DNA from: Dehalococcoidia bacterium
GTDB taxonomy: Bacteria > Chloroflexota > Dehalococcoidia > UBA2979
NCBI GenBank assembly: GCA_964291495.2
Contig: OZ219872.1
Span: 832,001-896,000 of the forward strand
Direction: 5' to 3'
DNA length: 64,000 bases
Part shown: one piece after another, positions 1-64,000 of the stretch
How positions within the stretch are numbered: the first letter of the stretch is position 1
Layout of the letters: every line of letters begins with the position of its first letter
Position numbers and translations under genes: made by a program
The notes under the pieces: generated by a model
The model's input: the letters and a program-made list of their open reading frames with translations, nothing else
Databases searched by the model: none
What the model was told of the DNA's origin: nothing

Positions 1-68
1 AGGACGAGGAGCGCCGCGGCCTCGATGTATCCCTGCACGAAGAGCAGGGCTACGTGCTGACGGAGTAG
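1..68 (+). CDS. amtB: Ammonium transporter, C-terminal fragment (partial at window edge)
   Basis: Frame from base 3 reads DEERRGLDVSLHEEQGYVLTE*, matching the Amt C-terminal E-x-x-GLD-x-x-x-H-x-E motif; lies immediately upstream of a P-II gene. Confidence 0.8.
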   Translation, partial: DEERRGLDVSLHEEQGYVLTE

Positions 69-413
<345 letters not shown>

Positions 414-453
414 GGAGACACCTCCCCCGCGCACTACGGGGAGACGCAACGGA

Positions 454-2841
454 GTGGTTCAGGTTCCGGCCATGCAGCCATTCCTGGAGGCGCGCTCGGC
501 AGTCGCCGGGCGCGCCTTTGCGCGTCCCCTGGACAGGGCCGGCCTCGCACTCTGCCACGAGCTGAGCGACGCGCTCGACGCGAGCCTGCGCGCGCTCGCC
601 AACGCCCTGCCGCCGCAGGGCGTCGCCATCGTCGCGGTCGGCAGTAGCGGACGCCGCGAGCAGTGCCGCCACTCCGACATCGACGTGATGCTGCTCTTCG
701 ACCGTCAGCCGGAGCGCTGGGTCAGCGAGGCCATGCTCTACCCGCTGTGGGACAGCGGCCTGCAGGTGGGCCACTCCGTGCGCACACTGCGCCAGATCGG
801 ACCGGCGGCCCGCGACAGCATGCAGACCTTCACCGCGCTCCTCGATGCGCGCCTCGTCGCCGGCGACGAGGCGCTCTTCGAGCGCTTCCACAAGGGCTGG
901 CGCAAGACGGTGCGCGGCGGGCGCGACTGGATGCGCGAGGAGCTGGCCGCGGCGCACGAGGCGAGGCTCGCGCGCGAGCCCTGGCAACTGCTGGAGCCCG
1001 ACCTGAAGACCAGCCGCGGCGGGCTCCGCTCGCTGCAGACCGCGCGCTGGCTCGACGCCACCCGGGCGATCGCCGAGGGAGGCGAGGCGCCCGAGCCCGA
1101 ACCCGAGCTCACGGACGCGCGCGAGGTGCTGCTCGCGACGCGCAACGCGCTGCACTCGCTCGACGACCGCGCCAACGATCGGCTGCGCCGCGACCTGCTC
1201 GACGAGGTGACCGAGCGCCTCGCCGTCGATCGCACGGACTGGGGCCAGCGCGTCAGCGCCGCGATCCGCACGGTGGACACGGCAACCAGCGAGGCGCTGC
1301 GCGCCGCCGCCGCCTCCCGCAGCCGCCGCTGGAGCGGCTGGCTCCCTGGGCGGCGCGCGGCGGAGGGCGACGGCAGGCGCCGCGACGGCGCGCGCATGGA
1401 AGACGGCGGCGGCGACCTCGATCGGCTCCTCGCGGCGCTGCGCGAGGCGGGGCCCGGAGGACCGCTTGATCCGCTGCGGCGCAGCGCCTGGCTGGAGCGT
1501 CTGCTGCCGGAGTGGGAGGTACTGCGCAACCAGCCCCAGACCGCGCCGTTCCATACCCATCCGGCCGACGTCCACAGCTGGCGCGCGGTCAGCGAGGCGC
1601 TACGGCTGCTGGAGGACGACGACGAGTCCGGCGCGCCGGAGCCGGTCGCCGAGCTCGACGACGCCGACGATCTGCTGATCGCGGCGCTGCTGCACGACAT
1701 CGGCAAGGGGCACGAGGGCCCGCATAGCGAGGTCGGCGCGGTGATCGCCGAGCGCTTCGCCGACCGCGCCGGGCTCGGCGACGAGACCGCCGGGCTCCTC
1801 GCCGCCACCGTGCGCCACCACCTGCTGCTCCCCATGGTGGCGACGAGGCGCGACATCGCCGACGAACACGTGATCCGCGACGTCGCCGAGCAGGTCGGCG
1901 ACGTACGCACGCTCAACCTGCTCTACCTCGTCTCGGTCGCCGACGCCAAGGCGTGTGGATCCGAGGTGTGGAACGCCTGGACCGCCCAGCTCATGCGCTC
2001 GCTCTACACGCGCGTGCGCGAGGCGCTCTCCGATGTCTCGCTGCGCACCGCCGTCGCGCGGCGGCGGCGCGCGGCGGTCCAGGGTCTGAGCGGCTGGGTC
2101 GCGCCCCAGGCCGTGGAGAGGCACCTCGAGCAGATGCCGGTCAACTACCTGCTCTCGATGGAGCCACTCGCGATCGGGCGGCACATCGAGCTGATCGCTC
2201 AGGGCGTGCTGGACTCGCACGGCTCCCGCGCGAGGGGCGCCATGACGCCGATGCTGCACTACGACCGGCTCGGCTCGATCGACCGGCTGACGATCGTCAC
2301 GGCGGACCAGCCGGGCATCCTGCAGGCCGTCGCGGGCACGCTCACCGTGCACAATGTGAACGTGCTTGGCGGCACCGCCTTCACCCGCGACGACGGCATC
2401 GCCGTCGACGTGATGCACCTCGGCGATGCGCGCGGCCGGGAGATCGACGAGCGCCGCTGGGAGCGGATCATCGAGGCCGTCCCGAGCGCGCTCGCCGGCG
2501 AGTTCCCGATCGAGCAGCGCCTCGCCGAGACCCGCGAGGCCTACCGCGGCGAGCCGCCGGCGCCGATTCCCACCAGCGTCACCGTCGACAACACGGGCTC
2601 CGCGGATTACTCGATCCTCGAGATCCGCGCCGCCGACCGCCTCGGCCTGCTGCACGCGATCACCAACGTGCTCCACGAGTCGGGGCTGGACATCCACATG
2701 GCGAAGGTCAACACGCTCGGCCACGAGATCGTCGATGCCTTCTACGTGCGCCGCGCCAACGGGCGGCGCATCGAGGACGAGGACGAGATCGAGCGCCTCG
2801 CGGCGCACCTCACGGACGCGGTGCACGCCCTCGACGAGTAG
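454..2841 (+). CDS. glnD: [Protein-PII] uridylyl/adenylyltransferase (NTase, HD and two ACT domains); start may be ATG 472
   Basis: AVGSSGRRE..SDIDV nucleotidyltransferase motif, DLKTSRGGLR, LLHDIGKG HD motif, C-terminal ACT (DRLGLLHAIT..VDAFYV); adjacent to P-II. Confidence 0.9.
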   Translation: MVQVPAMQPFLEARSAVAGRAFARPLDRAGLALCHELSDALDASLRALANALPPQGVAIVAVGSSGRREQCRHSDIDVMLLFDRQPERWVSEAMLYPLWDSGLQVGHSVRTLRQIGPAARDSMQTFTALLDARLVAGDEALFERFHKGWRKTVRGGRDWMREELAAAHEARLAREPWQLLEPDLKTSRGGLRSLQTARWLDATRAIAEGGEAPEPEPELTDAREVLLATRNALHSLDDRANDRLRRDLLDEVTERLAVDRTDWGQRVSAAIRTVDTATSEALRAAAASRSRRWSGWLPGRRAAEGDGRRRDGARMEDGGGDLDRLLAALREAGPGGPLDPLRRSAWLERLLPEWEVLRNQPQTAPFHTHPADVHSWRAVSEALRLLEDDDESGAPEPVAELDDADDLLIAALLHDIGKGHEGPHSEVGAVIAERFADRAGLGDETAGLLAATVRHHLLLPMVATRRDIADEHVIRDVAEQVGDVRTLNLLYLVSVADAKACGSEVWNAWTAQLMRSLYTRVREALSDVSLRTAVARRRRAAVQGLSGWVAPQAVERHLEQMPVNYLLSMEPLAIGRHIELIAQGVLDSHGSRARGAMTPMLHYDRLGSIDRLTIVTADQPGILQAVAGTLTVHNVNVLGGTAFTRDDGIAVDVMHLGDARGREIDERRWERIIEAVPSALAGEFPIEQRLAETREAYRGEPPAPIPTSVTVDNTGSADYSILEIRAADRLGLLHAITNVLHESGLDIHMAKVNTLGHEIVDAFYVRRANGRRIEDEDEIERLAAHLTDAVHALDE

Positions 2842-2861
2842 GCGCGGGCTGGGCGAAGGGG

Positions 2862-3365
2862 TCAGGGCGCGCCGAAGGTGGCGTTGAGCCAGCCCGCCAG
2901 GCGCTCCGGGACGCCCTCCGGGTAGACGCGCCAGGCGCCGGCCAGCACCTCGGCCAGCGGCAGCCACCGCGCGGTGAACGAGTGCCCGCCCTCGTCGGCC
3001 GTCAGCGGCGCGAAGTCCCCGGGCGCCTCGCCCGGCGCGAACTCGACGAGGAACTCGAAGATCAGCTCATGCCCGGGCTCGCCCTGCAGCGTGAAGCGGT
3101 TCTCGAGCGCGCCGAGCAGCGCGCGAACCTCGACGGCTCTGCCCAGCTCCTCGCGGAACTCGCGCACGACGGCGTCGGCGGCCGCCTCGCCGAACTCGAT
3201 CTCCCCGCCGAGGGCGCGGTAGAAGGTCTCGCCCTTCACGCGGTCGTGCCCCTCGGCGAAGAGCAGGTGGTCCTCGCGCAGCAGCAACCCGATCGCCAGC
3301 GGCCGGATGCGCGGCGGCGGCGCTGCGGAAAACCCCTCGACTGGTGGCTGTGTCTGCTCGGGCAG
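2862..3365 (-). CDS. NUDIX hydrolase (start uncertain)
   Basis: Nudix box GGEIEFGEAAADAVVREFREELG. The only ATG (3476) abuts the divergent ccr start; a CTG at 3365 has GGAG 6 nt upstream. Confidence 0.8.
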   Translation of the reverse strand: MPEQTQPPVEGFSAAPPPRIRPLAIGLLLREDHLLFAEGHDRVKGETFYRALGGEIEFGEAAADAVVREFREELGRAVEVRALLGALENRFTLQGEPGHELIFEFLVEFAPGEAPGDFAPLTADEGGHSFTARWLPLAEVLAGAWRVYPEGVPERLAGWLNATFGAP

Positions 3366-3481
3366 CTTCGGCTCCGTCCCGTTCGCTCGCGGTGACCCGC
3401 GCTGCTCGGTAGGATACGCGGGCTCGCGGCCCGCGAGGACCGCGACACCTCGAAGCGACGGCGCGAACAGGAGCATGGACG

Positions 3482-4729
3482 ATGGCGATCGAGATCACGA
3501 ACGTCGGCGAGGCGCCACCCGTTGGCGAAGTCCCGGAGAAGATGCACGCCAGCCTGATCCGCGAGTCGCGGTTCGGCCAGCCGCGCGACGCCTTCGCGAT
3601 CGAGCAGATCGACGTGCCCGAGGTGGGACCGCGCCAGGTGCTGGTCTACGTGATGGCGGCGGGCACCAACTACAACAACGTCTGGGCCGCCCTCGGGACC
3701 CCGGTCAACGTGATCGACGCGCGCCGCCGCCAGGGCGCCGAGGAGGACTTCCACATCGGCGGCTCGGACGCCTCGGGCATCGTCTGGGCGGTCGGCGAGG
3801 AAGTCACGAACGTCAAGGTCGGCGACGAGGTCGTGCTCTCCTGCGGGATGTGGGACGAGGACGCCGCCGACATCGCGGCCGGCCGCGACCCGATGATGTC
3901 GAACACCAACAAGGTCTGGGGCTACGAGGAGAACTGGGGCTCCTTCGCGCAGTACTGCCTCGTCGACCGCTACCAGTGCTACCCCAAGCCCCCGCACCTC
4001 AGCTGGGAGGCCGCCGCCGCCTACATGCTCGTCGGCGCGACCGCCTGGCGGATGCTGCGCGGCTGGCCGCCCAACGTCGTTAACGAGGGCGACCCTGTGC
4101 TGGTCTGGGGCGGCGCGGGCGGCCTCGGCTGCATGGCGATCCAGATCGTGCGCGAGTTCGGCGGCGTCCCGATCGCCGTCGTCTCCGACGAGTCGAAGTA
4201 CGAGTTCTGCTACCAGCTCGGCGCGAAGGGCGTGATCAACCGCCGCGACTTCGACCACTGGGGCCGCCTCCCCGACATCGACGACCCCGACGCGTTCGCC
4301 GAGTGGGCGAACGGCGCGCGCCAGTTCGGGCGCGCCTTCTGGGACGCCCTCGGCGAGCGGCGCAACCCGATGCTCGTCTTCGACCACCCGGGCGAGGCGA
4401 CGATCCCGACCTCGATCTTCCTCGTCGACAACGGCGGGATGGTGGTGATCTGCGCGGGCACCTCCGGCTACAACGCGGACGTGGACCTGCGCTACCTGTG
4501 GATGCGCCAGAAGCGCTTCCAGGGATCGCACTTCGCCAACGTCGAGGAGTGCGCCGAGTTCAACGACTACGTCGTGCAGGGCCGCATCGACCCCGCGCTC
4601 TCGCGCGTCTTCGCCTTCGAGGACGTCGGCGAGAGCCACCAGTTGATGTACGAGAACGAGCACCCGCCGGGCAACATGGCAATCCTCGTCGGCGCCCCTC
4701 GCGAGGGCCTGACGGAGTTCCCGCCCTAG
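3482..4729 (+). CDS. ccr: Crotonyl-CoA carboxylase/reductase
   Basis: MDR family with Ccr-typical [59 protein letters not shown]. Confidence 0.9.
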
Positions 4730-5215
4730 CCCTCCGGCCGCCCCCTCCCTTTCCGACCCCCTCTCCTGGGGGAGAGGGCGGGGGTGAGGGGGCACGCCCG
4801 CAGATGCTCCCCACCTCGATCGGTTGTTGCGCCCCCGGGGGTTCGCGCCCCGCGGCCGCCGGACGAGCACGCTGCGCGGCTCTGGCCCGCCCACCCGCCC
4901 TCGGATCTCTCTTTTGTGGGGGCTTCGCCCCCACGCCCCCTCGGCTCTGCCCCTCCGGCTCCCTCTCCCCGAGGAGACCTTTGCGAAACCCCCAACAAGC
5001 CCCCTCCGGCCCACTCTCCCGAGCGAGAGGGCGGGGGTGAGGGGGAGGACTCCCGCGCCCCTTCGAAAGCACCGGCAGCGCAACGAAACTCCAGCGGGCG
5101 GATCCTCCCTCACCCTGACCCTCTCCCTCGGGGAGAGGGGACCGGAAGGGAGGCCCACTCCGCCGATCCGGCTCCCTCTCCCCTCGCGGGAGAGGGCGGG
5201 GGTGAGGGGGCGCCG
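4730..5215. repeat. Composite palindromic intergenic repeat cluster (REP/BIME-like)
   Basis: About four copies of CCCTCTCCC-N3-5-GGGAGAGGG(CGGGGGTGAGGG), plus GGGGCTTCGCCCC and GGACGAGCACGCTGCGCGGC modules, between convergent genes. Confidence 0.85.
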
Positions 5216-5263
5216 CGCAGCAGCGCGGCCAGCGAGGCAGGACTCTCCCTGTCCGCCAGCCGC

Positions 5264-5749
5264 TCAGGCTGAGCGGCCCACCCCCACAGGCGCCCGCCCG
5301 AAGCGGCGCTCGAGGACCGCGCGGCGGTACTCGAAGATCGCGCGCACGCGGTCGGCGACCAGCAGCCGGTTGAGCACGTCGCCCAGCGGCCCCAGCGGCA
5401 CCGAGTAGTGCACGATGTCGCCGATCTCCACGCCGCCCTCGACCGGGCGGAAGTGGTGCTGGTGGTGCCAGAAGCGGTACGGCCCGAAGCGCTGCTCGTC
5501 GACGAACAGCTCGCCCTCCACCAGCTGCGTGATCTCCGTCACCCACGTCACCGGCAGCCCGAACAGCGGCCGCACGCGATGCACCACGATCAGCCCCGGG
5601 TGCATCCGCTCCGGCAGCGGCGAGGCGACCTCGAACGCCATCTCCGGCGGCGTGATCACGGCCAGGTTGCGCGGGTCCGAGAAGAACTCCCACGCCTCGT
5701 CGAGGCCGATCGGCACCACCTGCCGCGTCTCGAAGCGATGCAGGCCCAC
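5264..5749 (-). CDS. SRPBCC family protein
   Basis: AWEFFSDPRNLAVITPP and FVDEQRFGPYRFWHHQHHF motifs; typical partner of TIGR01777 epimerase. Confidence 0.85.
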   Translation of the reverse strand: MGLHRFETRQVVPIGLDEAWEFFSDPRNLAVITPPEMAFEVASPLPERMHPGLIVVHRVRPLFGLPVTWVTEITQLVEGELFVDEQRFGPYRFWHHQHHFRPVEGGVEIGDIVHYSVPLGPLGDVLNRLLVADRVRAIFEYRRAVLERRFGRAPVGVGRSA

Positions 5750-5770
5750 GGCGACGCCCCCCGTCCGCCC

Positions 5771-6664
5771 TCAGCCGGCGAGCACCGCCTCGAGGGCGCC
5801 GTCGATCCCCGGGTGGCTGAACTCGAAGCCCGAGCCGGCGAGCGCCCTCGGCACGATCCGCTGACTGGCGAACAGCTCGGCGGGGTCCTGGCCGAAGGCG
5901 AGCCGGTAGGCGAAGCCGGGGATCGGGAACAGCGTCGGGCGGCGCAGCGCGCCGCCGAGCGCCTTCGTCAGTTCGCCGTTCGTCGTCGCACCCGGCGCCG
6001 AGGCGTTGACCGCCCCGCTCAGCTCCGACGTGATCGCGTGCTCCAGCGAGCGCAGCTGGTCCTCGAGCGTGATCCAGGGCATCCACCAGCGCCCGTTTCC
6101 GAGCGTGCCGCCGAGGCCGAGCCGGAACGGCAGCAGCATCCGCGAGAGCGGCGGCCCCTGCTTGGAGAGCACGATCGCCGAGCGGTGCCGCACCGTGCGG
6201 ATGCCGAGGTCCTCGGCGCGCCGCGCCTCCGCCTCCCAGTCGGCCACGAGGTCGGCGAGGAACCCCGCGCCGCGCGCGGCGTCCTCGTCCAGCTCCTCGT
6301 CGCCGCGGTCGCCGTAGAAGCCGACGGCGGACTGGTTGACGAGCACGCCGGGCCGGTCCTCCTCGGCGAGCGAGCCGAGGTGATCGACGAGCACTCGGGT
6401 GAGGTCGATGCGGCTGCTGCGCAGCTCGGCGCGCCGCCTGGCGGACCAGCGTCCGCCGCCGATGTTGGCGCCGCTGAGGTTCACGATCGCATCGTGCCCG
6501 GCGAAGGCGCCGCCGCGGATCCAGCCGCCCGCCGGATCCCAGTCGGCGCTCGGGTCGTCCTCGCTGCCGCGGCGGATGCGGAGCACCTCGTGTCCCGCGC
6601 CCTCGAGCCGCGCCGCGAGCGCGCCCCCGATCAGCCCCGTGCCCCCCGTAATCGCCACCCGCAT
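5771..6664 (-). CDS. TIGR01777-family NAD-dependent epimerase (SDR39U1/YfcH-like)
   Basis: Start MRVAITGGTGLIG (ATG 6664), SAVGFYGDRGDE, LPFRLGLGG, SQRIVP. Confidence 0.9.
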   Translation of the reverse strand: MRVAITGGTGLIGGALAARLEGAGHEVLRIRRGSEDDPSADWDPAGGWIRGGAFAGHDAIVNLSGANIGGGRWSARRRAELRSSRIDLTRVLVDHLGSLAEEDRPGVLVNQSAVGFYGDRGDEELDEDAARGAGFLADLVADWEAEARRAEDLGIRTVRHRSAIVLSKQGPPLSRMLLPFRLGLGGTLGNGRWWMPWITLEDQLRSLEHAITSELSGAVNASAPGATTNGELTKALGGALRRPTLFPIPGFAYRLAFGQDPAELFASQRIVPRALAGSGFEFSHPGIDGALEAVLAG

Positions 6665-6819
6665 CGCACACCTCCTCGCCCCTTCCATCGTCCGAAGGCG
6701 CGAGTGCACGCGCAAGATTGTGCCAGGTGGTGCGAGTGGGGGGATGGAGAAGGCACGGATTCTGCTCAAGGCCGAGGCATCTTGCGCTACACTCCGCGAC
6801 AGTTCCCGTGGAGGACGTC

Positions 6820-7959
6820 ATGACCACTCGGCCCACACCAGCTGAGGCCAACGGACGGGGACAGTTCGTCCCCGCGTACGTGTCGGTCGACAAGCTGCAC
6901 CTAGACTCCAAGAATCCGCGAATACAGCAGGTCGGCGAGGGCCTCAATCAGCAACAGATCCTCGAGCTCCTTTGGAGCGAGTACGCAGTGGAGGAAGTGG
7001 CGTGGTCCATCGCGCAAAACGGGTTCTTCCCGCACGAACCGCTCTTCGCTACTGAAGAGGATGGGAAGCTCATCGTCGTCGAGGGGAATCGCAGACTCGC
7101 TGCGGTACGGATCCTGCGAGACGACCGCCTACGAGAGAAGCTGCGCGCGACCAGCATCCCGCGGATCTCGGAAGACCTCGCGGAGGATCTCTCAGAGCTG
7201 CCGGTCATTCACTGCCAGCGAAAAGATGTCTGGCAGTACATCGGGTTCAAGCACGTCAACGGCCCGCAGGTGTGGAACTCGTTCGCGAAGGCCGAGTACA
7301 TCGCGTGGGTGAGGAACGAACTCGGTACAGAACTCGCGGAGATCGCGACCACGATCGGCGATACGCACTCCACGGTGGCCCGACTGTACCGAGCGTACAT
7401 GGCCTTGAAGCAGGCCGAGGACCGCGGGGTGTACCACCGCGATCAGAGAACCAGGAAGCACTTCTCGTTCTCGCACCTGTACACGGGACTCGACTACCAA
7501 GGGATCCGGGAGTTCACCCGAGTAGCCGATCTCGATCCTCCAAGAGAAAGGCCCATTCCGGCAAGGAGGCTCAAGGAGTTCGGCGAGCTCTGCGTGTGGC
7601 TCTGGGGGGACAAGGGGCGAAACGAGCCGGCACTGATCAAGAGTCAGAACCCTCACCTCCGGGAGTTGGATGAAACCCTGAAGTCCCCAGACGGCCTGCG
7701 CGCCCTACGGGCGGGCTACGGACTCCAACGGTCGCTCGATGTCTCGCGCGGCGACACTGCGCTCTTTCGGGATGCGCTTCTGACCGCCAAGCAATCACTT
7801 CAGGATGCACGCGGCAAAGTGGTGACCGGCTTCGCGGGTGAAGCCGACCTTTCCCGCGAGATCGACGAGATCGTCTCCTTGGCCGACGCGCTGTATGAGG
7901 ATATGAGCCAGGTAACCGTGGAGCGGCGCAGGCGCCGCAGGGCAGCCCGGAAGCAGTAG
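6820..7959 (+). CDS. ParB/Sulfiredoxin-like N-terminal domain protein, probable defence component
   Basis: LHLDSKNPRI and LIVVEGNRRLAA motifs (ParB/Srx GxxR); GGAGG before ATG 6820; atypical codon usage. Confidence 0.75.
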   Translation: MTTRPTPAEANGRGQFVPAYVSVDKLHLDSKNPRIQQVGEGLNQQQILELLWSEYAVEEVAWSIAQNGFFPHEPLFATEEDGKLIVVEGNRRLAAVRILRDDRLREKLRATSIPRISEDLAEDLSELPVIHCQRKDVWQYIGFKHVNGPQVWNSFAKAEYIAWVRNELGTELAEIATTIGDTHSTVARLYRAYMALKQAEDRGVYHRDQRTRKHFSFSHLYTGLDYQGIREFTRVADLDPPRERPIPARRLKEFGELCVWLWGDKGRNEPALIKSQNPHLRELDETLKSPDGLRALRAGYGLQRSLDVSRGDTALFRDALLTAKQSLQDARGKVVTGFAGEADLSREIDEIVSLADALYEDMSQVTVERRRRRRAARKQ

Positions 7960-7965
7960 CAGCAA

Positions 7966-8904
7966 GTGCCCGGGCTCCAAATCCCACCTGCCTCAGCGGA
8001 TCCGACCGAGCACGCCGACTGGCTTGAACTAGCGGCGCTCATAGCGCCCGACCGTGACACCTCCGGGCAGGACCTCATTGCGGCAGTCCGACGCACAGGG
8101 TCGATTGACGCGCTCGATAGCGCCGACAGGCGTGACCACGACTCGCTCGACGAGCGCGTCGAGCCGGAAAGCGATGAACTCGAGCGGATCGCTGACGCCG
8201 CCATTGAGCAACTTGCACACCGCGAGGAGTACCTTGGGGACGGCTACCCATTCACTGTGAACGGTGCCTTGAGAGCAAAGCCTGGTGCGACGACCAGCGT
8301 TTACGCCTTTCTCGTGGCGGTCACGTCTTCGGGTTGGCGTAACGAAGCCGCCCCAGAGAGCGCAGCGTCCCTCTTCGAGCTCGTGAGCGCTGCTGCGCTC
8401 GTGAGCTATCTGGGTGGTCCGTCCTCTGCCCGGACGTACGACTTCGGCTTCCCCCGGCGCAATGGACCGAAGGCGTTTCATGATGCCGTTGAACACTTAT
8501 GCCAAGATATGGGTGAAGGGCTCGGATGTAGCGTACCAAGGCCGCTGACCGCAGAAGTGAAGGATGCCAAGCTCGATCTCGTTGGGTGGGTTCCGTTCCG
8601 AGACGGTCGCACCAACCAGCTGAGCGTGTTCGGCCAGTGCGCGACCGGCGCGAACTGGCGCTCCAAGATTAACGAGTTGCAGCCGGTCGACTTCTGCAAG
8701 AGGTGGCTCAGGGAGCAGCCGGCGGTGAACCCTTCACTCGCCTTCTTCGTGCCCCGACATATCGAAGAGCGCCACTGGCAGGAGGCTGCTGTGGGTGAGC
8801 ATCGCATCCTGTTCGACCGGCTCAGGATCGTCCGCCTATTGCCTGAGGTCGACAAGGACCTCGCTCGTCGCTGCTCGAAGTGGACGGAGTCGGCCGTCGC
8901 TTAG
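7966..8904 (+). CDS. Hypothetical protein with restriction-endonuclease-like (PD-(D/E)xK/Mrr-like) C-terminal half
   Basis: LFELVS ... KDAKLDLVGW ... FGQCATGANW pattern resembles the FE ... D-x-x-x-D ... QxK motif with K replaced by A; 6 nt after the ParB gene. Confidence 0.55.
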   Translation: MPGLQIPPASADPTEHADWLELAALIAPDRDTSGQDLIAAVRRTGSIDALDSADRRDHDSLDERVEPESDELERIADAAIEQLAHREEYLGDGYPFTVNGALRAKPGATTSVYAFLVAVTSSGWRNEAAPESAASLFELVSAAALVSYLGGPSSARTYDFGFPRRNGPKAFHDAVEHLCQDMGEGLGCSVPRPLTAEVKDAKLDLVGWVPFRDGRTNQLSVFGQCATGANWRSKINELQPVDFCKRWLREQPAVNPSLAFFVPRHIEERHWQEAAVGEHRILFDRLRIVRLLPEVDKDLARRCSKWTESAVA

Positions 8905-8915
8905 CGGCACCACAG

Positions 8916-8924
8916 TGGTATGCT
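8916..8924 (+). promoter_or_regulatory. Possible extended -10 promoter for the methylase
   Basis: TGGTATGCT (TGn-TAnnnT) 37 nt upstream of ATG 8962. Confidence 0.35.
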
Positions 8925-8961
8925 CGGGCGGGTTCGCTCGTCCCCGGTGGGATCATCAGCT

Positions 8962-9840
8962 ATGAACGTTGCGAGTCCGCTCAGGTACCCCGGCGGCAAG
9001 GCAGCGATGACCAACCTGCTGCGCAATGTCAGGGCCCTCAACCTTCTAAATGGCCACGCAGTCGCCGAACCGTTTGCTGGCGGCGCTGGCGCGTCACTCT
9101 CGTTGCTATACCTCCGCGAGACACACGAGATCCACATCAACGACCTCGACCCGGCGATTCGCGACTTTTGGTACTCAGCCGTCCACGACACTTCCGGGAT
9201 GATCGACTATCTGGAGGCGGTGCCCGTGTCGGTCGACGAGTGGAGACGCTGGCGGGATGTCTACCGGAGCGAAAGCGCCTCGCGCCTTGATCGAGGGTTC
9301 GCAGCCTTCTACCTCAATCGCTGCAATCGTTCGGGCATCATTGAGAGTGGCGGCGTGATTGGAGGGCTTGACCAGAAGGGCCGCTGGAAGATCGATGCCC
9401 GGTTCAACAAGGACACGTTACGCGTGCGCCTTGAGCGAGTTGCGGCGGAGCGCGACCGGATATTCGTGAGCGGCCTCGATGGCATCGAGTTCATCGATAC
9501 TCTGGACACAGAATCAACGTTCTACTTCATCGACCCTCCGTACTTCAAGAAGGGTCCGATGCTGTATCTCAATGGGCTCGATCCTGAGTATCACGAGCAC
9601 CTCGCGGAGAAACTACGCGGCATGTCGGATGCGGCATGGGTTCTAACCTACGACGACTGCGCCGAGATACATGCACTGTACGGTGATTGGGCAACCGTGC
9701 ACCCCTTCACGTTGCGATACACGGCCCGTACGCGCCGACAGGGCAGGGAGGTGCTGATCACGCCGAGGTGGTTGCAGCTCCCCGAAACTCAAGGCTCATT
9801 CGCCCTAGACTGGCAACCGCACGCCACCGCCGCCGATTGA
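8962..9840 (+). CDS. DNA adenine methyltransferase, Dam/D12 family
   Basis: SPLRYPGGK, motif I EPFAGGA, FYLNR, motif IV DPPY; ATG 8962. Confidence 0.92.
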   Translation: MNVASPLRYPGGKAAMTNLLRNVRALNLLNGHAVAEPFAGGAGASLSLLYLRETHEIHINDLDPAIRDFWYSAVHDTSGMIDYLEAVPVSVDEWRRWRDVYRSESASRLDRGFAAFYLNRCNRSGIIESGGVIGGLDQKGRWKIDARFNKDTLRVRLERVAAERDRIFVSGLDGIEFIDTLDTESTFYFIDPPYFKKGPMLYLNGLDPEYHEHLAEKLRGMSDAAWVLTYDDCAEIHALYGDWATVHPFTLRYTARTRRQGREVLITPRWLQLPETQGSFALDWQPHATAAD

Positions 9841-9929
9841 CGTCGCTACGACGGGCTGCCGCCCGCCCAGCGTACAAGGCTCGCCGGATCCCCTACCCTC
9901 TCCCGCGAAGGTGCGAGGGGACAGAGGAG

Positions 9930-9950
9930 TAGCGGGGCGAAGCCCCGCTA
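9930..9950. terminator. Perfect hairpin between convergent genes (terminator or REP unit)
   Basis: TAGCGGGGC-GAA-GCCCCGCTA inverted repeat overlapping the stop of the enoyl-CoA hydratase; no U-tract. Confidence 0.5.
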
Positions 9951-10757
9951 GAACTCGTCGGCTTGCCAGGCCTCGATCGTGGGGCGCAGGCCGTCCTCGC
10001 GGATGCGGCGGTTGACGTCGAGGACGGCGGGGGCGAGGTGGCCGATGACGTCGATCTCGAAGCCGACGGCGAGCGCCTCACGGAAGCCCTGGATGTCCTG
10101 CGTCTTGTTGATCGCGAGCTTCTCCAGGCCCAGCAGGTCCTTCGGCACGCGCGCCAGCTTGCGCGCGTACTCCGCGACGTAGGCGTCCAGCTGGTCCGCC
10201 GGGAGCGCCGCGTTGAAGATGCCCAGCTCCGCCGCCTCCGCGCCCGTGATCGTGTCGCCCACCGGCAGGAAGATCTCCTTCGCCTTCTTTGGACCGAGGT
10301 GCCACGCCCAGAACACCGAGTTCCAGCCCGCACCGAGCGGCAGCTGCGGCGCGCCGATGATCGTGTCCTCGGCGACGTAGGTGATGTCGCAGATCACCGC
10401 CAGCTGCGTGCCGCGACCGAGGCAGTAGCCGTGCACCTTGGCGATCACCGGGATCTTGAGGTCCCAGATCTGCATCCAGCGCCGGTACTGCGCCTCGAGC
10501 CGGTTGCGATCCTCGATCGGCGTGAAGTCGCGCGGCTGGCCCGAGGAGTCGTCGCGCTTGGTGTCGGCTCCGGCGCAGAAGGCGCGGCCCGCGCCCTGCA
10601 CGATCGCGCAGCGCACGTCGGGGTCCGCCTCGGCGCGCAGCAGCGCGGCGATCAGCGCCTCGTCCAGCTCCGGGTTGATCGCGTTGAGGCGCTCCGGCCG
10701 GTTGAGCGTGACCGTCGCGATGCGGTCCTCCACCTCGTACAGGACGACGTCGGGCAT
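9948..10757 (-). CDS. Enoyl-CoA hydratase/isomerase family protein
   Basis: ATVTLNRPERLNAI, GAGRAFCAGAD, PVIAKVHGYCLG. Confidence 0.92.
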   Translation of the reverse strand: MPDVVLYEVEDRIATVTLNRPERLNAINPELDEALIAALLRAEADPDVRCAIVQGAGRAFCAGADTKRDDSSGQPRDFTPIEDRNRLEAQYRRWMQIWDLKIPVIAKVHGYCLGRGTQLAVICDITYVAEDTIIGAPQLPLGAGWNSVFWAWHLGPKKAKEIFLPVGDTITGAEAAELGIFNAALPADQLDAYVAEYARKLARVPKDLLGLEKLAINKTQDIQGFREALAVGFEIDVIGHLAPAVLDVNRRIREDGLRPTIEAWQADEF

Positions 10758-10772
10758 CGTTTCCTCCTTCCG

Positions 10773-10900
10773 CCCTCACCCCCACCCTCTCCCTCGGGGA
10801 GAGGGGGTCGGAGGGCTCTCCCTCACCCCCGCCCTCTCCCTCGGGGAGAGGGGGCGGAGGGCTCTCCCTCACCCCCGCCCTCTCCCTCGGGGGGCGGGGG
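10773..10900. repeat. Tandem ~46-47 bp palindromic repeat, about 2.7 copies
   Basis: CCCTCACCCCC(A/G)CCCTCTCCCTCGGGGAGAGGGGG units starting at about 10773, 10820 and 10866. Confidence 0.85.
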
Positions 10901-12094
10901 CTAGCCGCCACCGTTGACGCGCGGCAGCACCTTCGTTGCGAACAGCTCCAGCGATCGCATCAGCTTGTCGTGCGGGATCAGGCCGTTGAACTGCCAGGCG
11001 AACAGCCAGTCCACCGGATCGTGCGAGACCATCGCCTCGAGCTGCCTCGTCACCGAGTCGACGCTGCCGACGAGCAGCATGCCGAGGTCCATCATCTCCT
11101 GAGGCGTCATCGGGTCCTCGGTGCCGGGCTTGTTGCGGCCGACGCCGAAGCCGAAGGGCGAGAACCAGGCGTTGTGCGCGAAGCCGGCGCCGCGGCGCCA
11201 CAGCTCGTACGCCTCCTCGTCCGTGTCGGCGATGAAGACGTCGCGCAGCAGCCCGATGCCCTCGCCCGGCCGGAGCGTGTGTCCGGCGGCCGTCGCCTCG
11301 TCCTGGTAGGCCTCGAGCAGCTTGCGCTGGTTGACCGGGTGCATCGGGGTGACGACGGCGGTGATGCCCTCGCGCGCGCACCAGCGGACGGTGCCCTCGC
11401 TGGAGGCGAAGGGCTGGAAGATCGGCGGGTGCGGCTTCTGCAGCGGCTTGGGCACGACGCCGATCTGGCGCAGCATGCCGTCCTCGTCGACGCCCTTGCC
11501 CCAGAGGCGGGTGGCCTCGAGGGTCCACGGGGTGCCCTCGGTGGGGATGGTCCAGTAGCTGCTGTCGGTGTCGAGCATCTCCTCGGTCCAGCAGCGGCGG
11601 ACGATGTTGAAGTGCTCCTCGAAGGCCTGGCGGTTGGCGGCGTCGATCTCGTCGTGCTGCTGCGGGATGGCGCCGTGGATGCCGTGCATCTGCTGCGCCA
11701 TCACGTCCACCCAGCGGCGCTGGTAGCCGCGCGCGAAGCCGGCGATGGCGCGCCCGCCGCTCATCTGGTCGAGCATCGCGATGTCCTCGGCGACGCGGAT
11801 CGGGTTCTGCGCGGGCAGCACGATGCCGAGCTGGCCGACGCGGATGCGCTCGGTCTGCATGGCGATGTAGAGGTCGAGCAGGACGGGGTTCGTGGAGAGC
11901 TCGAAGCCCTCGATGTGGAAGTGGTGCTCGGTGAAGGAGATCGAGTCGTAGCCGAGCCGGTCGGCGAGCTGCGCCTGCTCGGTCAGCTCGGCGAGCATCT
12001 GCTGGTAGAGGTCGTCGCGGACCCCGGCCATGCCCTGCTCGATCTCCTCGCGGGAGCCGACGGTGGGCAGGTAGAAGAGGCTCGTTTGCAGCAC
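10901..12094 (-). CDS. Luciferase-like (LLM) flavin-dependent oxidoreductase
   Basis: GTG start VLQTSLFYLP; GYDSISFTEHHF, NPIRVAEDIAMLDQMSGGRAIAGFARGY. Confidence 0.9.
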   Translation of the reverse strand: MLQTSLFYLPTVGSREEIEQGMAGVRDDLYQQMLAELTEQAQLADRLGYDSISFTEHHFHIEGFELSTNPVLLDLYIAMQTERIRVGQLGIVLPAQNPIRVAEDIAMLDQMSGGRAIAGFARGYQRRWVDVMAQQMHGIHGAIPQQHDEIDAANRQAFEEHFNIVRRCWTEEMLDTDSSYWTIPTEGTPWTLEATRLWGKGVDEDGMLRQIGVVPKPLQKPHPPIFQPFASSEGTVRWCAREGITAVVTPMHPVNQRKLLEAYQDEATAAGHTLRPGEGIGLLRDVFIADTDEEAYELWRRGAGFAHNAWFSPFGFGVGRNKPGTEDPMTPQEMMDLGMLLVGSVDSVTRQLEAMVSHDPVDWLFAWQFNGLIPHDKLMRSLELFATKVLPRVNGGG

Positions 12095-12191
12095 GTGTTC
12101 CCCTCCGGCTCCGCGCTCGCGCCGATGCGCTGGGGATGATACGCGAGGGGGTGCCGGGCGCCAGCGACGCGGCCGGCAGCCCGCAGCCGCC

Positions 12192-13067
12192 TCAGAAGAT
12201 CGAGCCGGCGAGGGCGGGCGGCTCGAGGGCGGCGAGGGCCTCCGCGCGCTCGTGCACGCGCTGGCTCGTCGCCTCGGGGTGGGTGAAGAGGTAGAAGCGG
12301 TTGTCGCGGACGCCCTCGAAGACGATGTTCGCAACGTCGTCGGGCGGGATGTAGCCGGGGCCGCCGGTCTCCGCCTGGCGCGAGAGGGCGCGCTGGTAGA
12401 GGTCGTGGTCGCGCACTGCCTGCGCCTCGTCGCCCTCGGTGCGGAACTCGTCGGGGCGGCGGTTGCGCGTGCCGCCCCCGCGGATGCGGCCGGGGCAGAG
12501 CACCGAGCAGTTGACCTTCGCATCGAGGCGCCGCAGCTCGTGGTAGAGCACCTCGGTCAGCGCGACGATGCCGGTCTTGCTGACCACGTAGCTGCCCATG
12601 CCGGGCCGCGCGCCGAGGCCGGCAGCCGAGGCGGTGTTGACGAGGTGCCCCTCGTCGTCCTGGGCGAGCATCAGCGGGATGAAGATCCTCGTGCCATGGA
12701 TCGCGCCCCAGAGGTTCACGCCCAGCGCCCAGCGCCAGTCCTCCTCGGTCGCCTCCCAGATCGAGATGTCCTGCGGGTTCACGCCGGCGTTGTTGCAGAC
12801 CACGTGTACGGCGCCGAAGGCCTCGACCGCCGCGTCCGCCAGCCGCTGCACGCTCTCCGATTTCGTGACGTCGGTCGCGACGGTGATCAGCCGCTCGCCG
12901 GCGGCGCCCTCCTCGATCAGCTGCGCCCGCGCCGCCGCGAGGTCCTCCGCATGCACGTCGGCCATCGCGACGCTCATACCCTCGTGCGCAAAGCGCCGCG
13001 AGAGCGCGAGGCCGACCTTGCCGCCCGCGCCGGTGACCACCGCGACCCTGCCCTCGAACTGCTGCAT
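12192..13067 (-). CDS. Short-chain dehydrogenase/reductase
   Basis: VAVVTGAGGKVG, CNNAGV, YVVSK catalytic motif. Confidence 0.92.
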   Translation of the reverse strand: MQQFEGRVAVVTGAGGKVGLALSRRFAHEGMSVAMADVHAEDLAAARAQLIEEGAAGERLITVATDVTKSESVQRLADAAVEAFGAVHVVCNNAGVNPQDISIWEATEEDWRWALGVNLWGAIHGTRIFIPLMLAQDDEGHLVNTASAAGLGARPGMGSYVVSKTGIVALTEVLYHELRRLDAKVNCSVLCPGRIRGGGTRNRRPDEFRTEGDEAQAVRDHDLYQRALSRQAETGGPGYIPPDDVANIVFEGVRDNRFYLFTHPEATSQRVHERAEALAALEPPALAGSIF

Positions 13068-13171
13068 CGTTCGCTCCTCGCCTCGTCGCTTGCGCTTGCC
13101 TCGGGCGTGCGGATCGCATCCGCCCGCTCGTCCCGCCTATCATCGCCGGGCGCGCAAGCGAGGGGGAGCCG

Positions 13172-13576
13172 ATGGCCGTCGAACTGGCGAGGTCCGCGAT
13201 CGATCTGGGGATCGTCGTGGCCGACGAGGATGCGATGCTGCGCTTCTACCGCGACACGCTCGGCCTCGAGTACCTCAACAAGCAGACGACAGGCCCGGGC
13301 GGTTACATGCACCGCCTCGCCTGCGGGGAGAGCGTGATCAAGCTCGTCGTGCCGCCGCAGACTCCGGCCTCGCGCACGCCTCGCGGCGCGCGCACGCAGA
13401 CCGGGCTGCGCTACTTCACGATCCTCGTCTCCAACGTCGAGGAGGTCGCCGCGCGTTGCGAGGCCGAGGGGTTCGAGTTCCACTCGCCGCTCAAGGCGGC
13501 GACCCACGGCGGGACGTACGTGCAGGTCTACGACCCGGACGGCAACGTCGTCGCCTTCGTGCGCGAGGACGAGTAG
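13172..13576 (+). CDS. VOC/glyoxalase family protein
   Basis: LRFYRDTLGL and VYDPDGNVV motifs. Confidence 0.85.
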   Translation: MAVELARSAIDLGIVVADEDAMLRFYRDTLGLEYLNKQTTGPGGYMHRLACGESVIKLVVPPQTPASRTPRGARTQTGLRYFTILVSNVEEVAARCEAEGFEFHSPLKAATHGGTYVQVYDPDGNVVAFVREDE

Positions 13577-13629
13577 CCCGGACGCGCTCGCGGCGCGTCC
13601 GGGAAGGACAGGGAGCGAGGAGCAACACC

Positions 13630-14556
13630 ATGCGCATCGGCTTCATCGGCCTCGGGAACATGGGCGGGCACATGGCGATGAACGTGATCGCCGGCGGCCA
13701 CGACGTGGTGGTGCACGACATCCGCCGCGAGGCCGCCGAGCGGCACGTCGCCGCTGGCGCGCGCTGGGCCGCCACGCCGCGCGGGGCGAGCGAGGACCGC
13801 GAGGTCGTCTTCACCTCGCTGCCCGGCCCGGCCGAGGTCGAGCAGGTGGCGCTCGGTGAGGGCGGCGTGCTGGCCGGCGCCGCGGCCGGCACGATCTACG
13901 TCGACCTCTCGACCAACTCGCCGACGCTGATGCGGCGCGTCCACGAGGAGTTCGCCGGGGAGGACGTCGCCGTCCTCGACGCGCCCGTCAGCGGCGGCTC
14001 GAAGGGCGCGGAGCTGGCGACGCTGGCCGTGATGGTCGGCGGTCCCGAGGAGGCCTACGAGCGCGCGAAGCCGGTGCTCGACCTGATCGGCGACAAGGTC
14101 TCCTACATCGGGCCCTCGGGCGCGGGGGCGATCGCGAAGCTGGTGCACAATCTGATCACGATCAGCGCGCGTGTGATCGTCGGCGAGGCGCTGACGCTCG
14201 GCGTGAAGGCCGGGGTCGACCCGGAGGCGCTGCTGGAGGCAGTGCAGAACGGCTCCTTCGGGCAGGGCAACCTGATCCACCGCACCGTGCCGAACATCGT
14301 CTACCAGGGCGCCTACGACAACGTCGGCTTCGCCCTCGACCTCTCGCTCAAGGACCTGCGGCTCGCCCTCGAGCTGGCCGGGGAGTTCGATGTGCCGATC
14401 GCGCTCGGCGCGGTCGCCGAGGCGGAGGTCGCCGAGGCGGTCGACGCCGGCCTCGGCCCGCTCGACTCGAGCGCGTCGATCATCCTGCAGGAGCGGCGCA
14501 GCGGGGTTGAGCTGCGCGCCGCGGACGCGGTCCGCAGCTGGCAGGACGACCGCTAG
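13630..14556 (+). CDS. NAD(P)-dependent oxidoreductase, 3-hydroxyisobutyrate dehydrogenase family
   Basis: MRIGFIGLGNMGGHMA, LDAPVSGG, AKLVHN. Confidence 0.92.
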   Translation: MRIGFIGLGNMGGHMAMNVIAGGHDVVVHDIRREAAERHVAAGARWAATPRGASEDREVVFTSLPGPAEVEQVALGEGGVLAGAAAGTIYVDLSTNSPTLMRRVHEEFAGEDVAVLDAPVSGGSKGAELATLAVMVGGPEEAYERAKPVLDLIGDKVSYIGPSGAGAIAKLVHNLITISARVIVGEALTLGVKAGVDPEALLEAVQNGSFGQGNLIHRTVPNIVYQGAYDNVGFALDLSLKDLRLALELAGEFDVPIALGAVAEAEVAEAVDAGLGPLDSSASIILQERRSGVELRAADAVRSWQDDR

Positions 14557-14584
14557 CAGCCGATAACCCGTCGATCACGCAGAC

Positions 14585-14605
14585 TGTCTACACTGTGTCT
14601 ACACT
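14585..14605 (+). promoter_or_regulatory. 11-bp-period direct repeat upstream of gltA (candidate operator)
   Basis: TGTCTACACT at 14585 and 14596. Confidence 0.4.
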
Positions 14606-14692
14606 AGGTAGCGGTGGATTCTGGCCGCGAGCGCCGCGGGCCTCGGGCCCGCCCTGCGCGCCGGGCGGCCATGCGATAGCTGGGGGTGATGT

Positions 14693-16009
<1,317 letters not shown>

Positions 16010-16039
16010 GCGCGGGCGATCAGTCCGCGCGCGTCCTTG

Positions 16040-16700
16040 CGTTGGGGGCTGCGCCCTTAAGGACACGCGCCCGACCTCGGAAGGTCGTTGCGCCCGGGGC
16101 GGCGCTGCGCGCCGGGCGGGCTGCGCCCGCTCCCCCTCACCCCCGCCCTCTCCCTCGGGGGGAGAGGGAGCCGGACCGTCCGCGCGTGGCTGGCTGCCTG
16201 CTCCGAGCCTGTCATCGGCGCGGAAGTCCGGCACGCGCCCTCACCCAAGGAGACCTTTCTTAACCCGCTCCTCGGGGCAGCGAGCGCATCCCATCCGGTC
16301 CCCTCTCCCCGAGGGAGAGGGTCAGGGTGAGGGAGGGTCCGCCCTCCGGGAATTGCGTTGCGCCATCGGGGCTTTCGAAGGGGCACGGGAGTCCTCCCCC
16401 TCACCCCCGCCCTCTCCCCAGGGAGAGGGGACCGGACGCGCCTAGCAAGGCTGGTGCGTGCTCGGCGTTGTGGCGTGCGCCGGACCGGCGGGGGCGTGGG
16501 GGCGAAGCCCCCACCTAAGAAAATCCGGGGCGGGTGGGTGGGTCCGAGCGGCGCGTAGCGCCCGCTCGTCCGGGATGGGGGCGTGGGGGGCGCAGCCCCC
16601 CACACAGGACACGCTCTTGGCCTCGGAGATTCGCTGCAACTCGGAAGTCCGGCGAGCGCCCTCACCCCCGCCCTCTCCCTCGGGGAGAGGGGGCCGGAGA
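16040..16700. repeat. Composite palindromic intergenic repeat cluster
   Basis: Four CCCTCTCCC/GGGAGAGGG hairpins plus GGGGCGAAGCCCC and GGGGCGCAGCCCC modules; contains reverse-complement homologues of blocks at about 5015-5145 and 43910-43980. Confidence 0.85.
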
Positions 16701-16711
16701 CGCTCGCGCGG

Positions 16712-18133
16712 CTACGCGTCGAGGCGCTCGATCAGGTCGGCGTACTGGCCGAGGTGGCGCACGCTGAGGTAGCGCTCGCGCACCGTCTCGCGCGCCCGGC
16801 GGCCGAGCGCCTCGGCGCGCTCCGGCTGCGCCAGCAGCTCGCGCAGCCGCGAGCCGTAGGCCGCGAGGTCCGTCGGATCGGCGAGCAGCGCGCCGTCGTG
16901 GCCGTCCTCGATCTGGTCCTGGATGCCACCGACAGCGCTCGCGAGCAGCGGGCGGCCCTTCCACATCGCCTCGGTGACGGTCAGGCCGAAGCCCTCCTGC
17001 AGGCTCTTCTGCACGATCACCGCGGCGTGGCGCTGCAGTGCGTTGACCATCACCGCGTTCTCCTCGACGTCGTCGGTCGGCAGCGAGACTAGGTGGATGC
17101 GGTCGCGCACCGCCTCCGGCAGCCCGCGCCAGACGGCGATCGTCTCCTCGAGGACGTGCGCAGCCTCGGGATCGTCGGCGACGCCGCTGGTGTTCGGCCC
17201 GGCGAGCATCAGCCGGGCGTCTGTCTCCGCCGCGATCGAGGCGAAGCCCTGCATCACGCCGATCGGGTCCTTGAGCGGATCCCAGCGCGAGACCTGCACC
17301 GCCAGCGGGACGGCGGCGGCCGGCGGCGGGCCGGAGCGCACCACCTCGGCGCGCCGCTCGACGCGTCGAGGCGTTCCGTCCTGGCCGGTGAAGCTGACCG
17401 CGCCACCCGACTCGCCCGCGATCATCCCCGTGTGCGCGAGCACCGCGCGCACGGTCGCCGCGTCCAGGTCCTCGTTCTTCGCCGTCAGCGGGTCGAGCGA
17501 GGGTGGGATCAGCATCACCTCGCGGCCCGCGGCGAGCGCGGGGACGTAGGCCTGCCGCGTGAAGACAAAGGCGTCGACAGGCTCCAGGTACGGCGCGAGG
17601 AAGGCCCAGCCGCGCTCGGTCTCCTCGTTCGAGGCGTCGCTGCCGATGTGGCAGCGCCAGATCGAGGGGACCCCCGCGCGCGCGAGGTGCGGGGCGAGGC
17701 CCGCGGTCTGCGGATCGTGCAGGATCACGATATCGCGCGGGCCAACGGCCTCGAGTACGCCCGCGGCGTTCTCCTCGGCGACCTGCTCGTAGACGGCGCG
17801 CTCGGCCTCGCCGAGCGGGGTCCCGTCGCCCCTCGCGCCATGCAGCGCGTGGTGCATGCGCTTGGTGAGCGTAAAGAACGGCGCGACGCCCTCGATCACG
17901 AGCCAGCTCGTCTGCACGCCGAGGTCGCGCGCGTAGCCGATCAGCGAGGGCAGCATCTCCGCGACGCCGCCGCCGGTCGCCGTGGAGTTGATGTTCCAGA
18001 CGACGCGCCCGTCGAGGCGATCACGCAGCGAAGCGGCGCGGTCGCGCGCGGCGGCGACGACCTCCGTGCCGATTACGCCCTCGAGCAGGCTGAACGAGCG
18101 ATCCGGGACCGCTACCTCGTGCGGCTCGACCAT
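16712..18133 (-). CDS. treT: GT4 glycosyltransferase, trehalose synthase TreT-like
   Basis: NSTATGGGVAEML, LHDPQTAGL, QVSRWDPLKDP, EGFGLTVTEAMWK; divergent from otsBA. Confidence 0.8.
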   Translation of the reverse strand: MVEPHEVAVPDRSFSLLEGVIGTEVVAAARDRAASLRDRLDGRVVWNINSTATGGGVAEMLPSLIGYARDLGVQTSWLVIEGVAPFFTLTKRMHHALHGARGDGTPLGEAERAVYEQVAEENAAGVLEAVGPRDIVILHDPQTAGLAPHLARAGVPSIWRCHIGSDASNEETERGWAFLAPYLEPVDAFVFTRQAYVPALAAGREVMLIPPSLDPLTAKNEDLDAATVRAVLAHTGMIAGESGGAVSFTGQDGTPRRVERRAEVVRSGPPPAAAVPLAVQVSRWDPLKDPIGVMQGFASIAAETDARLMLAGPNTSGVADDPEAAHVLEETIAVWRGLPEAVRDRIHLVSLPTDDVEENAVMVNALQRHAAVIVQKSLQEGFGLTVTEAMWKGRPLLASAVGGIQDQIEDGHDGALLADPTDLAAYGSRLRELLAQPERAEALGRRARETVRERYLSVRHLGQYADLIERLDA

Positions 18134-18321
18134 CGTGGCGACGCCCCCTCCCGGGCACGCCGTCCGCGCGGTCTGGCCGCCGGTGCGAGCTTCGCCCGAT
18201 CGCAGTCCAGCGGCGTTGCGACTTACGCGCAATAGCACCGCCCCGAGGCGCGCGACCCGCCACCCGAACGTGCAATTGCCGCCTGCGCACGCGGGCGGTA
18301 CGGTAACGGCGTGACCCCACG

Positions 18322-19164
18322 ATGACTGCAGCATCGCTCGATAGCACATCACCGAATCCGGACCCCTCGACCCTTCACCCCCCGCTCCGCACCAGGCTGC
18401 GCGCCGAGCTCGATGCCGTCGCCAACGGGCCGAGCCTGCTGGCGCTCGACTACGACGGCACGCTCGCGCCCTTCCGTAGCGAGCGCTCGGAGGCCCGCAT
18501 GCCCGGCGAGCTGCGCGAGCTCCTCAGCGCGATCGCGGCCTGCGAGGCGACACGCGTGGCGATCGTCTCGGGGCGGCCGATCGCCGAGGTGGAGGCGCTA
18601 CTCGGCCTCGAGCCGCTGCCGGAGCTGTTCGGCGTGCACGGCTGGGAGCGCCGCCTGCGGGACGGCCGCCGCGCCGATCACGCGCCGCCGCCGCGCGCCG
18701 CCGCCGCGCTCGAGGCCGAGTGGCAGCGCCTCGCGGGCGAGTTGGCGGAGGAGCGGCTGGAGCGCAAGTCCGCGAGCCTCGCCCTGCACGTGCGCGGCCT
18801 CGAGGCCGCCGAGGGCGCGGCGCTGATCGCGAGCGTCGAGCCGCGCTGGCGCGCCCTCGCGGCGGAGCACGCGCTGGAGCTGCGGCGCTTCGACGGCGGC
18901 ATCGAGCTGCGCTGCGCCGGCCGCAGCAAGGGCGACGTGCTGCGCGAGCTGCTGGCGGAGCTGCCCGGGGGCGCGACCGCCGCCTACCTCGGCGACGACG
19001 AGACGGACGAGGACGCCTTCCGCGCAATCGCGGGCCGCGGCCTCGGCGTGCTCGTCGCGGAGCAGCCGCGCGAGACAGCGGCCGCGCACGTCATCGCGCC
19101 CTCGGCGGTGGCGGCGCTGCTCCGCGAGTGGGTGCGGCACGCGCGGAAGGCGGCGGGCTCGTGA
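18322..19164 (+). CDS. otsB: Trehalose-6-phosphate phosphatase
   Basis: HAD motifs LDYDGTLAP, IVSGR, YLGDDETDEDAF. Confidence 0.9.
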   Translation: MTAASLDSTSPNPDPSTLHPPLRTRLRAELDAVANGPSLLALDYDGTLAPFRSERSEARMPGELRELLSAIAACEATRVAIVSGRPIAEVEALLGLEPLPELFGVHGWERRLRDGRRADHAPPPRAAAALEAEWQRLAGELAEERLERKSASLALHVRGLEAAEGAALIASVEPRWRALAAEHALELRRFDGGIELRCAGRSKGDVLRELLAELPGGATAAYLGDDETDEDAFRAIAGRGLGVLVAEQPRETAAAHVIAPSAVAALLREWVRHARKAAGS

Positions 19165-20516
19165 CGAACGGGCGGCGTCGCGTGGTCATCGCCTCGAACC
19201 GGGTGCCGCCCCCGCCCGCCGAGGGCGCGCCCTGGCCCGCGGGCGGCCTCGTCTCCGCGCTGCTGCCGCCGCTCGCCGCCGTGGGCGGCCTCTGGTTCGG
19301 CTGGAGCGGGGAGGCCGGCGACCCGGACACGCCGCCGCAGCGCACCGTCACCCCGGACATCGACTACGTCACGATCGACCTGCCCGAGCGGGAGATCGCC
19401 GACTTCTACGAGGGTTTCTGCAACCGCACGCTCTGGCCCCACCTGCACGGCCTCGCCGAGCAGGCAACGGCCCTCCATCGCGAGTACTCCACCTACCGCA
19501 CGGCGAACCGCCGCTTTGCGCTGGCGCTCGTGCCGCTGCTCGCGGCGGACGACCTGATCTGGGTGCATGATTACCAGCTGATCCCGCTCGGCCAGGAGCT
19601 GCAACGGCTCGGCTGGCGCGGGCCGCTCGGCTACTTCCACCACGTGCCCGTCCCGCCTCGCGAGCACTGGGAGGCGATCCCCAACCACGAGGCGCTCGCC
19701 ACCGCGTTCACCGCCTACGAGCTGATCGGCACGCAGACCCCGCGCGACCGCGACCAGCTGCGCACGCTGCTGCCCGCCGGGCATGCCGAGCACATCTCGA
19801 CGCACCCCGTGGGCATCGATCCGCAGCGCTTCCGCCAGTTCGCCGCCTCCTACGGCGCCGACCCCCTCGCGCGCGAGGGCGACGAGCGGCAGATCCTGTT
19901 CGGCGTCGACCGGCTCGACTACACGAAGGGCATCCGCCAGCGCCTCGAGGCGTTCGAGAGGCTGCTGCTGCGCGACGAGCGCTGGCGGCGCGAGGCGCGC
20001 TTCGTGCAGTGGGCCGCGCCCTCGCGGGGGAACGTGCCGGAGTACCAGGCAGAGCGCGCCGCGGTGATCGAGGTGGCCGAGCGCATCAACGCGCGCTTCG
20101 GCGAGCCCCACCCGGTCGAGCTGGACCTCACCTCGCACCCGCCCGACGAGGTCGCCGCCGGCCTCGAAGCGGCCGACATCTGCGTCGTCACCTCGCTCGC
20201 CGACGGCATGAACCTCGTCGCCAAGGAGTTCGCGGCTGTCCACTCCGCCGAGCACCCGGGCGTACTGGTCCTGTCCGACACCTGCGGGGCGGCCTCGCAG
20301 CTGACGGGCGCGCTGCCCGTGCGCGCGACCGACATCGGCTCGATCGAGGAGGCGCTGGAGCGGGGGCTGCGCATGCCATGGGACGAGCGCTCGCGCCGCG
20401 CTGCGGTGCTGCGCACGACGGTCGACTTCACGACGGCGGGCCGCTGGTTCCAGGAGTTCGTGCTGGAGCTCGAACGCCGCCGCCCCGGCGGCGCGCCGAC
20501 CGTCTTCCGCTGGTAG
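19161..20516 (+). CDS. otsA: Trehalose-6-phosphate synthase
   Basis: GTGA overlap with otsB; SNRVP, AGGLVSAL, WFGWSG, WVHDYQL, VDRLDYTKGI, DGMNLVAKEF. Confidence 0.92.
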   Translation: MTNGRRRVVIASNRVPPPPAEGAPWPAGGLVSALLPPLAAVGGLWFGWSGEAGDPDTPPQRTVTPDIDYVTIDLPEREIADFYEGFCNRTLWPHLHGLAEQATALHREYSTYRTANRRFALALVPLLAADDLIWVHDYQLIPLGQELQRLGWRGPLGYFHHVPVPPREHWEAIPNHEALATAFTAYELIGTQTPRDRDQLRTLLPAGHAEHISTHPVGIDPQRFRQFAASYGADPLAREGDERQILFGVDRLDYTKGIRQRLEAFERLLLRDERWRREARFVQWAAPSRGNVPEYQAERAAVIEVAERINARFGEPHPVELDLTSHPPDEVAAGLEAADICVVTSLADGMNLVAKEFAAVHSAEHPGVLVLSDTCGAASQLTGALPVRATDIGSIEEALERGLRMPWDERSRRAAVLRTTVDFTTAGRWFQEFVLELERRRPGGAPTVFRW

Positions 20517-20524
20517 CCCCGGCG

Positions 20525-20880
20525 CCCTCCGGCCCCCTCTCCCCGCGGGAGAGGGCGGGGGTGAGGGCCGGCGCGTAGCGCCCCTCCGGGGGCGTACCGC
20601 CCTCCGATGCCAGGCGCGCGTCCTGCGTGGGGGGCGCTATTTCGATCGGACGTGCGGATACCTCGCAGGCCCCCACACCCCCAATCCGGCCCCCTCTCCC
20701 CGAGGGAGAGGGCGGGGGTGAGGGCCGGCGCGTAGCGCCCCTCCGGGGGCGACCACCCTCCGAGGCAGGGAGCGTGTCCCTTCGTGGGGGGCTGCGCCCC
20801 CCACGCCCCTCGGAGCCCTCGAGGGCGCATCCTCCGGCTCCCTCTCCCCCGGCGGGAGAGGGGTGGGGTGAGGGGGACGC
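20525..20880. repeat. Composite palindromic repeat cluster with internal ~60 bp duplication
   Basis: CCCTCTCCCCG(C/A)GGGAGAGGGCGGGGGTGAGGGCCGGCGCGTAGCGCCCCTCCGGGGGCG at about 20535 and 20693; third hairpin at about 20842. Confidence 0.85.
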
Positions 20881-20933
20881 CGCGCACCAGCGCGGCCCCG
20901 GCGCTATCGTGGAAGCGAACGGCAGGAGCAGCG

Positions 20934-21500
20934 ATGACCGCCCAACCCCCACCGCTTCCCCCCGACGTCCCCGGCAAGGTCGAGATCGACCCCGTCGAGC
21001 AGGTCATGCACGAGTTCCCCTACGGCATCTACATCGTCGGGTCCGTCGAGGACGGCGAGCCGAACGGGATGATCGCGGACTGGGTGATGCAGGTCTCTTT
21101 CGAGCCGCGGCTCGTCGCCGTGGCGTTCGAGGACGACTCGCGCAGCCTCGCGCGGATCCGCGCCAACGGCGTCTTCACCATCAACCTGCTGACCGAGGAG
21201 CCGGACAGCATAGAGCTGGCCCGCCAGTTCCTGCAGCCCTACGACGCCTCGAAGATCAAGGGCCGCAGCGACGAGGCGGCGGCGCAGCGCCACCACAAGC
21301 TCGCCGGCGTCGAGCACTGGCTGCGCGACTCCGGCTGCCCGGTGCTGGAGGACGCCCTCGCCTGGCTCGAGTGCGAGGCCGAACAGTTCGTCGAGGCCGG
21401 CGACCACGTCCTCGTGATCGGCCGCGTCCTCGACGGCGAAGTCCTCGTCAGCGCCGAGCCGCTGACCTCGCTCTACACCGGCTGGACGTACAGCGGCTGA
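20934..21500 (+). CDS. Flavin reductase family protein
   Basis: PYGIYIV, WVMQVSFEP, ALAWLEC..AGDHVLVIGRV. Confidence 0.9.
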   Translation: MTAQPPPLPPDVPGKVEIDPVEQVMHEFPYGIYIVGSVEDGEPNGMIADWVMQVSFEPRLVAVAFEDDSRSLARIRANGVFTINLLTEEPDSIELARQFLQPYDASKIKGRSDEAAAQRHHKLAGVEHWLRDSGCPVLEDALAWLECEAEQFVEAGDHVLVIGRVLDGEVLVSAEPLTSLYTGWTYSG

Positions 21501-21516
21501 GGGGCGGCCCGCCGCC

Positions 21517-22491
21517 TCAGAACGTCGCGATCGGGTTGGCCGGCGATCCGGTGCCGCGCTCGAAGCGCAGCGGGTTGAGCGTGAAGCAGAACTCCCAGCG
21601 CCCGCGCTCCTCGCAGGCCACGGCGAGGCGTTCGAGGTGGGCGTTGTCGATCAGCCGCAGGCCCATCGCGACGAGCGCGATCTGGTGCACGGGCATGCGC
21701 GTGCGCTTGTAGTTCGGGTCAAGGTAGCGCGTGTCCGTGGTCACGTCGGAGCCGATCACCGCCGCGCCGCGCTCGTGCAGCCAGGGCAGCGTCGCCGCGT
21801 GGTAGCCCGAGTGCTCGTGCGGCGGCTCGGCGCCGGCGAGGATCGCCGCCTCGTGCTGCGCGCCGTAGCCGGTGCGCAGCAGCACCACGTCGCCCTCCTC
21901 GACGCGCACGCCCTGCGCCTGCTCGGCCGCCTCGAGATCCTCCGGGTAGACGCCGGGCGCCATCGGCAGCGGATCCTGACCGAGCGCCCGGGCGACGTCG
22001 AGCAGCACGCCGCGCGTCATGATGCCGTCGCGCATCACCTCGGAGGTCTGCTCGAGCGCCCCTTCCGAGGTCTTGACGAGGCCGGCCGAGCGGCCGTTGT
22101 ACATCTGGCCGTCAAAGAAGACGTGGGCGAGGCCGTCGATGTGCGTGAAGATGCTGCCGTGGAAGGCGAAGCTGAGGCGCTCGCCCGCCCACTGCAGCGG
22201 CTCGACGCCGGGCATCGCCGGGTCCTCGGGGTTGTCGCCGAGCGCGTAGCGCTCGCCGCTCTGAGCCATGTCGATCACCGGGTTGCCGCCGGCGAGCTGC
22301 TGGCCGCCCCAGGGGATCAGCCGCGAGCAGGAGATGCTGACGCCCTCGCGGACCAGCGAGGCGGCCTGCCTGCGCTTCGCGTCCGTGATCAGGTTGAGCG
22401 TGCCGAGGGTGTCGTCGTCGCCCCAGCGTCCCCAGTTGCTGAGCGTATCGAAGTAGGAGAGCACCACTTCCTGCGACGGGGCCTCTGGCAT
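21517..22491 (-). CDS. Cyclase family (kynurenine formamidase-like) protein
   Basis: NWGRWGDDDTLGTLNLIT, THIDGLAH, RGVLLDV, GTGSPANPIATF. Confidence 0.9.
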   Translation of the reverse strand: MPEAPSQEVVLSYFDTLSNWGRWGDDDTLGTLNLITDAKRRQAASLVREGVSISCSRLIPWGGQQLAGGNPVIDMAQSGERYALGDNPEDPAMPGVEPLQWAGERLSFAFHGSIFTHIDGLAHVFFDGQMYNGRSAGLVKTSEGALEQTSEVMRDGIMTRGVLLDVARALGQDPLPMAPGVYPEDLEAAEQAQGVRVEEGDVVLLRTGYGAQHEAAILAGAEPPHEHSGYHAATLPWLHERGAAVIGSDVTTDTRYLDPNYKRTRMPVHQIALVAMGLRLIDNAHLERLAVACEERGRWEFCFTLNPLRFERGTGSPANPIATF

Positions 22492-22586
22492 GACTCACCT
22501 CCTGCGCGTCGATGCTGCGGATGCGGGCGCATCCTACGCGAAGGGGCGGAGCGCCGGGCCGGCCGGCGCGAGGAGCCGGAGGCGCG

Positions 22587-23699
22587 CTACGTGCCGATCG
22601 CCTCGCCGAGCTGGAGCCGCTCGAGGGCGTCGTAGGCCTCCTCGACCATGTCCATCACGACCTGGCGGGCGGGCTTCAACTCGCGGATGAAGCCGACGCC
22701 CTGCCCGGCGGGCGGGCTGATCCAGTCGTAGAGCTTGTGGTCCTCGGCCGCCTGCTTGATCTTGCCGACGAGCAGGCCCTGCAGCGGCATCGGCAGGTAG
22801 GGCGGGGCGTCGGGCTGCTCCCAGGCCTCCTTGAAGCGGTTGCGCACGGCGCGGTTGCGCTTGCCGTCGTCCGCCTCGTTGACCCAGGCGTCCTGCGCCT
22901 TCGCGTCGAGCAGCTTCTGCTTCGCCCACATCTCCGTGGCCGACTCGTGCGTAGCCTGCCAGATCGTGCCGGTCCAGACGCCGACCGCCCCGAGGACGAT
23001 CGCGGCCACGACGTGCTGGCCCGTGGTGATCCCGCCCGCGGCGAGGATCGGCGTGTCGTGCTGCCTCGCCAGCTCGGCGACCTCGGGAACGATCGAGAAG
23101 GTGCCGATGCGGCCGGTGTGGCCGGCCGAGTCCTGGCCCTGCGCGATCAGCAGGTCGAGCCCGGCGTCGAGCTCGCGCTGCGCCTGCCGCGCCATGCCGA
23201 TCAGGCCCCAGACCTTCACGCCGGCGTCGTGCATCTCGTCGAGGATGAAGGCGGGGCTTCCGAGGCCGGAGGCGAAGATCGGGATCTGCTCCTCCATCAT
23301 GATCTCGAGCTTGCGCCGCGTGTCGGCGAGGCCCTTCAGGCGCTGCGTGCCCCAGGGGCCGGGCGTGGTCGGCTCCGGGATGTTGTTGTCGCGCATCAGC
23401 CCGTCCATGAACTCGCGGTGCTGCTGCGGGATCTGCGCCTCGAGCTCCTCGAGGTTGCCGCGCACGTAGGAGGAGGGGATGGTGATGTCGACGCCGAACG
23501 GCTTGTCGCCCACCTGCTCCTTGATCCAGCGGATGTCGTTCTGCATCTCCTCGACGGTGTGCGTGCTGGCGCCGAGCATGCCGATGCCGCCGGCGTTGCT
23601 GACCGCGGCGGCCACGTCGCGCGTGTGGGCGAAGGAGACGATCGGGTATTCGCAGCCGTACTCCTCGCAGAGCCGGGTGTAGAGGGGGTCGTCGCTCAT
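22587..23699 (-). CDS. Nitronate monooxygenase/FabK-like flavoenzyme
   Basis: VAAAVSNAGGIGMLG, AQGQDSAGHTG, LAAGGI, GAVGVWTGT; ATG 23699. Confidence 0.88.
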   Translation of the reverse strand: MSDDPLYTRLCEEYGCEYPIVSFAHTRDVAAAVSNAGGIGMLGASTHTVEEMQNDIRWIKEQVGDKPFGVDITIPSSYVRGNLEELEAQIPQQHREFMDGLMRDNNIPEPTTPGPWGTQRLKGLADTRRKLEIMMEEQIPIFASGLGSPAFILDEMHDAGVKVWGLIGMARQAQRELDAGLDLLIAQGQDSAGHTGRIGTFSIVPEVAELARQHDTPILAAGGITTGQHVVAAIVLGAVGVWTGTIWQATHESATEMWAKQKLLDAKAQDAWVNEADDGKRNRAVRNRFKEAWEQPDAPPYLPMPLQGLLVGKIKQAAEDHKLYDWISPPAGQGVGFIRELKPARQVVMDMVEEAYDALERLQLGEAIGT

Positions 23700-23820
23700 C
23701 GTCTGGTCCTCTCGCTGCGGCCGGGGCGCGAGCCGCGCGCCCCGGGGCTGCATGGCGTGCTCAGGTTCGCGCCTTCGTGGCGCGCCGTCATGGTAGCAAG
23801 GGAGCGCCTTGCGGGGCGGA

Positions 23821-24756
23821 TCAGGCCGGCGCCAGTTCGCTGATCGCGGCGACTTCCTCGGCGCTGAGCTGCACCTCGCCGGCGGCGGCGTTCGAGACGA
23901 CCTGCTCCGGCTTCGTCGCGCCCGCGATCACGCTGGAGACCACGGGCTTCGCGAGCAGCCAGCCGAAGGCGACCTCCAGCAGGCTGCGGCCGTTGTCTTC
24001 GCACCACGCCTCGAGGCGTTCGACGATCTCCCAGTTGCGGTCGGACATGACGCGCCCCGAGAAGCGCGCGTCGGAGAGGCGGGCGCCCTCGGGGGCGTCC
24101 TCGCCGCGGCGGTACTTGCCGGTGAGCAGACCGCTGGCGAGCGGGAAGTAGGGCAGCATGCCCAGCCCGAACTGCTCGCAGGCCGGCAGCACCTCGGCCT
24201 CGATGCCGCGCTTGAGCAGGCTGTACTCATTCTGCGCGGAGACGAACGGGGTGAGGTGGTGGTGCCGTGAGATCCAGTGACAGTCCGCGATCGCCCAGCC
24301 GGCGAAGTTCGAGTTCCCGATGTAGCGCACCTTGCCCGAGCGCACGAGGTCGTCGAGCGCGCGTAGCGTCTCGTCGTGCGGGGTGTCCGGGTCCGGGAAG
24401 TGGATCTGGTAGAGGTCCAGGTAGTCCGTGCCGAGGCGGCGCAGGCTGGCCTCGACGGCCTGCATGATGTAGCGCCGCGATGCGCCGCGCATGAGCGGCC
24501 CCTCGCCCATCGGCACGCCGCACTTGCTGGCGACGATCACGTCCTGGCGGTCCGCGCCGAGCGCCTTGCCGAGGAACTCTTCGGACTTCGCGCCGCCGTA
24601 GATGTCGGCGGTGTCGAAGAAGTTGATGCCGGCGTCGAGGCAGGCGCGCACGACGGCCTCGGTGGCCGCGTAGTCGGCGCGCATGCCGAAGTTGTTGCAG
24701 CCGAGCCCGACGACGGAGACCTGCAGGCCCGATCGTCCGAGGTTCCGGTACTCCAT
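23821..24756 (-). CDS. Aldo/keto reductase
   Basis: MEYRNLGRSGLQVSVVGLGCNNFG, FFDTADIYG, LGTDYLDLYQIH. Confidence 0.95.
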   Translation of the reverse strand: MEYRNLGRSGLQVSVVGLGCNNFGMRADYAATEAVVRACLDAGINFFDTADIYGGAKSEEFLGKALGADRQDVIVASKCGVPMGEGPLMRGASRRYIMQAVEASLRRLGTDYLDLYQIHFPDPDTPHDETLRALDDLVRSGKVRYIGNSNFAGWAIADCHWISRHHHLTPFVSAQNEYSLLKRGIEAEVLPACEQFGLGMLPYFPLASGLLTGKYRRGEDAPEGARLSDARFSGRVMSDRNWEIVERLEAWCEDNGRSLLEVAFGWLLAKPVVSSVIAGATKPEQVVSNAAAGEVQLSAEEVAAISELAPA

Positions 24757-24894
24757 CGCGTCCCCCTCCGCCCCGCGTCACCACGGGCGTCACTCCCGAG
24801 TGCGGTCGAATGTCCGCGAGTATACGGTCCGCCGCCGGAGGCGCATCATCCCGCCTGTCGTCCGTGGGGCTACCGCCCCCGATCCGCGCCCTCT

Positions 24895-25340
24895 CCTCCG
24901 GCCCCCTCTCCCGGGGGAGAGGGTGGGGGTGAGGGGGCTCGCCCGCGGCTACGCCTGCCTCGATCGGGTGTTCGCCCTCAGTGGCGCTCGCCCGGCGGGC
25001 GTCGGACGAGCACGCTGCGCGGCTCGGCTGGATTCCGGCTTCCGCCGGAATGACGGGGATGGGGAAACCGCCCCTCCGGCCCCCTCTCCCGGGGGAGAGG
25101 GTGGGGGTGAGGGGCTCGCCCGCGGCTACGCCTGCCGCAATGGGTTGTTGCGCCCTCGGGGGTGCTCGCCCGGCGGGCGTCGGACGAGCACGCTGCGCGG
25201 CTCGGCTGGATTCCGGCTTCCGCCGGAATGACGGGGATGGGGAAACCGCCCCTCCGGCCCCCTCTCCCGGGGGACAGGTTGGGGGTGAGGGGGCTCGCCC
25301 GCGGCTACGCCTGCCTCGATCGGGTGTTCGCCCTCAGTGG
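24895..25340. repeat. 178-bp tandem repeat (about 2.5 copies) built from palindromic modules
   Basis: Units start at 24895, 25073 and 25251; the full units carry the CCCTCTCCC hairpin and CTGGATTCCGGCTTCCGCCGGAATGAC. Confidence 0.9.
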
Positions 25341-25374
25341 TTCCGACGAGGGCGCAGCCCCCCACAGCAGGGCG

Positions 25375-25785
25375 TCAGCGCTGGGGGTCGACGAACACCT
25401 CGCGGCGCGCGAAGCGCCAGCGCCCGCCGACGCGGCGCAGCGTGTCGTGGTAGAGACCGACGGGGCCGATGCCGCGTTCCGCGTGCCTCGAGCGATCCTG
25501 GTAGAGCCGCAGCAGGTAGACGCGCATCGTCGCCTCGTCGCCGTCGCCCTCGATGATCGGGCTGTTCGTCATGTGGCGCGCGGCGCCCGATCGCGCGTGG
25601 TCGCCGCGCGCGAACTCGACGAGGGCCGCGCGGCCCTGGACGTGCAGCCCGGCGCGGCGCAGCTCGATCACACCGTCGTCGGTGAAGCAGTCGGCGTAGG
25701 CCTCGCCGTCACCCGAGTCGATCGCGTGGGCGTAGCGCCCGAGCAACTCGAGGATCTCGAGGCGGTCGGCGGTGGTCAGCGGCAT
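25375..25785 (-). CDS. SnoaL-like/NTF2 family protein
   Basis: DRLEILELLGRYAHAID..FTEDG-like, RHMTNS, YHDTLRRVGGRWRF. Confidence 0.85.
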   Translation of the reverse strand: MPLTTADRLEILELLGRYAHAIDSGDGEAYADCFTDDGVIELRRAGLHVQGRAALVEFARGDHARSGAARHMTNSPIIEGDGDEATMRVYLLRLYQDRSRHAERGIGPVGLYHDTLRRVGGRWRFARREVFVDPQR

Positions 25786-25814
25786 CGCGGGCCCTCGGCG
25801 GAGGGTGCCTCCTG

Positions 25815-26483
25815 CTAGATGCCCAGGAACTCGTTCTGCGCGCTGAGCAGCATCACGTCGATCTTCGCCTGAAACTCATCGACGTCGAGGCTCATGATCT
25901 GCAGGTCGTGGAGCGCGCCGTCGCGGTCCATGACCTGGTTGCGCAGGCGCGCCTCGCGCTGGAAGCCCATGCGGCTGAAGACCTTGACGGCGGCCTCCTG
26001 GTCCGTGGTCATCTGCGCCATCATCTTCTTCACGCCTCGCTGCTTCGCGAACGCGAAGGCCTGCTCCGTGAGCAGCCGCCCGAGGTTCTTGCCGCGCATC
26101 TCATGCGAGATCAGCACGCGCAACTCGGCGACGTGCCGCGTCCAGCCGAGGCGGTCCGTGGCCACCGAGGTGTAGCCGACGATCGCATCGTCCCGCACGG
26201 CTGCGATCGTCGTGTAGTAGCCCTCTTCGATGTCCTCGATCCACTGGTCGACATTGGCCGGGTCCGTGATGTCCCGGCGCAGGAAGAGCAGGTCGTGCGC
26301 GGGCAGCTTGCGCGCGAAGTCGAGGATCGCCTCGCGGTCGCTACGCTCCAGGAAGCGCAGCGTCAGCGTCACGCCCTCAAGCGAGATCGCGGCGGGATAC
26401 TCGAGGGGTTCCGCACTCTGCGCCGCTACCTGATCGGCGATCTGCCCACCGAACAGTCGTCCGAGCCCTTGCAGCAGTCCCAT
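25815..26483 (-). CDS. GNAT family N-acetyltransferase
   Basis: Motif A RGKNLGRLL; FSRMGFQREA. Confidence 0.85.
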   Translation of the reverse strand: MGLLQGLGRLFGGQIADQVAAQSAEPLEYPAAISLEGVTLTLRFLERSDREAILDFARKLPAHDLLFLRRDITDPANVDQWIEDIEEGYYTTIAAVRDDAIVGYTSVATDRLGWTRHVAELRVLISHEMRGKNLGRLLTEQAFAFAKQRGVKKMMAQMTTDQEAAVKVFSRMGFQREARLRNQVMDRDGALHDLQIMSLDVDEFQAKIDVMLLSAQNEFLGI

Positions 26484-26656
26484 CTCGGTCCCCCAATGAG
26501 CCGCAATCGCTCACCCCGGCCGCGCGCCCGGGTCCGGGCGAAGCGGTTCTCCCCCACAGTCTCCCCCTTAAGGGATCGCCTTTCAACCCTGTGACGCGCT
26601 TCACGGCCTGGAGGCGGGCCGCTGTCCTCCAGCGCAACCGCGCGTACCATCCGCGG

Positions 26657-27796
26657 ATGCCGCCTCCGACCTTCTACCTGCGGGCGACGATGCTGCCCCA
26701 CGGCGACGCGCCGAGCGACCTCTGGGTCGCCGACGGACGCATCCACACCCGCCCGATCGACGGCGCCGAGCGACTCGCGCCCGAGGGCGGCTACGTGCTG
26801 CCCGGCCTCGTCGACGCGCACGTCCACCTCGTAACCAACCGCGAGTACAAGGAGCTTCCGGCCGGGTCGCGCGAGGTCGTCGACCGCAATCGCGGCGACT
26901 TCCTGCGGCGCGGCGTGCTGCTCCTGCGCGACATGGGCGCGTTCACCCGCCACGACGCCGAGCGCCCCGCGACGCTCGGCCTGCCGCGCGACGACGGTCT
27001 GCCGCCCGTGATTGCCTCGGGCCAGCCGCTCGCACCGCAAGGCGTGTTCACCGGCATCCAGGAGCCGACCGCTCCCGAGCAGCTGGAGGCGCACGCCGCC
27101 CATCGCGCGCGCGATCAGCGCGCGCCCTGGGTGAAGGTGATCCTCGACAACTTCCCGCCGCACTTCGCGCCGGCCGTCGACGGCGTGCCGGGCATGGTGA
27201 ACTACCGCGCGCCGGAGCTGCGCGCCGCCGCGGAGGCCGTCCACGCGGCCGGCGCGCGCATCGCCGTGCATGCCTTTACCCACGAGGCCGCCGCCACCGC
27301 CGTCGCCGCGGGCGTCGACTCGATCGAGCACGGCTGGGGCCTCGACGAAGGGCTGGTCGAGGAGCTGGCGCGGCGCGGCATCGCCTGGACGCCCACGCTC
27401 GCGCTCGACGAGATGATGCTGGACATGGCGGCGGGCGGGCGCGGACAGCAACAGAGCGCGGCCGTCGAGCGCTGGCTGCGCGAGGCGATCGATCGCATCG
27501 AGCCGCTGATCGTGCGCGCCCGGCGGCTCGGCGTCCCGTTGCTCGCCGGCACCGACGGCGTCGAGCCCGTCACGCGCGAGGTCGCCCGCCTGCAGCGGGC
27601 GGGCCTCGAGCCGGCGGACGCCCTCGCGACCGCCTCGAGCGCCGCGCGCGCGCTGCTCGGCGAGCCCGGCCTGGAGGACGGCGCCCCCGCCGACCTCGTC
27701 TGGTTCGCGGACGACCCCCGCGAATCGCCGGAGCTGCTGGGGCGGCCGGGCCTGGTGCTGCTGCGCGGCGAGCGGGTCGACCTCGCGAGCGGGTAG
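26657..27796 (+). CDS. Amidohydrolase family protein
   Basis: PGLVDAHVH, IAVHA, GVDSIEHG, LLAGTD, GAPADLV. Confidence 0.9.
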   Translation: MPPPTFYLRATMLPHGDAPSDLWVADGRIHTRPIDGAERLAPEGGYVLPGLVDAHVHLVTNREYKELPAGSREVVDRNRGDFLRRGVLLLRDMGAFTRHDAERPATLGLPRDDGLPPVIASGQPLAPQGVFTGIQEPTAPEQLEAHAAHRARDQRAPWVKVILDNFPPHFAPAVDGVPGMVNYRAPELRAAAEAVHAAGARIAVHAFTHEAAATAVAAGVDSIEHGWGLDEGLVEELARRGIAWTPTLALDEMMLDMAAGGRGQQQSAAVERWLREAIDRIEPLIVRARRLGVPLLAGTDGVEPVTREVARLQRAGLEPADALATASSAARALLGEPGLEDGAPADLVWFADDPRESPELLGRPGLVLLRGERVDLASG

Positions 27797-27865
27797 CGGC
27801 GACGCGCGCCACGGCGCAGACTCGGGCGGCGCGCCCAGCTTGAGCGCGGAAGCAGGAGCACGACG

Positions 27866-29053
27866 GTGAGCTGGTGGCCGAGCGCCGGAGGCGCAGCCTG
27901 GGACTGGGGCTGGACTCCCTACCCGGCCGTCTGGCTGCTGCTCATCGCGTTCGGGTGCGCCTACGCCCTGCTGGTGCGGTCGCTGCGCCCCGGCCGGCGC
28001 CGGACGGGTGATCCCGAGGTCAGCGCCGACCAGGTCGTGCTCTTCGCCGCGGGACTGGTGGTGCTCTGGGCCGCCCTCGACTGGCCGCTCGGGGCGCTCG
28101 CCGCCGGCTACCTGGCGAGCGGGAACGCGCTGCAGGACCTGCTGATCACGCTCGGCGCGGCGCCGCTGCTGCTGCTCGGGCTGCCGCGAGGCCGCCCCCG
28201 CCCGGAGCAGCCGCCGAGCGGACTTCGCGACATCGTCATGCAGCGCGTACGGCGCGCCCTCGGCTCGCCGGTGGTCGGCGGCGCGACATTTGGGATCACG
28301 CTCGCCATCACGCACCTGCCGGTCGTGGTGGACGCGCTGCGGCCCTCACCCTGGGGCTCGTTCGCGATCACGGCCGCCTGGCTCGGTGCTGCCACGGTGC
28401 TCTGGTCGCCGCTGGTCGGCCCGCTCGCGGGACGCCACCGACCCCCGTACCTCGTGGGGATGCTCTACCTCGTCGCGCCGTTCGTCTTCCCGAAGGTGGT
28501 GGGGGCCTTCTACCTCTTCCGCCAGGACCCGCTCTACGACGTCTACGAGGGCGCCCCGCGCGTCTGGGCCGACGTCACCGCCCACGGCGACCAGCAGGCG
28601 GCCGGCTTCCTGCTCTGGATCATCGGCAGCTTCATGGTGATCGCCGCGCTCGCCGTGCTGTTCTTCCGCTGGTACCAGGAGGACCGGCGGATGAGCACGC
28701 CCGACAGCCTCGAGGTGCCCGCCGACCCGCGCGCCGTCGATGCGCTGTTCGACGTGCCGGGCGGCTGGGCGGCGCTGGAGCGGCTGATCGCCAGCGTGCA
28801 GACGGCGCTGCCGCCTCGCTGGTCCGGCGCGGAGCTGACCTTCGCCTACCGCGAGCTGGGCGGCGAGGCGAACGAGACGCAGGTGATCCTGGAGCTGCAC
28901 GTCGCCCTCGACGGCCGCGCCGAGGCGCAACTGGCCCACGCAATCGAGACCGACTACGAGGCGCACCTCGCGTCGCTCCCGCCCCCGCGCCGCGAGCGGA
29001 TCGCCCGCCGAGTCGCCTTCCGCATCGTCGGGTACGGCAGCCGCGTCAGCTGA
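27866..29053 (+). CDS. Cytochrome c oxidase assembly protein (Caa3_CtaG-like) with C-terminal extension
   Basis: Multi-TM with ALDWPLGAL..YL, APLLLLGLP, DQQAAGFLLWI; ~120 aa soluble tail. Confidence 0.7.
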   Translation: MSWWPSAGGAAWDWGWTPYPAVWLLLIAFGCAYALLVRSLRPGRRRTGDPEVSADQVVLFAAGLVVLWAALDWPLGALAAGYLASGNALQDLLITLGAAPLLLLGLPRGRPRPEQPPSGLRDIVMQRVRRALGSPVVGGATFGITLAITHLPVVVDALRPSPWGSFAITAAWLGAATVLWSPLVGPLAGRHRPPYLVGMLYLVAPFVFPKVVGAFYLFRQDPLYDVYEGAPRVWADVTAHGDQQAAGFLLWIIGSFMVIAALAVLFFRWYQEDRRMSTPDSLEVPADPRAVDALFDVPGGWAALERLIASVQTALPPRWSGAELTFAYRELGGEANETQVILELHVALDGRAEAQLAHAIETDYEAHLASLPPPRRERIARRVAFRIVGYGSRVS

Positions 29054-29152
29054 CGCGGCGGGATGATCCGCGTCGCAGCCACCGGCCCGATACTATGGCC
29101 CCCTGGAGTTCGGGAAGCTGCCCCAGCGGCGCGGCTACCGCGTGAGGTCAGG

Positions 29153-30889
29153 ATGCTCGTCAACGAGCACATACGCTACGAGCCGGAGGAGCGCGCTCCG
29201 CCCCTGCTGACGCTCGTCGTGGCCTCGCAGGGCATGCTGTTGGCGCTCTCCAACACGGTCACGCTCGTGACCATCTTCGCCGTGGCCTACAACGACGACG
29301 GGAGCTACCTCGCCTGGGCGGTCTTCGCCGCCCTGATCGTTGCCGGCATCGCCATGGCCCTCCAGGCCACGACACTCGGACGGCTCGGGCCCGGCTACAT
29401 TCACCTGATGGGCCCCGGCGCCCCGTTCCTGGCGGTGTGCGTGCTGGCGGTCAACGAGGGCGGCCTGCCGCTCATGTCGACCCTCGTGGTCGCGTCATCC
29501 CTGATCCAGTTCGCGGTGGCTGCCTGGCTTGCGCGACTACGGCGACTGATCACGCCTGTCGTCACGGGCGTCGCGTTCATGATGATCCCGCTCACCGCGA
29601 TTCCGATCGCGATCGACCGACTGGACGACGTGCCGGCGGCAGCGGATCCGGGGGCGGGGCTGGCGGTTGGTGGGGCGACGCTGGTCACGGTGGCGCTCCT
29701 GATGCTGCGCGGGTCCGGCCTGTGGCGCCTGCTGGCGATGCCGATAGCGATCGTGGTCGGGTGCACCGCCGCCGTCCCGCTCGGCGTGTACGACGCGCGG
29801 CGGGCGCTCGACGCTCCGTGGTTCGATCTCCCGGACTTCTCCGCGTGGCCGGGCTTCGGCCCGGTGCTGGACGAGGACTTCTGGGCGCTGCTGCTCGTCT
29901 TCTTCATCGTCAGCGCCGTCGTCGCCGTCAAGGCCAGCAACGAGGGCGCCGTGATTCAGCAGGCCTCGAGGCGCCGACCGCGCAGCATCGACTTTCGCGG
30001 CGCCCAGGGGACGATGAACGTCGGCGGCGTCGCGATCCTGCTCTCGGGCATCGCGGGGACGCCGCCCACGATCATCTACCTGCCGAGCACGATCGCGCTG
30101 ATTAACTTCACCGGGGTGGCGGCGCGCCGGGCCGGGATCGTCATGGGGCTGATGCTGATCGGGCTGGCCCTGCTGCCCAAGGTCGTGGCCGTTCTGCTCA
30201 CGATCCCCCGGCCCGTAACCGGAGCGCTGTTGATGATGGTGATGGGCATGCTCTTCGTCGAGGGGATGCGCACCGTCTTCCGGGACGGCCTCAACCAGCA
30301 ACGCGCCTTCATCGTCGGCGTATCGCTGTCGATCGCGATCGGCTTGCAGAGCCAGAACGTGCTCGCCGACATCATCGGCGGACCGTGGGGCGTAGCGCTC
30401 GGCAACAGCGTGGTGGTCGGCGTGCTCGCCGCGGTGCTGATGACGGTCGTCCTCGATATTGCGGGGTCACGCAGCAGGCGCCTGGACACGGAGCTGGACA
30501 GCTCGTCCTTCCCCGCTGTCGAGGCGTTCCTCCGCGAGCTCGGTTCCGGCATGGGCTGGAACCAGACCTCGACCGACCGGCTGTGCGCGGCGGGTGAGGA
30601 GACCCTGTCGACTATGCTGCAGCTGCGTGACGACTACGAGGGCGAGAAGCCGCCGCGCCTCGCGGTCATCGCGCGTCCCGGGGCCGGGACGGCCGAACTG
30701 GAGTTCCTGGCGGTGTTCTCGGAGGAGAATATCGAAGACCGTATCGCGTACATCAGCGAGCAGGCCGAGACGCCGGAGGTAGGCGACATCTCGTTCCGCC
30801 TGCTGCGCCACTACGCCTCCGCCGTCCGCCATCGCAAGTACTACGGCATCGACATCGTCACGGTGGAGATCGAGGGCTCGCGCCAGTGA
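29153..30889 (+). CDS. NCS2 (xanthine/uracil) permease family protein fused to a C-terminal RsbW/HATPase-like domain
   Basis: IRYEPEERAP, LRRLITPVVTG, TIPRPVTGA, many TMs; soluble 140 aa tail with RLCAAGEETL and FRLLRHYA..RHRKYYGIDIVTV. Confidence 0.75.
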   Translation: MLVNEHIRYEPEERAPPLLTLVVASQGMLLALSNTVTLVTIFAVAYNDDGSYLAWAVFAALIVAGIAMALQATTLGRLGPGYIHLMGPGAPFLAVCVLAVNEGGLPLMSTLVVASSLIQFAVAAWLARLRRLITPVVTGVAFMMIPLTAIPIAIDRLDDVPAAADPGAGLAVGGATLVTVALLMLRGSGLWRLLAMPIAIVVGCTAAVPLGVYDARRALDAPWFDLPDFSAWPGFGPVLDEDFWALLLVFFIVSAVVAVKASNEGAVIQQASRRRPRSIDFRGAQGTMNVGGVAILLSGIAGTPPTIIYLPSTIALINFTGVAARRAGIVMGLMLIGLALLPKVVAVLLTIPRPVTGALLMMVMGMLFVEGMRTVFRDGLNQQRAFIVGVSLSIAIGLQSQNVLADIIGGPWGVALGNSVVVGVLAAVLMTVVLDIAGSRSRRLDTELDSSSFPAVEAFLRELGSGMGWNQTSTDRLCAAGEETLSTMLQLRDDYEGEKPPRLAVIARPGAGTAELEFLAVFSEENIEDRIAYISEQAETPEVGDISFRLLRHYASAVRHRKYYGIDIVTVEIEGSRQ

Positions 30890-30964
30890 TCGCACGCCGG
30901 TCTCAGTTCACACGCGTGTGCTGCACGGAGTTCGTGCAGGCACTTGATGAGAGGGGTTCCGCGC

Positions 30965-31252
30965 GTGAAGGGGTACATGTTCATAGACACCGAGATCTTC
31001 GATCAGGAGGTGTTCGCCGAATTCGCCGTCAAGATCGTCGACGCCATGGAGGCCCACGGCGGGCGGTTCCTGGTGCGAGGCGGGACCACCGAGGTCATCG
31101 ACGGCGACTGGGAGCCGAACCGCATCGTGATCATGGAGTTCGACAGCCTTGAGCGGGCTCAGGGGTTCGTGCGTTCGTCCGAGTACGGGGCGCTCCAGGA
31201 CCTTCGCGCGCGCTGCATGAACGCTCGGACGATGGTGGTCGAGGGGGTCTAA
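30965..31252 (+). CDS. DUF1330 family protein
   Basis: HGGRFLVRGG..EVIDGDW.PNRIVIMEFDS..A..SSEY. Confidence 0.9.
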   Translation: MKGYMFIDTEIFDQEVFAEFAVKIVDAMEAHGGRFLVRGGTTEVIDGDWEPNRIVIMEFDSLERAQGFVRSSEYGALQDLRARCMNARTMVVEGV

Positions 31253-31355
31253 CCCCGACGCTGCCGTCCCGCGGCAACGCCCGAACTACCGGCTCCGCAC
31301 GCCGCCGTGAGACCGGGGCGGCCACGTCAGTTGACGCGGCCGCCGTCGGGCCTCG

Positions 31356-33218
31356 CTAGTCCGTGCGGTAGAGGTAGCGGATGTCCCAGAGGCCGTAGAG
31401 CGTCGGTGTGGTATTGCCGAAGACGTTGCGCACGGCGCTGAGCCGCTCGGACAGCGTCGTGTAGATCAGCGGCACCTGCTCGGCGGAGATCGCCTGGGCG
31501 CGTCGGTAGTGCTCCGCGCGCTTCTCGCGATCGAGCTCCTGGCTTCCGAGGATGTAGAGCTCGTCGATCTCGGCCTCCCAGTCCGTCGCCGGTTCCTCCT
31601 GGCTCGGATTCCACATGTGCAGGGGGCCGCTGCTGTGCCAGACGTTCATGCCGCCGTGCGGCTCCGTTCCGCCGGTCAGGCCGATCACGATCGCCTCCCA
31701 CTCGTACGAGGTGGTCAGCTGCGAGACGAGCTCGCCGAAGTCGATCGCCCGGTAGTCCGCCGCGAGGCCGACCTCGGCCAGACCCTCGGCGATCAGCGCC
31801 GCCACCCGCTCGCGGACGCTGTTGCCCTCGTTCGTGGCGAGCGAGAACGCGATCGGGTTGCCCTCGCCGTCCTCGCGCACGCCGTCCCCGTCGCGGTCCG
31901 TCCAGCCGAGCGCGTCGAGCAGGTCATTGGCCGCCTCCACGTCGTACTCGTACCTGCGCACGTCGGGGTTGTGGAAGACGCCGGCGGAGGGGCTGATGTG
32001 CGCCCACTGCGGGTAGCCGAGGCCGTGCATCACCTCGGCGACGAGCCGCTCCCTGTCGATGGCGTGCGAAACCGCGTGGCGGAACTGCTGGTTGCTGAAC
32101 CACGCGAGCTTCTCCGGCGCGACATGCGGCGCGCCGCTCTCCGCGTTCGAGCCGGGGTTCTGGTTGAAGACCAGGAACGTGGTGCCGAACGCCGGTCCAC
32201 GGCGGTGGATCGTGAAGTTCCCGGCCTCCTCGAGCTCCTTGAGCCCGGCGTACTCCTCGCCGGTAACGCCGTGCACGTCCGTATCGCCCGCCTTGAACAG
32301 CTCGAGCTCGGCCTCGATATCCTCGACGAGCAGGTGCACGATCGTCTCGATGTAGGGGAGGCTGTTGCCCTCGGCGTCCTTCAGCCAGTAGTTCGGGTTG
32401 CGCTGCAGCACCACGCGCTCGCCCGGCTCGTAACTCTCGATCGTGAACGGGCCAGTGCCAATCACCGTCGTCGGGTCGGCGTCGACGTCCCACACCTCGG
32501 CGAACGTGCCGTCTTCGACGTGCGGCTCCAGGATGTGGCGCGGGTAGATCGCCGTGCCCATCGAGCGGATGAAGGGCGCGAACGACGTCGGGAGCACGAA
32601 GCGGACGGTGAAGTCGTCCACCGCCTCCACGGTCATCGTGTCCTCGACCCACTCCCCGTTCTCGTCGAGGAAACGGAAGATGAACGCCGAGCGGGAGCTG
32701 GCGGGGATCTCCTCGTTGTAGATGATGCGGTTGAAGGTGAACTCGACGTCGCGGGCGGTGAACGGCTGGCCGTCGTGCCAGGCGACGTCGCGGCGCAGGT
32801 TGAAGGTCCAGGTCAGCCCGTCCTCGGAGTGCTCCCACGACTCCGCCAGCGACGGCTCGACCTCGTCGGTCAGCCACGAGACTTCGGTGAGGCCGTCGAA
32901 GAGCAGGCTGAGCAGGCCCGAGGAATAGGCATCGTTCGCAATCGCGAGGTTGAAGGTGAGCGGCTCGCCGATGGTCGACGAGGTGATCGTCCCGCCGGGC
33001 GTCCCGATCTCGTACGCGAACGCCTCGGCGTTCTCCTTGAGCGAGTCGACGGTCGCCTCGGGAGGCACCGCGGTCGCTGCCGGAGTCTCGAATGGCGGCG
33101 GCACGAAAGGCGCGTCGTCCTCGTCGCCACCGTCCCCGCAGGCGGCGAGCGTGAGCGCGGCCGCCGCGAACAGCAGCGCCACGAGGAACCACGCGCGGGT
33201 CACGATTCGCATCCTCAT
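31356..33218 (-). CDS. ABC transporter peptide/nickel substrate-binding lipoprotein (SBP family 5)
   Basis: Lipobox LAAC; LAESWEHSEDGLTWTFNLR, IGTGPF, RNPNYW. Confidence 0.92.
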   Translation of the reverse strand: MRMRIVTRAWFLVALLFAAAALTLAACGDGGDEDDAPFVPPPFETPAATAVPPEATVDSLKENAEAFAYEIGTPGGTITSSTIGEPLTFNLAIANDAYSSGLLSLLFDGLTEVSWLTDEVEPSLAESWEHSEDGLTWTFNLRRDVAWHDGQPFTARDVEFTFNRIIYNEEIPASSRSAFIFRFLDENGEWVEDTMTVEAVDDFTVRFVLPTSFAPFIRSMGTAIYPRHILEPHVEDGTFAEVWDVDADPTTVIGTGPFTIESYEPGERVVLQRNPNYWLKDAEGNSLPYIETIVHLLVEDIEAELELFKAGDTDVHGVTGEEYAGLKELEEAGNFTIHRRGPAFGTTFLVFNQNPGSNAESGAPHVAPEKLAWFSNQQFRHAVSHAIDRERLVAEVMHGLGYPQWAHISPSAGVFHNPDVRRYEYDVEAANDLLDALGWTDRDGDGVREDGEGNPIAFSLATNEGNSVRERVAALIAEGLAEVGLAADYRAIDFGELVSQLTTSYEWEAIVIGLTGGTEPHGGMNVWHSSGPLHMWNPSQEEPATDWEAEIDELYILGSQELDREKRAEHYRRAQAISAEQVPLIYTTLSERLSAVRNVFGNTTPTLYGLWDIRYLYRTD

Positions 33219-33298
33219 CCGGCCGCTCCTTGTCCCCGAACCTACAGCGTGAGACAGCGTATCGCAGGCCGGCGCTGTGATCCGGGACGCTGCCGCGA

Positions 33299-33337
33299 CC
33301 CCTCACCCCCGCCCTCTCCCTCAAGGGGCGAGGGAGC
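33299..33337. repeat. Single palindromic repeat unit
   Basis: CCCCTCACCCCCGCCCTCTCCCTCAAGGGGCGAGGGAG. Confidence 0.7.
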
Positions 33338-33358
33338 CGGACAGCCCCCGGCGCCCCG

Positions 33359-34600
33359 CTACCCCCGAGGCAGGCCGAGGCCGCGGGTGGCGATGATGTT
33401 GCGCTGCACCTCGGAGGTGCCGCCGCGGATCGTCGCGGGGACCGCGCGCAGGTAGTTGTACGGCGGCGCGCCGCCCTGCGCGGCGTACGGGCTCTCCGGC
33501 CCGTCCTCCGTGCCCTGCCCCCAGAGCTGCCCGTACAGCCCGAACGTCTTGATGCTCGTCGCCGAGAGCCGCTGCAGCAGCTCCGAGTTGAACAGCTTCG
33601 AGGTCGACGCCTCGTAGTTCGGGACCATCCCCGCCGCCTGGATCGAGATCACCCGCGCCGAGAACTGGAACATCACTTCCGTCTCGATGTAGCGGTCCGC
33701 CACCTCGGCGCGCAGCGTCTCGCCGCGCCCGAGCAGCGACTTCGCCGCGCCCTCCTCGCTCGCGCAGTAGGAGAGCAGCTTCTCGATGCCGCGCTGCATC
33801 GAGACCGCGCCCTCGATGTTGGAGCGCTCGAAGTCGAGCAGGTTCATCGCCACGTACCAGCCGCGGTTCTCCTCGCCGACGAGGTTGGAGACGGGCGTGC
33901 GCACCTCCTCGTAGAAGGTCTCGTTGAAGTAGTGCACGTCGCTCATGTCGACCAGCGGCTGGACGCCGATGCCGGGCGTCTTGCCGTCGACGAGCAGGAA
34001 CGAGATGCCGCGGTGCTTCGGCGCGGTCGGGTCGGTGCGGGTGAGCAGGAAGAACCAGTCGGCGGTGTGCGCCGCCGAGGTCCAGATCTTCTGCCCGTTG
34101 ATCACGTAGTCGTCGCCGTCGCGGCGCGCGCTGGTGGAGAGCGAGGCGAGGTCCGAGCCGGCGCCCGGCTCCGAGAAGCCCTGCGCCCACGTCACCTCGC
34201 CGGAGAGGATGCGCGGCAGGTGCTCGCGGCGCTGCTCCTCCGTGCCGTTGAGGATCAGCGTCGGCCCCAGCATGTTAGTGCCGGAGCCGCCCACGGCCGG
34301 GGCGCCGGAGCTGGCCAGCTCCTGCTTGAGGATGAACTGCTCCATCGAGCTGAGCCCGCCGCCGCCGTACTCCTCCGGCCAGTGCGGCGCGACCCAGCTG
34401 TGCTCGGCGAGGGCGTCCGACCAGGCGACGGCCGCCTCGCGGCGATCGGGATCCTCGGACTTGCGGTCGAACTCCCAGGTGCGCTCGAGGCGGTGCGCGT
34501 TGACGCCGCTCGGCCGGTAGCGCGCCGGGAGGCGCTCGGCGATCAGGCCGCGGACCTTCTCGCGAAAGTCCGCCTGCTCCTCGTTGTCGCTCCAGTCCAT
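33359..34600 (-). CDS. Acyl-CoA dehydrogenase
   Basis: QGFSEPGAGSDLASL, INGQKIWTS, IRGGTSEVQRNIIA. Confidence 0.95.
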   Translation of the reverse strand: MDWSDNEEQADFREKVRGLIAERLPARYRPSGVNAHRLERTWEFDRKSEDPDRREAAVAWSDALAEHSWVAPHWPEEYGGGGLSSMEQFILKQELASSGAPAVGGSGTNMLGPTLILNGTEEQRREHLPRILSGEVTWAQGFSEPGAGSDLASLSTSARRDGDDYVINGQKIWTSAAHTADWFFLLTRTDPTAPKHRGISFLLVDGKTPGIGVQPLVDMSDVHYFNETFYEEVRTPVSNLVGEENRGWYVAMNLLDFERSNIEGAVSMQRGIEKLLSYCASEEGAAKSLLGRGETLRAEVADRYIETEVMFQFSARVISIQAAGMVPNYEASTSKLFNSELLQRLSATSIKTFGLYGQLWGQGTEDGPESPYAAQGGAPPYNYLRAVPATIRGGTSEVQRNIIATRGLGLPRG

Positions 34601-34640
34601 TGTTCACTCCCGTCCTCGGGGTCGCCCCTGCGATTGCGTG

Positions 34641-35918
34641 CTATGCGATGACGTCCGCCTCGCGCAGCGAGGCAAGTTCCTCGGCGCTGAATCCGTGCTC
34701 CAGCAGCACCTCGTCGGTGTCGGCGGCGTAGGCCGGGGCCGGGCCGTGCACGGCCGTCGGCGTCTCCGACATCTGCACCACCGGCCCGGCGACGCGCTGC
34801 GGCCCGGTGACCGGGTGCTCGAGGTCCCACATCAGGCCGAGCGCCCGCACCTGTTCGTCCTCCGGCAGGTCCTCGGGGAAGCGCACGGGCGAGGCGGGGA
34901 CGCCGCCCGCCTCAAACAGCTCCATCCACTCCGCCACCGTCTTCTCGCTCAGCGTGCGCTCGATCTGCGCCTTCCACTGCTCGAAGCGCGTCTCGTTCCG
35001 CGGGTCAGTCGAGTCGTAGTCGGCGCTGTCGCCGTCGTCGTCGACGCCGAGCACGGCGCGGGCGGCGGCCCGCAGCGGCGGCGTGAGACAGCCGAGGGCG
35101 ATCGCGCCGTCCCTCGCCTGGTAGGAGCGGTAGTAGAGGCGCGGCGGGCCGGCCTCGGTGATGCGGTGGCGGTCGCGGATCGCCATCTGGTCGCGGTAGG
35201 GCTTGCCGGCGGCGCGCGCCTCCTCGATCTCGGCGAGCATCGGGTCGCGCGTCACGGAGTCGCTGACCGGCTCGTCCATCACGTGGTAGTCGAGCAGGGA
35301 GAGCGCGGTGCGCAGCATCGAGGCCTGGATCAGCTGCCCCTTGCCCGTGCGCTCGCGGTGGTAGAGCGCGCTCGCGATCGCCATCGCCGAGGTCAACCCG
35401 GTCGCGTAGTCGACGATCGGCGGGCGGGTGTACTGCGGCGTGCCCTCGTGGTCGACGCGGCCGATCACGGACATCAGGCCGCTGTAGGCGGTCATCGCGC
35501 CGTCGGTGGCCGGGTCGAAGGCGCGAGGGCCCTCGCTGCCATAGGCGCTGATCTCGCAGTAGATCAGGCCGGGGTGGAGGGCGGCGAGCTGCTCGTAGCC
35601 GACGCCGAGGCGTTCCGGGACGCCGGGCCGCATGTTGTGCATCAGCACGTCGAAGCGCGGGACCAGGCGGTGCAGCACGGCCTGGCCGCGCGGGTCCTTG
35701 AGGTCGATCGCGACGGCGCGCTTGCCGCGGTTGAGGGACTGGAAGCGCTTGCCCTCGCGGGGGACGACGGCGCCGACGTTGCGGTAGTGCTCGCCCTCGC
35801 GGGGTTCGACCTTGACGACGTCCGCGCCGAGGTCGGAGAGGTTGACGCCGCAGTAGGGACCCGCGGCGATCTGGGAGAACTCGAGCACGCGCACGCCGTC
35901 GAGCGCACCGGGCGCCAT
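34641..35918 (-). CDS. CoA-transferase family III (CaiB/BaiF)
   Basis: LDGVRVLEFSQIAAGP, DLGADVVKVEP, NRGKR, IVDYATG. Confidence 0.92.
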   Translation of the reverse strand: MAPGALDGVRVLEFSQIAAGPYCGVNLSDLGADVVKVEPREGEHYRNVGAVVPREGKRFQSLNRGKRAVAIDLKDPRGQAVLHRLVPRFDVLMHNMRPGVPERLGVGYEQLAALHPGLIYCEISAYGSEGPRAFDPATDGAMTAYSGLMSVIGRVDHEGTPQYTRPPIVDYATGLTSAMAIASALYHRERTGKGQLIQASMLRTALSLLDYHVMDEPVSDSVTRDPMLAEIEEARAAGKPYRDQMAIRDRHRITEAGPPRLYYRSYQARDGAIALGCLTPPLRAAARAVLGVDDDGDSADYDSTDPRNETRFEQWKAQIERTLSEKTVAEWMELFEAGGVPASPVRFPEDLPEDEQVRALGLMWDLEHPVTGPQRVAGPVVQMSETPTAVHGPAPAYAADTDEVLLEHGFSAEELASLREADVIA

Positions 35919-36102
35919 CGCCGCTCCTCCGCTGCCGGTCCGCCGGGTCCGGTTCGGTCGCCTCGCTGGTCGCGAGACAGCCTACCGGAGGCGCGCCGCG
36001 CGAGGTAGGCGTGGGGGTGCGGGGGGATGGGCTACTCGACGCGATCCTCGGGGAGGGCGGCAAGCCCGGCCAGTCCGAAGGTCGTCCAGCTGCTTCGCAT
36101 CG

Positions 36103-38121
36103 CTACTCTTCGCTCGCCGGCGGCTCGGGTTGCACACGGATGGAGTCCAGCATCTGGTCGAAGAGCGCGTTCTGGTCTGGAGCGCCGTCGCCCCCACCCT
36201 CAACCGGCGTGATGGAGCGTTCGACCTCGTAGAAGTCGAAGTAGAGCATCACCCAGCTCCCCGTCACCACGTCATCGAGGCTGAAGAACAGCCCTACCCG
36301 GTGGTCGTCGGCCACCTCGCCCACGGTCACGTTCATGCCCGCGGGGATGGTGATCACGCTCTCCGAATCGCCGAGGCGGTAGGTGCGTCCGCCTTCCACG
36401 ACCTGGTCGCCGTACAGCCCTCCGCCAATGCCGAACCCCGCGGCCGTCAGGTAGGGGACGTTGAGGCGGGGAATGCCGTCCCTCCCGACGCGCGCGGTCA
36501 CGCCCTCGCCGATGTTCGAGGGCAGGCCCGGCCCGGATGCCGCCACGGGGCGCACCTCGAAGTCGTAGGGCCACTCCTGATCCAGGCCGGTCACGCGATG
36601 GCGCCGCACCGCTCCGCCGCCGGGGATCGCCGTCCAGCTGCCCCAGGTCCGGGGAGCAGCGTCGTCCGGCTCGTCGCCGTCGCGGCCCCAGATTCTCATC
36701 CGGTATTGCCAGCCCGTGGCCGTCGAGGCTCCCACCGTCGCGTCGCTCCAGGTGAGGACCAGCTCGCCCGCGACGCCATCCGAGAGCGCCACGAGCGTGC
36801 GCTCTGACACTCGCACCGGGTAGCTCCGCAGCAGCGTCGTCCCCTGGTAGATGTGAATCTCGGTCGTTCCCACGGCGCAGCCGGTCAGATAGATGGACCC
36901 GCTACTCCGAGAGGGGCTAAGGTCGCGGTAGTGGTAGGGCTGCCCTCCGCCCTCGGGCAGCGCCGGCGCCGACGGACACGCCTCCTCGAAGATGGCGATG
37001 GCGGTGTTTCCGGCGCCCGGACCGATCCGGATCGTGGATGGCGCCTCCACGTCGGTATAGACGCCGAAAGCTAATTCCTCGCCCACATTGATCGCCTCCG
37101 GGACGGGATTCAGGTAGGTGCCGGTGGAGCAATCTTCGAGCCCCAGCGAGCCCAGGTCGTTGTTGCTCACGCTTCGCAGCGAGGCCGGCACGCAGCCCGT
37201 GAGGGCGTTGTTGGCCAGGTAGACGTGCGTCAGGGCAGTGAGCTGCCCGAGGCTCACCGGGATCGGCCCGGTGAGCGCATTGTCGTTGAGGCGGAGCTGC
37301 GTGACGCGGCCCTCCTCGTCAGCGGTGACGCCGTGCCATTCCCCGATCGGTTGGTCGGTCAGCCAGTGCGTGCTGGTCTGCCAGTTCGCGCCGTCCGTAG
37401 CGTTGTAGAGCGCGACGAGCGCGGCCCGGTCCTGCGCCGTCGAGCCTGCCACCGGGGCGGTTGCGGTCGCTGTCGGGGTGGGTGTGGCCGTCGGCGCTGG
37501 TGCGGGCGCCGCTGTCGGCGTCGGCGTGGCTGTCGGCGTCGGCGCGGGAGCTGGCGTGGCCGCCGCCGTAGGCGAGGGCGTCGGTGTCGGTGTGGCTGCC
37601 GCCGCCGGAGCAGGCGTGGGTGCGGCCGTCGCCGTCGGAGTGGGTGTAGCCGTCGCTGACAGCGTGGCAGTAGCCGTCGGCGCGGGCGTGGCCGCCGGCG
37701 GCGCCGTCGCGGTCGCCATCGCAGTCGCCGTCGGCACCTGCGCGACCTGCTGCTCGCTGTCGTCGAGGCCGGCAAGGACGAGGAGCACGACCGCCGCAAC
37801 GGCCACCGCCGCCGCGCCGGCCGCCGCCACGCCCGCCCAGACGAGCACTCGCCCGACCGGATCGAGCGCCGCGGGCAGGGCGAGGAGGCCGAACAGCCGT
37901 CGGCGGGGCTCGGGACGCCAGGCGGCGAGCTGCCGGCGGTTCTCGAGTCCGAGCTTGCCGAGCATGTTGGAGATGTGGAACTTCACGGCGTCGAGCGTGA
38001 CGCCGAGGCGCGCCGCGATCTCGGCGTTCGTGCCGCCTCGGCGCAGCTCTTCGAGCACGCGCTGCTCGGCCGGGGTGAGGATGCCGGGGCTTCGCGGGCG
38101 GCCTCGCCCTCGCTGCGTCAT
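36103..38121 (-). CDS. LuxR-HTH, TM helix, Pro/Thr/Ala linker, LRR and FN3-like domain protein (membrane-anchored regulator)
   Basis: LTPAEQRVL..TNAEIAARLG..VKFHISNMLGKLG; hydrophobic helix; PT repeats; DRAALVALYNATDGANW cap with LTGPIP LRRs; WQYR..VTGL..YDFEVR FN3-like. Confidence 0.8.
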   Translation of the reverse strand: MTQRGRGRPRSPGILTPAEQRVLEELRRGGTNAEIAARLGVTLDAVKFHISNMLGKLGLENRRQLAAWRPEPRRRLFGLLALPAALDPVGRVLVWAGVAAAGAAAVAVAAVVLLVLAGLDDSEQQVAQVPTATAMATATAPPAATPAPTATATLSATATPTPTATAAPTPAPAAAATPTPTPSPTAAATPAPAPTPTATPTPTAAPAPAPTATPTPTATATAPVAGSTAQDRAALVALYNATDGANWQTSTHWLTDQPIGEWHGVTADEEGRVTQLRLNDNALTGPIPVSLGQLTALTHVYLANNALTGCVPASLRSVSNNDLGSLGLEDCSTGTYLNPVPEAINVGEELAFGVYTDVEAPSTIRIGPGAGNTAIAIFEEACPSAPALPEGGGQPYHYRDLSPSRSSGSIYLTGCAVGTTEIHIYQGTTLLRSYPVRVSERTLVALSDGVAGELVLTWSDATVGASTATGWQYRMRIWGRDGDEPDDAAPRTWGSWTAIPGGGAVRRHRVTGLDQEWPYDFEVRPVAASGPGLPSNIGEGVTARVGRDGIPRLNVPYLTAAGFGIGGGLYGDQVVEGGRTYRLGDSESVITIPAGMNVTVGEVADDHRVGLFFSLDDVVTGSWVMLYFDFYEVERSITPVEGGGDGAPDQNALFDQMLDSIRVQPEPPASEE

Positions 38122-38269
38122 GCCCCAAGTCTAGGATCGTGCATCGGCGAATATCACTACCCGATGGCTCCCGGGCCTCCCGGCCCGCCCGCCCGCACCC
38201 GGCCTCAACCCGCGCCGGTGGTAGCATGGAACGCGCGCCGCGAGGGCGCGCGAAACGGCTGGGGGCTGC

Positions 38270-39750
38270 ATGCACGACGTGGTGGTCGTCGGCGCCGGAA
38301 ACGCGGCGCTCTGCGCGGCGCTGGCGGCGCAGGAGGCGGGCGCGAGCGTCCTCGTCCTCGAAAAGGCCAGCGAGGACGAGCGCGGCGGCAATACCTACTT
38401 CACCGGCGGCGGTTTCCGCTTCCCCTACGACGGCATCGAGGACATCCAGGTCCTCATCCCCGACCTCACCGAGGGCGAGCTCGCACGCATCGAGGTCGGC
38501 GCCTACACCGAGGCCGCGATGCGCGAGGACCTGATGCGCGTTAGCGAGGGCCTCGCCGACGAGCAGCTGACCGACCACCTGGTGCGCAACTCCTTCGGGA
38601 CCATGCAGTGGATGCGCGAGCGCCTCGATGTGCGCTGGGTGCTGATGTACGGCCGCCAGGCCTACGAGGTGGAGGGCAAGCTGCGCTTCTGGGGCGGCCT
38701 GATCGTCGAGGCCGTCGGCGCCGGCAAGGGCCTCTCCGACTCGCTCTTCGCCGCTGCCGACCACCACGGCGTCGAGGTGCGCTACGGCACGAAGGCCGTC
38801 GGCCTCGTGATGGACGACGCCGGCGCGGTGCGCGGCGTGCAGGCGCGCGGCCCCAACGGCCGCGAAACCATCGACGCGCGCGCCGTGGTGATGGCCGCCG
38901 GGGCTTCGAGGCGAACACCGAGATGCGCACCCGCTACATGGGCCCGGGCTGGGAGCTGGCCAAGGTGCGCGGCACCCGCCACAACACCGGCGAGGGCATC
39001 CGCATGGCCCTCGACATCGGCGCGCAATCGCACGGCCACTGGTCCTCGGGGCACGCGGTCGCCTGGGACCTCAACGCGCCGCCGACGGGCAACCGCATCG
39101 TCGGCGACCTCTACCAGAAGCACTCCTACCCGCTGGGGCTGATCGTGAACATCGAGGGCGAGCGCTTCGTCGACGAGGGCGCGGACATGCGCAACTACAC
39201 CTACGCCAAGTACGGGCGCGAGATCCTGCGCCAGCCCTACGGCGTCGCCTTCCAGCTGTTCGACCAGAAGACGGTGCCGATCCTGCGCGACGAGTACCGC
39301 ATCCGCGAGATCACGAAGGGCGAGGGCCAGACGATCGGCGAGCTCGCCGACGACCTCGGCATCGACCGCGAGGGGCTGGAGCGCACGGTCGCCGAGTTCA
39401 ACGCCGCCTGCCAGCCGGGCGAGTTCAACCCGGCGGTCCGCGACGGCGTGCGCACCGAGGGCATCGAGCCGCCGAAGTCGAACTGGGCGATCCCGCTCGA
39501 CGAGCCGCCCTACTTCGGCGTCGCCGTGACCTGCGGGATTACGTTCACCTTCGGCGGCCTGCGCATCGACCACCGCAGCGCGCAGGTGCTGGACACGGAG
39601 CTGGAGCCGATTCCCGGCCTCTACGCGGCCGGCGAGCTGGTCGGCGGGCTCTTCTACCACAACTACGCCGGCGGGACGGGCCTGATGTCGGGCGCGGTCT
39701 TCGGCCGGACGGCCGGGCGGGCCGCCGCCGAGGCGGTCCTCGGAGGGTAG
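38270..39750 (+). pseudogene. tcuA: FAD-dependent tricarballylate dehydrogenase TcuA-like, split by a one-base deletion at about 38900 (may be a sequencing error)
   Basis: N-half VVVVGAGNAALCAA..RGGNTYF; C-half FEANTEMR..GITFTFGGL..NYAGGTGLMSGAVFGR. GCC-GGGG-CTTC at 38897-38907 lacks one G needed for AAGGFEAN. Confidence 0.8.
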
Positions 39751-39761
39751 GGGCAGGCGCG

Positions 39762-39947
39762 ATGCTGTACTTCCTCGCGATCATCGCGCCGCCGATCGCC
39801 GTGCTGGCGGTGGGGCGACCGTGGCTGTCGCTGCTCAACCTCGTGCTGACGGTCGCGGGCTGGATACCCGGCGTCATCCACGCGGTGCTGGTGATCAACG
39901 AGCACAAGGCGGACCAGCGCGCGGAGCGCTACGCCTCGCGCGAGTAG
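39762..39947 (+). CDS. YqaE/Pmp3 family membrane protein
   Basis: LAIIAPPIAV..LNLVLT..GWIPGVIHA. Confidence 0.9.
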   Translation: MLYFLAIIAPPIAVLAVGRPWLSLLNLVLTVAGWIPGVIHAVLVINEHKADQRAERYASRE

Positions 39948-39956
39948 CCTTCCCCC

Positions 39957-40130
39957 TCCGGCCCCCTCTCCCCGAGGGAGAGGGCGGGGGTGAGGGAGGC
40001 GCACGCCGGACCGTCGCCGTCCTCGGAAGGTTCGTTGCCCCCCGCCTGGATTCCGGCTCTTGCCGGAATGACGGGAAGGGCGGCTCCGGCCCCTCTCCCT
40101 GGGGAGAGGGCAGGGGTGAGGGGGAGAACT
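39957..40130. repeat. Composite palindromic repeat cluster
   Basis: Two CCCTCTCCC hairpins flanking CTGGATTCCGGCTCTTGCCGGAATGAC. Confidence 0.85.
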
Positions 40131-40183
40131 CCCGCACGCCCCGAATCCGCCGAGGGCGCAGCACGGGCCTGAAGGGGATCCGG

Positions 40184-41218
40184 ATGCGAACGGACGGGAG
40201 CCCCCGCCGAGGGAAGCTGCTCGCGGCGCTCGCGCTGGCGACGGTGCTCGCGGCCCTCCCTGGTTGCTTCGGCGACGACGAGGGCGAGCCTCAACGCGTC
40301 TACACGTACACGCCGACCGAGACCGCGGAGGCGACCGCCACGCCCGTCGAGACGCCCTCGCCAACAGCGACGCCCACACCAACGCTCACGCCGGAGGCGC
40401 CGACCGCCACCCCGCCACCGACGGCCGAGGCGGACGCGCCGACCGCCGGCCAGGGCGGCCTGCTGCCTCCCGAGATCGGCGAGGAGGTGGTGCGGCTGCT
40501 GCTCGACGCGATGCGCGACCCGGACTCGGAGCTGTTCTCGGGCTCCATCGACGCGCTGCCGCCGGAGCTGCGGACCCTGCTCGACGCGCTCGGGGCCAAC
40601 CTGCTGCTGGGCATCGTCGCGGTCGACACCGGCATCGGGGCCGGCGTCGTGGCGGTGCTGCCCGGCTCGCCCGCCGAGCGCGCCGGCCTTGCCGAGGGCG
40701 ACCTGATCACCGCGATCGGCGCCGAGCCAATCGAGAGCGGCGCACAGCTGCGCGATGCCATCGAGGCGCTCTCCCCGGGTACGGCCTACACGCTGACGGC
40801 CAGCCGCGGCGGCGTTCCGGGGCTGCTGGACCTCGAGCGGGAGGCGGCGTCGGAAGGCGACGCCTGGCGGGCGGAGCTGCTGCGCCTGATCGCGCTGGTG
40901 GTGCTGCTCGAGGGCGGCGCGGACCTGCCGCCCTCGGTGCTCGGCGAGCTGGCCGAGGAGACGCCGGACGGGCTTCGCGTGTTCGCCGTCTTCCCCGGCT
41001 CGCCGGCGGATGCGGGCGGCGTGCGGCCCGGCGACCTGCTGGTCTCGATCGCTGGCCGCCAGCTCGCGACGATCGCCGACCTCGAGGCGTTGCTGCGATC
41101 GTTCAACCCCGCCGGCGGCACGATCGAGGTCGTGCTGCTGCGCGACGGCGAGGAACTGACGCTGGAGATCGACCTCGCGGCCGGCGGCATGTTCGGCGGA
41201 GGCCCGGCGCCGCAGTAG
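40184..41218 (+). CDS. Lipoprotein with PT-rich linker and two PDZ domains
   Basis: Lipobox LPGC; VLPGSPAERAGLAEGDLI and VFPGSPADAGGVRPGDLL. Confidence 0.8.
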   Translation: MRTDGSPRRGKLLAALALATVLAALPGCFGDDEGEPQRVYTYTPTETAEATATPVETPSPTATPTPTLTPEAPTATPPPTAEADAPTAGQGGLLPPEIGEEVVRLLLDAMRDPDSELFSGSIDALPPELRTLLDALGANLLLGIVAVDTGIGAGVVAVLPGSPAERAGLAEGDLITAIGAEPIESGAQLRDAIEALSPGTAYTLTASRGGVPGLLDLEREAASEGDAWRAELLRLIALVVLLEGGADLPPSVLGELAEETPDGLRVFAVFPGSPADAGGVRPGDLLVSIAGRQLATIADLEALLRSFNPAGGTIEVVLLRDGEELTLEIDLAAGGMFGGGPAPQ

Positions 41219-41334
41219 GCGGCGGAGACGAAGGAGGGGCGCCCGCACTGCCCACCCGCTTGACAGCCTCGCGCGGCTTGCCGAGGCTCACGCGAGAGCG
41301 GGGCACGACGGGCGACCCCCAACGGAGAGCGCTG

Positions 41335-42585
41335 ATGGCGAAGAGCGACGCGAACAGCGACCGCGCCTACGACGAGCGACCGCGACCCCTGGCCGGGGTG
41401 CGCGTGGTGGACTTCACCTGGATCGTCGCCGGACCGCAGGCGACACGCATCCTCGCCGACCTCGGAGCCGACGTGATCCGCGTCGAGAACGAGGGGCACA
41501 TGGACTCGCTGCGCGGGGGCCTGCCGCCGGACGGAGATCCGCACCCCGACCGCTCCGGGATCTTCAACAACTTCAACCGCAACAAGCGCGGCATCACCGC
41601 CAACATCTACCACCCGCGCACCCGCGAGCTGATCGAGCAACTGATCTCCGGGGCGGACGCGGTGACCGAGAACTTCAGCCCCGGCGCGTTCGCGCGCATG
41701 GGTTTCAGCTTCGAGCGCCTGCGCGAGCTGAACCCGAAGATCATCTACCTCTCGCTCTCCGGCTACGGGCACTACGGCCGCGACAGCTCCTACGTGACGT
41801 GGGGCCCGACGGCGCAGGCCGTCTCCGGGCTGACCTACATCTCCGGCCTGCCCGACCAGGACCCGGCCGGCTGGGGCTACTCCTACCTCGATCACTCGGC
41901 CGGCTACTACGGCGCGATCGCGATGCTGCTCGCCCTGCGGCGGCGCGAGCGCATCGAGGGCGCACAGCGCATCGACATCTCGCAGGTGGAGACGGGCATG
42001 GTGATGACCGGCGTGACCATGCTCGACTGCCAGATCAACGGTCGTCCGTCCGAGCGCATCGGCAACCGCTCGCGGCATCCGGCGATGGCGCCGCACGGCG
42101 CCTACCGCTGCGCCGGCGACGACCGCTGGATCACGGTCGCGGTCGAGAGCGAGGAGCACTGGCGCGAGCTCTGCGAGGAACTCGGCGCGCCCGAACTCGC
42201 CGACGACGAGCGCTTCGCGAGCCTCGATGCGCGCCTCGCCGCGGAGGACGCGCTGGACGCGGCGATCACGGAGTGCACGCGCGAGCGCGATGCGCGGCAG
42301 CTGATGTACGCGCTCCAGGCGCGCGGCGTGCCCGCCGGCCTGGCGCAGAACATGCCGGACAAGATGCAGGACGAGCAGCTGGCGGCGCGCGGCTTCCACC
42401 GCGCGGCGCCCAGCCCGTACGTCGGCGATCGCTTCTACGAGGGCCTGCCCTTCCTCTTCCGCCAGCTCGGCTGGGACGTTCGGCGCGGCGCTCCCGGCCT
42501 CGGCGAGCACGTCGACGAGGTGCTGACGGAGCTTGGCTGCACGCCCGAGGAGATCGCGCAACTGCGAGCGGAGGCCGGCGTATGA
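41335..42585 (+). CDS. CoA-transferase family III, probable catalytic subunit
   Basis: PLAGVRVVDFTWIVAGP, FNRNKRG, YLDHSAG (catalytic Asp). Confidence 0.9.
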   Translation: MAKSDANSDRAYDERPRPLAGVRVVDFTWIVAGPQATRILADLGADVIRVENEGHMDSLRGGLPPDGDPHPDRSGIFNNFNRNKRGITANIYHPRTRELIEQLISGADAVTENFSPGAFARMGFSFERLRELNPKIIYLSLSGYGHYGRDSSYVTWGPTAQAVSGLTYISGLPDQDPAGWGYSYLDHSAGYYGAIAMLLALRRRERIEGAQRIDISQVETGMVMTGVTMLDCQINGRPSERIGNRSRHPAMAPHGAYRCAGDDRWITVAVESEEHWRELCEELGAPELADDERFASLDARLAAEDALDAAITECTRERDARQLMYALQARGVPAGLAQNMPDKMQDEQLAARGFHRAAPSPYVGDRFYEGLPFLFRQLGWDVRRGAPGLGEHVDEVLTELGCTPEEIAQLRAEAGV

Positions 42586-43883
42586 GCGACGCACCTCCGC
42601 TACCGGAGTTCGCCGCGAGCCTGGACGGCGCACCGATCCTCGATCGCGTGCGCGTCGTCGAGGTCGGCGACCTCGGCGAGGTCGCGGGGAGACTGCTCGC
42701 CGACGTGGGCGCGGACGTGATCCGCGTCGAACCGCCCTCGGGCACGGACTCGCGCCACATCGGACCATATCCGGACGACGAGCCGGGCATCGAAACGTCG
42801 CTGCGCTTCGCGGCGCACAACGCGAACAAGCGCGGCGTCACGCTCGACCTCGAACACGCCGAGGGCCGCGAGCTGTGGCGGCGGCTGTGCGAGAGCGCCG
42901 ACGTGGTGATCGACGGCTCCGGGCACGGCGTCCTCGACGGCCTCGGGGCGGGCTGGGAGGCGCGGCTCGCGGACGGCTGGGCGGGCCCGCGCGTGTGGTG
43001 CGCGATCACGCCGTTTGGCCGCGAGGGGCCGTGGGCGGACTGGGCCTCGAGCGACCTCGTCCAGCTCGCGCTCGGCGGGCCGATGATGAGCACGGGCTAC
43101 ACGGACCACGACTTGCCGCCGATCCGCGGCGGTTTTGACCACTCGTACTGGATGGGTGGCGAGTACGCGGTGGTCGGCATCCTCGGCGCGCTGTTCGGGC
43201 TGGACGCCGGTCGCGCCGAGGGGCCGGAGCTGGTGGACATGGCGATCCACGACGCGGTGAGCGCCACGACCGAGGGCTCGTTCCCCAGCTGGGAGTACCG
43301 CCGGGAGATCAACCAGCGCGCCACCGGCCGCCACTCGGCGCCCGGCCCGACGCCGGAGATCCAGTTCCCGACCGTCGACGGGCGTCACATGAACATCATC
43401 GGCGGCGGACAGCCGCGCTCCGTACGCTACCTCGAGGGCCTGCTCGACTGGATGGACCAGTACGACGCCGCCGCGGATCTGCGCGAGCCGCGCTTCCGCG
43501 AGGCGATCTTCGCGGCCCGCAACGACGCGCACGAGGAGCGTGCGCGCTTCTCCGAGGTGACCAAGCGCTTCGTCGCGATGCTCACGACGGAGGAGGCCTA
43601 CCGCGGCGGCCAGTCGCTGCACCTGCCATGGGGCATCGTGCGCCGGCCCGAGGAGAACCTCGACGATCCGCACTGGACGGACCGCGACTCGTTCGCCCCG
43701 CTCGAGTTGCCGGACGGACGGCAGGCGCGGCTCCCCATCGCCCCGTACCGCTTCGAGGGCGTCGAGCGCGTGCGGCCGTGCCGCGCCCCGCTGCTCGGCG
43801 AGCACAACCACGCCGTCTACCACGAGGAGCTGGGAGTGCCCGCCGAGGAGTTGCCGGGGCTCTCCGAGCGCGGCGCGATCTAG
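42582..43883 (+). CDS. CoA-transferase family III, second subunit
   Basis: ATGA overlap; LADVGADVIRVEPP, NANKRGVTLDL, ITPFGREGP. Confidence 0.88.
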   Translation: MSDAPPLPEFAASLDGAPILDRVRVVEVGDLGEVAGRLLADVGADVIRVEPPSGTDSRHIGPYPDDEPGIETSLRFAAHNANKRGVTLDLEHAEGRELWRRLCESADVVIDGSGHGVLDGLGAGWEARLADGWAGPRVWCAITPFGREGPWADWASSDLVQLALGGPMMSTGYTDHDLPPIRGGFDHSYWMGGEYAVVGILGALFGLDAGRAEGPELVDMAIHDAVSATTEGSFPSWEYRREINQRATGRHSAPGPTPEIQFPTVDGRHMNIIGGGQPRSVRYLEGLLDWMDQYDAAADLREPRFREAIFAARNDAHEERARFSEVTKRFVAMLTTEEAYRGGQSLHLPWGIVRRPEENLDDPHWTDRDSFAPLELPDGRQARLPIAPYRFEGVERVRPCRAPLLGEHNHAVYHEELGVPAEELPGLSERGAI

Positions 43884-43884
43884 C

Positions 43885-44285
43885 CCCCTCCGGCCCCGTC
43901 GCAGGCCCCCACACCCCCATCCCGGACGAGCGGACGCTCCGCGCCGCTCGGACCCACCCACCCGTCCCCGGATTTCTTTCTCTGTGGGGGCTGCGCCCCC
44001 ACACCCCCTCGGAACCATCGAGGGCACACGAACCCATCGAAGGCGGTCCGGCCCCCTCTCCTGGAGGAGAGAGTTGGGGTGAGGCGGCTCGCCCGCGGAT
44101 GCTCCCCTCGCGATGGGCTGTTGCGCCCCCCGGGGCTCGTGCTCCGCGGAACTCGAACGAGCACGCTGCGCGGCCCGGCTGGATTCCGGCTTCCGCCGGA
44201 ATGACGGGGATGCGGAAACCGCCCCTTCGGCCCGATCCGGCCCCCTCTCCCCCGGCGGGAGAGGGTGGGGGTGTGGGGGAGGCGG
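43885..44285. repeat. Composite palindromic repeat cluster
   Basis: GGGGCTGCGCCCC, CCCTCTCC hairpins, ACGAGCACGCTGCGCGGC and CTGGATTCCGGCTTCCGCCGGAATGAC modules. Confidence 0.85.
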
Positions 44286-44420
44286 GCGCAGCCCGCCCGA
44301 GGCGGCAACGGACCCGCGAGGGCGCACCAGTGAGCCCACAACCAAACGTTAACGCCCGATCTGGCGCCACTTTGCGTCCCCGCGCTTGCGAGGCGGGGAG
44401 GCGGCGGCGAGACTGGGAGC

Positions 44421-45113
44421 ATGGCTCGCGTGCTGGTGGTCGAAGACGACGCCGCGATCCTCGAGACGGTCGCCTACAACCTCGGCCGCGAGGGCTACGA
44501 GGTGGTCACCGCCGCCGACGGCGTCTCGGGGCTGCAACTCTCGCGCGAGACCGAGCCCGACCTGATCGTGCTGGACCTGATGCTGCCGCGCATGTCCGGC
44601 CTCGACGTCTGTCGCGTGGTGCGCGAGGAGCGGCCGGTGCCGATCCTGATGCTGACCGCGCGCAGCGCCGAGGGCGACAAGATCGCCGGGCTGGACCTCG
44701 GCGCAGACGACTACGTCACCAAGCCGTTCTCGATGCAGGAGCTGATCGCGCGCGTGAGCGCGATGCTGCGCCGTGACCGCATCTCTCGCGAGGCCGCCGG
44801 CGGGGTCAACGGCGGGACGTTGCGCGGCGGCGGCATCGAGCTGCGGCCCGAGGCGCGCGAGGCGCGGCGCAACGGCGAGGTCGTGCGGCTGCGTCCGAAG
44901 GAGTTCGACCTGCTGGAGTGCCTGATGCGTCATCCGCGCCAGGTGCTGACGCGCGATCGCATCCTGGAGCAGGTCTGGGGCTACGAGTTCGGCGGCGGCA
45001 CGCGCACCGTGGACGTGCACATGCGCTGGCTGCGCCAGAAGCTCGAAGAGACGCCCTCGAAGCCGCAACACCTCGTGACGGTGCGGACCGTGGGCTACAA
45101 GTTCGAGCCCTGA
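44421..45113 (+). CDS. OmpR/PhoB family response regulator
   Basis: VLVVEDD, LDLMLP, GADDYVTKPF, RTVDVHMRWLRQKLE. Confidence 0.95.
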   Translation: MARVLVVEDDAAILETVAYNLGREGYEVVTAADGVSGLQLSRETEPDLIVLDLMLPRMSGLDVCRVVREERPVPILMLTARSAEGDKIAGLDLGADDYVTKPFSMQELIARVSAMLRRDRISREAAGGVNGGTLRGGGIELRPEAREARRNGEVVRLRPKEFDLLECLMRHPRQVLTRDRILEQVWGYEFGGGTRTVDVHMRWLRQKLEETPSKPQHLVTVRTVGYKFEP

Positions 45114-45149
45114 TCCCGTGTCCGCGCAGCCGCCCCCGAGCCTCGAGCG

Positions 45150-46403
45150 ATGACCCCCGGCTGGCGCTGGGTCGCGCTCGCGGGTCTGGCGGCGATCGCC
45201 GTCGCCGCTCCGCTGCTGCTGTCGCGTCCGGCGGCCGCGCTGCTGGCTCTCGCCGCGCTGCTGGCCGCCGCACTCCTCGTGCGAGCCGGTTCGAGTCCGG
45301 CGCCCGCAGCGCTGCCCGAGGAGCCCCCGGCCCCGGCCCCCGCGATCCCGGCCACGCCCGACGCCGGACCGCTCCTCGCCTCGCTGCCCTGCGGCGTGCT
45401 GCTGCTCGATGAGGAGCTGAACGTGCTTGCCGCGAACGACACGCTCGCGCGCATCGTCGAGCACCCGCTCGAGACGATGACGGGCGTCTCGCTGATCCGC
45501 GCGATCCGCGAGATCGAGCTGGTCGAGTTCGCGCGTGAACGTCTCCACGGTTCGCGCGAGGCCCACCTCACGAACGGCGTCGAGGCGCGGCTCTCCTCGG
45601 CGCCGATCGACCTGCCGCTGGCCAGCGGACGGGCGACGCAGCTGATTGCCGTGGAGGACATGACCGCGCTGCGCGCCGCGCAACGCGCGCGCTCCGACCT
45701 CGTCGCGAACCTCGCGCACGAGCTGCGCACCCCGCTGGCCGGGGCCCGCGCCATCGCCGAGACGTTCCACGCCGCCGCCGGGGATCCGGCAGAGCGCGAG
45801 CGCTTCCTGCGACTGCTCGGCGATGAGATCGAGCGGATGAGCAGGCTCGTCGAGCGGATGCTGCACCTCGCGCAGCTCGAATCGAGCGACGAGCCGATCG
45901 AGCTCGAGCCGCTGTCGCCGTCGGAGCTGCTGGACGGGGCAGCCGCCCGCGTGGCGCCCGTCGCCGCGCAGCGAAAGATCCGCGTGGACATCGAGGCGGC
46001 CAGCGGCACACTGGTCGCGGGCCATCGCGAGCACGTCGGCGAGGTGTTCGCGAACCTGCTGGACAACGCGCTGCGCCACAGCCCCGACGACAGCCGCATC
46101 GCCCTCGCCGCGCTCGCCGGCAGCGGCGAAGTTCACTTCGAGGTGCGCGACGAGGGGTCGGGCATCCTGCCGAGCGAGCGCGAGCGCGTCTTCGAGCGCT
46201 TCTACACGGGCGACGACTCGCGCGGGACCGGGGGCGGCGCCGGGCTCGGCCTGGCGATCACGCGCCAGCTCGTCCATCGGCTCGGCGGCCGCATCTGGGT
46301 TACCGATCGAACGCCCGGGGCGACGGTCTGCTTCACGCTCGCACATGCGCAGGACGGCGAGGCGCCCTCGGACGGAGGGGGCGAGGCAGGCGACGGGGTG
46401 TAG
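45150..46403 (+). CDS. Sensor histidine kinase, PhoR-like
   Basis: N-terminal TMs, PAS-like region, H-box AHELRTPL, NLLDNA, DEGSGI, FERFY, GLGLAI. Confidence 0.92.
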   Translation: MTPGWRWVALAGLAAIAVAAPLLLSRPAAALLALAALLAAALLVRAGSSPAPAALPEEPPAPAPAIPATPDAGPLLASLPCGVLLLDEELNVLAANDTLARIVEHPLETMTGVSLIRAIREIELVEFARERLHGSREAHLTNGVEARLSSAPIDLPLASGRATQLIAVEDMTALRAAQRARSDLVANLAHELRTPLAGARAIAETFHAAAGDPAERERFLRLLGDEIERMSRLVERMLHLAQLESSDEPIELEPLSPSELLDGAAARVAPVAAQRKIRVDIEAASGTLVAGHREHVGEVFANLLDNALRHSPDDSRIALAALAGSGEVHFEVRDEGSGILPSERERVFERFYTGDDSRGTGGGAGLGLAITRQLVHRLGGRIWVTDRTPGATVCFTLAHAQDGEAPSDGGGEAGDGV

Positions 46404-46410
46404 GGGCGGA

Positions 46411-47706
46411 CTATGGCTCCGCGCCGACGGCGGCGGGCCGCGGGCGGAACGTTCCCCTGCGCACCAGCGATCGCACCTCGGGCAGCATCGCCGCCGCCGT
46501 GAGGAAGGCGAGCGCCCAGATCATCGCCGGCGCGATCAGCAGGATGCGCACGCCTATCTCGTTCGAAAGCCAGCCATAGCCGAAGTTCGCGAAGGCCATG
46601 TGGCCGGCCGCGAGCATCAGGTAGATCGACATCACGCGCCCGCGATACTCGTCCGGCACGGTGCGCTGCACGAACGTCGCCGAGAGCGCCATGTAGCTGG
46701 CCTGCGTCAGGCCGGTCAGCACCCCACCGAGGACTGCCATCCAGGCCGTCGCCGCGAAGCCGATCACGAGCATCGCGGCCCCGCTCCCGATGCCCACGAC
46801 CAGCAGCGCGCGGCCCTGCGCCACCTCCGTCCGCAGCATCGAGATCACGAGCGTGCCGCAGATCGCGCCCACGCCGACGCCGACGATGATCGCGCTGTAG
46901 GTGCGGTCCGCCCCGCCGACCTGGGTCGCCAGCGTCGGCATCATCGAGTCGAACGCCATCGTCAGGCCGCAGTGCAGCCCGACGAGCACCATCACGAACA
47001 GCACGCGCGCGTCGCGCTCCAGGTAGGCGAAGCCCGCGCCGATGTCGTTGAGGATTCGGCGTCCATCGAAGAGCGGGCCCTCGGCTTCCCCTGCCGCCGG
47101 CGGCGCGCGGTACTCGAGCTTGAAGATCTGGTAGAGGGCGAGCATGACGAAGCAGCCCGAGAGGATGAACACTGAGCCCGACCCCAGGAAGGAGAGCATC
47201 GCCCCGCCGATTGTCGGGCCGAGCACGCGCGAACCGTGGCGCGTGATGCCGGCGAGGGCGATCGCGTTGAGCAGGTGCTCCTTGGGGACGACGTTGGCGA
47301 CCAGGGCCTGCTCGGCCGGGGTGCCGAAGGCGCGCGCCGTCCCGCCCAGCGCCGCGAACGCGATCACGTGCCAGGGCTCCACCAACCCCGGCAGCGTGAT
47401 CGCCGCGAGGCCGAACGCCGAGAAGATACTGACCATGTCGGCGGCGATCGCCATCCTCCGCCGGTCCGCCCGATCGGCCAGCGCGCCGCCGATCGGGCCC
47501 GCCAGCAGCAGTGGGATCATGCCCGCGAACGTGGCCGCGCCCACCCAGCCAGCGTGCCCGGTCAGCTCGAAGATCAGCCAGCCGCGCGCCAGCAGCATCG
47601 TCCAGTGCGACGCCGAGGCGAAGAAGGCGTTGGCGAAAATACGCCGGAAGTCGCGCGATTGCAGCGCGGGATGCCGCTGGGCAATCGAGTGGAACGTGAT
47701 CATCAA
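46411..47706 (-). CDS. MFS transporter
   Basis: About 12 hydrophobic segments; GGALADRADRRR and VPDEYRGRVMS motifs. Confidence 0.9.
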   Translation of the reverse strand: MMITFHSIAQRHPALQSRDFRRIFANAFFASASHWTMLLARGWLIFELTGHAGWVGAATFAGMIPLLLAGPIGGALADRADRRRMAIAADMVSIFSAFGLAAITLPGLVEPWHVIAFAALGGTARAFGTPAEQALVANVVPKEHLLNAIALAGITRHGSRVLGPTIGGAMLSFLGSGSVFILSGCFVMLALYQIFKLEYRAPPAAGEAEGPLFDGRRILNDIGAGFAYLERDARVLFVMVLVGLHCGLTMAFDSMMPTLATQVGGADRTYSAIIVGVGVGAICGTLVISMLRTEVAQGRALLVVGIGSGAAMLVIGFAATAWMAVLGGVLTGLTQASYMALSATFVQRTVPDEYRGRVMSIYLMLAAGHMAFANFGYGWLSNEIGVRILLIAPAMIWALAFLTAAAMLPEVRSLVRRGTFRPRPAAVGAEP

Positions 47707-47756
47707 GCGAGTCTACAGGACGGCGTGCTCGGCGAACCTCGATCGTGGGCCGCCCG

Positions 47757-48383
47757 CTACTCCTCTGCGTCATCGAGCGCGCGCGCGACGATCGCGCGGC
47801 CGCGCTCGCTGAGGTCGAGACCGAGCGCCGCCTCGCGGCCCCGCTCGCTCATCTTGCGCCAGGTGCGGCGCACGATCGCGACCAGCCGTTCGTCGTCGCC
47901 GAGGCGCTCCCGGAACTCGTCGAACTGCGTCTGCAGGAAGACGAGGTTGAGGCCATCCTCCAGCGTCTGGACCTCCGGGTCGCTGAACAGCCCCTCCTTG
48001 CGCACGATCTGCTCGACGCGCTCGACGAGCGGGTCGTCGTAGCCCTCGGCGCGGAGGATGCGCGCCGCCTCGTCGGCGTGGAAGCGGCGCAGATCGCGCC
48101 GCCAGCGCAGGTAGGCGTCACGGCCCAGCGGGTAGCTCGCGCGCGGCACCGTCCAGCGCCGGATGTGGTGCGCGCGCGCCGCCAGCAGCAGCGCCTCGCC
48201 CGGCGAGGGCACGAGGCGCGCGACCCACTCGCAGAGCAGCGCGGCGTGCGTCAGCTCCTTCGCGCGCGGCTCGCCGTCGACCATGATCGTCGCCGGATCA
48301 GCGGCGTTGGCGGCGTCGATCGCCGTGATCGCGCGCGCGAAGCGCTCCGCGTCGGCGCAGTCATGTGGAGCAGCAATCGTCAT
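47757..48383 (-). CDS. DUF4202 family protein
   Basis: IDAANAADP, LAARAHHIRRW.VPR.SYP.GR..YLRWR, VQTLED, TWRKMS. Confidence 0.85.
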   Translation of the reverse strand: MTIAAPHDCADAERFARAITAIDAANAADPATIMVDGEPRAKELTHAALLCEWVARLVPSPGEALLLAARAHHIRRWTVPRASYPLGRDAYLRWRRDLRRFHADEAARILRAEGYDDPLVERVEQIVRKEGLFSDPEVQTLEDGLNLVFLQTQFDEFRERLGDDERLVAIVRRTWRKMSERGREAALGLDLSERGRAIVARALDDAEE

Positions 48384-48425
48384 CGAGGAGCCTCGACACT
48401 CGCGCCGGCCGTGCGCGGATCCGCG

Positions 48426-48506
48426 TTGACACTGCGTCTCCGGCTGTTACGATGGCCCGGCAAATTGTCTGTGTTGTTTACCGGATTTGTCGACAATAGC
48501 AAATCC
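48426..48506 (+). promoter_or_regulatory. Sigma70 promoter and palindromic operator upstream of the sulfite reductase/cys operon
   Basis: TTGACA (48426), 16 nt, TGT-TACGAT (48448); inverted repeat GGATTTG-N10-CAAATCC (48483-48506) overlapping palindrome TTGTCGACAA; AGGAGG RBS. Confidence 0.55.
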
Positions 48507-48526
48507 CTCCTCAGGAGGCAGCGCGC

Positions 48527-50308
48527 ATGACCACCACCGTCCGTGCCGACACCCCCGGCCACGTGATCCCGATCCTCGAGGACGAGCTCGCCGACTTCAC
48601 CACCGAGGCAACCGCGTTCCTCGACGGCGACCGCGAGCTGCTGGAGTTCACGAAGTTCCGGCTGCGCCAGGGTGTCTACGGGCAGCGCCAGGCCGACCGC
48701 CAGATGATCCGCGTGAAGCTGCCCTTTGGCGGGGTCACGTCGGACCAGCTCGACGCCTTCGCCGAGGTCGCCGAGCGCTTCGCGCCGCTGCGCAAGGGCC
48801 ACCTCACCACGCGCGAGAACGTGCAGTACCACCACGTGCCGCTCGACGAGACGCTCGAGCTGCTGCAGGTGCTCGGCCGCGCCGGCCTCTCCACGCGCGA
48901 GGCCTGCGGCAACACCGTGCGCAACGTCACCGGCGACCCCTGGGCCGGCATCCGCGACGACGAGCCGTTCGACGTTACGCCCTACGCGGGCGCCTTCGTG
49001 CGCTACTTCGTGCGCAGCGAGCTGACCCAGCTGCTGCCTCGCAAGTTCAAGGTCGCCTTCTCCGGCAGCGACGAGGACTCCGCGCTGACGCAGATCCACG
49101 ACCTCGGCTTCATCCCCGAGATCCGCGAGGTCGACGGCGTGCCCACCAAGGGCTTCCGCATCGTCACCGGCGGCGGGCTCTCGATCATGGCGAAGCACGC
49201 CGTTGTGCTGCGCGAGTGGGTCTCCGTCGACGAGTACCTCAGGCACTCGCACGCCGTGCTGCGCGTGTTCGACGCGGCCGACGAGCTGCGCAAGAACCTC
49301 GCCAAGGCGCGCATCAAGTTCCTCGTCCACCGCGTCGGCGAGGAGGAGTTCCGCAAGATGGTCGACGCCGAGCTGGAGGGCGAGTGGGCGCAGGCCGACG
49401 CCCGGCCGGACCCGCTGCTCTTCCTCGACGACGAGGCCGCCGACGCACCGGCCCCGCCCGAGGACGCGCCGCAGCCGAGCGACGCCGACCGCGCCACCTT
49501 CGAGGAGTGGGCGCGGACGGCCGTGAAGGCGCAGCGCCAGGAGGGCTACTCGGCCATCGAGGTGCAGGTGCCGCAGGGCGACCTGACGCCGGAGCAGTTC
49601 CGCGGCCTGGCGACAATCATGCGCGAGTACGGCTCCGGCCGCGCCCGCACCACGCCGTGGCAGAACATCGTGCTGCGCTGGATCCCGAACGAGTCCGTCT
49701 ACGCCGTCTGGCTGGCGCTCGGCGAGCTCGGCCTCAATGGCGGCGGCATCCTCGAGATCGAGGATGTGGTGAGCTGCCCCGGCACGGACAGCTGCAAGCT
49801 CGGCATCACCAGCTCGATGGGCCTCAACCGCGCGGTCTCGGAGCACGTTCGCTCGCTGCAGATCACGGACCCGCGGACGCGGCGGATCCTGATCAACGCC
49901 AGCGGCTGCCCCAACTCGTGCGGCCAGCACCACATCGCGAACATCGGCTTCCACGGCGCGGCCATCAAGTCCGGCGACCGCCAGGCCCCGGCCTACCACG
50001 TGTTCATCGCGGGCAACCGCCGCACCGGCCAGGACCTGCGGCTCGGCACGCTGATCAAGGCGCGCCTGCCCGCCAAGCGCGTGCCCGACGCCGTCGAGCG
50101 TTTCATCCGCCTCTACGAGGCCGAGCGCAGCGACGGCGAGGAGTTCAACGACTACTTCGATCGCGTCGGCAAGGCGCCCTTCGAGGACGCCGTCAAAGAC
50201 TTGACGCTGCCGCCGGAGTTCTCTATCCAGACGATGGACGAGTTCATCGACTGGGAGCGCGAGGGCCTCTACGTCCTCGAGCGTGGCGAGGGTGAGTGCG
50301 CCGTCTAG
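48527..50308 (+). CDS. sir: Ferredoxin-type nitrite/sulfite reductase hemoprotein, probably sulfite reductase
   Basis: FRLRQGVYGQRQ, ACGNTVRNV, LPRKFK, SCPGTDSC and SGCPNSCGQH siroheme/4Fe-4S motifs; upstream of cysDNC. Confidence 0.85.
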   Translation: MTTTVRADTPGHVIPILEDELADFTTEATAFLDGDRELLEFTKFRLRQGVYGQRQADRQMIRVKLPFGGVTSDQLDAFAEVAERFAPLRKGHLTTRENVQYHHVPLDETLELLQVLGRAGLSTREACGNTVRNVTGDPWAGIRDDEPFDVTPYAGAFVRYFVRSELTQLLPRKFKVAFSGSDEDSALTQIHDLGFIPEIREVDGVPTKGFRIVTGGGLSIMAKHAVVLREWVSVDEYLRHSHAVLRVFDAADELRKNLAKARIKFLVHRVGEEEFRKMVDAELEGEWAQADARPDPLLFLDDEAADAPAPPEDAPQPSDADRATFEEWARTAVKAQRQEGYSAIEVQVPQGDLTPEQFRGLATIMREYGSGRARTTPWQNIVLRWIPNESVYAVWLALGELGLNGGGILEIEDVVSCPGTDSCKLGITSSMGLNRAVSEHVRSLQITDPRTRRILINASGCPNSCGQHHIANIGFHGAAIKSGDRQAPAYHVFIAGNRRTGQDLRLGTLIKARLPAKRVPDAVERFIRLYEAERSDGEEFNDYFDRVGKAPFEDAVKDLTLPPEFSIQTMDEFIDWEREGLYVLERGEGECAV

Positions 50309-50374
50309 GCGAACCCCCGCCCGCCGCGGGCTCCGGTCCTGTCGAGCACCGCCCGCGCAACAGAGGCCGCAGCC

Positions 50375-51328
50375 GTGAGAGACGCCGACACGGGCGCTGG
50401 TGACACCTCGCTGCCCACTCTCCCCCCGTCCGGGGCGGAGCAGCTGCGCGACCTCGAATCCGAGGCGATCCACATCATTCGCGAGGTCGTCGCGGAGTTC
50501 GAGCGACCCGCGCTGCTGTTCTCCGGCGGCAAGGACTCGATCGTGCTGCTGCGGCTCGCCGAGAAGGCGTTCTGGCCCGCGCCGCTGCCCTTCCCCGTGC
50601 TGCATATCGACACCGGGCACAACTTCCCGGAGGCGATCGCGTTTCGCGACCGGCGTGTCGCCGAGCTGGGCGCAACCCTCGTCGTCGGCTCGGTCCAGCA
50701 GGCGATCGACGACGGCCTCGTGCAGGAGGAGACGGGCCCGGGCGCCTCGCGCAACCGGCTGCAAACGCCGGTGCTGCTGCGCACGGTCGCCGAGCACGGC
50801 TTCAACGCACTGTTCGGCGGGGCGCGCCGCGACGAGGAGCGGGCGCGCGCCAAGGAGCGCATCTACTCGCTTCGCGAGGCTTCCGGCGGCTGGAATCCTC
50901 ACGCCCAGCGCCCGGAGCTGTGGAACCTCTACAACGGCCTCCACCGTCCCGGCGAGAATGTCCGTGTCTTCCCGCTCTCCAACTGGACCGAGCTTGATGT
51001 GTGGCGCTACATCGAGGTGGAGGACCTCAAGACGCCCTCCATCTACTTCGCACACGAGCGGATGGTGTTCCGCCGCGACGGGATGCTGATGGCCGTCAGC
51101 CCGCACCTCCAACTGGTCGAGGGCGAGACGCCGTTCCTCGCGAGCGTCCGCTACCGCACCGTCGGCGACATGTCCTGCACCGCCGCGGTCGAGTCCCGGG
51201 CGGACACCATCGAACGCGTCGTCGCCGAGATCGCCGCCACGCGGATCACCGAGCGCGGCGAGACCCGGGCCGACGACCGTACGTCGGAGGCCGCGATGGA
51301 GGACCGCAAGCGCGAGGGCTACTTCTGA
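50375..51328 (+). CDS. cysD: Sulfate adenylyltransferase subunit 2
   Basis: LFSGGKDS, GGARRDEERARAKER, RVFPLSNWTELDVW, MEDRKREGYF. Confidence 0.96.
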   Translation: MRDADTGAGDTSLPTLPPSGAEQLRDLESEAIHIIREVVAEFERPALLFSGGKDSIVLLRLAEKAFWPAPLPFPVLHIDTGHNFPEAIAFRDRRVAELGATLVVGSVQQAIDDGLVQEETGPGASRNRLQTPVLLRTVAEHGFNALFGGARRDEERARAKERIYSLREASGGWNPHAQRPELWNLYNGLHRPGENVRVFPLSNWTELDVWRYIEVEDLKTPSIYFAHERMVFRRDGMLMAVSPHLQLVEGETPFLASVRYRTVGDMSCTAAVESRADTIERVVAEIAATRITERGETRADDRTSEAAMEDRKREGYF

Positions 51329-52650
51329 TGACAGCCGCGCCGCACGGCGCCAGCCTCCGGCCACTCCGCTTCGTCGCCACGGGCTCGGTCGATAGCGGCA
51401 AGAGCACGATCATCGGGCGGCTCCTGCACGACTCGAAGAGCATCTTCGAGGACCAGCTCGCGGCGGTGGAACGCAGCAGCCGCGAGGCCGGCCTCGACCA
51501 TGTGAACCTCGCACTGCTCACGGACGGGCTGCGAGCGGAGCGCGAGCAGGGCATCACCATCGATGTCGCCTACCGCTACTTCGCAACGCCGCGGCGCAAA
51601 TTCATCATCGCGGACTGCCCGGGCCACACCCAGTACACCCGCAACATGGTCACCGGCGCCTCAACCGCCAGCCTCGCGCTGATCCTCACCGACGTCCTCG
51701 AAGGCGTCGTCGAGCAGACACGGCGGCACGCCGTCCTGGCCTCGCTGCTGGGTATCCGCGAGCTGGTGCTGTGCGTGAACAAGATGGACCTCGCCGGCTA
51801 CCGCCAGGACCGCTTCGAGGAGATCCGCCAGGAGTTCGAGGCGTTCGCGGTGGGACTGGACGCGCAGGAGCTGGGCGCGCTGGGCCCGGGGACGATCCGC
51901 GTGACGGCGATCCCGGTCTCCGCCCTCAGCGGCGACCACGTCGTCGATCCCTCGGAACGGATGCCGTGGTGCGACACGCCGCCGCTGCTGCGCTTCCTCG
52001 AGGATGTCGAGACCGAGGCGGCGGACGGCGGCGGCTCCGAACCTCGCCGCTTCCCCGTTCAGAACGTGATCCGCGCGGCCGCTGGCGGCGAGCCCCTGTA
52101 CGCCGGGTCCGTCGCGGGCGGCGTGTTCCGCCCCGGCGATGAGGTCGTCGCCCTGCCCTCGGGCCGCACTACGCGCATCGAGTCCGTCGAGACGGCCACG
52201 GGCCCGATCGAGGAGGCCTCGGTCCCGCGGGCCGTCACGCTGCGACTACGCGACAGCCTCGAGATCGCCCGTGGCGACATGATCGCGGATGTGGAGCGCC
52301 CCCCTACCGTCTCCCGGCAGTTCGACGCCACGATCTGCTGGCTGAGCGACCATGGCGAACTGGCCGTGGGCCGCAGCTACTGGCTGAAGCACACCACCAA
52401 CCGCGTGCGCGCCCGCGTCGCAGCGCTCTACCACCACATCGACATCAACACCCTCACGCCCGACTCGGACACGACCGCCCTCACGTTCAACCAGATCGGC
52501 CTTGTTGGCCTCGAGGCCGACGAGCCGCTCTTCCTCGACCACTACGCAGAGAACCGCGGCACCGGCGCCTTCATCCTGATCGACGAGGCCAGCAACGACA
52601 CCGTAGCCGCAGGCATGGTGGAGACGCGGCTCGCCGAGGACGCCGCGTGA
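51328..52650 (+). CDS. cysN: Sulfate adenylyltransferase subunit 1
   Basis: [59 protein letters not shown]. Confidence 0.95.
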
Positions 52651-53216
52651 GCCGCGGCTTTGTCGTCTGGCTGACCGGACTCTCCGGCGCAGGCAAGTCC
52701 ACCCTCGCGGGACTGCTCGAAACCGAGCTGCGCGCGCGTGGGCTGCGAGTCGAGACGCTCGACGGCGACGAGGTGCGTGAGAACCTCTCGAAGGGCCTCG
52801 GCTTCTCAAAGGAAGACCGCGACACCAACGTACGGCGCATCGGCTATGTCGCACGGCTGCTCGCGCGCAACGGCGTCGCCGTGATCGCCGCCGTGATCTC
52901 GCCGTACGCCGCAGTGCGAGACGAAGTACGGGCCGCCGTCGAGCAAGCGGAGGGCCACCCGCGCTTCATCGAGGTGCATGTCGATTGCACGATCGAGGAG
53001 CTGACCCGCCGAGACACCAAGGGCCTGTATGCAAAGGCGCACCGCGGCGAGATCGCCAACTTCAGCGGCGTCTCCGATCCCTACGAGGCCCCCTCCGCCC
53101 CGGAGTTGCGCGTCGACACGGAGGCGCAGAGCGCCGGGGCATCGCTCGACACGGTCCTCGGGCTGCTCGATCGTGAGGGACTGATCGACGGATCGGGCGT
53201 GACGCGCGCAAACTGA
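52647..53216 (+). CDS. cysC: Adenylyl-sulfate kinase
   Basis: [45 protein letters not shown]. Confidence 0.96.
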
Positions 53217-53220
53217 CGGC

Positions 53221-54210
53221 ATGACCGCGCCGCTGCTCCTCGGAACCGCGTCCTGGACCGACAAGCCGCTGATCGACAGTGGGCGCTTCTACCCGCCGCA
53301 AGCGAAGAACGCCGAGGCGCGGCTGCGCCACTACACGACGCGCTACCCCCTGGTCGAGATCGACGCGCCCTACTACGGCCTCCCGACGCCGGAGCAGGCC
53401 GCGCGCTGGATCGAGCGCACGCCCGAGGGGTTCACCTTCGACGTCAAGGCCTACTCGCTGTTCACCGAGCACCCCACGCCAGTGGCACGGCTGCCGAAGG
53501 CGATCCGCGCCGTGCTCCCTCCCGACCTCGAGGCGAAGGGCCGCTTCTACCGCCGCGACACGCCGGACGAGATCCTCGATCTCTGCTGGTCCAGCTACAC
53601 GGACGCGCTGCTGCCGCTGCACGACGCCGGGCGCCTCGGCGCGGTCGTGCTGCAGTTCCCGAAGTGGTTCGTGCCCGGCCCGCGCGCCTTCGCGACGCTC
53701 GAGGAGACCCGCGACCGCCTCGGACCGTTTCGGGGCGCGGTCGAGTTCCGACAGCGGCGCTGGCTGGAGCCGGAGCAGCGCGAGGAGACACTTGCGCTGC
53801 TCGGCGACCTCGATCTCTCGCTGATCTGCGTCGACGCGCCGCAGGGGTTCGACTCCTCGCTGCCTCCGTTCGCGGCTGCGACGAACGCCCTGGCGTTCGT
53901 ACGCTTCCACGGCCGCAACACGGAGACCTGGGAGCGCCGCACGCGCACCTCCAGCGAGCGCTTCGACTACTGGTACGACGCTGCGGAGTTGGACGAGTGG
54001 GTCCCGCGCATCGAGGCGCTCGCGAGGGAGGCCGAGGCGGTGCACCTGATCGTCAACACCAACAACCACGACCAGGGCCCCGTCAACGCGGACCTGCTGC
54101 AACGGCGTCTCGAGGAGCACGGCCTCGCCGTCGAGCCGGCCTTCGAGGCTGTCGAGGCGCCCCCGGTCGGGACTCGTGAGATGGCGGAGCAGCAGGGCTC
54201 GCTGCTTTAG
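53221..54210 (+). CDS. DUF72 family protein
   Basis: LLGTASW, LVEID, FTFDVKA, VLQFP, VEFR, FVRFHGRN. Confidence 0.9.
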   Translation: MTAPLLLGTASWTDKPLIDSGRFYPPQAKNAEARLRHYTTRYPLVEIDAPYYGLPTPEQAARWIERTPEGFTFDVKAYSLFTEHPTPVARLPKAIRAVLPPDLEAKGRFYRRDTPDEILDLCWSSYTDALLPLHDAGRLGAVVLQFPKWFVPGPRAFATLEETRDRLGPFRGAVEFRQRRWLEPEQREETLALLGDLDLSLICVDAPQGFDSSLPPFAAATNALAFVRFHGRNTETWERRTRTSSERFDYWYDAAELDEWVPRIEALAREAEAVHLIVNTNNHDQGPVNADLLQRRLEEHGLAVEPAFEAVEAPPVGTREMAEQQGSLL

Positions 54211-54265
54211 GCAGAGCAGCGCCGGTTTAGGTTGAGGTGACATACTCTCGGGCAGGATTGCCGCC

Positions 54266-55339
54266 ATGAACCGGTCACCGGGCAGATCGCACAGCCGCCG
54301 CCGCTTCCTCCAACTCGCCGCGTCGGGCGGCCTCGGCGGGCTGTTGCTCGCCTGCGGCGCGGGCGACGACACGGCCGAGCAGGCCGCCGTGCCGCCGACG
54401 CCAAGCCCGACGCCCACTCCGCCTCCGCCGACCCCAGTCGCGACAGCGGCGCCCACGCCCACCGCCACGCCGACGCCCACGCCCTCCCCCGTCCCCACGG
54501 CTACTCCGACGCCCACGCCGACCGCGACCCCCACACCCGTCCCGACGCCGGAGCCAACTCCGGAGCCCACACCCTGGCCTGCCGGACGCGAGGAGATCGC
54601 GCTCATGGAAGGCACGGAGTGGGAGAACCCGCTGGTCGCGCACCACAGCGGCGCGGAGGGGCCGTCCGTGCTCGTCCTCGGCGGGGTGCACGGCAACGAG
54701 CCGGGGAGCTGGCTTGCGACCGAGGAGATCGTGGAGTGGCAGCCCGTGCGCGGCAGCCTGATCGTCATTCCTCGCGCCAATATCGTCGCGACGCGCGTCG
54801 GCGAGCGGACACTGCCCGAACTGGGCGACCTCAACCGGCTCTACCCCGGCTCACCCGACGCCGAGCTGCCGATGTCGCGGATGGCCGCGCAGATCGTCGA
54901 GGTCGCACGCCGCTACCGAGTCTCACTCGTCCTCGATCTGCACGAGTCGTGGGGGTTCTACGCCGAGCGCGGGTCGAACAGCGGCACGGCGTTCATCGGC
55001 CAGACGATCACGGGCGGGCCCGGGGCGGACAGCGATGCCGCCATGCGGATCGCCGAGGACTTCAACGCGCGGGTGGAGATCGAACGCGATCAGCTGATCG
55101 CGCGAGACCGGAGGAGCTGGGGGTTCGGCTCGTCGCAGCGTAGCCCGTCGTTCGACGACACGAGCAGCTGGGGCTGGCAGCCGGGGCGCGGCGGCAGCTC
55201 GCTCTCACTCGGCAACTACGTGGAGGGCCTGACCCCGATCCTCGTGGAGATGGGGCAGCAGCGCCAGGCGCTCGAGCGCCGCGCCGAGCTGCACCAGCTG
55301 GTGACGCGCATCGCCCTCACGCAGCGCGGGATGCTGTAG
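54266..55339 (+). CDS. Tat-exported lipoprotein, M14-type (AstE/AspA-like) zinc carboxypeptidase domain after a PT-rich linker
   Basis: SRRRFLQ Tat motif, LLAC lipobox, GGVHGNE, DLNRLYPG, LDLHES. Confidence 0.82.
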   Translation: MNRSPGRSHSRRRFLQLAASGGLGGLLLACGAGDDTAEQAAVPPTPSPTPTPPPPTPVATAAPTPTATPTPTPSPVPTATPTPTPTATPTPVPTPEPTPEPTPWPAGREEIALMEGTEWENPLVAHHSGAEGPSVLVLGGVHGNEPGSWLATEEIVEWQPVRGSLIVIPRANIVATRVGERTLPELGDLNRLYPGSPDAELPMSRMAAQIVEVARRYRVSLVLDLHESWGFYAERGSNSGTAFIGQTITGGPGADSDAAMRIAEDFNARVEIERDQLIARDRRSWGFGSSQRSPSFDDTSSWGWQPGRGGSSLSLGNYVEGLTPILVEMGQQRQALERRAELHQLVTRIALTQRGML

Positions 55340-55354
55340 GCGGCCTCGCGGAGG

Positions 55355-56668
55355 TCAGCAAACGACGCGCCGCACGATCTCGTACATCAGCTCGCAGCCG
55401 CCATTGAGGTTGTCGACCGTCAGGAACTCGTTGTGCGCGTGGAAGCCGGCGCGCTCCCCGGCGCTGAACATGCACGGAATGAAGCCGTAGGACGGCATCC
55501 CGATCTCGCGCAGGAAGCGGTTGTCGGTCGCGAACGAGGCCACCGAGGGTGCGACCACGGCGCCCTCGAACGCCTCCTCGACCACCTCGCGGATCGCCGT
55601 GAACAGCTCCGTGTCGAAGTCCGAGGACGCCGTTGAGGTGAAGTCGTCGAGCTCCGGCCGCACCGAGACGAGCGGGTCGTCGATGCGCTCGCGTACCTGC
55701 GCAATCCAGTCCTCGATGGTCTGCCCGGGCAGCAGGCGGCAGTCGATCACCGCCTCGCTGCGCGGGGGAATGACGTTCGCCTTGAAGCCGCTATCGATGA
55801 CGGTGACGTTGAGCGTGTTGATGAACATCGCCAGCGCGGCGGGGTCGCTGCGCAGCGCCTGCTCGAACGCCTCGGCGTCCTCGGGGGGCGGGAGCAGCCC
55901 GGCGCGCGAGAGCTGGTCGACGAGGCGCGCCGTCCCCGGCTCGAATTGCAGGTCGCGGTCCCAGTCGGCGAGCCGCAGCAGCGCGCGGATCAGGCGCAGC
56001 GCCGAGTTGTCCTCGGACGGCAGGCTACCGTGCCCCGTTACGCCCTCGACGCGCAGCCGCAGCCAGCCGACCGACTTCTCGTTGACGCTGGCGAGGAAGA
56101 TGCGCCGGTCCTCGCGCCCCGCGAAGTCGGTCAGGCCGCCGCCACCCTCGTTGAGTGCGAACTCGGCATCGAACAGGTCGCGGCGGTGCTCGATGAGCCA
56201 GCGCACGCCGTACACGCTGCCGACCTCCTCGTCGGGCGTCGCGAGGAAGACGATGTCGCGGCGCAGCGGTTCGCGGCGGCGCTGGAGCAGCAGCACGGCC
56301 ATGAGCTGCATCACGCCCGCGCCCTTCATGTCCATCGCGCCGCGGCCGTAGATGCGGCCCTCGCGCACGACGCCTCCGAAGGGGGGAACGTCCCAGAACT
56401 CCTCCTCGACCGGCACCACGTCGAGATGGTTGCCGAGCAGCAGCGGGCGGCGGCTGCCGTCCCCGCGCAGCCGCGCGACCAGCGCCTCGCGGCCGGGGGC
56501 GGTCTCGATGTATTCGCAGGGGACGCCCTCCGCCTCCAGCAGCGAGCCGAGGAAGCGCGCGGCCGGGGCCTCGTTCCCCGGCGGGTTCGAGGTGTCGATG
56601 CGCAGGTAGCGCCGGAGGATGTCGAGCGCCTCGGCATGGACGGCGGGCCAGTCGATCGCTTCGGCCAT
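55355..56668 (-). CDS. M20/M25/M40 family metallo-hydrolase
   Basis: IDTSNPPGNE, HLDVVP, GRGAMDMKG, DEE, HAHNE. Confidence 0.92.
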   Translation of the reverse strand: MAEAIDWPAVHAEALDILRRYLRIDTSNPPGNEAPAARFLGSLLEAEGVPCEYIETAPGREALVARLRGDGSRRPLLLGNHLDVVPVEEEFWDVPPFGGVVREGRIYGRGAMDMKGAGVMQLMAVLLLQRRREPLRRDIVFLATPDEEVGSVYGVRWLIEHRRDLFDAEFALNEGGGGLTDFAGREDRRIFLASVNEKSVGWLRLRVEGVTGHGSLPSEDNSALRLIRALLRLADWDRDLQFEPGTARLVDQLSRAGLLPPPEDAEAFEQALRSDPAALAMFINTLNVTVIDSGFKANVIPPRSEAVIDCRLLPGQTIEDWIAQVRERIDDPLVSVRPELDDFTSTASSDFDTELFTAIREVVEEAFEGAVVAPSVASFATDNRFLREIGMPSYGFIPCMFSAGERAGFHAHNEFLTVDNLNGGCELMYEIVRRVVC

Positions 56669-56701
56669 CGCGTCCGCCCTCTGTAGTGCTCCGGCGCGTC
56701 G

Positions 56702-57547
56702 CTAGAAGATGAGGTTCGTGAGCCGCTGGCGGTAGCGGCGCGTCAACTCGGCGCCGTCGCCCAGCAGCGTGAAGGCGTCCAGCATGCGCAGCCGCCCGCC
56801 GTCGTCGGCGACCCCGCGGTCGAGTCGCACGGTCGCCAGCAGGTGCTCGAGGGCGTCCTGCCACTCACCCGCCGCCGCCAGCAGGCAGCCGAGCCGGTAG
56901 TGCGCCTCGGCGTCGTCCGGGTTCGCCTCCAGCCTCGCCTCGAGGGCCTCGCGCGGCTGGTCCCCGGCTTCGTCGCGAAACGCGAGCCGCGCGAGGACGC
57001 GCGCGGCGGCGGGGTCGCCGGGAAAGCGTGCGGCCAACTCGCGGGCGCGGGCGACCTCGCCCTCATCGAGCAGGATCGCGGCGAGCGCCGCCGAGGCGCC
57101 GCGATGGTCGGGATCCTGCTCCAGCGCGTGCTCCAGGTGCAGCCGCGCGGCGCCCGGCTGGTCCATGCGCAGCGCGTGCTCGGCGGCGGCGACGGCCTGG
57201 TCGGCGGCGCTTGGCACGAGCGAGTCGAAGAACCCTCGGACCTGCGGCTCGGGGAGCGCGCCGACGAACTCGCTCACGACCTCGCCGTTGTGGAAGGCCT
57301 TGACCGCGGGGATGCCCTGCACCTGGTAGCTGGAGGCCACGCCGGGGTTCTCGTCGACGTTGATCTTGACGAGCTGCACCTCGCCAGCGCGTTCGTAGGC
57401 GATCGTCTCGAGGGTGGGGCCGAGCACGCGGCAGGGACCGCACCAGGGCGCCCAGAAGTCGACCACCACCGGCAGCTGATGTGAGCGCTCGATTACGTCC
57501 GTCGCGAACGTCGCGTCGCTCGCCTCCAGCACCGCCCCCGCCGTCAT
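56702..57547 (-). CDS. Thioredoxin-TPR chaperedoxin (YbbN/CnoX-like)
   Basis: VDFWAPWCGPC thioredoxin domain, TPR region, C-terminal YRQRLTNLIF. Confidence 0.88.
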   Translation of the reverse strand: MTAGAVLEASDATFATDVIERSHQLPVVVDFWAPWCGPCRVLGPTLETIAYERAGEVQLVKINVDENPGVASSYQVQGIPAVKAFHNGEVVSEFVGALPEPQVRGFFDSLVPSAADQAVAAAEHALRMDQPGAARLHLEHALEQDPDHRGASAALAAILLDEGEVARARELAARFPGDPAAARVLARLAFRDEAGDQPREALEARLEANPDDAEAHYRLGCLLAAAGEWQDALEHLLATVRLDRGVADDGGRLRMLDAFTLLGDGAELTRRYRQRLTNLIF

Positions 57548-57694
57548 CGCCCTCGCCCCCTCCGCCGCGCGTCCCGTGCGCCAAGCCTACCGCGAGGGCG
57601 CGCGCCGGGCACGCCGTGAGCGCAAGCGGGCGCTCCGCTAGGATGCGCCCGAACGTGGACACTGCGTGACACTGAGCGGGAGACGGGGGCCAGG

Positions 57695-58546
57695 ATGCGC
57701 TTCGGAGTGACGGTCGACTTCAACGAGCAGCCGGTGACCTCGCCGGAGTTCCTCGCCGGGTTCGCCCAGGCCGCCGAGGACTGCGGCTTCGACACCCTCT
57801 GGACCAGCGACCACGTCGTGATCCCGCAGGACCACAGCTCGGACTACCCCTACGCCGAGCGCATGCCCTACGAGGAGGCGCCGATCCCCGACCCGATCGT
57901 GACGCTCACCTTCGTCGCCGCGAAGACGAAGACCATCCGCCTCGGCACCTCGGTGCTGGTGCTGCCGCAGCGCAACCCGGTCGTGCTCGCCAAGCAACTC
58001 GCCTCGCTCGACGTCTACTCCGAGGGCCGCGTCGACCTCGGCATCGGCGTGGGCTGGCTGCGCGAGGAGTTCGAGGCGATCGGCGTGCCCTGGGAGCGCC
58101 GCGGCAAGCGCACGGACGAGTGCATCGAGGCAATGCGCGCGCTCTGGACGCAGTCGGTCGCGAGCTACGAGGGCGAGCTGGTGCGCTTCTCCAACGTCGT
58201 CTGCGACCCCAAGCCCGTCCAGCCGGGTGGGGTGCCGTTCATCATCGGTGGGCACTCGATGGCCGCGGCGCGGCGCGCCGGGAAGTATGGCAGCGGCTTC
58301 TTCCCGCACGTCTTCGGCCGCGCCTGGCACGAGCTGATCGCGGAGGCGCGACGGACCGCCGAGGCGCACGGCCGCGACCCCGACGAGGTCGAGATCAGCG
58401 CCGGCGTGCCGCCGGAGCTGGAGCTGGCGCAGCGCCTCGGGGAGCTCGGCGTCTCGCGCCTGAACATCCTGATCACGGACCCGGACGTGCCGTCCGCGCG
58501 GCGAACGCTGGAGCGCATCTCCCGCGACCTGATCGCGCGCATGTAG
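57695..58546 (+). CDS. LLM class (putative F420-dependent) oxidoreductase
   Basis: GFDTLWTSDHVV, IRLGTSVLVLPQRNPVVLAKQLASLD, GVGWLREEF. Confidence 0.92.
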   Translation: MRFGVTVDFNEQPVTSPEFLAGFAQAAEDCGFDTLWTSDHVVIPQDHSSDYPYAERMPYEEAPIPDPIVTLTFVAAKTKTIRLGTSVLVLPQRNPVVLAKQLASLDVYSEGRVDLGIGVGWLREEFEAIGVPWERRGKRTDECIEAMRALWTQSVASYEGELVRFSNVVCDPKPVQPGGVPFIIGGHSMAAARRAGKYGSGFFPHVFGRAWHELIAEARRTAEAHGRDPDEVEISAGVPPELELAQRLGELGVSRLNILITDPDVPSARRTLERISRDLIARM

Positions 58547-58621
58547 CCGCTCGCCCGCCTCGCCCGTACGGGCCTGTCGTAGTGCCATACGGTGCTGACG
58601 CGTTCGTGCTAGGATAGCGCC

Positions 58622-58906
58622 ATGGCAGTGGCATTCGACACGCTGAAGGCAGCCACCCAGCTCCAGGAAGCAGGCTTCCGGGAGACGCAGGCGCACGCCC
58701 TCGTCACCATCCTTGCCGAGGTAGCGAACGAAACTCCGGGGGAAAGACCGAGTTCGACAAGCTCGAGCCCTCGCTGGGGACGCGCAGAGTGCGCCGCTCT
58801 GTGCGCCGAGATGCGAGTCATGAAGCGAGACATCATCATCCCGCTCGGGAGGCTCTACATCGTCATGACCGGGCTCATCGTCGCCGCCACCAGCGTGTTC
58901 GGCTAG
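58622..58906 (+). pseudogene. DUF1640/CCDC90-like small protein, apparently degenerate
   Basis: FDTLKAATQLQEAGF..QAHAL N-terminus and hydrophobic C-terminus; the expected K-T-E-F-D-K-L-E coil segment is in another frame. Confidence 0.6.
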
Positions 58907-58934
58907 CAGGCCGCGCCAACCCCACACGTCGCGC

Positions 58935-58972
58935 TCGCACCGCCCCCCGCCGACGGCGGGCTAGCCGTGCTG
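58935..58972 (-). other. Putative SECIS element for the TGA at 58973-58975
   Basis: mRNA after UGA: 12 nt, then CCCGCC-GUC-GGCGGG stem-loop; lower stem GCACGGCU pairs with GGCGGUGC. Confidence 0.6.
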
Positions 58973-59269
58973 TCAGGTCGGCTGATGGCGGTGGTCGGCG
59001 GAAACCGTGAAGCGGCGCCAGAAGAACAGGAAGCGCTCCGCATCGACCCTCACCGCGCTCGCCCACTGCAGCAGCGCGGGCGCGACGTGGACCGTCAGGT
59101 CGCGGTGCCGGACGGTTTCGTAGCGGGTGAGGTTCTTGCCCTTGAGGTAGGTGTCGACCGGCACATCGAGGACGCCTCGTCAGCCGAGCGGGCGAATGAA
59201 ATCGAGCGCCAGCTCGCCGCCCCGGCGCCGCGCCAGCTCGGCCGCCTCAGCCGTGATCTCGATCTCCAT
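58961..59269 (-). CDS. Candidate HesB/IscA-like selenoprotein (102 aa) with two in-frame TGA codons (U30, U99)
   Basis: ATG 59269 with GAGGG upstream reads MEIEITAEAAELARRRGGELALDFIRPLG-TGA-RGVLD, in frame with ORF 58973..59164, ending HRHQPT-TGA-QHG-TAG; SECIS-like hairpins follow both TGAs. Confidence 0.75.
59144..59179 (-). other. Putative SECIS element for the TGA at 59180-59182
   Basis: mRNA after UGA: GAGG...GUGCC-GGUC-GACAC...CCUC, with a GGUC loop at +21 to +24. Confidence 0.5.
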
Positions 59270-59292
59270 GCGGCCCTCGGGGGTCCGTCGCG

Positions 59293-60192
59293 TCAGCCCG
59301 ACTTGGCCTCGGCAAGGTAGTCCTCGCCGAAGCGGCGCATCAGGTCCGGCGCGTCGAGCAGCTCCCTCGGGTGCAGACCGACGATCGCGTGATCGACGCC
59401 CGCCTCGCGGGCCCGCCCCAGCCGCTCCCGCACCTGCTCCAGCCGATCGCTCGCGAGGAGCGCAATGCCGGTCATCGCGATCACGAGCGCGTCGGGGTCG
59501 CGCCCGGCGCGCTCGGCCGCCTCGCGGGCGGGTTGCATCGCCTCCCCGGCGTTGTCGAGGTAGTTGCCGTGCGTGAGCCAGCCGTCTGCCATTTCGCCGA
59601 TGCGGCGCATCTGCTGCGGGCTGTCGCCGCCGATCCAGATCGGCACGTGACGCGGCGGGTGCGGCCGCGAGGTCCAGCCGTCGACCTCGTAGGTGTCGCC
59701 CTCGAAGCCGTCGACCCAGTCCTCGGTCCAGAGCTTTCGCGTCAGCTCCAGGCTCTCCTCGAAGCGCGCGCCGCGGCGGTCCGAGGGCATGCCGAGCACC
59801 TCGAACTCCTCCTTCGCCCAGCCCATGCCCGCGCCGAGGATGAAGCGCCCGCCGGCGAGGTGGTCGAGCGTGGCCATGATCTTCGCGTGCAGCACCGCCT
59901 GCCGCATGTTCAGCACCAGCACCGCCACGCCGAGCTGCACGCGGCTCGTCGCGCCCGCGACGAACGCCAGCTCGGTCAGCGGCTCCAGCAGCGAGGCGTC
60001 GATGTGCACCCGGCCCGGCAGGTTGCCGTCCGCGCTGTACGGGTAGCGCGAGCGGTACTCGCGAGGGAAGACGACGTGGTCGTTGGTCCAGAGCGAGTCG
60101 AAGCCGGCCTCCTCGGCGGCGCGGGCGTGGCGCAGCACCACCTCGCGGGTGGCGCGATCGCCGGCCTGGGGGAGCAGGATGCCTACGTCCAC
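59293..60192 (-). CDS. LLM class (putative F420-dependent) oxidoreductase
   Basis: AEEAGFDSLWTNDHVV, VQLGVAVLVL, LDHLAGGRFILGAGMGW..EF. Confidence 0.92.
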   Translation of the reverse strand: MDVGILLPQAGDRATREVVLRHARAAEEAGFDSLWTNDHVVFPREYRSRYPYSADGNLPGRVHIDASLLEPLTELAFVAGATSRVQLGVAVLVLNMRQAVLHAKIMATLDHLAGGRFILGAGMGWAKEEFEVLGMPSDRRGARFEESLELTRKLWTEDWVDGFEGDTYEVDGWTSRPHPPRHVPIWIGGDSPQQMRRIGEMADGWLTHGNYLDNAGEAMQPAREAAERAGRDPDALVIAMTGIALLASDRLEQVRERLGRAREAGVDHAIVGLHPRELLDAPDLMRRFGEDYLAEAKSG

Positions 60193-60236
60193 GCGCTCAG
60201 CCTCCGTTCAGGCGCCGCCGCGCGGCGCGAGCGACG

Positions 60237-61181
60237 CTAGCGAAGCAGCGCCGAGCCCGGTGGCACATGGTGTTCGATCTCGCCCTGATGGTCGAGCAGG
60301 ATCACCCGGGAGCGGAAGCGCCAGACGCCGTCGACGCGCTCGAACGCGTCGTGGTAGCGGCCGGCCGCGATGATCTGAATCGGCAGCTCGCGGGTCGCCA
60401 GCGTGACGGTGAAGTAGGAGCGCGCCGTCGCCGTCCCGGCGTCCTCGTCCGGCTCGATCAGCACGTTGGTCGTGACGTGCTTCGTGCGCGGGCTGCCGTC
60501 GTGCAGGCGGAAGCTGCTGCGCAACGCCTCGGCCAGCTCCGGTCCGCCCAGCGGCGTCCCCTCCACCCCGTGCTGCCGCCCGCCGTGCGCGAAGACCTCA
60601 CCGGCCCCCTCGAAGTCGCCGAGGTCGATCCGCTCCGCGTAGGTGAAGATCAGCGTCTCGACCGCTGCGTGGACCTCCTCGGGGACGGGCATCGGCGGCA
60701 CGTCCTCGAGCGGCGGCCCCAACACCTCGATGTCGTACGGCAGCTCGCCGATCTCGTAGCCCCGGATGTGCTGCGTGAGGTCGCCGCGCGTATCGAGCAT
60801 CGTGAGGCGGTCCGTGAACCACCACCCGCCGTCGATGCGCTCGAACTGGTCGTAGTAGCGGCCGCTGCCAAGCAGTCGCAAGCGCATGGTCGGCGTCGCC
60901 TGGAAGAGCGTGAAGTAGGAGCGTGCGCGGGCCGTACCGGCCTCCTCGTCGACGTCGATCATGATGTTGGTCGTCATGTGGCGCGTGCCCGGCGAGCCGT
61001 CGTGCAGGAGGAGCCGCCGCTTGCGATTCTCGGCCATCTGCGCGCCGGCGTGCGCGGCCCCGAGGCTCGAGCGGAACGGCCCATGCGTGAAGATCTCGCC
61101 GACCGCGTCGTGGTCGCCGAGATCGGTGAAGCGCGCGTAGCGCAGCATCACGTCGCGGATCTCGTCGCGGCTGTCCGTCAT
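60237..61181 (-). CDS. Tandem double SnoaL-like/NTF2 domain protein
   Basis: Two internal repeats of YA..D.GD..F..G / DGSP.T.H.TTN / TA.ARSYFT / GRY.D.FER.DG.W.F. Confidence 0.85.
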   Translation of the reverse strand: MTDSRDEIRDVMLRYARFTDLGDHDAVGEIFTHGPFRSSLGAAHAGAQMAENRKRRLLLHDGSPGTRHMTTNIMIDVDEEAGTARARSYFTLFQATPTMRLRLLGSGRYYDQFERIDGGWWFTDRLTMLDTRGDLTQHIRGYEIGELPYDIEVLGPPLEDVPPMPVPEEVHAAVETLIFTYAERIDLGDFEGAGEVFAHGGRQHGVEGTPLGGPELAEALRSSFRLHDGSPRTKHVTTNVLIEPDEDAGTATARSYFTVTLATRELPIQIIAAGRYHDAFERVDGVWRFRSRVILLDHQGEIEHHVPPGSALLR

Positions 61182-61228
61182 CGGTCCTCACACCCCGGCG
61201 GGACCGTATGAGCGCGCCGCGAGACGCG

Positions 61229-62194
61229 TCAAGCGCCCGAGGCGCCGCCCGCGCGGAGGTGCGCGCTCAGGTCGCCCTCCATGTCGGTCTGGACGCGGCG
61301 CTCCGCGAAGCGCCAGACGCCGTCGACGCGCTCGAAGCGATCGCGGTAGCGCCCGCTGATGATCGGCTGAAGCGGCAACTCCGGCGTCTGCTGCAGCACG
61401 ACGAAATAGGAGCGCGCGAGGCCCGTTCCGGCGGCCTCGTCCACCTCGACGGCGACGTTGGTGGTGAGGTGCTTGGTGCGCGGGTTGCCCTCGTAGAGCC
61501 GGACTGCGCCGCGCAGGCCCTTCGCCAGCGCCTCGCCGCGCAGCGCGTAGCTCCTGCCGTCCTCCGTCTCGCCGACGAACGGCCCGTGCTCGAACAGCGC
61601 GCCGACGCCCTCGAAGTCCGCGAGGTCGATGCGCTCGGCGTAGGTGTAGATCAGCGCCTCGATCGCGTCGGCGGCGTCCGGGGGCGGCGGCAGCGGCCGC
61701 AGCTCGGCCGCGGACGGGCCGCGCAGCGCCAGCGCGGGCTGACGGCGCGGGGCGGCGCGCAGGAAGCCGCCGACATCGCCCGAGAGGTCGAAGATGCTGA
61801 CGCGCTCCTCGAAGCGCCACGCGCCGGCCTCGCGCACGAACTCGTCGTGGTAGCGGCCCGCGCCGACGACGCTGAGCGGCTCGCCGGGTGGCTGCTTGAG
61901 CATCGCGTAGTAGGAGCGGGCGCGGGCCGTGCCGGCCGCGGCGTCGATGTCGATCAGCAGGTTGGTCGTGAGGATGCGCGTGCGTGGCGTGCCGTCCTCG
62001 TGCAGGCGGATGCCGCGCGCGCGGTCGGCCGCAAGCTCGGCCCCGCCGAGCGAGCGACCCATCGTCGAGGAGAAGCGGCCCTTCGCGAAGAGCTTCCCGA
62101 TGCCCTCGAAGTCCGCGCCGTCCTGCAGCCGCGGGTAGGCGTGGACGAGCGCGACGATGGCGGCGCGGTCGGCGGCGAGACTCGCTGAGGACAT
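61229..62194 (-). CDS. Tandem double SnoaL-like/NTF2 domain protein (paralog of neighbour)
   Basis: Same duplicated motifs (YAERIDLADFEG, PRTKHLTTN, ARSYF, GRYRDRFERVDGVWRF). Confidence 0.85.
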   Translation of the reverse strand: MSSASLAADRAAIVALVHAYPRLQDGADFEGIGKLFAKGRFSSTMGRSLGGAELAADRARGIRLHEDGTPRTRILTTNLLIDIDAAAGTARARSYYAMLKQPPGEPLSVVGAGRYHDEFVREAGAWRFEERVSIFDLSGDVGGFLRAAPRRQPALALRGPSAAELRPLPPPPDAADAIEALIYTYAERIDLADFEGVGALFEHGPFVGETEDGRSYALRGEALAKGLRGAVRLYEGNPRTKHLTTNVAVEVDEAAGTGLARSYFVVLQQTPELPLQPIISGRYRDRFERVDGVWRFAERRVQTDMEGDLSAHLRAGGASGA

Positions 62195-62320
62195 CGGCGG
62201 CACGCTAGGCAGCGCCGCGCTCGCTCGTCAACCTCGCGGATCCTCGTGGCAGCGGCTGCGGGGTTCGCGCGGTAGGATGAGCGCCGCCGCGCGGGCGAAG
62301 CGCGGCGGGGGGTGATCACG

Positions 62321-62710
62321 ATGGCCGAGGCCGATGCCGCCCCGATCGTGCTGACGCGGGGCGCGGACGCGCCGTGGTCCGGGCACCGCTCCGGCATGAG
62401 CATCCAGTTCGGCGTCTCCGGGGAGCTGAGCGGCTCACACAACGTCTTCATGACGCACCAGCGCATCCCGCCGGGGATGGAGAGCATTCCCCACGTCCAC
62501 ACCAACTGCGAGACCGCGATGTTCGTCCTCGCGGGCCCCGTGCTGATGCGCCACGGCCCCGCACTCGAGCTGGAGCACCGCGCGGAGAGCGGCGACTTCC
62601 TCTACGTGCCCGCCAACGCGCCGCACCAGATCGTCAACCCGAGCACAACGGAGGACGTCGCGGTGGTGCTCTGCCGAGACGCCGCCGAGGAGATCGTCAG
62701 GGAGCTGTAG
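62321..62710 (+). CDS. Cupin domain protein
   Basis: PHVHTNCETAMFVLAG and GDFLYVPANAPHQ cupin motifs. Confidence 0.9.
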   Translation: MAEADAAPIVLTRGADAPWSGHRSGMSIQFGVSGELSGSHNVFMTHQRIPPGMESIPHVHTNCETAMFVLAGPVLMRHGPALELEHRAESGDFLYVPANAPHQIVNPSTTEDVAVVLCRDAAEEIVREL

Positions 62711-62744
62711 CCCGCCCGCCGGGCGCCACGGATCGGAGCAAGTC

Positions 62745-63581
62745 ATGGAGCAACTCGAGGGCCGCGTCGCAGTCATCACCGGGGGAGGTTCCGGCATCGG
62801 CGAGGGCTTCGCCCGCGTCTGCCACGAGGCCGGGATGCGCATCGTCGTCTCGGACATCGAGGAGAATCAGGCCGCGCGCGTCGCGAACTCGATTCGCGAG
62901 CTTGGCGGCGAGGCGATCGGGCTGCGCACGGACGTCTCGGACGCCGCCTCCGTGGGCGAGCTGGCTGACCGCGCCTACGAGGAGTTCGGCGAGGTGAACC
63001 TGCTGCTCAGCAACGCCGGCGTGATGATGGTCGCGCCGCTGCTCGAGACGCCGATCGAGGACTGGCAGTGGACGCTCGGCGTGAACCTCTACGGCGCGAT
63101 CCACTGCGCGAACGCGTTCGCGCCGAGGATGCGCGAGCAGGACGGCGAGGGCCACATCGTGTTCACCGCCTCGATCGCCGGCACCCGGCCGATCCACGAG
63201 ACGCCGATCGGCGTCTACGTCTCCTCGAAGTACGCCGTCACCGGCTACGCGGAGATGCTGCGCATGGAGCTGGAGCCGGACGGCATCGGCGTCTCGATCC
63301 TCTGCCCCGGCGGCGTCGACACGCAGATCTTCACCGCCACCCGCAACCGCCCCGAGGACCTCGGCGGCCCGGCCGAGCTGCCGCCCGCGGCGGAGGCGCG
63401 GGTCGAGGAGCGCGAGGAGCAGGCCGGCACGGCACGCATGATGGACCCGGTCGAGGTCGCGCGCCGCACCATCGACGGCGTGCGCGCCAACCGGCTGTTC
63501 ATCTTCAGCCACCCGGAGACGCGGGTGGAGTACGACGACCGCAACGCCCGCGTGATCGCGGACTACGACGCCGTCTCCTGA
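62745..63581 (+). CDS. Short-chain dehydrogenase/reductase
   Basis: VAVITGGGSGIG, SNAGV, YVSSK; paralog of 12192..13067. Confidence 0.93.
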   Translation: MEQLEGRVAVITGGGSGIGEGFARVCHEAGMRIVVSDIEENQAARVANSIRELGGEAIGLRTDVSDAASVGELADRAYEEFGEVNLLLSNAGVMMVAPLLETPIEDWQWTLGVNLYGAIHCANAFAPRMREQDGEGHIVFTASIAGTRPIHETPIGVYVSSKYAVTGYAEMLRMELEPDGIGVSILCPGGVDTQIFTATRNRPEDLGGPAELPPAAEARVEEREEQAGTARMMDPVEVARRTIDGVRANRLFIFSHPETRVEYDDRNARVIADYDAVS

Positions 63582-63603
63582 GCCACCCGGCGGGCGACAA
63601 CCC

Positions 63604-64000
63604 GTGACCGCCAGCACCGGGGCCGAGGACCCTCGAGCCCTGCTGCGCCGCGCGATGCGCCTGCACAGCGACGACGAGATCGACGCCGCGCTCGCGGCGG
63701 CCGAGGGCGCCGTCGCGCTCGACCCGGACTTCTGCGAGGCGCACGCCTACCTCGGCAACACGCTGGTGACGCGCAAGCGCCGCTTCGCCGACGGCCTCGC
63801 CGCCCTGGAGCGCGCGGTCGCGCTCTGCCCCGGCGACGCGGCGATCCTCTACACGCTGGGCTGGTGTCGCGAGTTCGTTGCGCACGCCCTCGAGCACCCG
63901 CGCCAGCGCCAGCCGCACCAGCCCGTCGCGCAGGACGCCGCCACGCTCTACGCCGCCACCACCGACATCCTCCGCCGCGCCCTCACCCTCGACCCCGACC
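63604..64000 (+). CDS. TPR-containing protein (partial, runs off window)
   Basis: GTG 63604; AVALDPDFCEAHAYLG and LERAVALCPGDAAILYTLG TPR-like units; frame open to window end. Confidence 0.75.
   Translation, partial: MTASTGAEDPRALLRRAMRLHSDDEIDAALAAAEGAVALDPDFCEAHAYLGNTLVTRKRRFADGLAALERAVALCPGDAAILYTLGWCREFVAHALEHPRQRQPHQPVAQDAATLYAATTDILRRALTLDPD

Follow-up and report, generated by a model that had tools for sequence, protein, structure and literature searches.

The gene described here lies on the reverse strand of the window, by which we mean the whole 64,000-nucleotide stretch of Dehalococcoidia bacterium DNA that was analysed. The features at the locus are listed below in window positions, in the order in which the strand is read.

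59293..60192, (-): gene for a TIGR03619-family F420-dependent LLM-class oxidoreductase, 23 nt upstream, context only
59274..59278, (-): GAGGG, Shine-Dalgarno-like, 4 nt 5' of the ATG, by direct reading of the sequence
58961..59269, (-): predicted double selenoprotein CDS, 102 residues, from ATG 59269-59267 to TAG 58963-58961
59180..59182, (-): TGA codon 30, putative Sec 1 in the motif G-U-x-G, assigned from conservation in homologues
59149..59166, (-): SECIS-like element 1, a 7-position stem with GGUC loop at 59159-59156, inside the CDS
58973..58975, (-): TGA codon 99, putative Sec 2 in the motif H-x-H-x-P-T-U-x-H, assigned from conservation in homologues
58946..58960, (-): SECIS-like element 2, stem CCCGCC/GGCGGG with GUC loop at 58954-58952, 3' of the stop codon

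As read from the sequence, the frame comprises 102 codons on the (-) strand, of which the 30th and the 99th are TGA, and closes with TAG; its translated 102-residue product contains 0 Cys. Upstream, ORF 59293..60192 ends in a TGA (59295-59293), and the ATG follows 23 nt later. The plain ORF list reports only 58973..59164 at this locus (63 aa, GTG start), and the GTG "start" at 59164 of that called ORF sits inside the stem of SECIS-like element 1. In the bacterial SECIS (bSECIS) model, an apical loop with G or GU is found about 16-37 nt from the UGA. The GGUC loop begins +21 nt from TGA1 and the GUC loop begins +19 nt from TGA2, and in both position and loop content the two hairpins thus read as candidate SECIS elements. 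An earlier sequence-only reading of this DNA had already described the in-frame ATG at 59269 leading to TAG, the two in-frame TGAs, the Cys-free translation, the single listed ORF and the two hairpins with their loops, and all of these were reproduced. The same reading held that the gene would be hidden from standard gene calling, which is borne out by the 63-aa call here and by the homologues: 113/117 database homologues are fragments of 57-69 aa that cover the stretch between the two TGAs, starting past the first and ending at the second, and in the four longer database calls TGA is translated as W or G. Protein databases therefore lack the real product.

This genome uses TGA as an ordinary stop, and the gene immediately upstream terminates with it. 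The Sec machinery, whose presence the earlier reading had named as a check, was found: the genome holds selB (301.7 bits), selA (523.6 bits), selD (368.3 bits) and tRNA-Sec (77 bits), each above its cut-off, and its selD itself carries one in-frame TGA. SelA scored above cut-off in 14/14 genomes with a strong match to the new gene and also in 50/61 overall, and is thus non-discriminating.

The F420 LLM oxidoreductase gene and the SnoaL-like genes adjoin the double selenoprotein gene only in the window's own clade (11/35 gene copies). At four distant loci, weakly similar LLM genes lie 1.6-2.9 kb off on the other strand, and the neighbours at other loci are mutually unrelated (GNAT, AhpC-like, pyridine nucleotide-disulfide oxidoreductase, alpha-amylase, adenosine deaminase, aconitase and class V aminotransferase). 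No conserved neighbourhood was found outside the genus among the 35 gene copies; in a clustering of all ORFs against one another, spurious G+C-rich frames predominated. One RNA-library contig bridges 59111-59555 with ~92% likeness. The library may also contain DNA and the contig belongs to a relative, so the bridging is no more than a weak indication that the gene is co-transcribed with the LLM gene upstream. Runs labelled as sponge or marine metagenomes had small word shares as well, which were not taken as evidence of habitat.

Conservation of the two TGA codons

We found 15 strong matches in 14/61 related genomes, and 15/15 have two TGAs in the same places. A further scan gave 35 loci in MAGs of Dehalococcoidia/Chloroflexota and Acidimicrobiia, and with duplicates removed the homologous genes number 35 distinct ones. 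The frame is common to all 35, at 44-95% protein identity. Site 1 (codon 30) is TGA in 35/35, and site 2 (codon 99) is TGA in 33/35 and TGC in 2/35 (L066 and L067). Cys occupies both sites in seven full-length database homologues (P0119-P0123, P0126 and P0131) and is found at site 2 also in P0125 and P0134, for a total at site 2 of seven full-length and two fragment database homologues. In the Cys forms at site 2, translation runs 2-4 further residues before the stop. Cys or TGA at both sites was what the sequence-only reading had proposed to look for in homologues, and the 35 genes and the Cys/Cys forms agree with it.

Conservation extends to both sides of the two sites. In an alignment of 31 sequences, the invariant columns are A9, G17, G18, A21, D23, U/C30, Y50 and U/C99. 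A9, G17, G18, A21 and P27 are invariant yet use 3-4 codons each, pointing to protein-level selection 5' of TGA1. The residue preceding Sec30 is Gly in 27/35 genes and Ser in 8/35. At the other end, a His stands at +2 after TGA2 in 35/35 (CAC in 28, CAT in 7), and H93, H95 and H101 around Sec99 are kept in all Sec forms aligned. The N-terminal 29 residues before the first TGA and the His two past Sec99 are thus both retained, as had been anticipated for a real gene. Distant Cys/Cys homologues, two of which are Actinomycetota by database record, have lost the His motif and kept both Cys. In a phylum-wide draw the gene family was present in 2/401 genomes, the window's own genome included, and it was present in 13/36 genomes of the window's own family-level group, outside of which it is rare.

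Conserved TGA codons, their replacement by Cys, and flanking residues conserved with synonymous variation are the marks by which bacterial selenoproteins are recognized in sequence comparisons, and all three were found here. On this comparative support we regard the locus as confirmed to be a real selenoprotein gene. Four public calls (P0002, P0003, P0089 and P0118) render both TGAs as W or G, as would be expected if the organism read TGA as Trp or Gly; the locus might also be imagined to be a decayed pseudogene. We give next to no credence to either version, which the comparative data contradict. Both TGAs are kept across 44-95% identity and two phyla with no other stop, and homologues without a TGA have Cys in its place, in no case a sense codon for Trp or Gly. 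TGA also terminates the upstream gene and, in many homologues, serves as the gene's own stop 2-3 codons 3' of the Sec codon, and the Sec machinery is present.

Hairpins following the TGA codons

Hairpin 1 is conserved as sequence. In the window's own clade, two of its seven stem positions are mismatches (U.C and C.A), and there it is not the minimum-energy fold by RNAfold; in TCG forms all 7 positions of the stem pair. The core GTG-NCG-GTC-GAC is the same in 35/35 genes, synonymous positions included, whereas other invariant residues use 2-4 codons. A single compensatory change, from G-C to C-G, occurs in L067. The covariation that had been suggested as a check of the hairpins is not significant for hairpin 1: its one compensatory change was equalled by 114/500 shuffles.

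Hairpin 2 varies in sequence and keeps its pairing. RNAfold lengthens its stem to 58937-58970 in the window. At least 5 pairs with a loop start at +18 to +23 are present in 33/33 TGA forms, counted by script outward from the loop, a procedure that chooses the best hairpins and is biased towards pairing, with random TGA triplets serving as the base rate. The upper stem occurs in 13 different versions, in which pairs 3-7 switch among GC, CG, AU and UA; the stems covary. Among random TGA triplets of this genome, 21/20,000 (0.1%) precede a hairpin as good as hairpin 2, defined as at least 6 perfect pairs, a GTC or GGTC loop and a loop start at +16 to +25. In the same control 5.6% have at least 5 pairs and GT in the loop, and 43% precede some hairpin of at least 5 pairs. 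Alignment-based folding of the 42 nt 3' of TGA2 (MAFFT and RNAalifold) misaligned divergent hairpins and returned only 4 pairs, and in a second MAFFT alignment, of loop-centred pieces, the 5' arms of the 4-nt loops were still shifted.

Folding energies did not single out either element: z-scores were unremarkable (+0.53 for hairpin 1, -0.95 for hairpin 2), and none of the four hairpins folded differed significantly in energy from its shuffles. A search of 58700-59500 against Rfam at E up to 10 returned chance-level matches only and no SECIS family. The minimum-energy fold of the genome's own selD SECIS is without a GGUC/GUC loop, and the loops therefore do not follow one simple consensus.

Hairpin 2 is G+C-rich and located 3' of the coding region, where two ORFs converge, and it could serve as a terminator as well. 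This raises the question of whether only TGA1 encodes Sec, with TGA2 a true stop, the protein ending at Thr98 and the hairpin a terminator shared with the convergent gene. There is no T-run 3' of the hairpin. The Cys forms divide, with L066 retaining a hairpin at the site 2 position, as a terminator would be, and L067 having none. Some hairpin of at least 5 pairs would be expected after 43% of the genome's TGAs, as noted above; however, the distance from loop to TGA2 is maintained (+18 to +23), with the stop either 6 or 9 nt away. A stop at TGA2 is also hard to reconcile with the TGC of L066 and L067, with the database homologues that have Cys there and read on for 2-4 residues, and with the His at +2, kept in 35/35 through both CAC and CAT. 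We consider this alternative very improbable.

We favour instead a reading in which both in-frame UGAs would be decoded as selenocysteine by the SelA/SelB/SelD/tRNA-Sec system, each served by its own 3' hairpin, the first within the CDS and the second just past the stop. In many homologues, the Sec-UGA and the stop-UGA are 6-9 nt apart with one hairpin 3' of both, which makes the family a natural test case for how UGA-SECIS spacing decides between Sec insertion and termination.

Family and fold

The sequence-only reading did not recognize a described family, and this did not hold. NCBIfam model NF041239, "CC/Se motif family (seleno)protein", matched residues 1-90 over model positions 1-89 of 91 (E 5e-8; 32.9 bits, under the 40-bit cut-off). 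The same model was matched by 14/14 aligned members, with a best E of 5e-8, and gave 0 matches above cut-off in the draw of 401 genomes of the phylum. CC forms (L073, L075-L077) and CU forms (L074, L078) were found elsewhere in the phylum. A precomputed match to Pfam PF28096 (CC_Se_fam) is carried by 13/117 database homologues. Atlas clusters near the Cys homologue P0119 carry PF28096 (94% of members in the top cluster), and the nearest of these clusters bears the CC/Se motif family name. Judged by these matches, the protein is a divergent, sub-threshold two-Sec branch of the NF041239/PF28096 family. The Moorella protein is absent from the main text of the GOS paper and of the ISME J 2016 paper, which are cited for NF041239. 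NF049953, "hypothetical protein DG" with a GUxG motif, was considered as the same family and rejected: the genome's best match to it (E 0.68) lies elsewhere, and the model is absent from the matches of the double selenoprotein at E up to 10.

The protein had further been called HesB/IscA-like. At the level of sequence scores this was not supported, with no match at E up to 10 either to the HesB-like selenoprotein model TIGR01911 or to Pfam PF01521. At the level of the fold it was. An AlphaFold2 model of the protein has a pLDDT of 80.9 and a pTM of 0.72, with low confidence in the tail (mean pLDDT 61 for residues 91-100 and 42 for residues 101-102). A Foldseek comparison with IscA/HesB, which had been suggested beforehand, placed SufA/IscA/HesB-type chains at all of ranks 1-11, the best being 2d2a_A (E 8.8e-4, TMq 0.62). 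Using VIA-align, all seven chains with Z of at least 5 have the IscA/SufA/HesB fold, and the next row, unrelated, has Z 3.1. The best is 2d2a_B with Z 9.2 (rmsd 2.7, 85 aligned), followed by 2k4z (8.5), 1x0g (8.4) and 1r94 (8.0). In the predicted structure the protein thus has the A-type Fe-S carrier fold (IscA/SufA/HesB).

A profile comparison of the family with 12 PF01521 proteins of relatives (hhalign) gave a probability of 70.4% and E 3.9e-5 over 85 columns. In this alignment Sec30 falls on the conserved Cys of G-G-C-S-G, the first ligand Cys of IscA, which upholds that part of the HesB/IscA likeness. The alignment ends at residue 91, so that equivalence at the C-terminus is by position only: U-x-H stands here where the carriers of relatives have C-A-C, in a tail outside the hhalign alignment and of low pLDDT.

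Taken as a whole, we estimate a probability of about 85% for the reading of one gene in which both UGAs encode Sec, each with its own hairpin, and whose product is a two-Sec branch of the CC/Se family with an A-type carrier fold. Three points appear to be new: the second Sec near the C-terminus, in H-x-H-x-P-T-U-x-H, the connection with the fold of A-type carriers, and the consistent mis-annotation of the genes as fragments of 57-69 aa. The CC/Se-motif selenoprotein family would then have a two-Sec branch, and a family listed without known function would be tied to the IscA/SufA fold with Sec at a ligand position, making selenolate-ligated metal or Fe-S binding a testable hypothesis.

Possible function and comparison with known systems

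What the two Sec residues might do is suggested by the fold. Sec99 would be part of the flexible tail, flanked by three conserved His, at an offset that in A-type carriers belongs to the C-terminal pair of Cys. Sec30 and Sec99 could come together, with His101 replacing the third Cys, and the Sec30/Sec99/His101 site may bind a metal ion or an Fe-S cluster that is then passed on. That these residues bind a metal or cluster in some such way seems to us to have slightly less than an even chance. A fuller proposal, that Sec30, Sec99 and His 93/95/101 make up a site of selenium and imidazole ligands on the fold of an A-type carrier, in which the two selenolates hold the metal or Fe-S cluster, is possible and we offer it tentatively. 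Such a site would be kept in one Dehalococcoidia family and some Acidimicrobiia, the distant homologues being plain Cys/Cys forms without the His. We know of no two-selenolate/imidazole ligand set described for any Fe-S or metal carrier.

The same gene with the same two Sec could instead have a redox role. Sec30 and Sec99 would then be joined reversibly in a diselenide, or there would be a selenenyl intermediate with the thiol of a partner, and the protein would work as an oxidoreductase of low potential or pass on selenium or sulfur. According to a 2026 review, a redox function is presumed for the majority of prokaryotic selenoproteins not yet characterised (PMC13188914, section 7). The neighbourhoods of some homologues contain redox genes, namely an AhpC/TSA-like gene near L048, a pyridine nucleotide-disulfide oxidoreductase near L054 and, in the window, a thioredoxin-TPR gene ~1.4 kb downstream, but the neighbours vary between loci and none is conserved. 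The distant Cys/Cys homologues, with two Cys and no His, would fit a two-residue redox pair, whereas the three His conserved round Sec99 in the aligned Sec forms would be superfluous for a plain dichalcogenide pair. The relatives by fold bind a metal or cluster and are not oxidoreductases. We think a purely redox role rather unlikely.

Among known selenoproteins, the closest are those of NF041239/PF28096, which are likewise ~100-residue proteins, with homology across the whole model and Sec in the same short motif, 5' of a conserved E-V-S-V-D-T. They differ in that Gly or Ser precedes Sec here, so there is no CC/CU dipeptide; MAFFT could place Sec30 on either the first or the second position of CC/CU, an ambiguity of one residue. 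They differ also in the second Sec, located here in a C-terminal H-x-H-x-P-T-U-x-H tail past the 91-position model; the CC/Se motif family is given one Sec in Table 1 of the 2026 review (PMC13188914). The HesB-like selenoproteins of TIGR01911 share the HesB/IscA type and a glycine-rich turn in which x-G follows the Sec, their motif being listed as UxGP (Table 1 of the same review). TIGR01911 has one Sec and no C-terminal Sec/His tail listed, in contrast to the two Sec and the tail found here.

Double and/or C-terminal-Sec selenoproteins include the UXX-star families (NF041114/NF041211), MbdU (NF045648) and SaoC (NF040734), and metal binding has been proposed for several double or near-C-terminal-Sec families (PMC13188914). 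The likeness lies in a small protein with two Sec, the second 2-3 residues from the stop, and its SECIS must therefore be 3' of the stop. None of NF041114, NF041211, NF045648 and NF040734 matched at E up to 10, and fold and motifs differ.

The second-best structural match is DsrR (PDB 2k4z), of IscA-like fold (Z 8.5, rmsd 4.9, 94 aligned). DsrR is described as having no ligand Cys residues. Since an equally good match is described without Cys ligands, the fold alone is no proof of cluster binding.

The A-type carriers themselves (IscA/SufA/ErpA; PF01521; PDB 2d2a, 1x0g, 1r94 and 1s98) are represented in this genome by three ordinary PF01521 genes in addition to the double selenoprotein gene. 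The carriers and the modelled protein share the same fold (Z 9.2-8.0, TM 0.52-0.62), and the tail has a second chalcogen residue, which by position would correspond to the C-terminal pair of Cys in the carriers. The structural alignments show 13-22% identity. Where the carriers have Cys, the double selenoprotein would have Sec; in place of C-x-C it has U-x-H, with an extra pair of His 5' of Sec99.

A reading frame with two TGA codons

The locus is a real, mis-annotated double selenoprotein gene of 102 codons. Its ATG lies 23 nt past the TGA that ends the upstream ORF (59293..60192), and a plain ORF list holds only 58973..59164, the 63-codon piece between the two in-frame TGAs (site 1, Sec30; site 2, Sec99). 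The translation agrees with that given in a sequence-only reading of this DNA and, as stated there, contains no cysteine, and both SECIS-like hairpins lie where that reading had put them, with a GGUC loop at +21 from TGA1 and a GUC loop at +19 from TGA2.

Features of the gene
59269-58961, minus: two-TGA frame, ATG at 59269 to TAG at 58963-58961, read from the sequence
59182-59180, minus: TGA1, in-frame, codon 30
58975-58973, minus: TGA2, in-frame, codon 99
Loop +19 from TGA2, just past the stop codon, minus: hairpin 2, CCCGCC-GUC-GGCGGG, read from the sequence

Searched in six frames, 61 related genomes gave strong matches at 15 places (E 1e-64 to 9e-32, 57–98% identity), spread over 14 of the genomes and every one with two TGAs, and one weak match besides (E 0.001). 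Scanning one genome per species for the pattern added 35 loci, from Dehalococcoidia/Chloroflexota MAGs and Acidimicrobiia MAGs by record title. Removing identical copies left 35 distinct genes. Site 1 is TGA in 35/35; at site 2, 33 genes have TGA and two (L066, L067) have the Cys codon TGC. Within the 29 residues N-terminal of TGA1, which would be untranslated were the called ORF the true gene, A9, G17, G18, A21, D23, F24 and P27 are invariant, with three to four codons each used for A9, G17, G18, A21 and P27. Histidine stands at +2 from TGA2 in all 35 genes (CAC in 28, CAT in 7), and the stop follows directly or one residue later. Such invariance with synonymous codon variation is selection on the protein at either side of both TGAs, and the homologues show what the earlier reading had looked for in them, TGA or Cys at both sites between conserved flanks. 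One genome (G017) has two identical gene copies, L030 and L036, on contigs C3 and C4; the identity extends to the upstream sequence and the 3' hairpin region, which a recent duplication or a duplicate in the assembly would explain.

Searching 5.8 billion proteins by word index with the family profile returned 117 proteins, 113 of them fragments of 57–69 aa running from just past TGA1 to TGA2 or the real stop. The four longer calls (P0002, P0003, P0089, P0118) give the TGAs as W or G; these are full-length but wrong, gene-called under a code reading TGA as Trp or Gly. HMMER, run in full over 1.84 billion representatives, gave 72 proteins, of which 14 were retrieved for inspection. Seven of the 14 are full-length with Cys at both sites (P0119-P0123, P0126, P0131), P0119 having A-C-G-G at site 1 and H-R-H-S-S-A-C-G-H at the C-terminus; P0125 and P0134 are fragments with Cys at site 2, and the remaining five are fragments or C-terminally divergent. 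The source records label these proteins 'hypothetical protein', and the P0131 cluster has two members from Actinomycetota records. The only invariant columns in a 31-sequence alignment are A9, G17, G18, A21, D23, U/C30, Y50 and U/C99. Within the window's family-level group 13 of 36 other genomes have the family, and for its genus the figure is 10 of 18; an even draw of 401 genomes from the phylum, the window's own among them, yielded just 2. Several Acidimicrobiia MAGs carry it as well.

Selenocysteine machinery and downstream hairpins

The host genome (8 contigs, 3.08 Mb) carries selA, selB, selD and tRNA-Sec, each above its curated cut-off, so the sel genes that a selenoprotein reading calls for are present. 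selA is above cut-off in 14/14 strong-match genomes, yet also in 50/61 genomes overall, a distribution that agrees with the Sec reading without discriminating power. selD (L010, G000:C5:1608812-1609747, minus) is itself a selenoprotein gene with one in-frame TGA, in G-G-U-A-G-K; the hairpin downstream of it folds around UCUC, not GGUC or GUC. A genetic code with TGA as Trp or Gly would also open the frame. It is ruled out, since TGA terminates the upstream gene and also ends many of the homologous genes themselves, as another TGA two or three codons past the Sec codon. At L032, L033, L048-L054, L058-L063 and L070 this stop lies 6 or 9 nt past the Sec TGA, before the same hairpin; of two such closely spaced UGAs the first is decoded as Sec and the second terminates. 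Each of the gene's two Sec codons has a downstream element of its own.

For hairpin 1, codons 36–39 (GTG-NCG-GTC-GAC) are identical in 35/35 genes, third positions included, in contrast to the invariant residues A9, G18, A21, P27 and G32, which use four codons each. The 19 genes with TCG form a perfect 7 bp stem, AGGUGUC/GACACCU, around GGUC, and in L067 a G-C pair is replaced by C-G, a single compensatory change. The window's own clade has mismatches at two positions (U.C, C.A), and hairpin 1 is absent from the RNAfold prediction there, so the case for the window's putative first element is its conserved nucleotides together with the perfect stem of relatives.

All 33 TGA2 forms have a hairpin of at least 5 pairs with its loop starting 18 to 23 nt past the TGA, at either stop distance, 6 or 9 nt. 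Their loops are GUC (15), GGU (5), GUU (4), GGUC (3) and six others, with GU in 31/33. Covariation, proposed earlier as a check, bears out hairpin 2, with 13 different upper stems and GC, CG, AU and UA at pairs 3–7, a count biased towards pairing because the best hairpin per sequence was picked; for hairpin 1 the formal count falls short of significance, since four of the seven pairs are constant. Among 20,000 random TGA triplets of the host genome, 43% are followed by some hairpin of at least 5 pairs, 5.6% by one that also has GT in the loop, and 0.1% by one of the window's kind, with at least 6 perfect pairs and a GTC or GGTC loop. Of the site-2 Cys forms, L067 lacks a hairpin and L066 still has one. 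Rfam gave no match to the hairpins, and their folding-energy z-scores are unremarkable.

Fold, candidate metal site and neighbouring genes

The AlphaFold2 model from the 31-sequence alignment (pLDDT 80.9, pTM 0.72) has a low-confidence tail from about residue 91. The structural side of the sequence-only reading, a HesB/IscA-like protein, was right: the first 11 Foldseek hits are without exception chains of SufA, IscA or HesB type, of which 2d2a_A at rank 1 alone falls under E 0.001 (E 8.8e-4, TMq 0.62), and VIA-align against 48,161 chains gave Z 9.2 for 2d2a_B, 8.5 for DsrR, 8.4 for 1x0g, 8.0 for 1r94, 6.7 for 2apn, 5.6 for 2qgo and 5.5 for 2p2e, the next being 3.1. A profile-profile comparison with 12 A-type Fe-S carrier (PF01521) proteins of related genomes (70.4% probability, E 3.9e-5, 85 columns) aligns Sec30 with the conserved Cys of G-G-C-S-G. 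The protein has the fold of the A-type carriers, and one Sec occupies a ligand position. The alignment stops at residue 91; Sec99 lies 8 beyond, and the carriers' C-A-C pair 7 and 9 beyond. The host has three ordinary PF01521 genes in addition.

The C-terminal tail may bring Sec99 and His101 beside Sec30, like the C-terminal Cys pair of IscA/SufA, whose ligand roles are described in the literature on 1x0g and 2d2a; His93 and His95 could contribute to such a site for a metal or cluster. As the chief alternative, Sec30 and Sec99 would form a diselenide redox pair instead, and the neighbouring genes do not decide between this pair and a metal or cluster site. Downstream, 56702-57547 (minus), ~1.4 kb away, encodes a thioredoxin fused to TPR repeats. 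Two overlapping ORFs, also downstream of the gene, 57638-58927 (minus, 429 codons) and 58622-58906 (plus, 94 codons), have no Pfam match (E up to 1e-5) or NCBIfam match (E up to 0.001), and their conservation is limited to the genus. Upstream of the F420-dependent LLM oxidoreductase gene at 59293..60192 are two tandem genes, 60237-61181 and 61229-62203 (both minus); each encodes a pair of SnoaL-like domains similar to the ring-hydroxylating dioxygenase beta subunit. In two distant homologues the same-strand upstream neighbour is a class V aminotransferase or an aconitase (L071 2359-3636 and L066 1517-3778, both plus). Class V aminotransferases include cysteine desulfurases and selenocysteine lyases, and these neighbours, a single case each, are suggestive of Fe-S or selenium handling.

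Relation to the CC/Se-motif family

The local Pfam copy gave no match to the protein. The single NCBIfam match was NF041239, 'CC/Se motif family (seleno)protein' (E 5e-8), over residues 1–90 and model positions 1–89 of 91, at 32.9 bits against a curated cut-off of 40 bits; 14/14 close homologues match it too, and 13 of the 117 database homologues carry precomputed PF28096, which the Atlas names CC_Se_fam. The family is a described one, contrary to what had been supposed. With NF041239, 401 genomes of the phylum yielded the classic H-R-C-C-G-G without TGA (L073, L075-L077) and L-R-C-U-S-G with TGA (L074, L078), so the first Sec occupies the motif known for the family. The MAFFT placement of Sec30 against the classic forms is uncertain by one residue, but the shared U-S-G favours Sec on Sec.

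In a 2026 review that tabulates 119 selenoprotein families, NF041239 has a single Sec, and the table has no two-Sec NF041239 form or other corresponding entry (PMC13188914). The GUxG 'hypothetical protein DG' (NF049953) in that table is unrelated. BSepDB states that it handles genes with at least two Sec and that its coverage extends to Dehalococcoidia, and it may already record this gene. The protein is a two-Sec variant of the CC/Se-motif family that appears to be new, and differs from the family model in that Gly or Ser, in no case Cys, precedes Sec30 and the C-terminal Sec falls outside the model.
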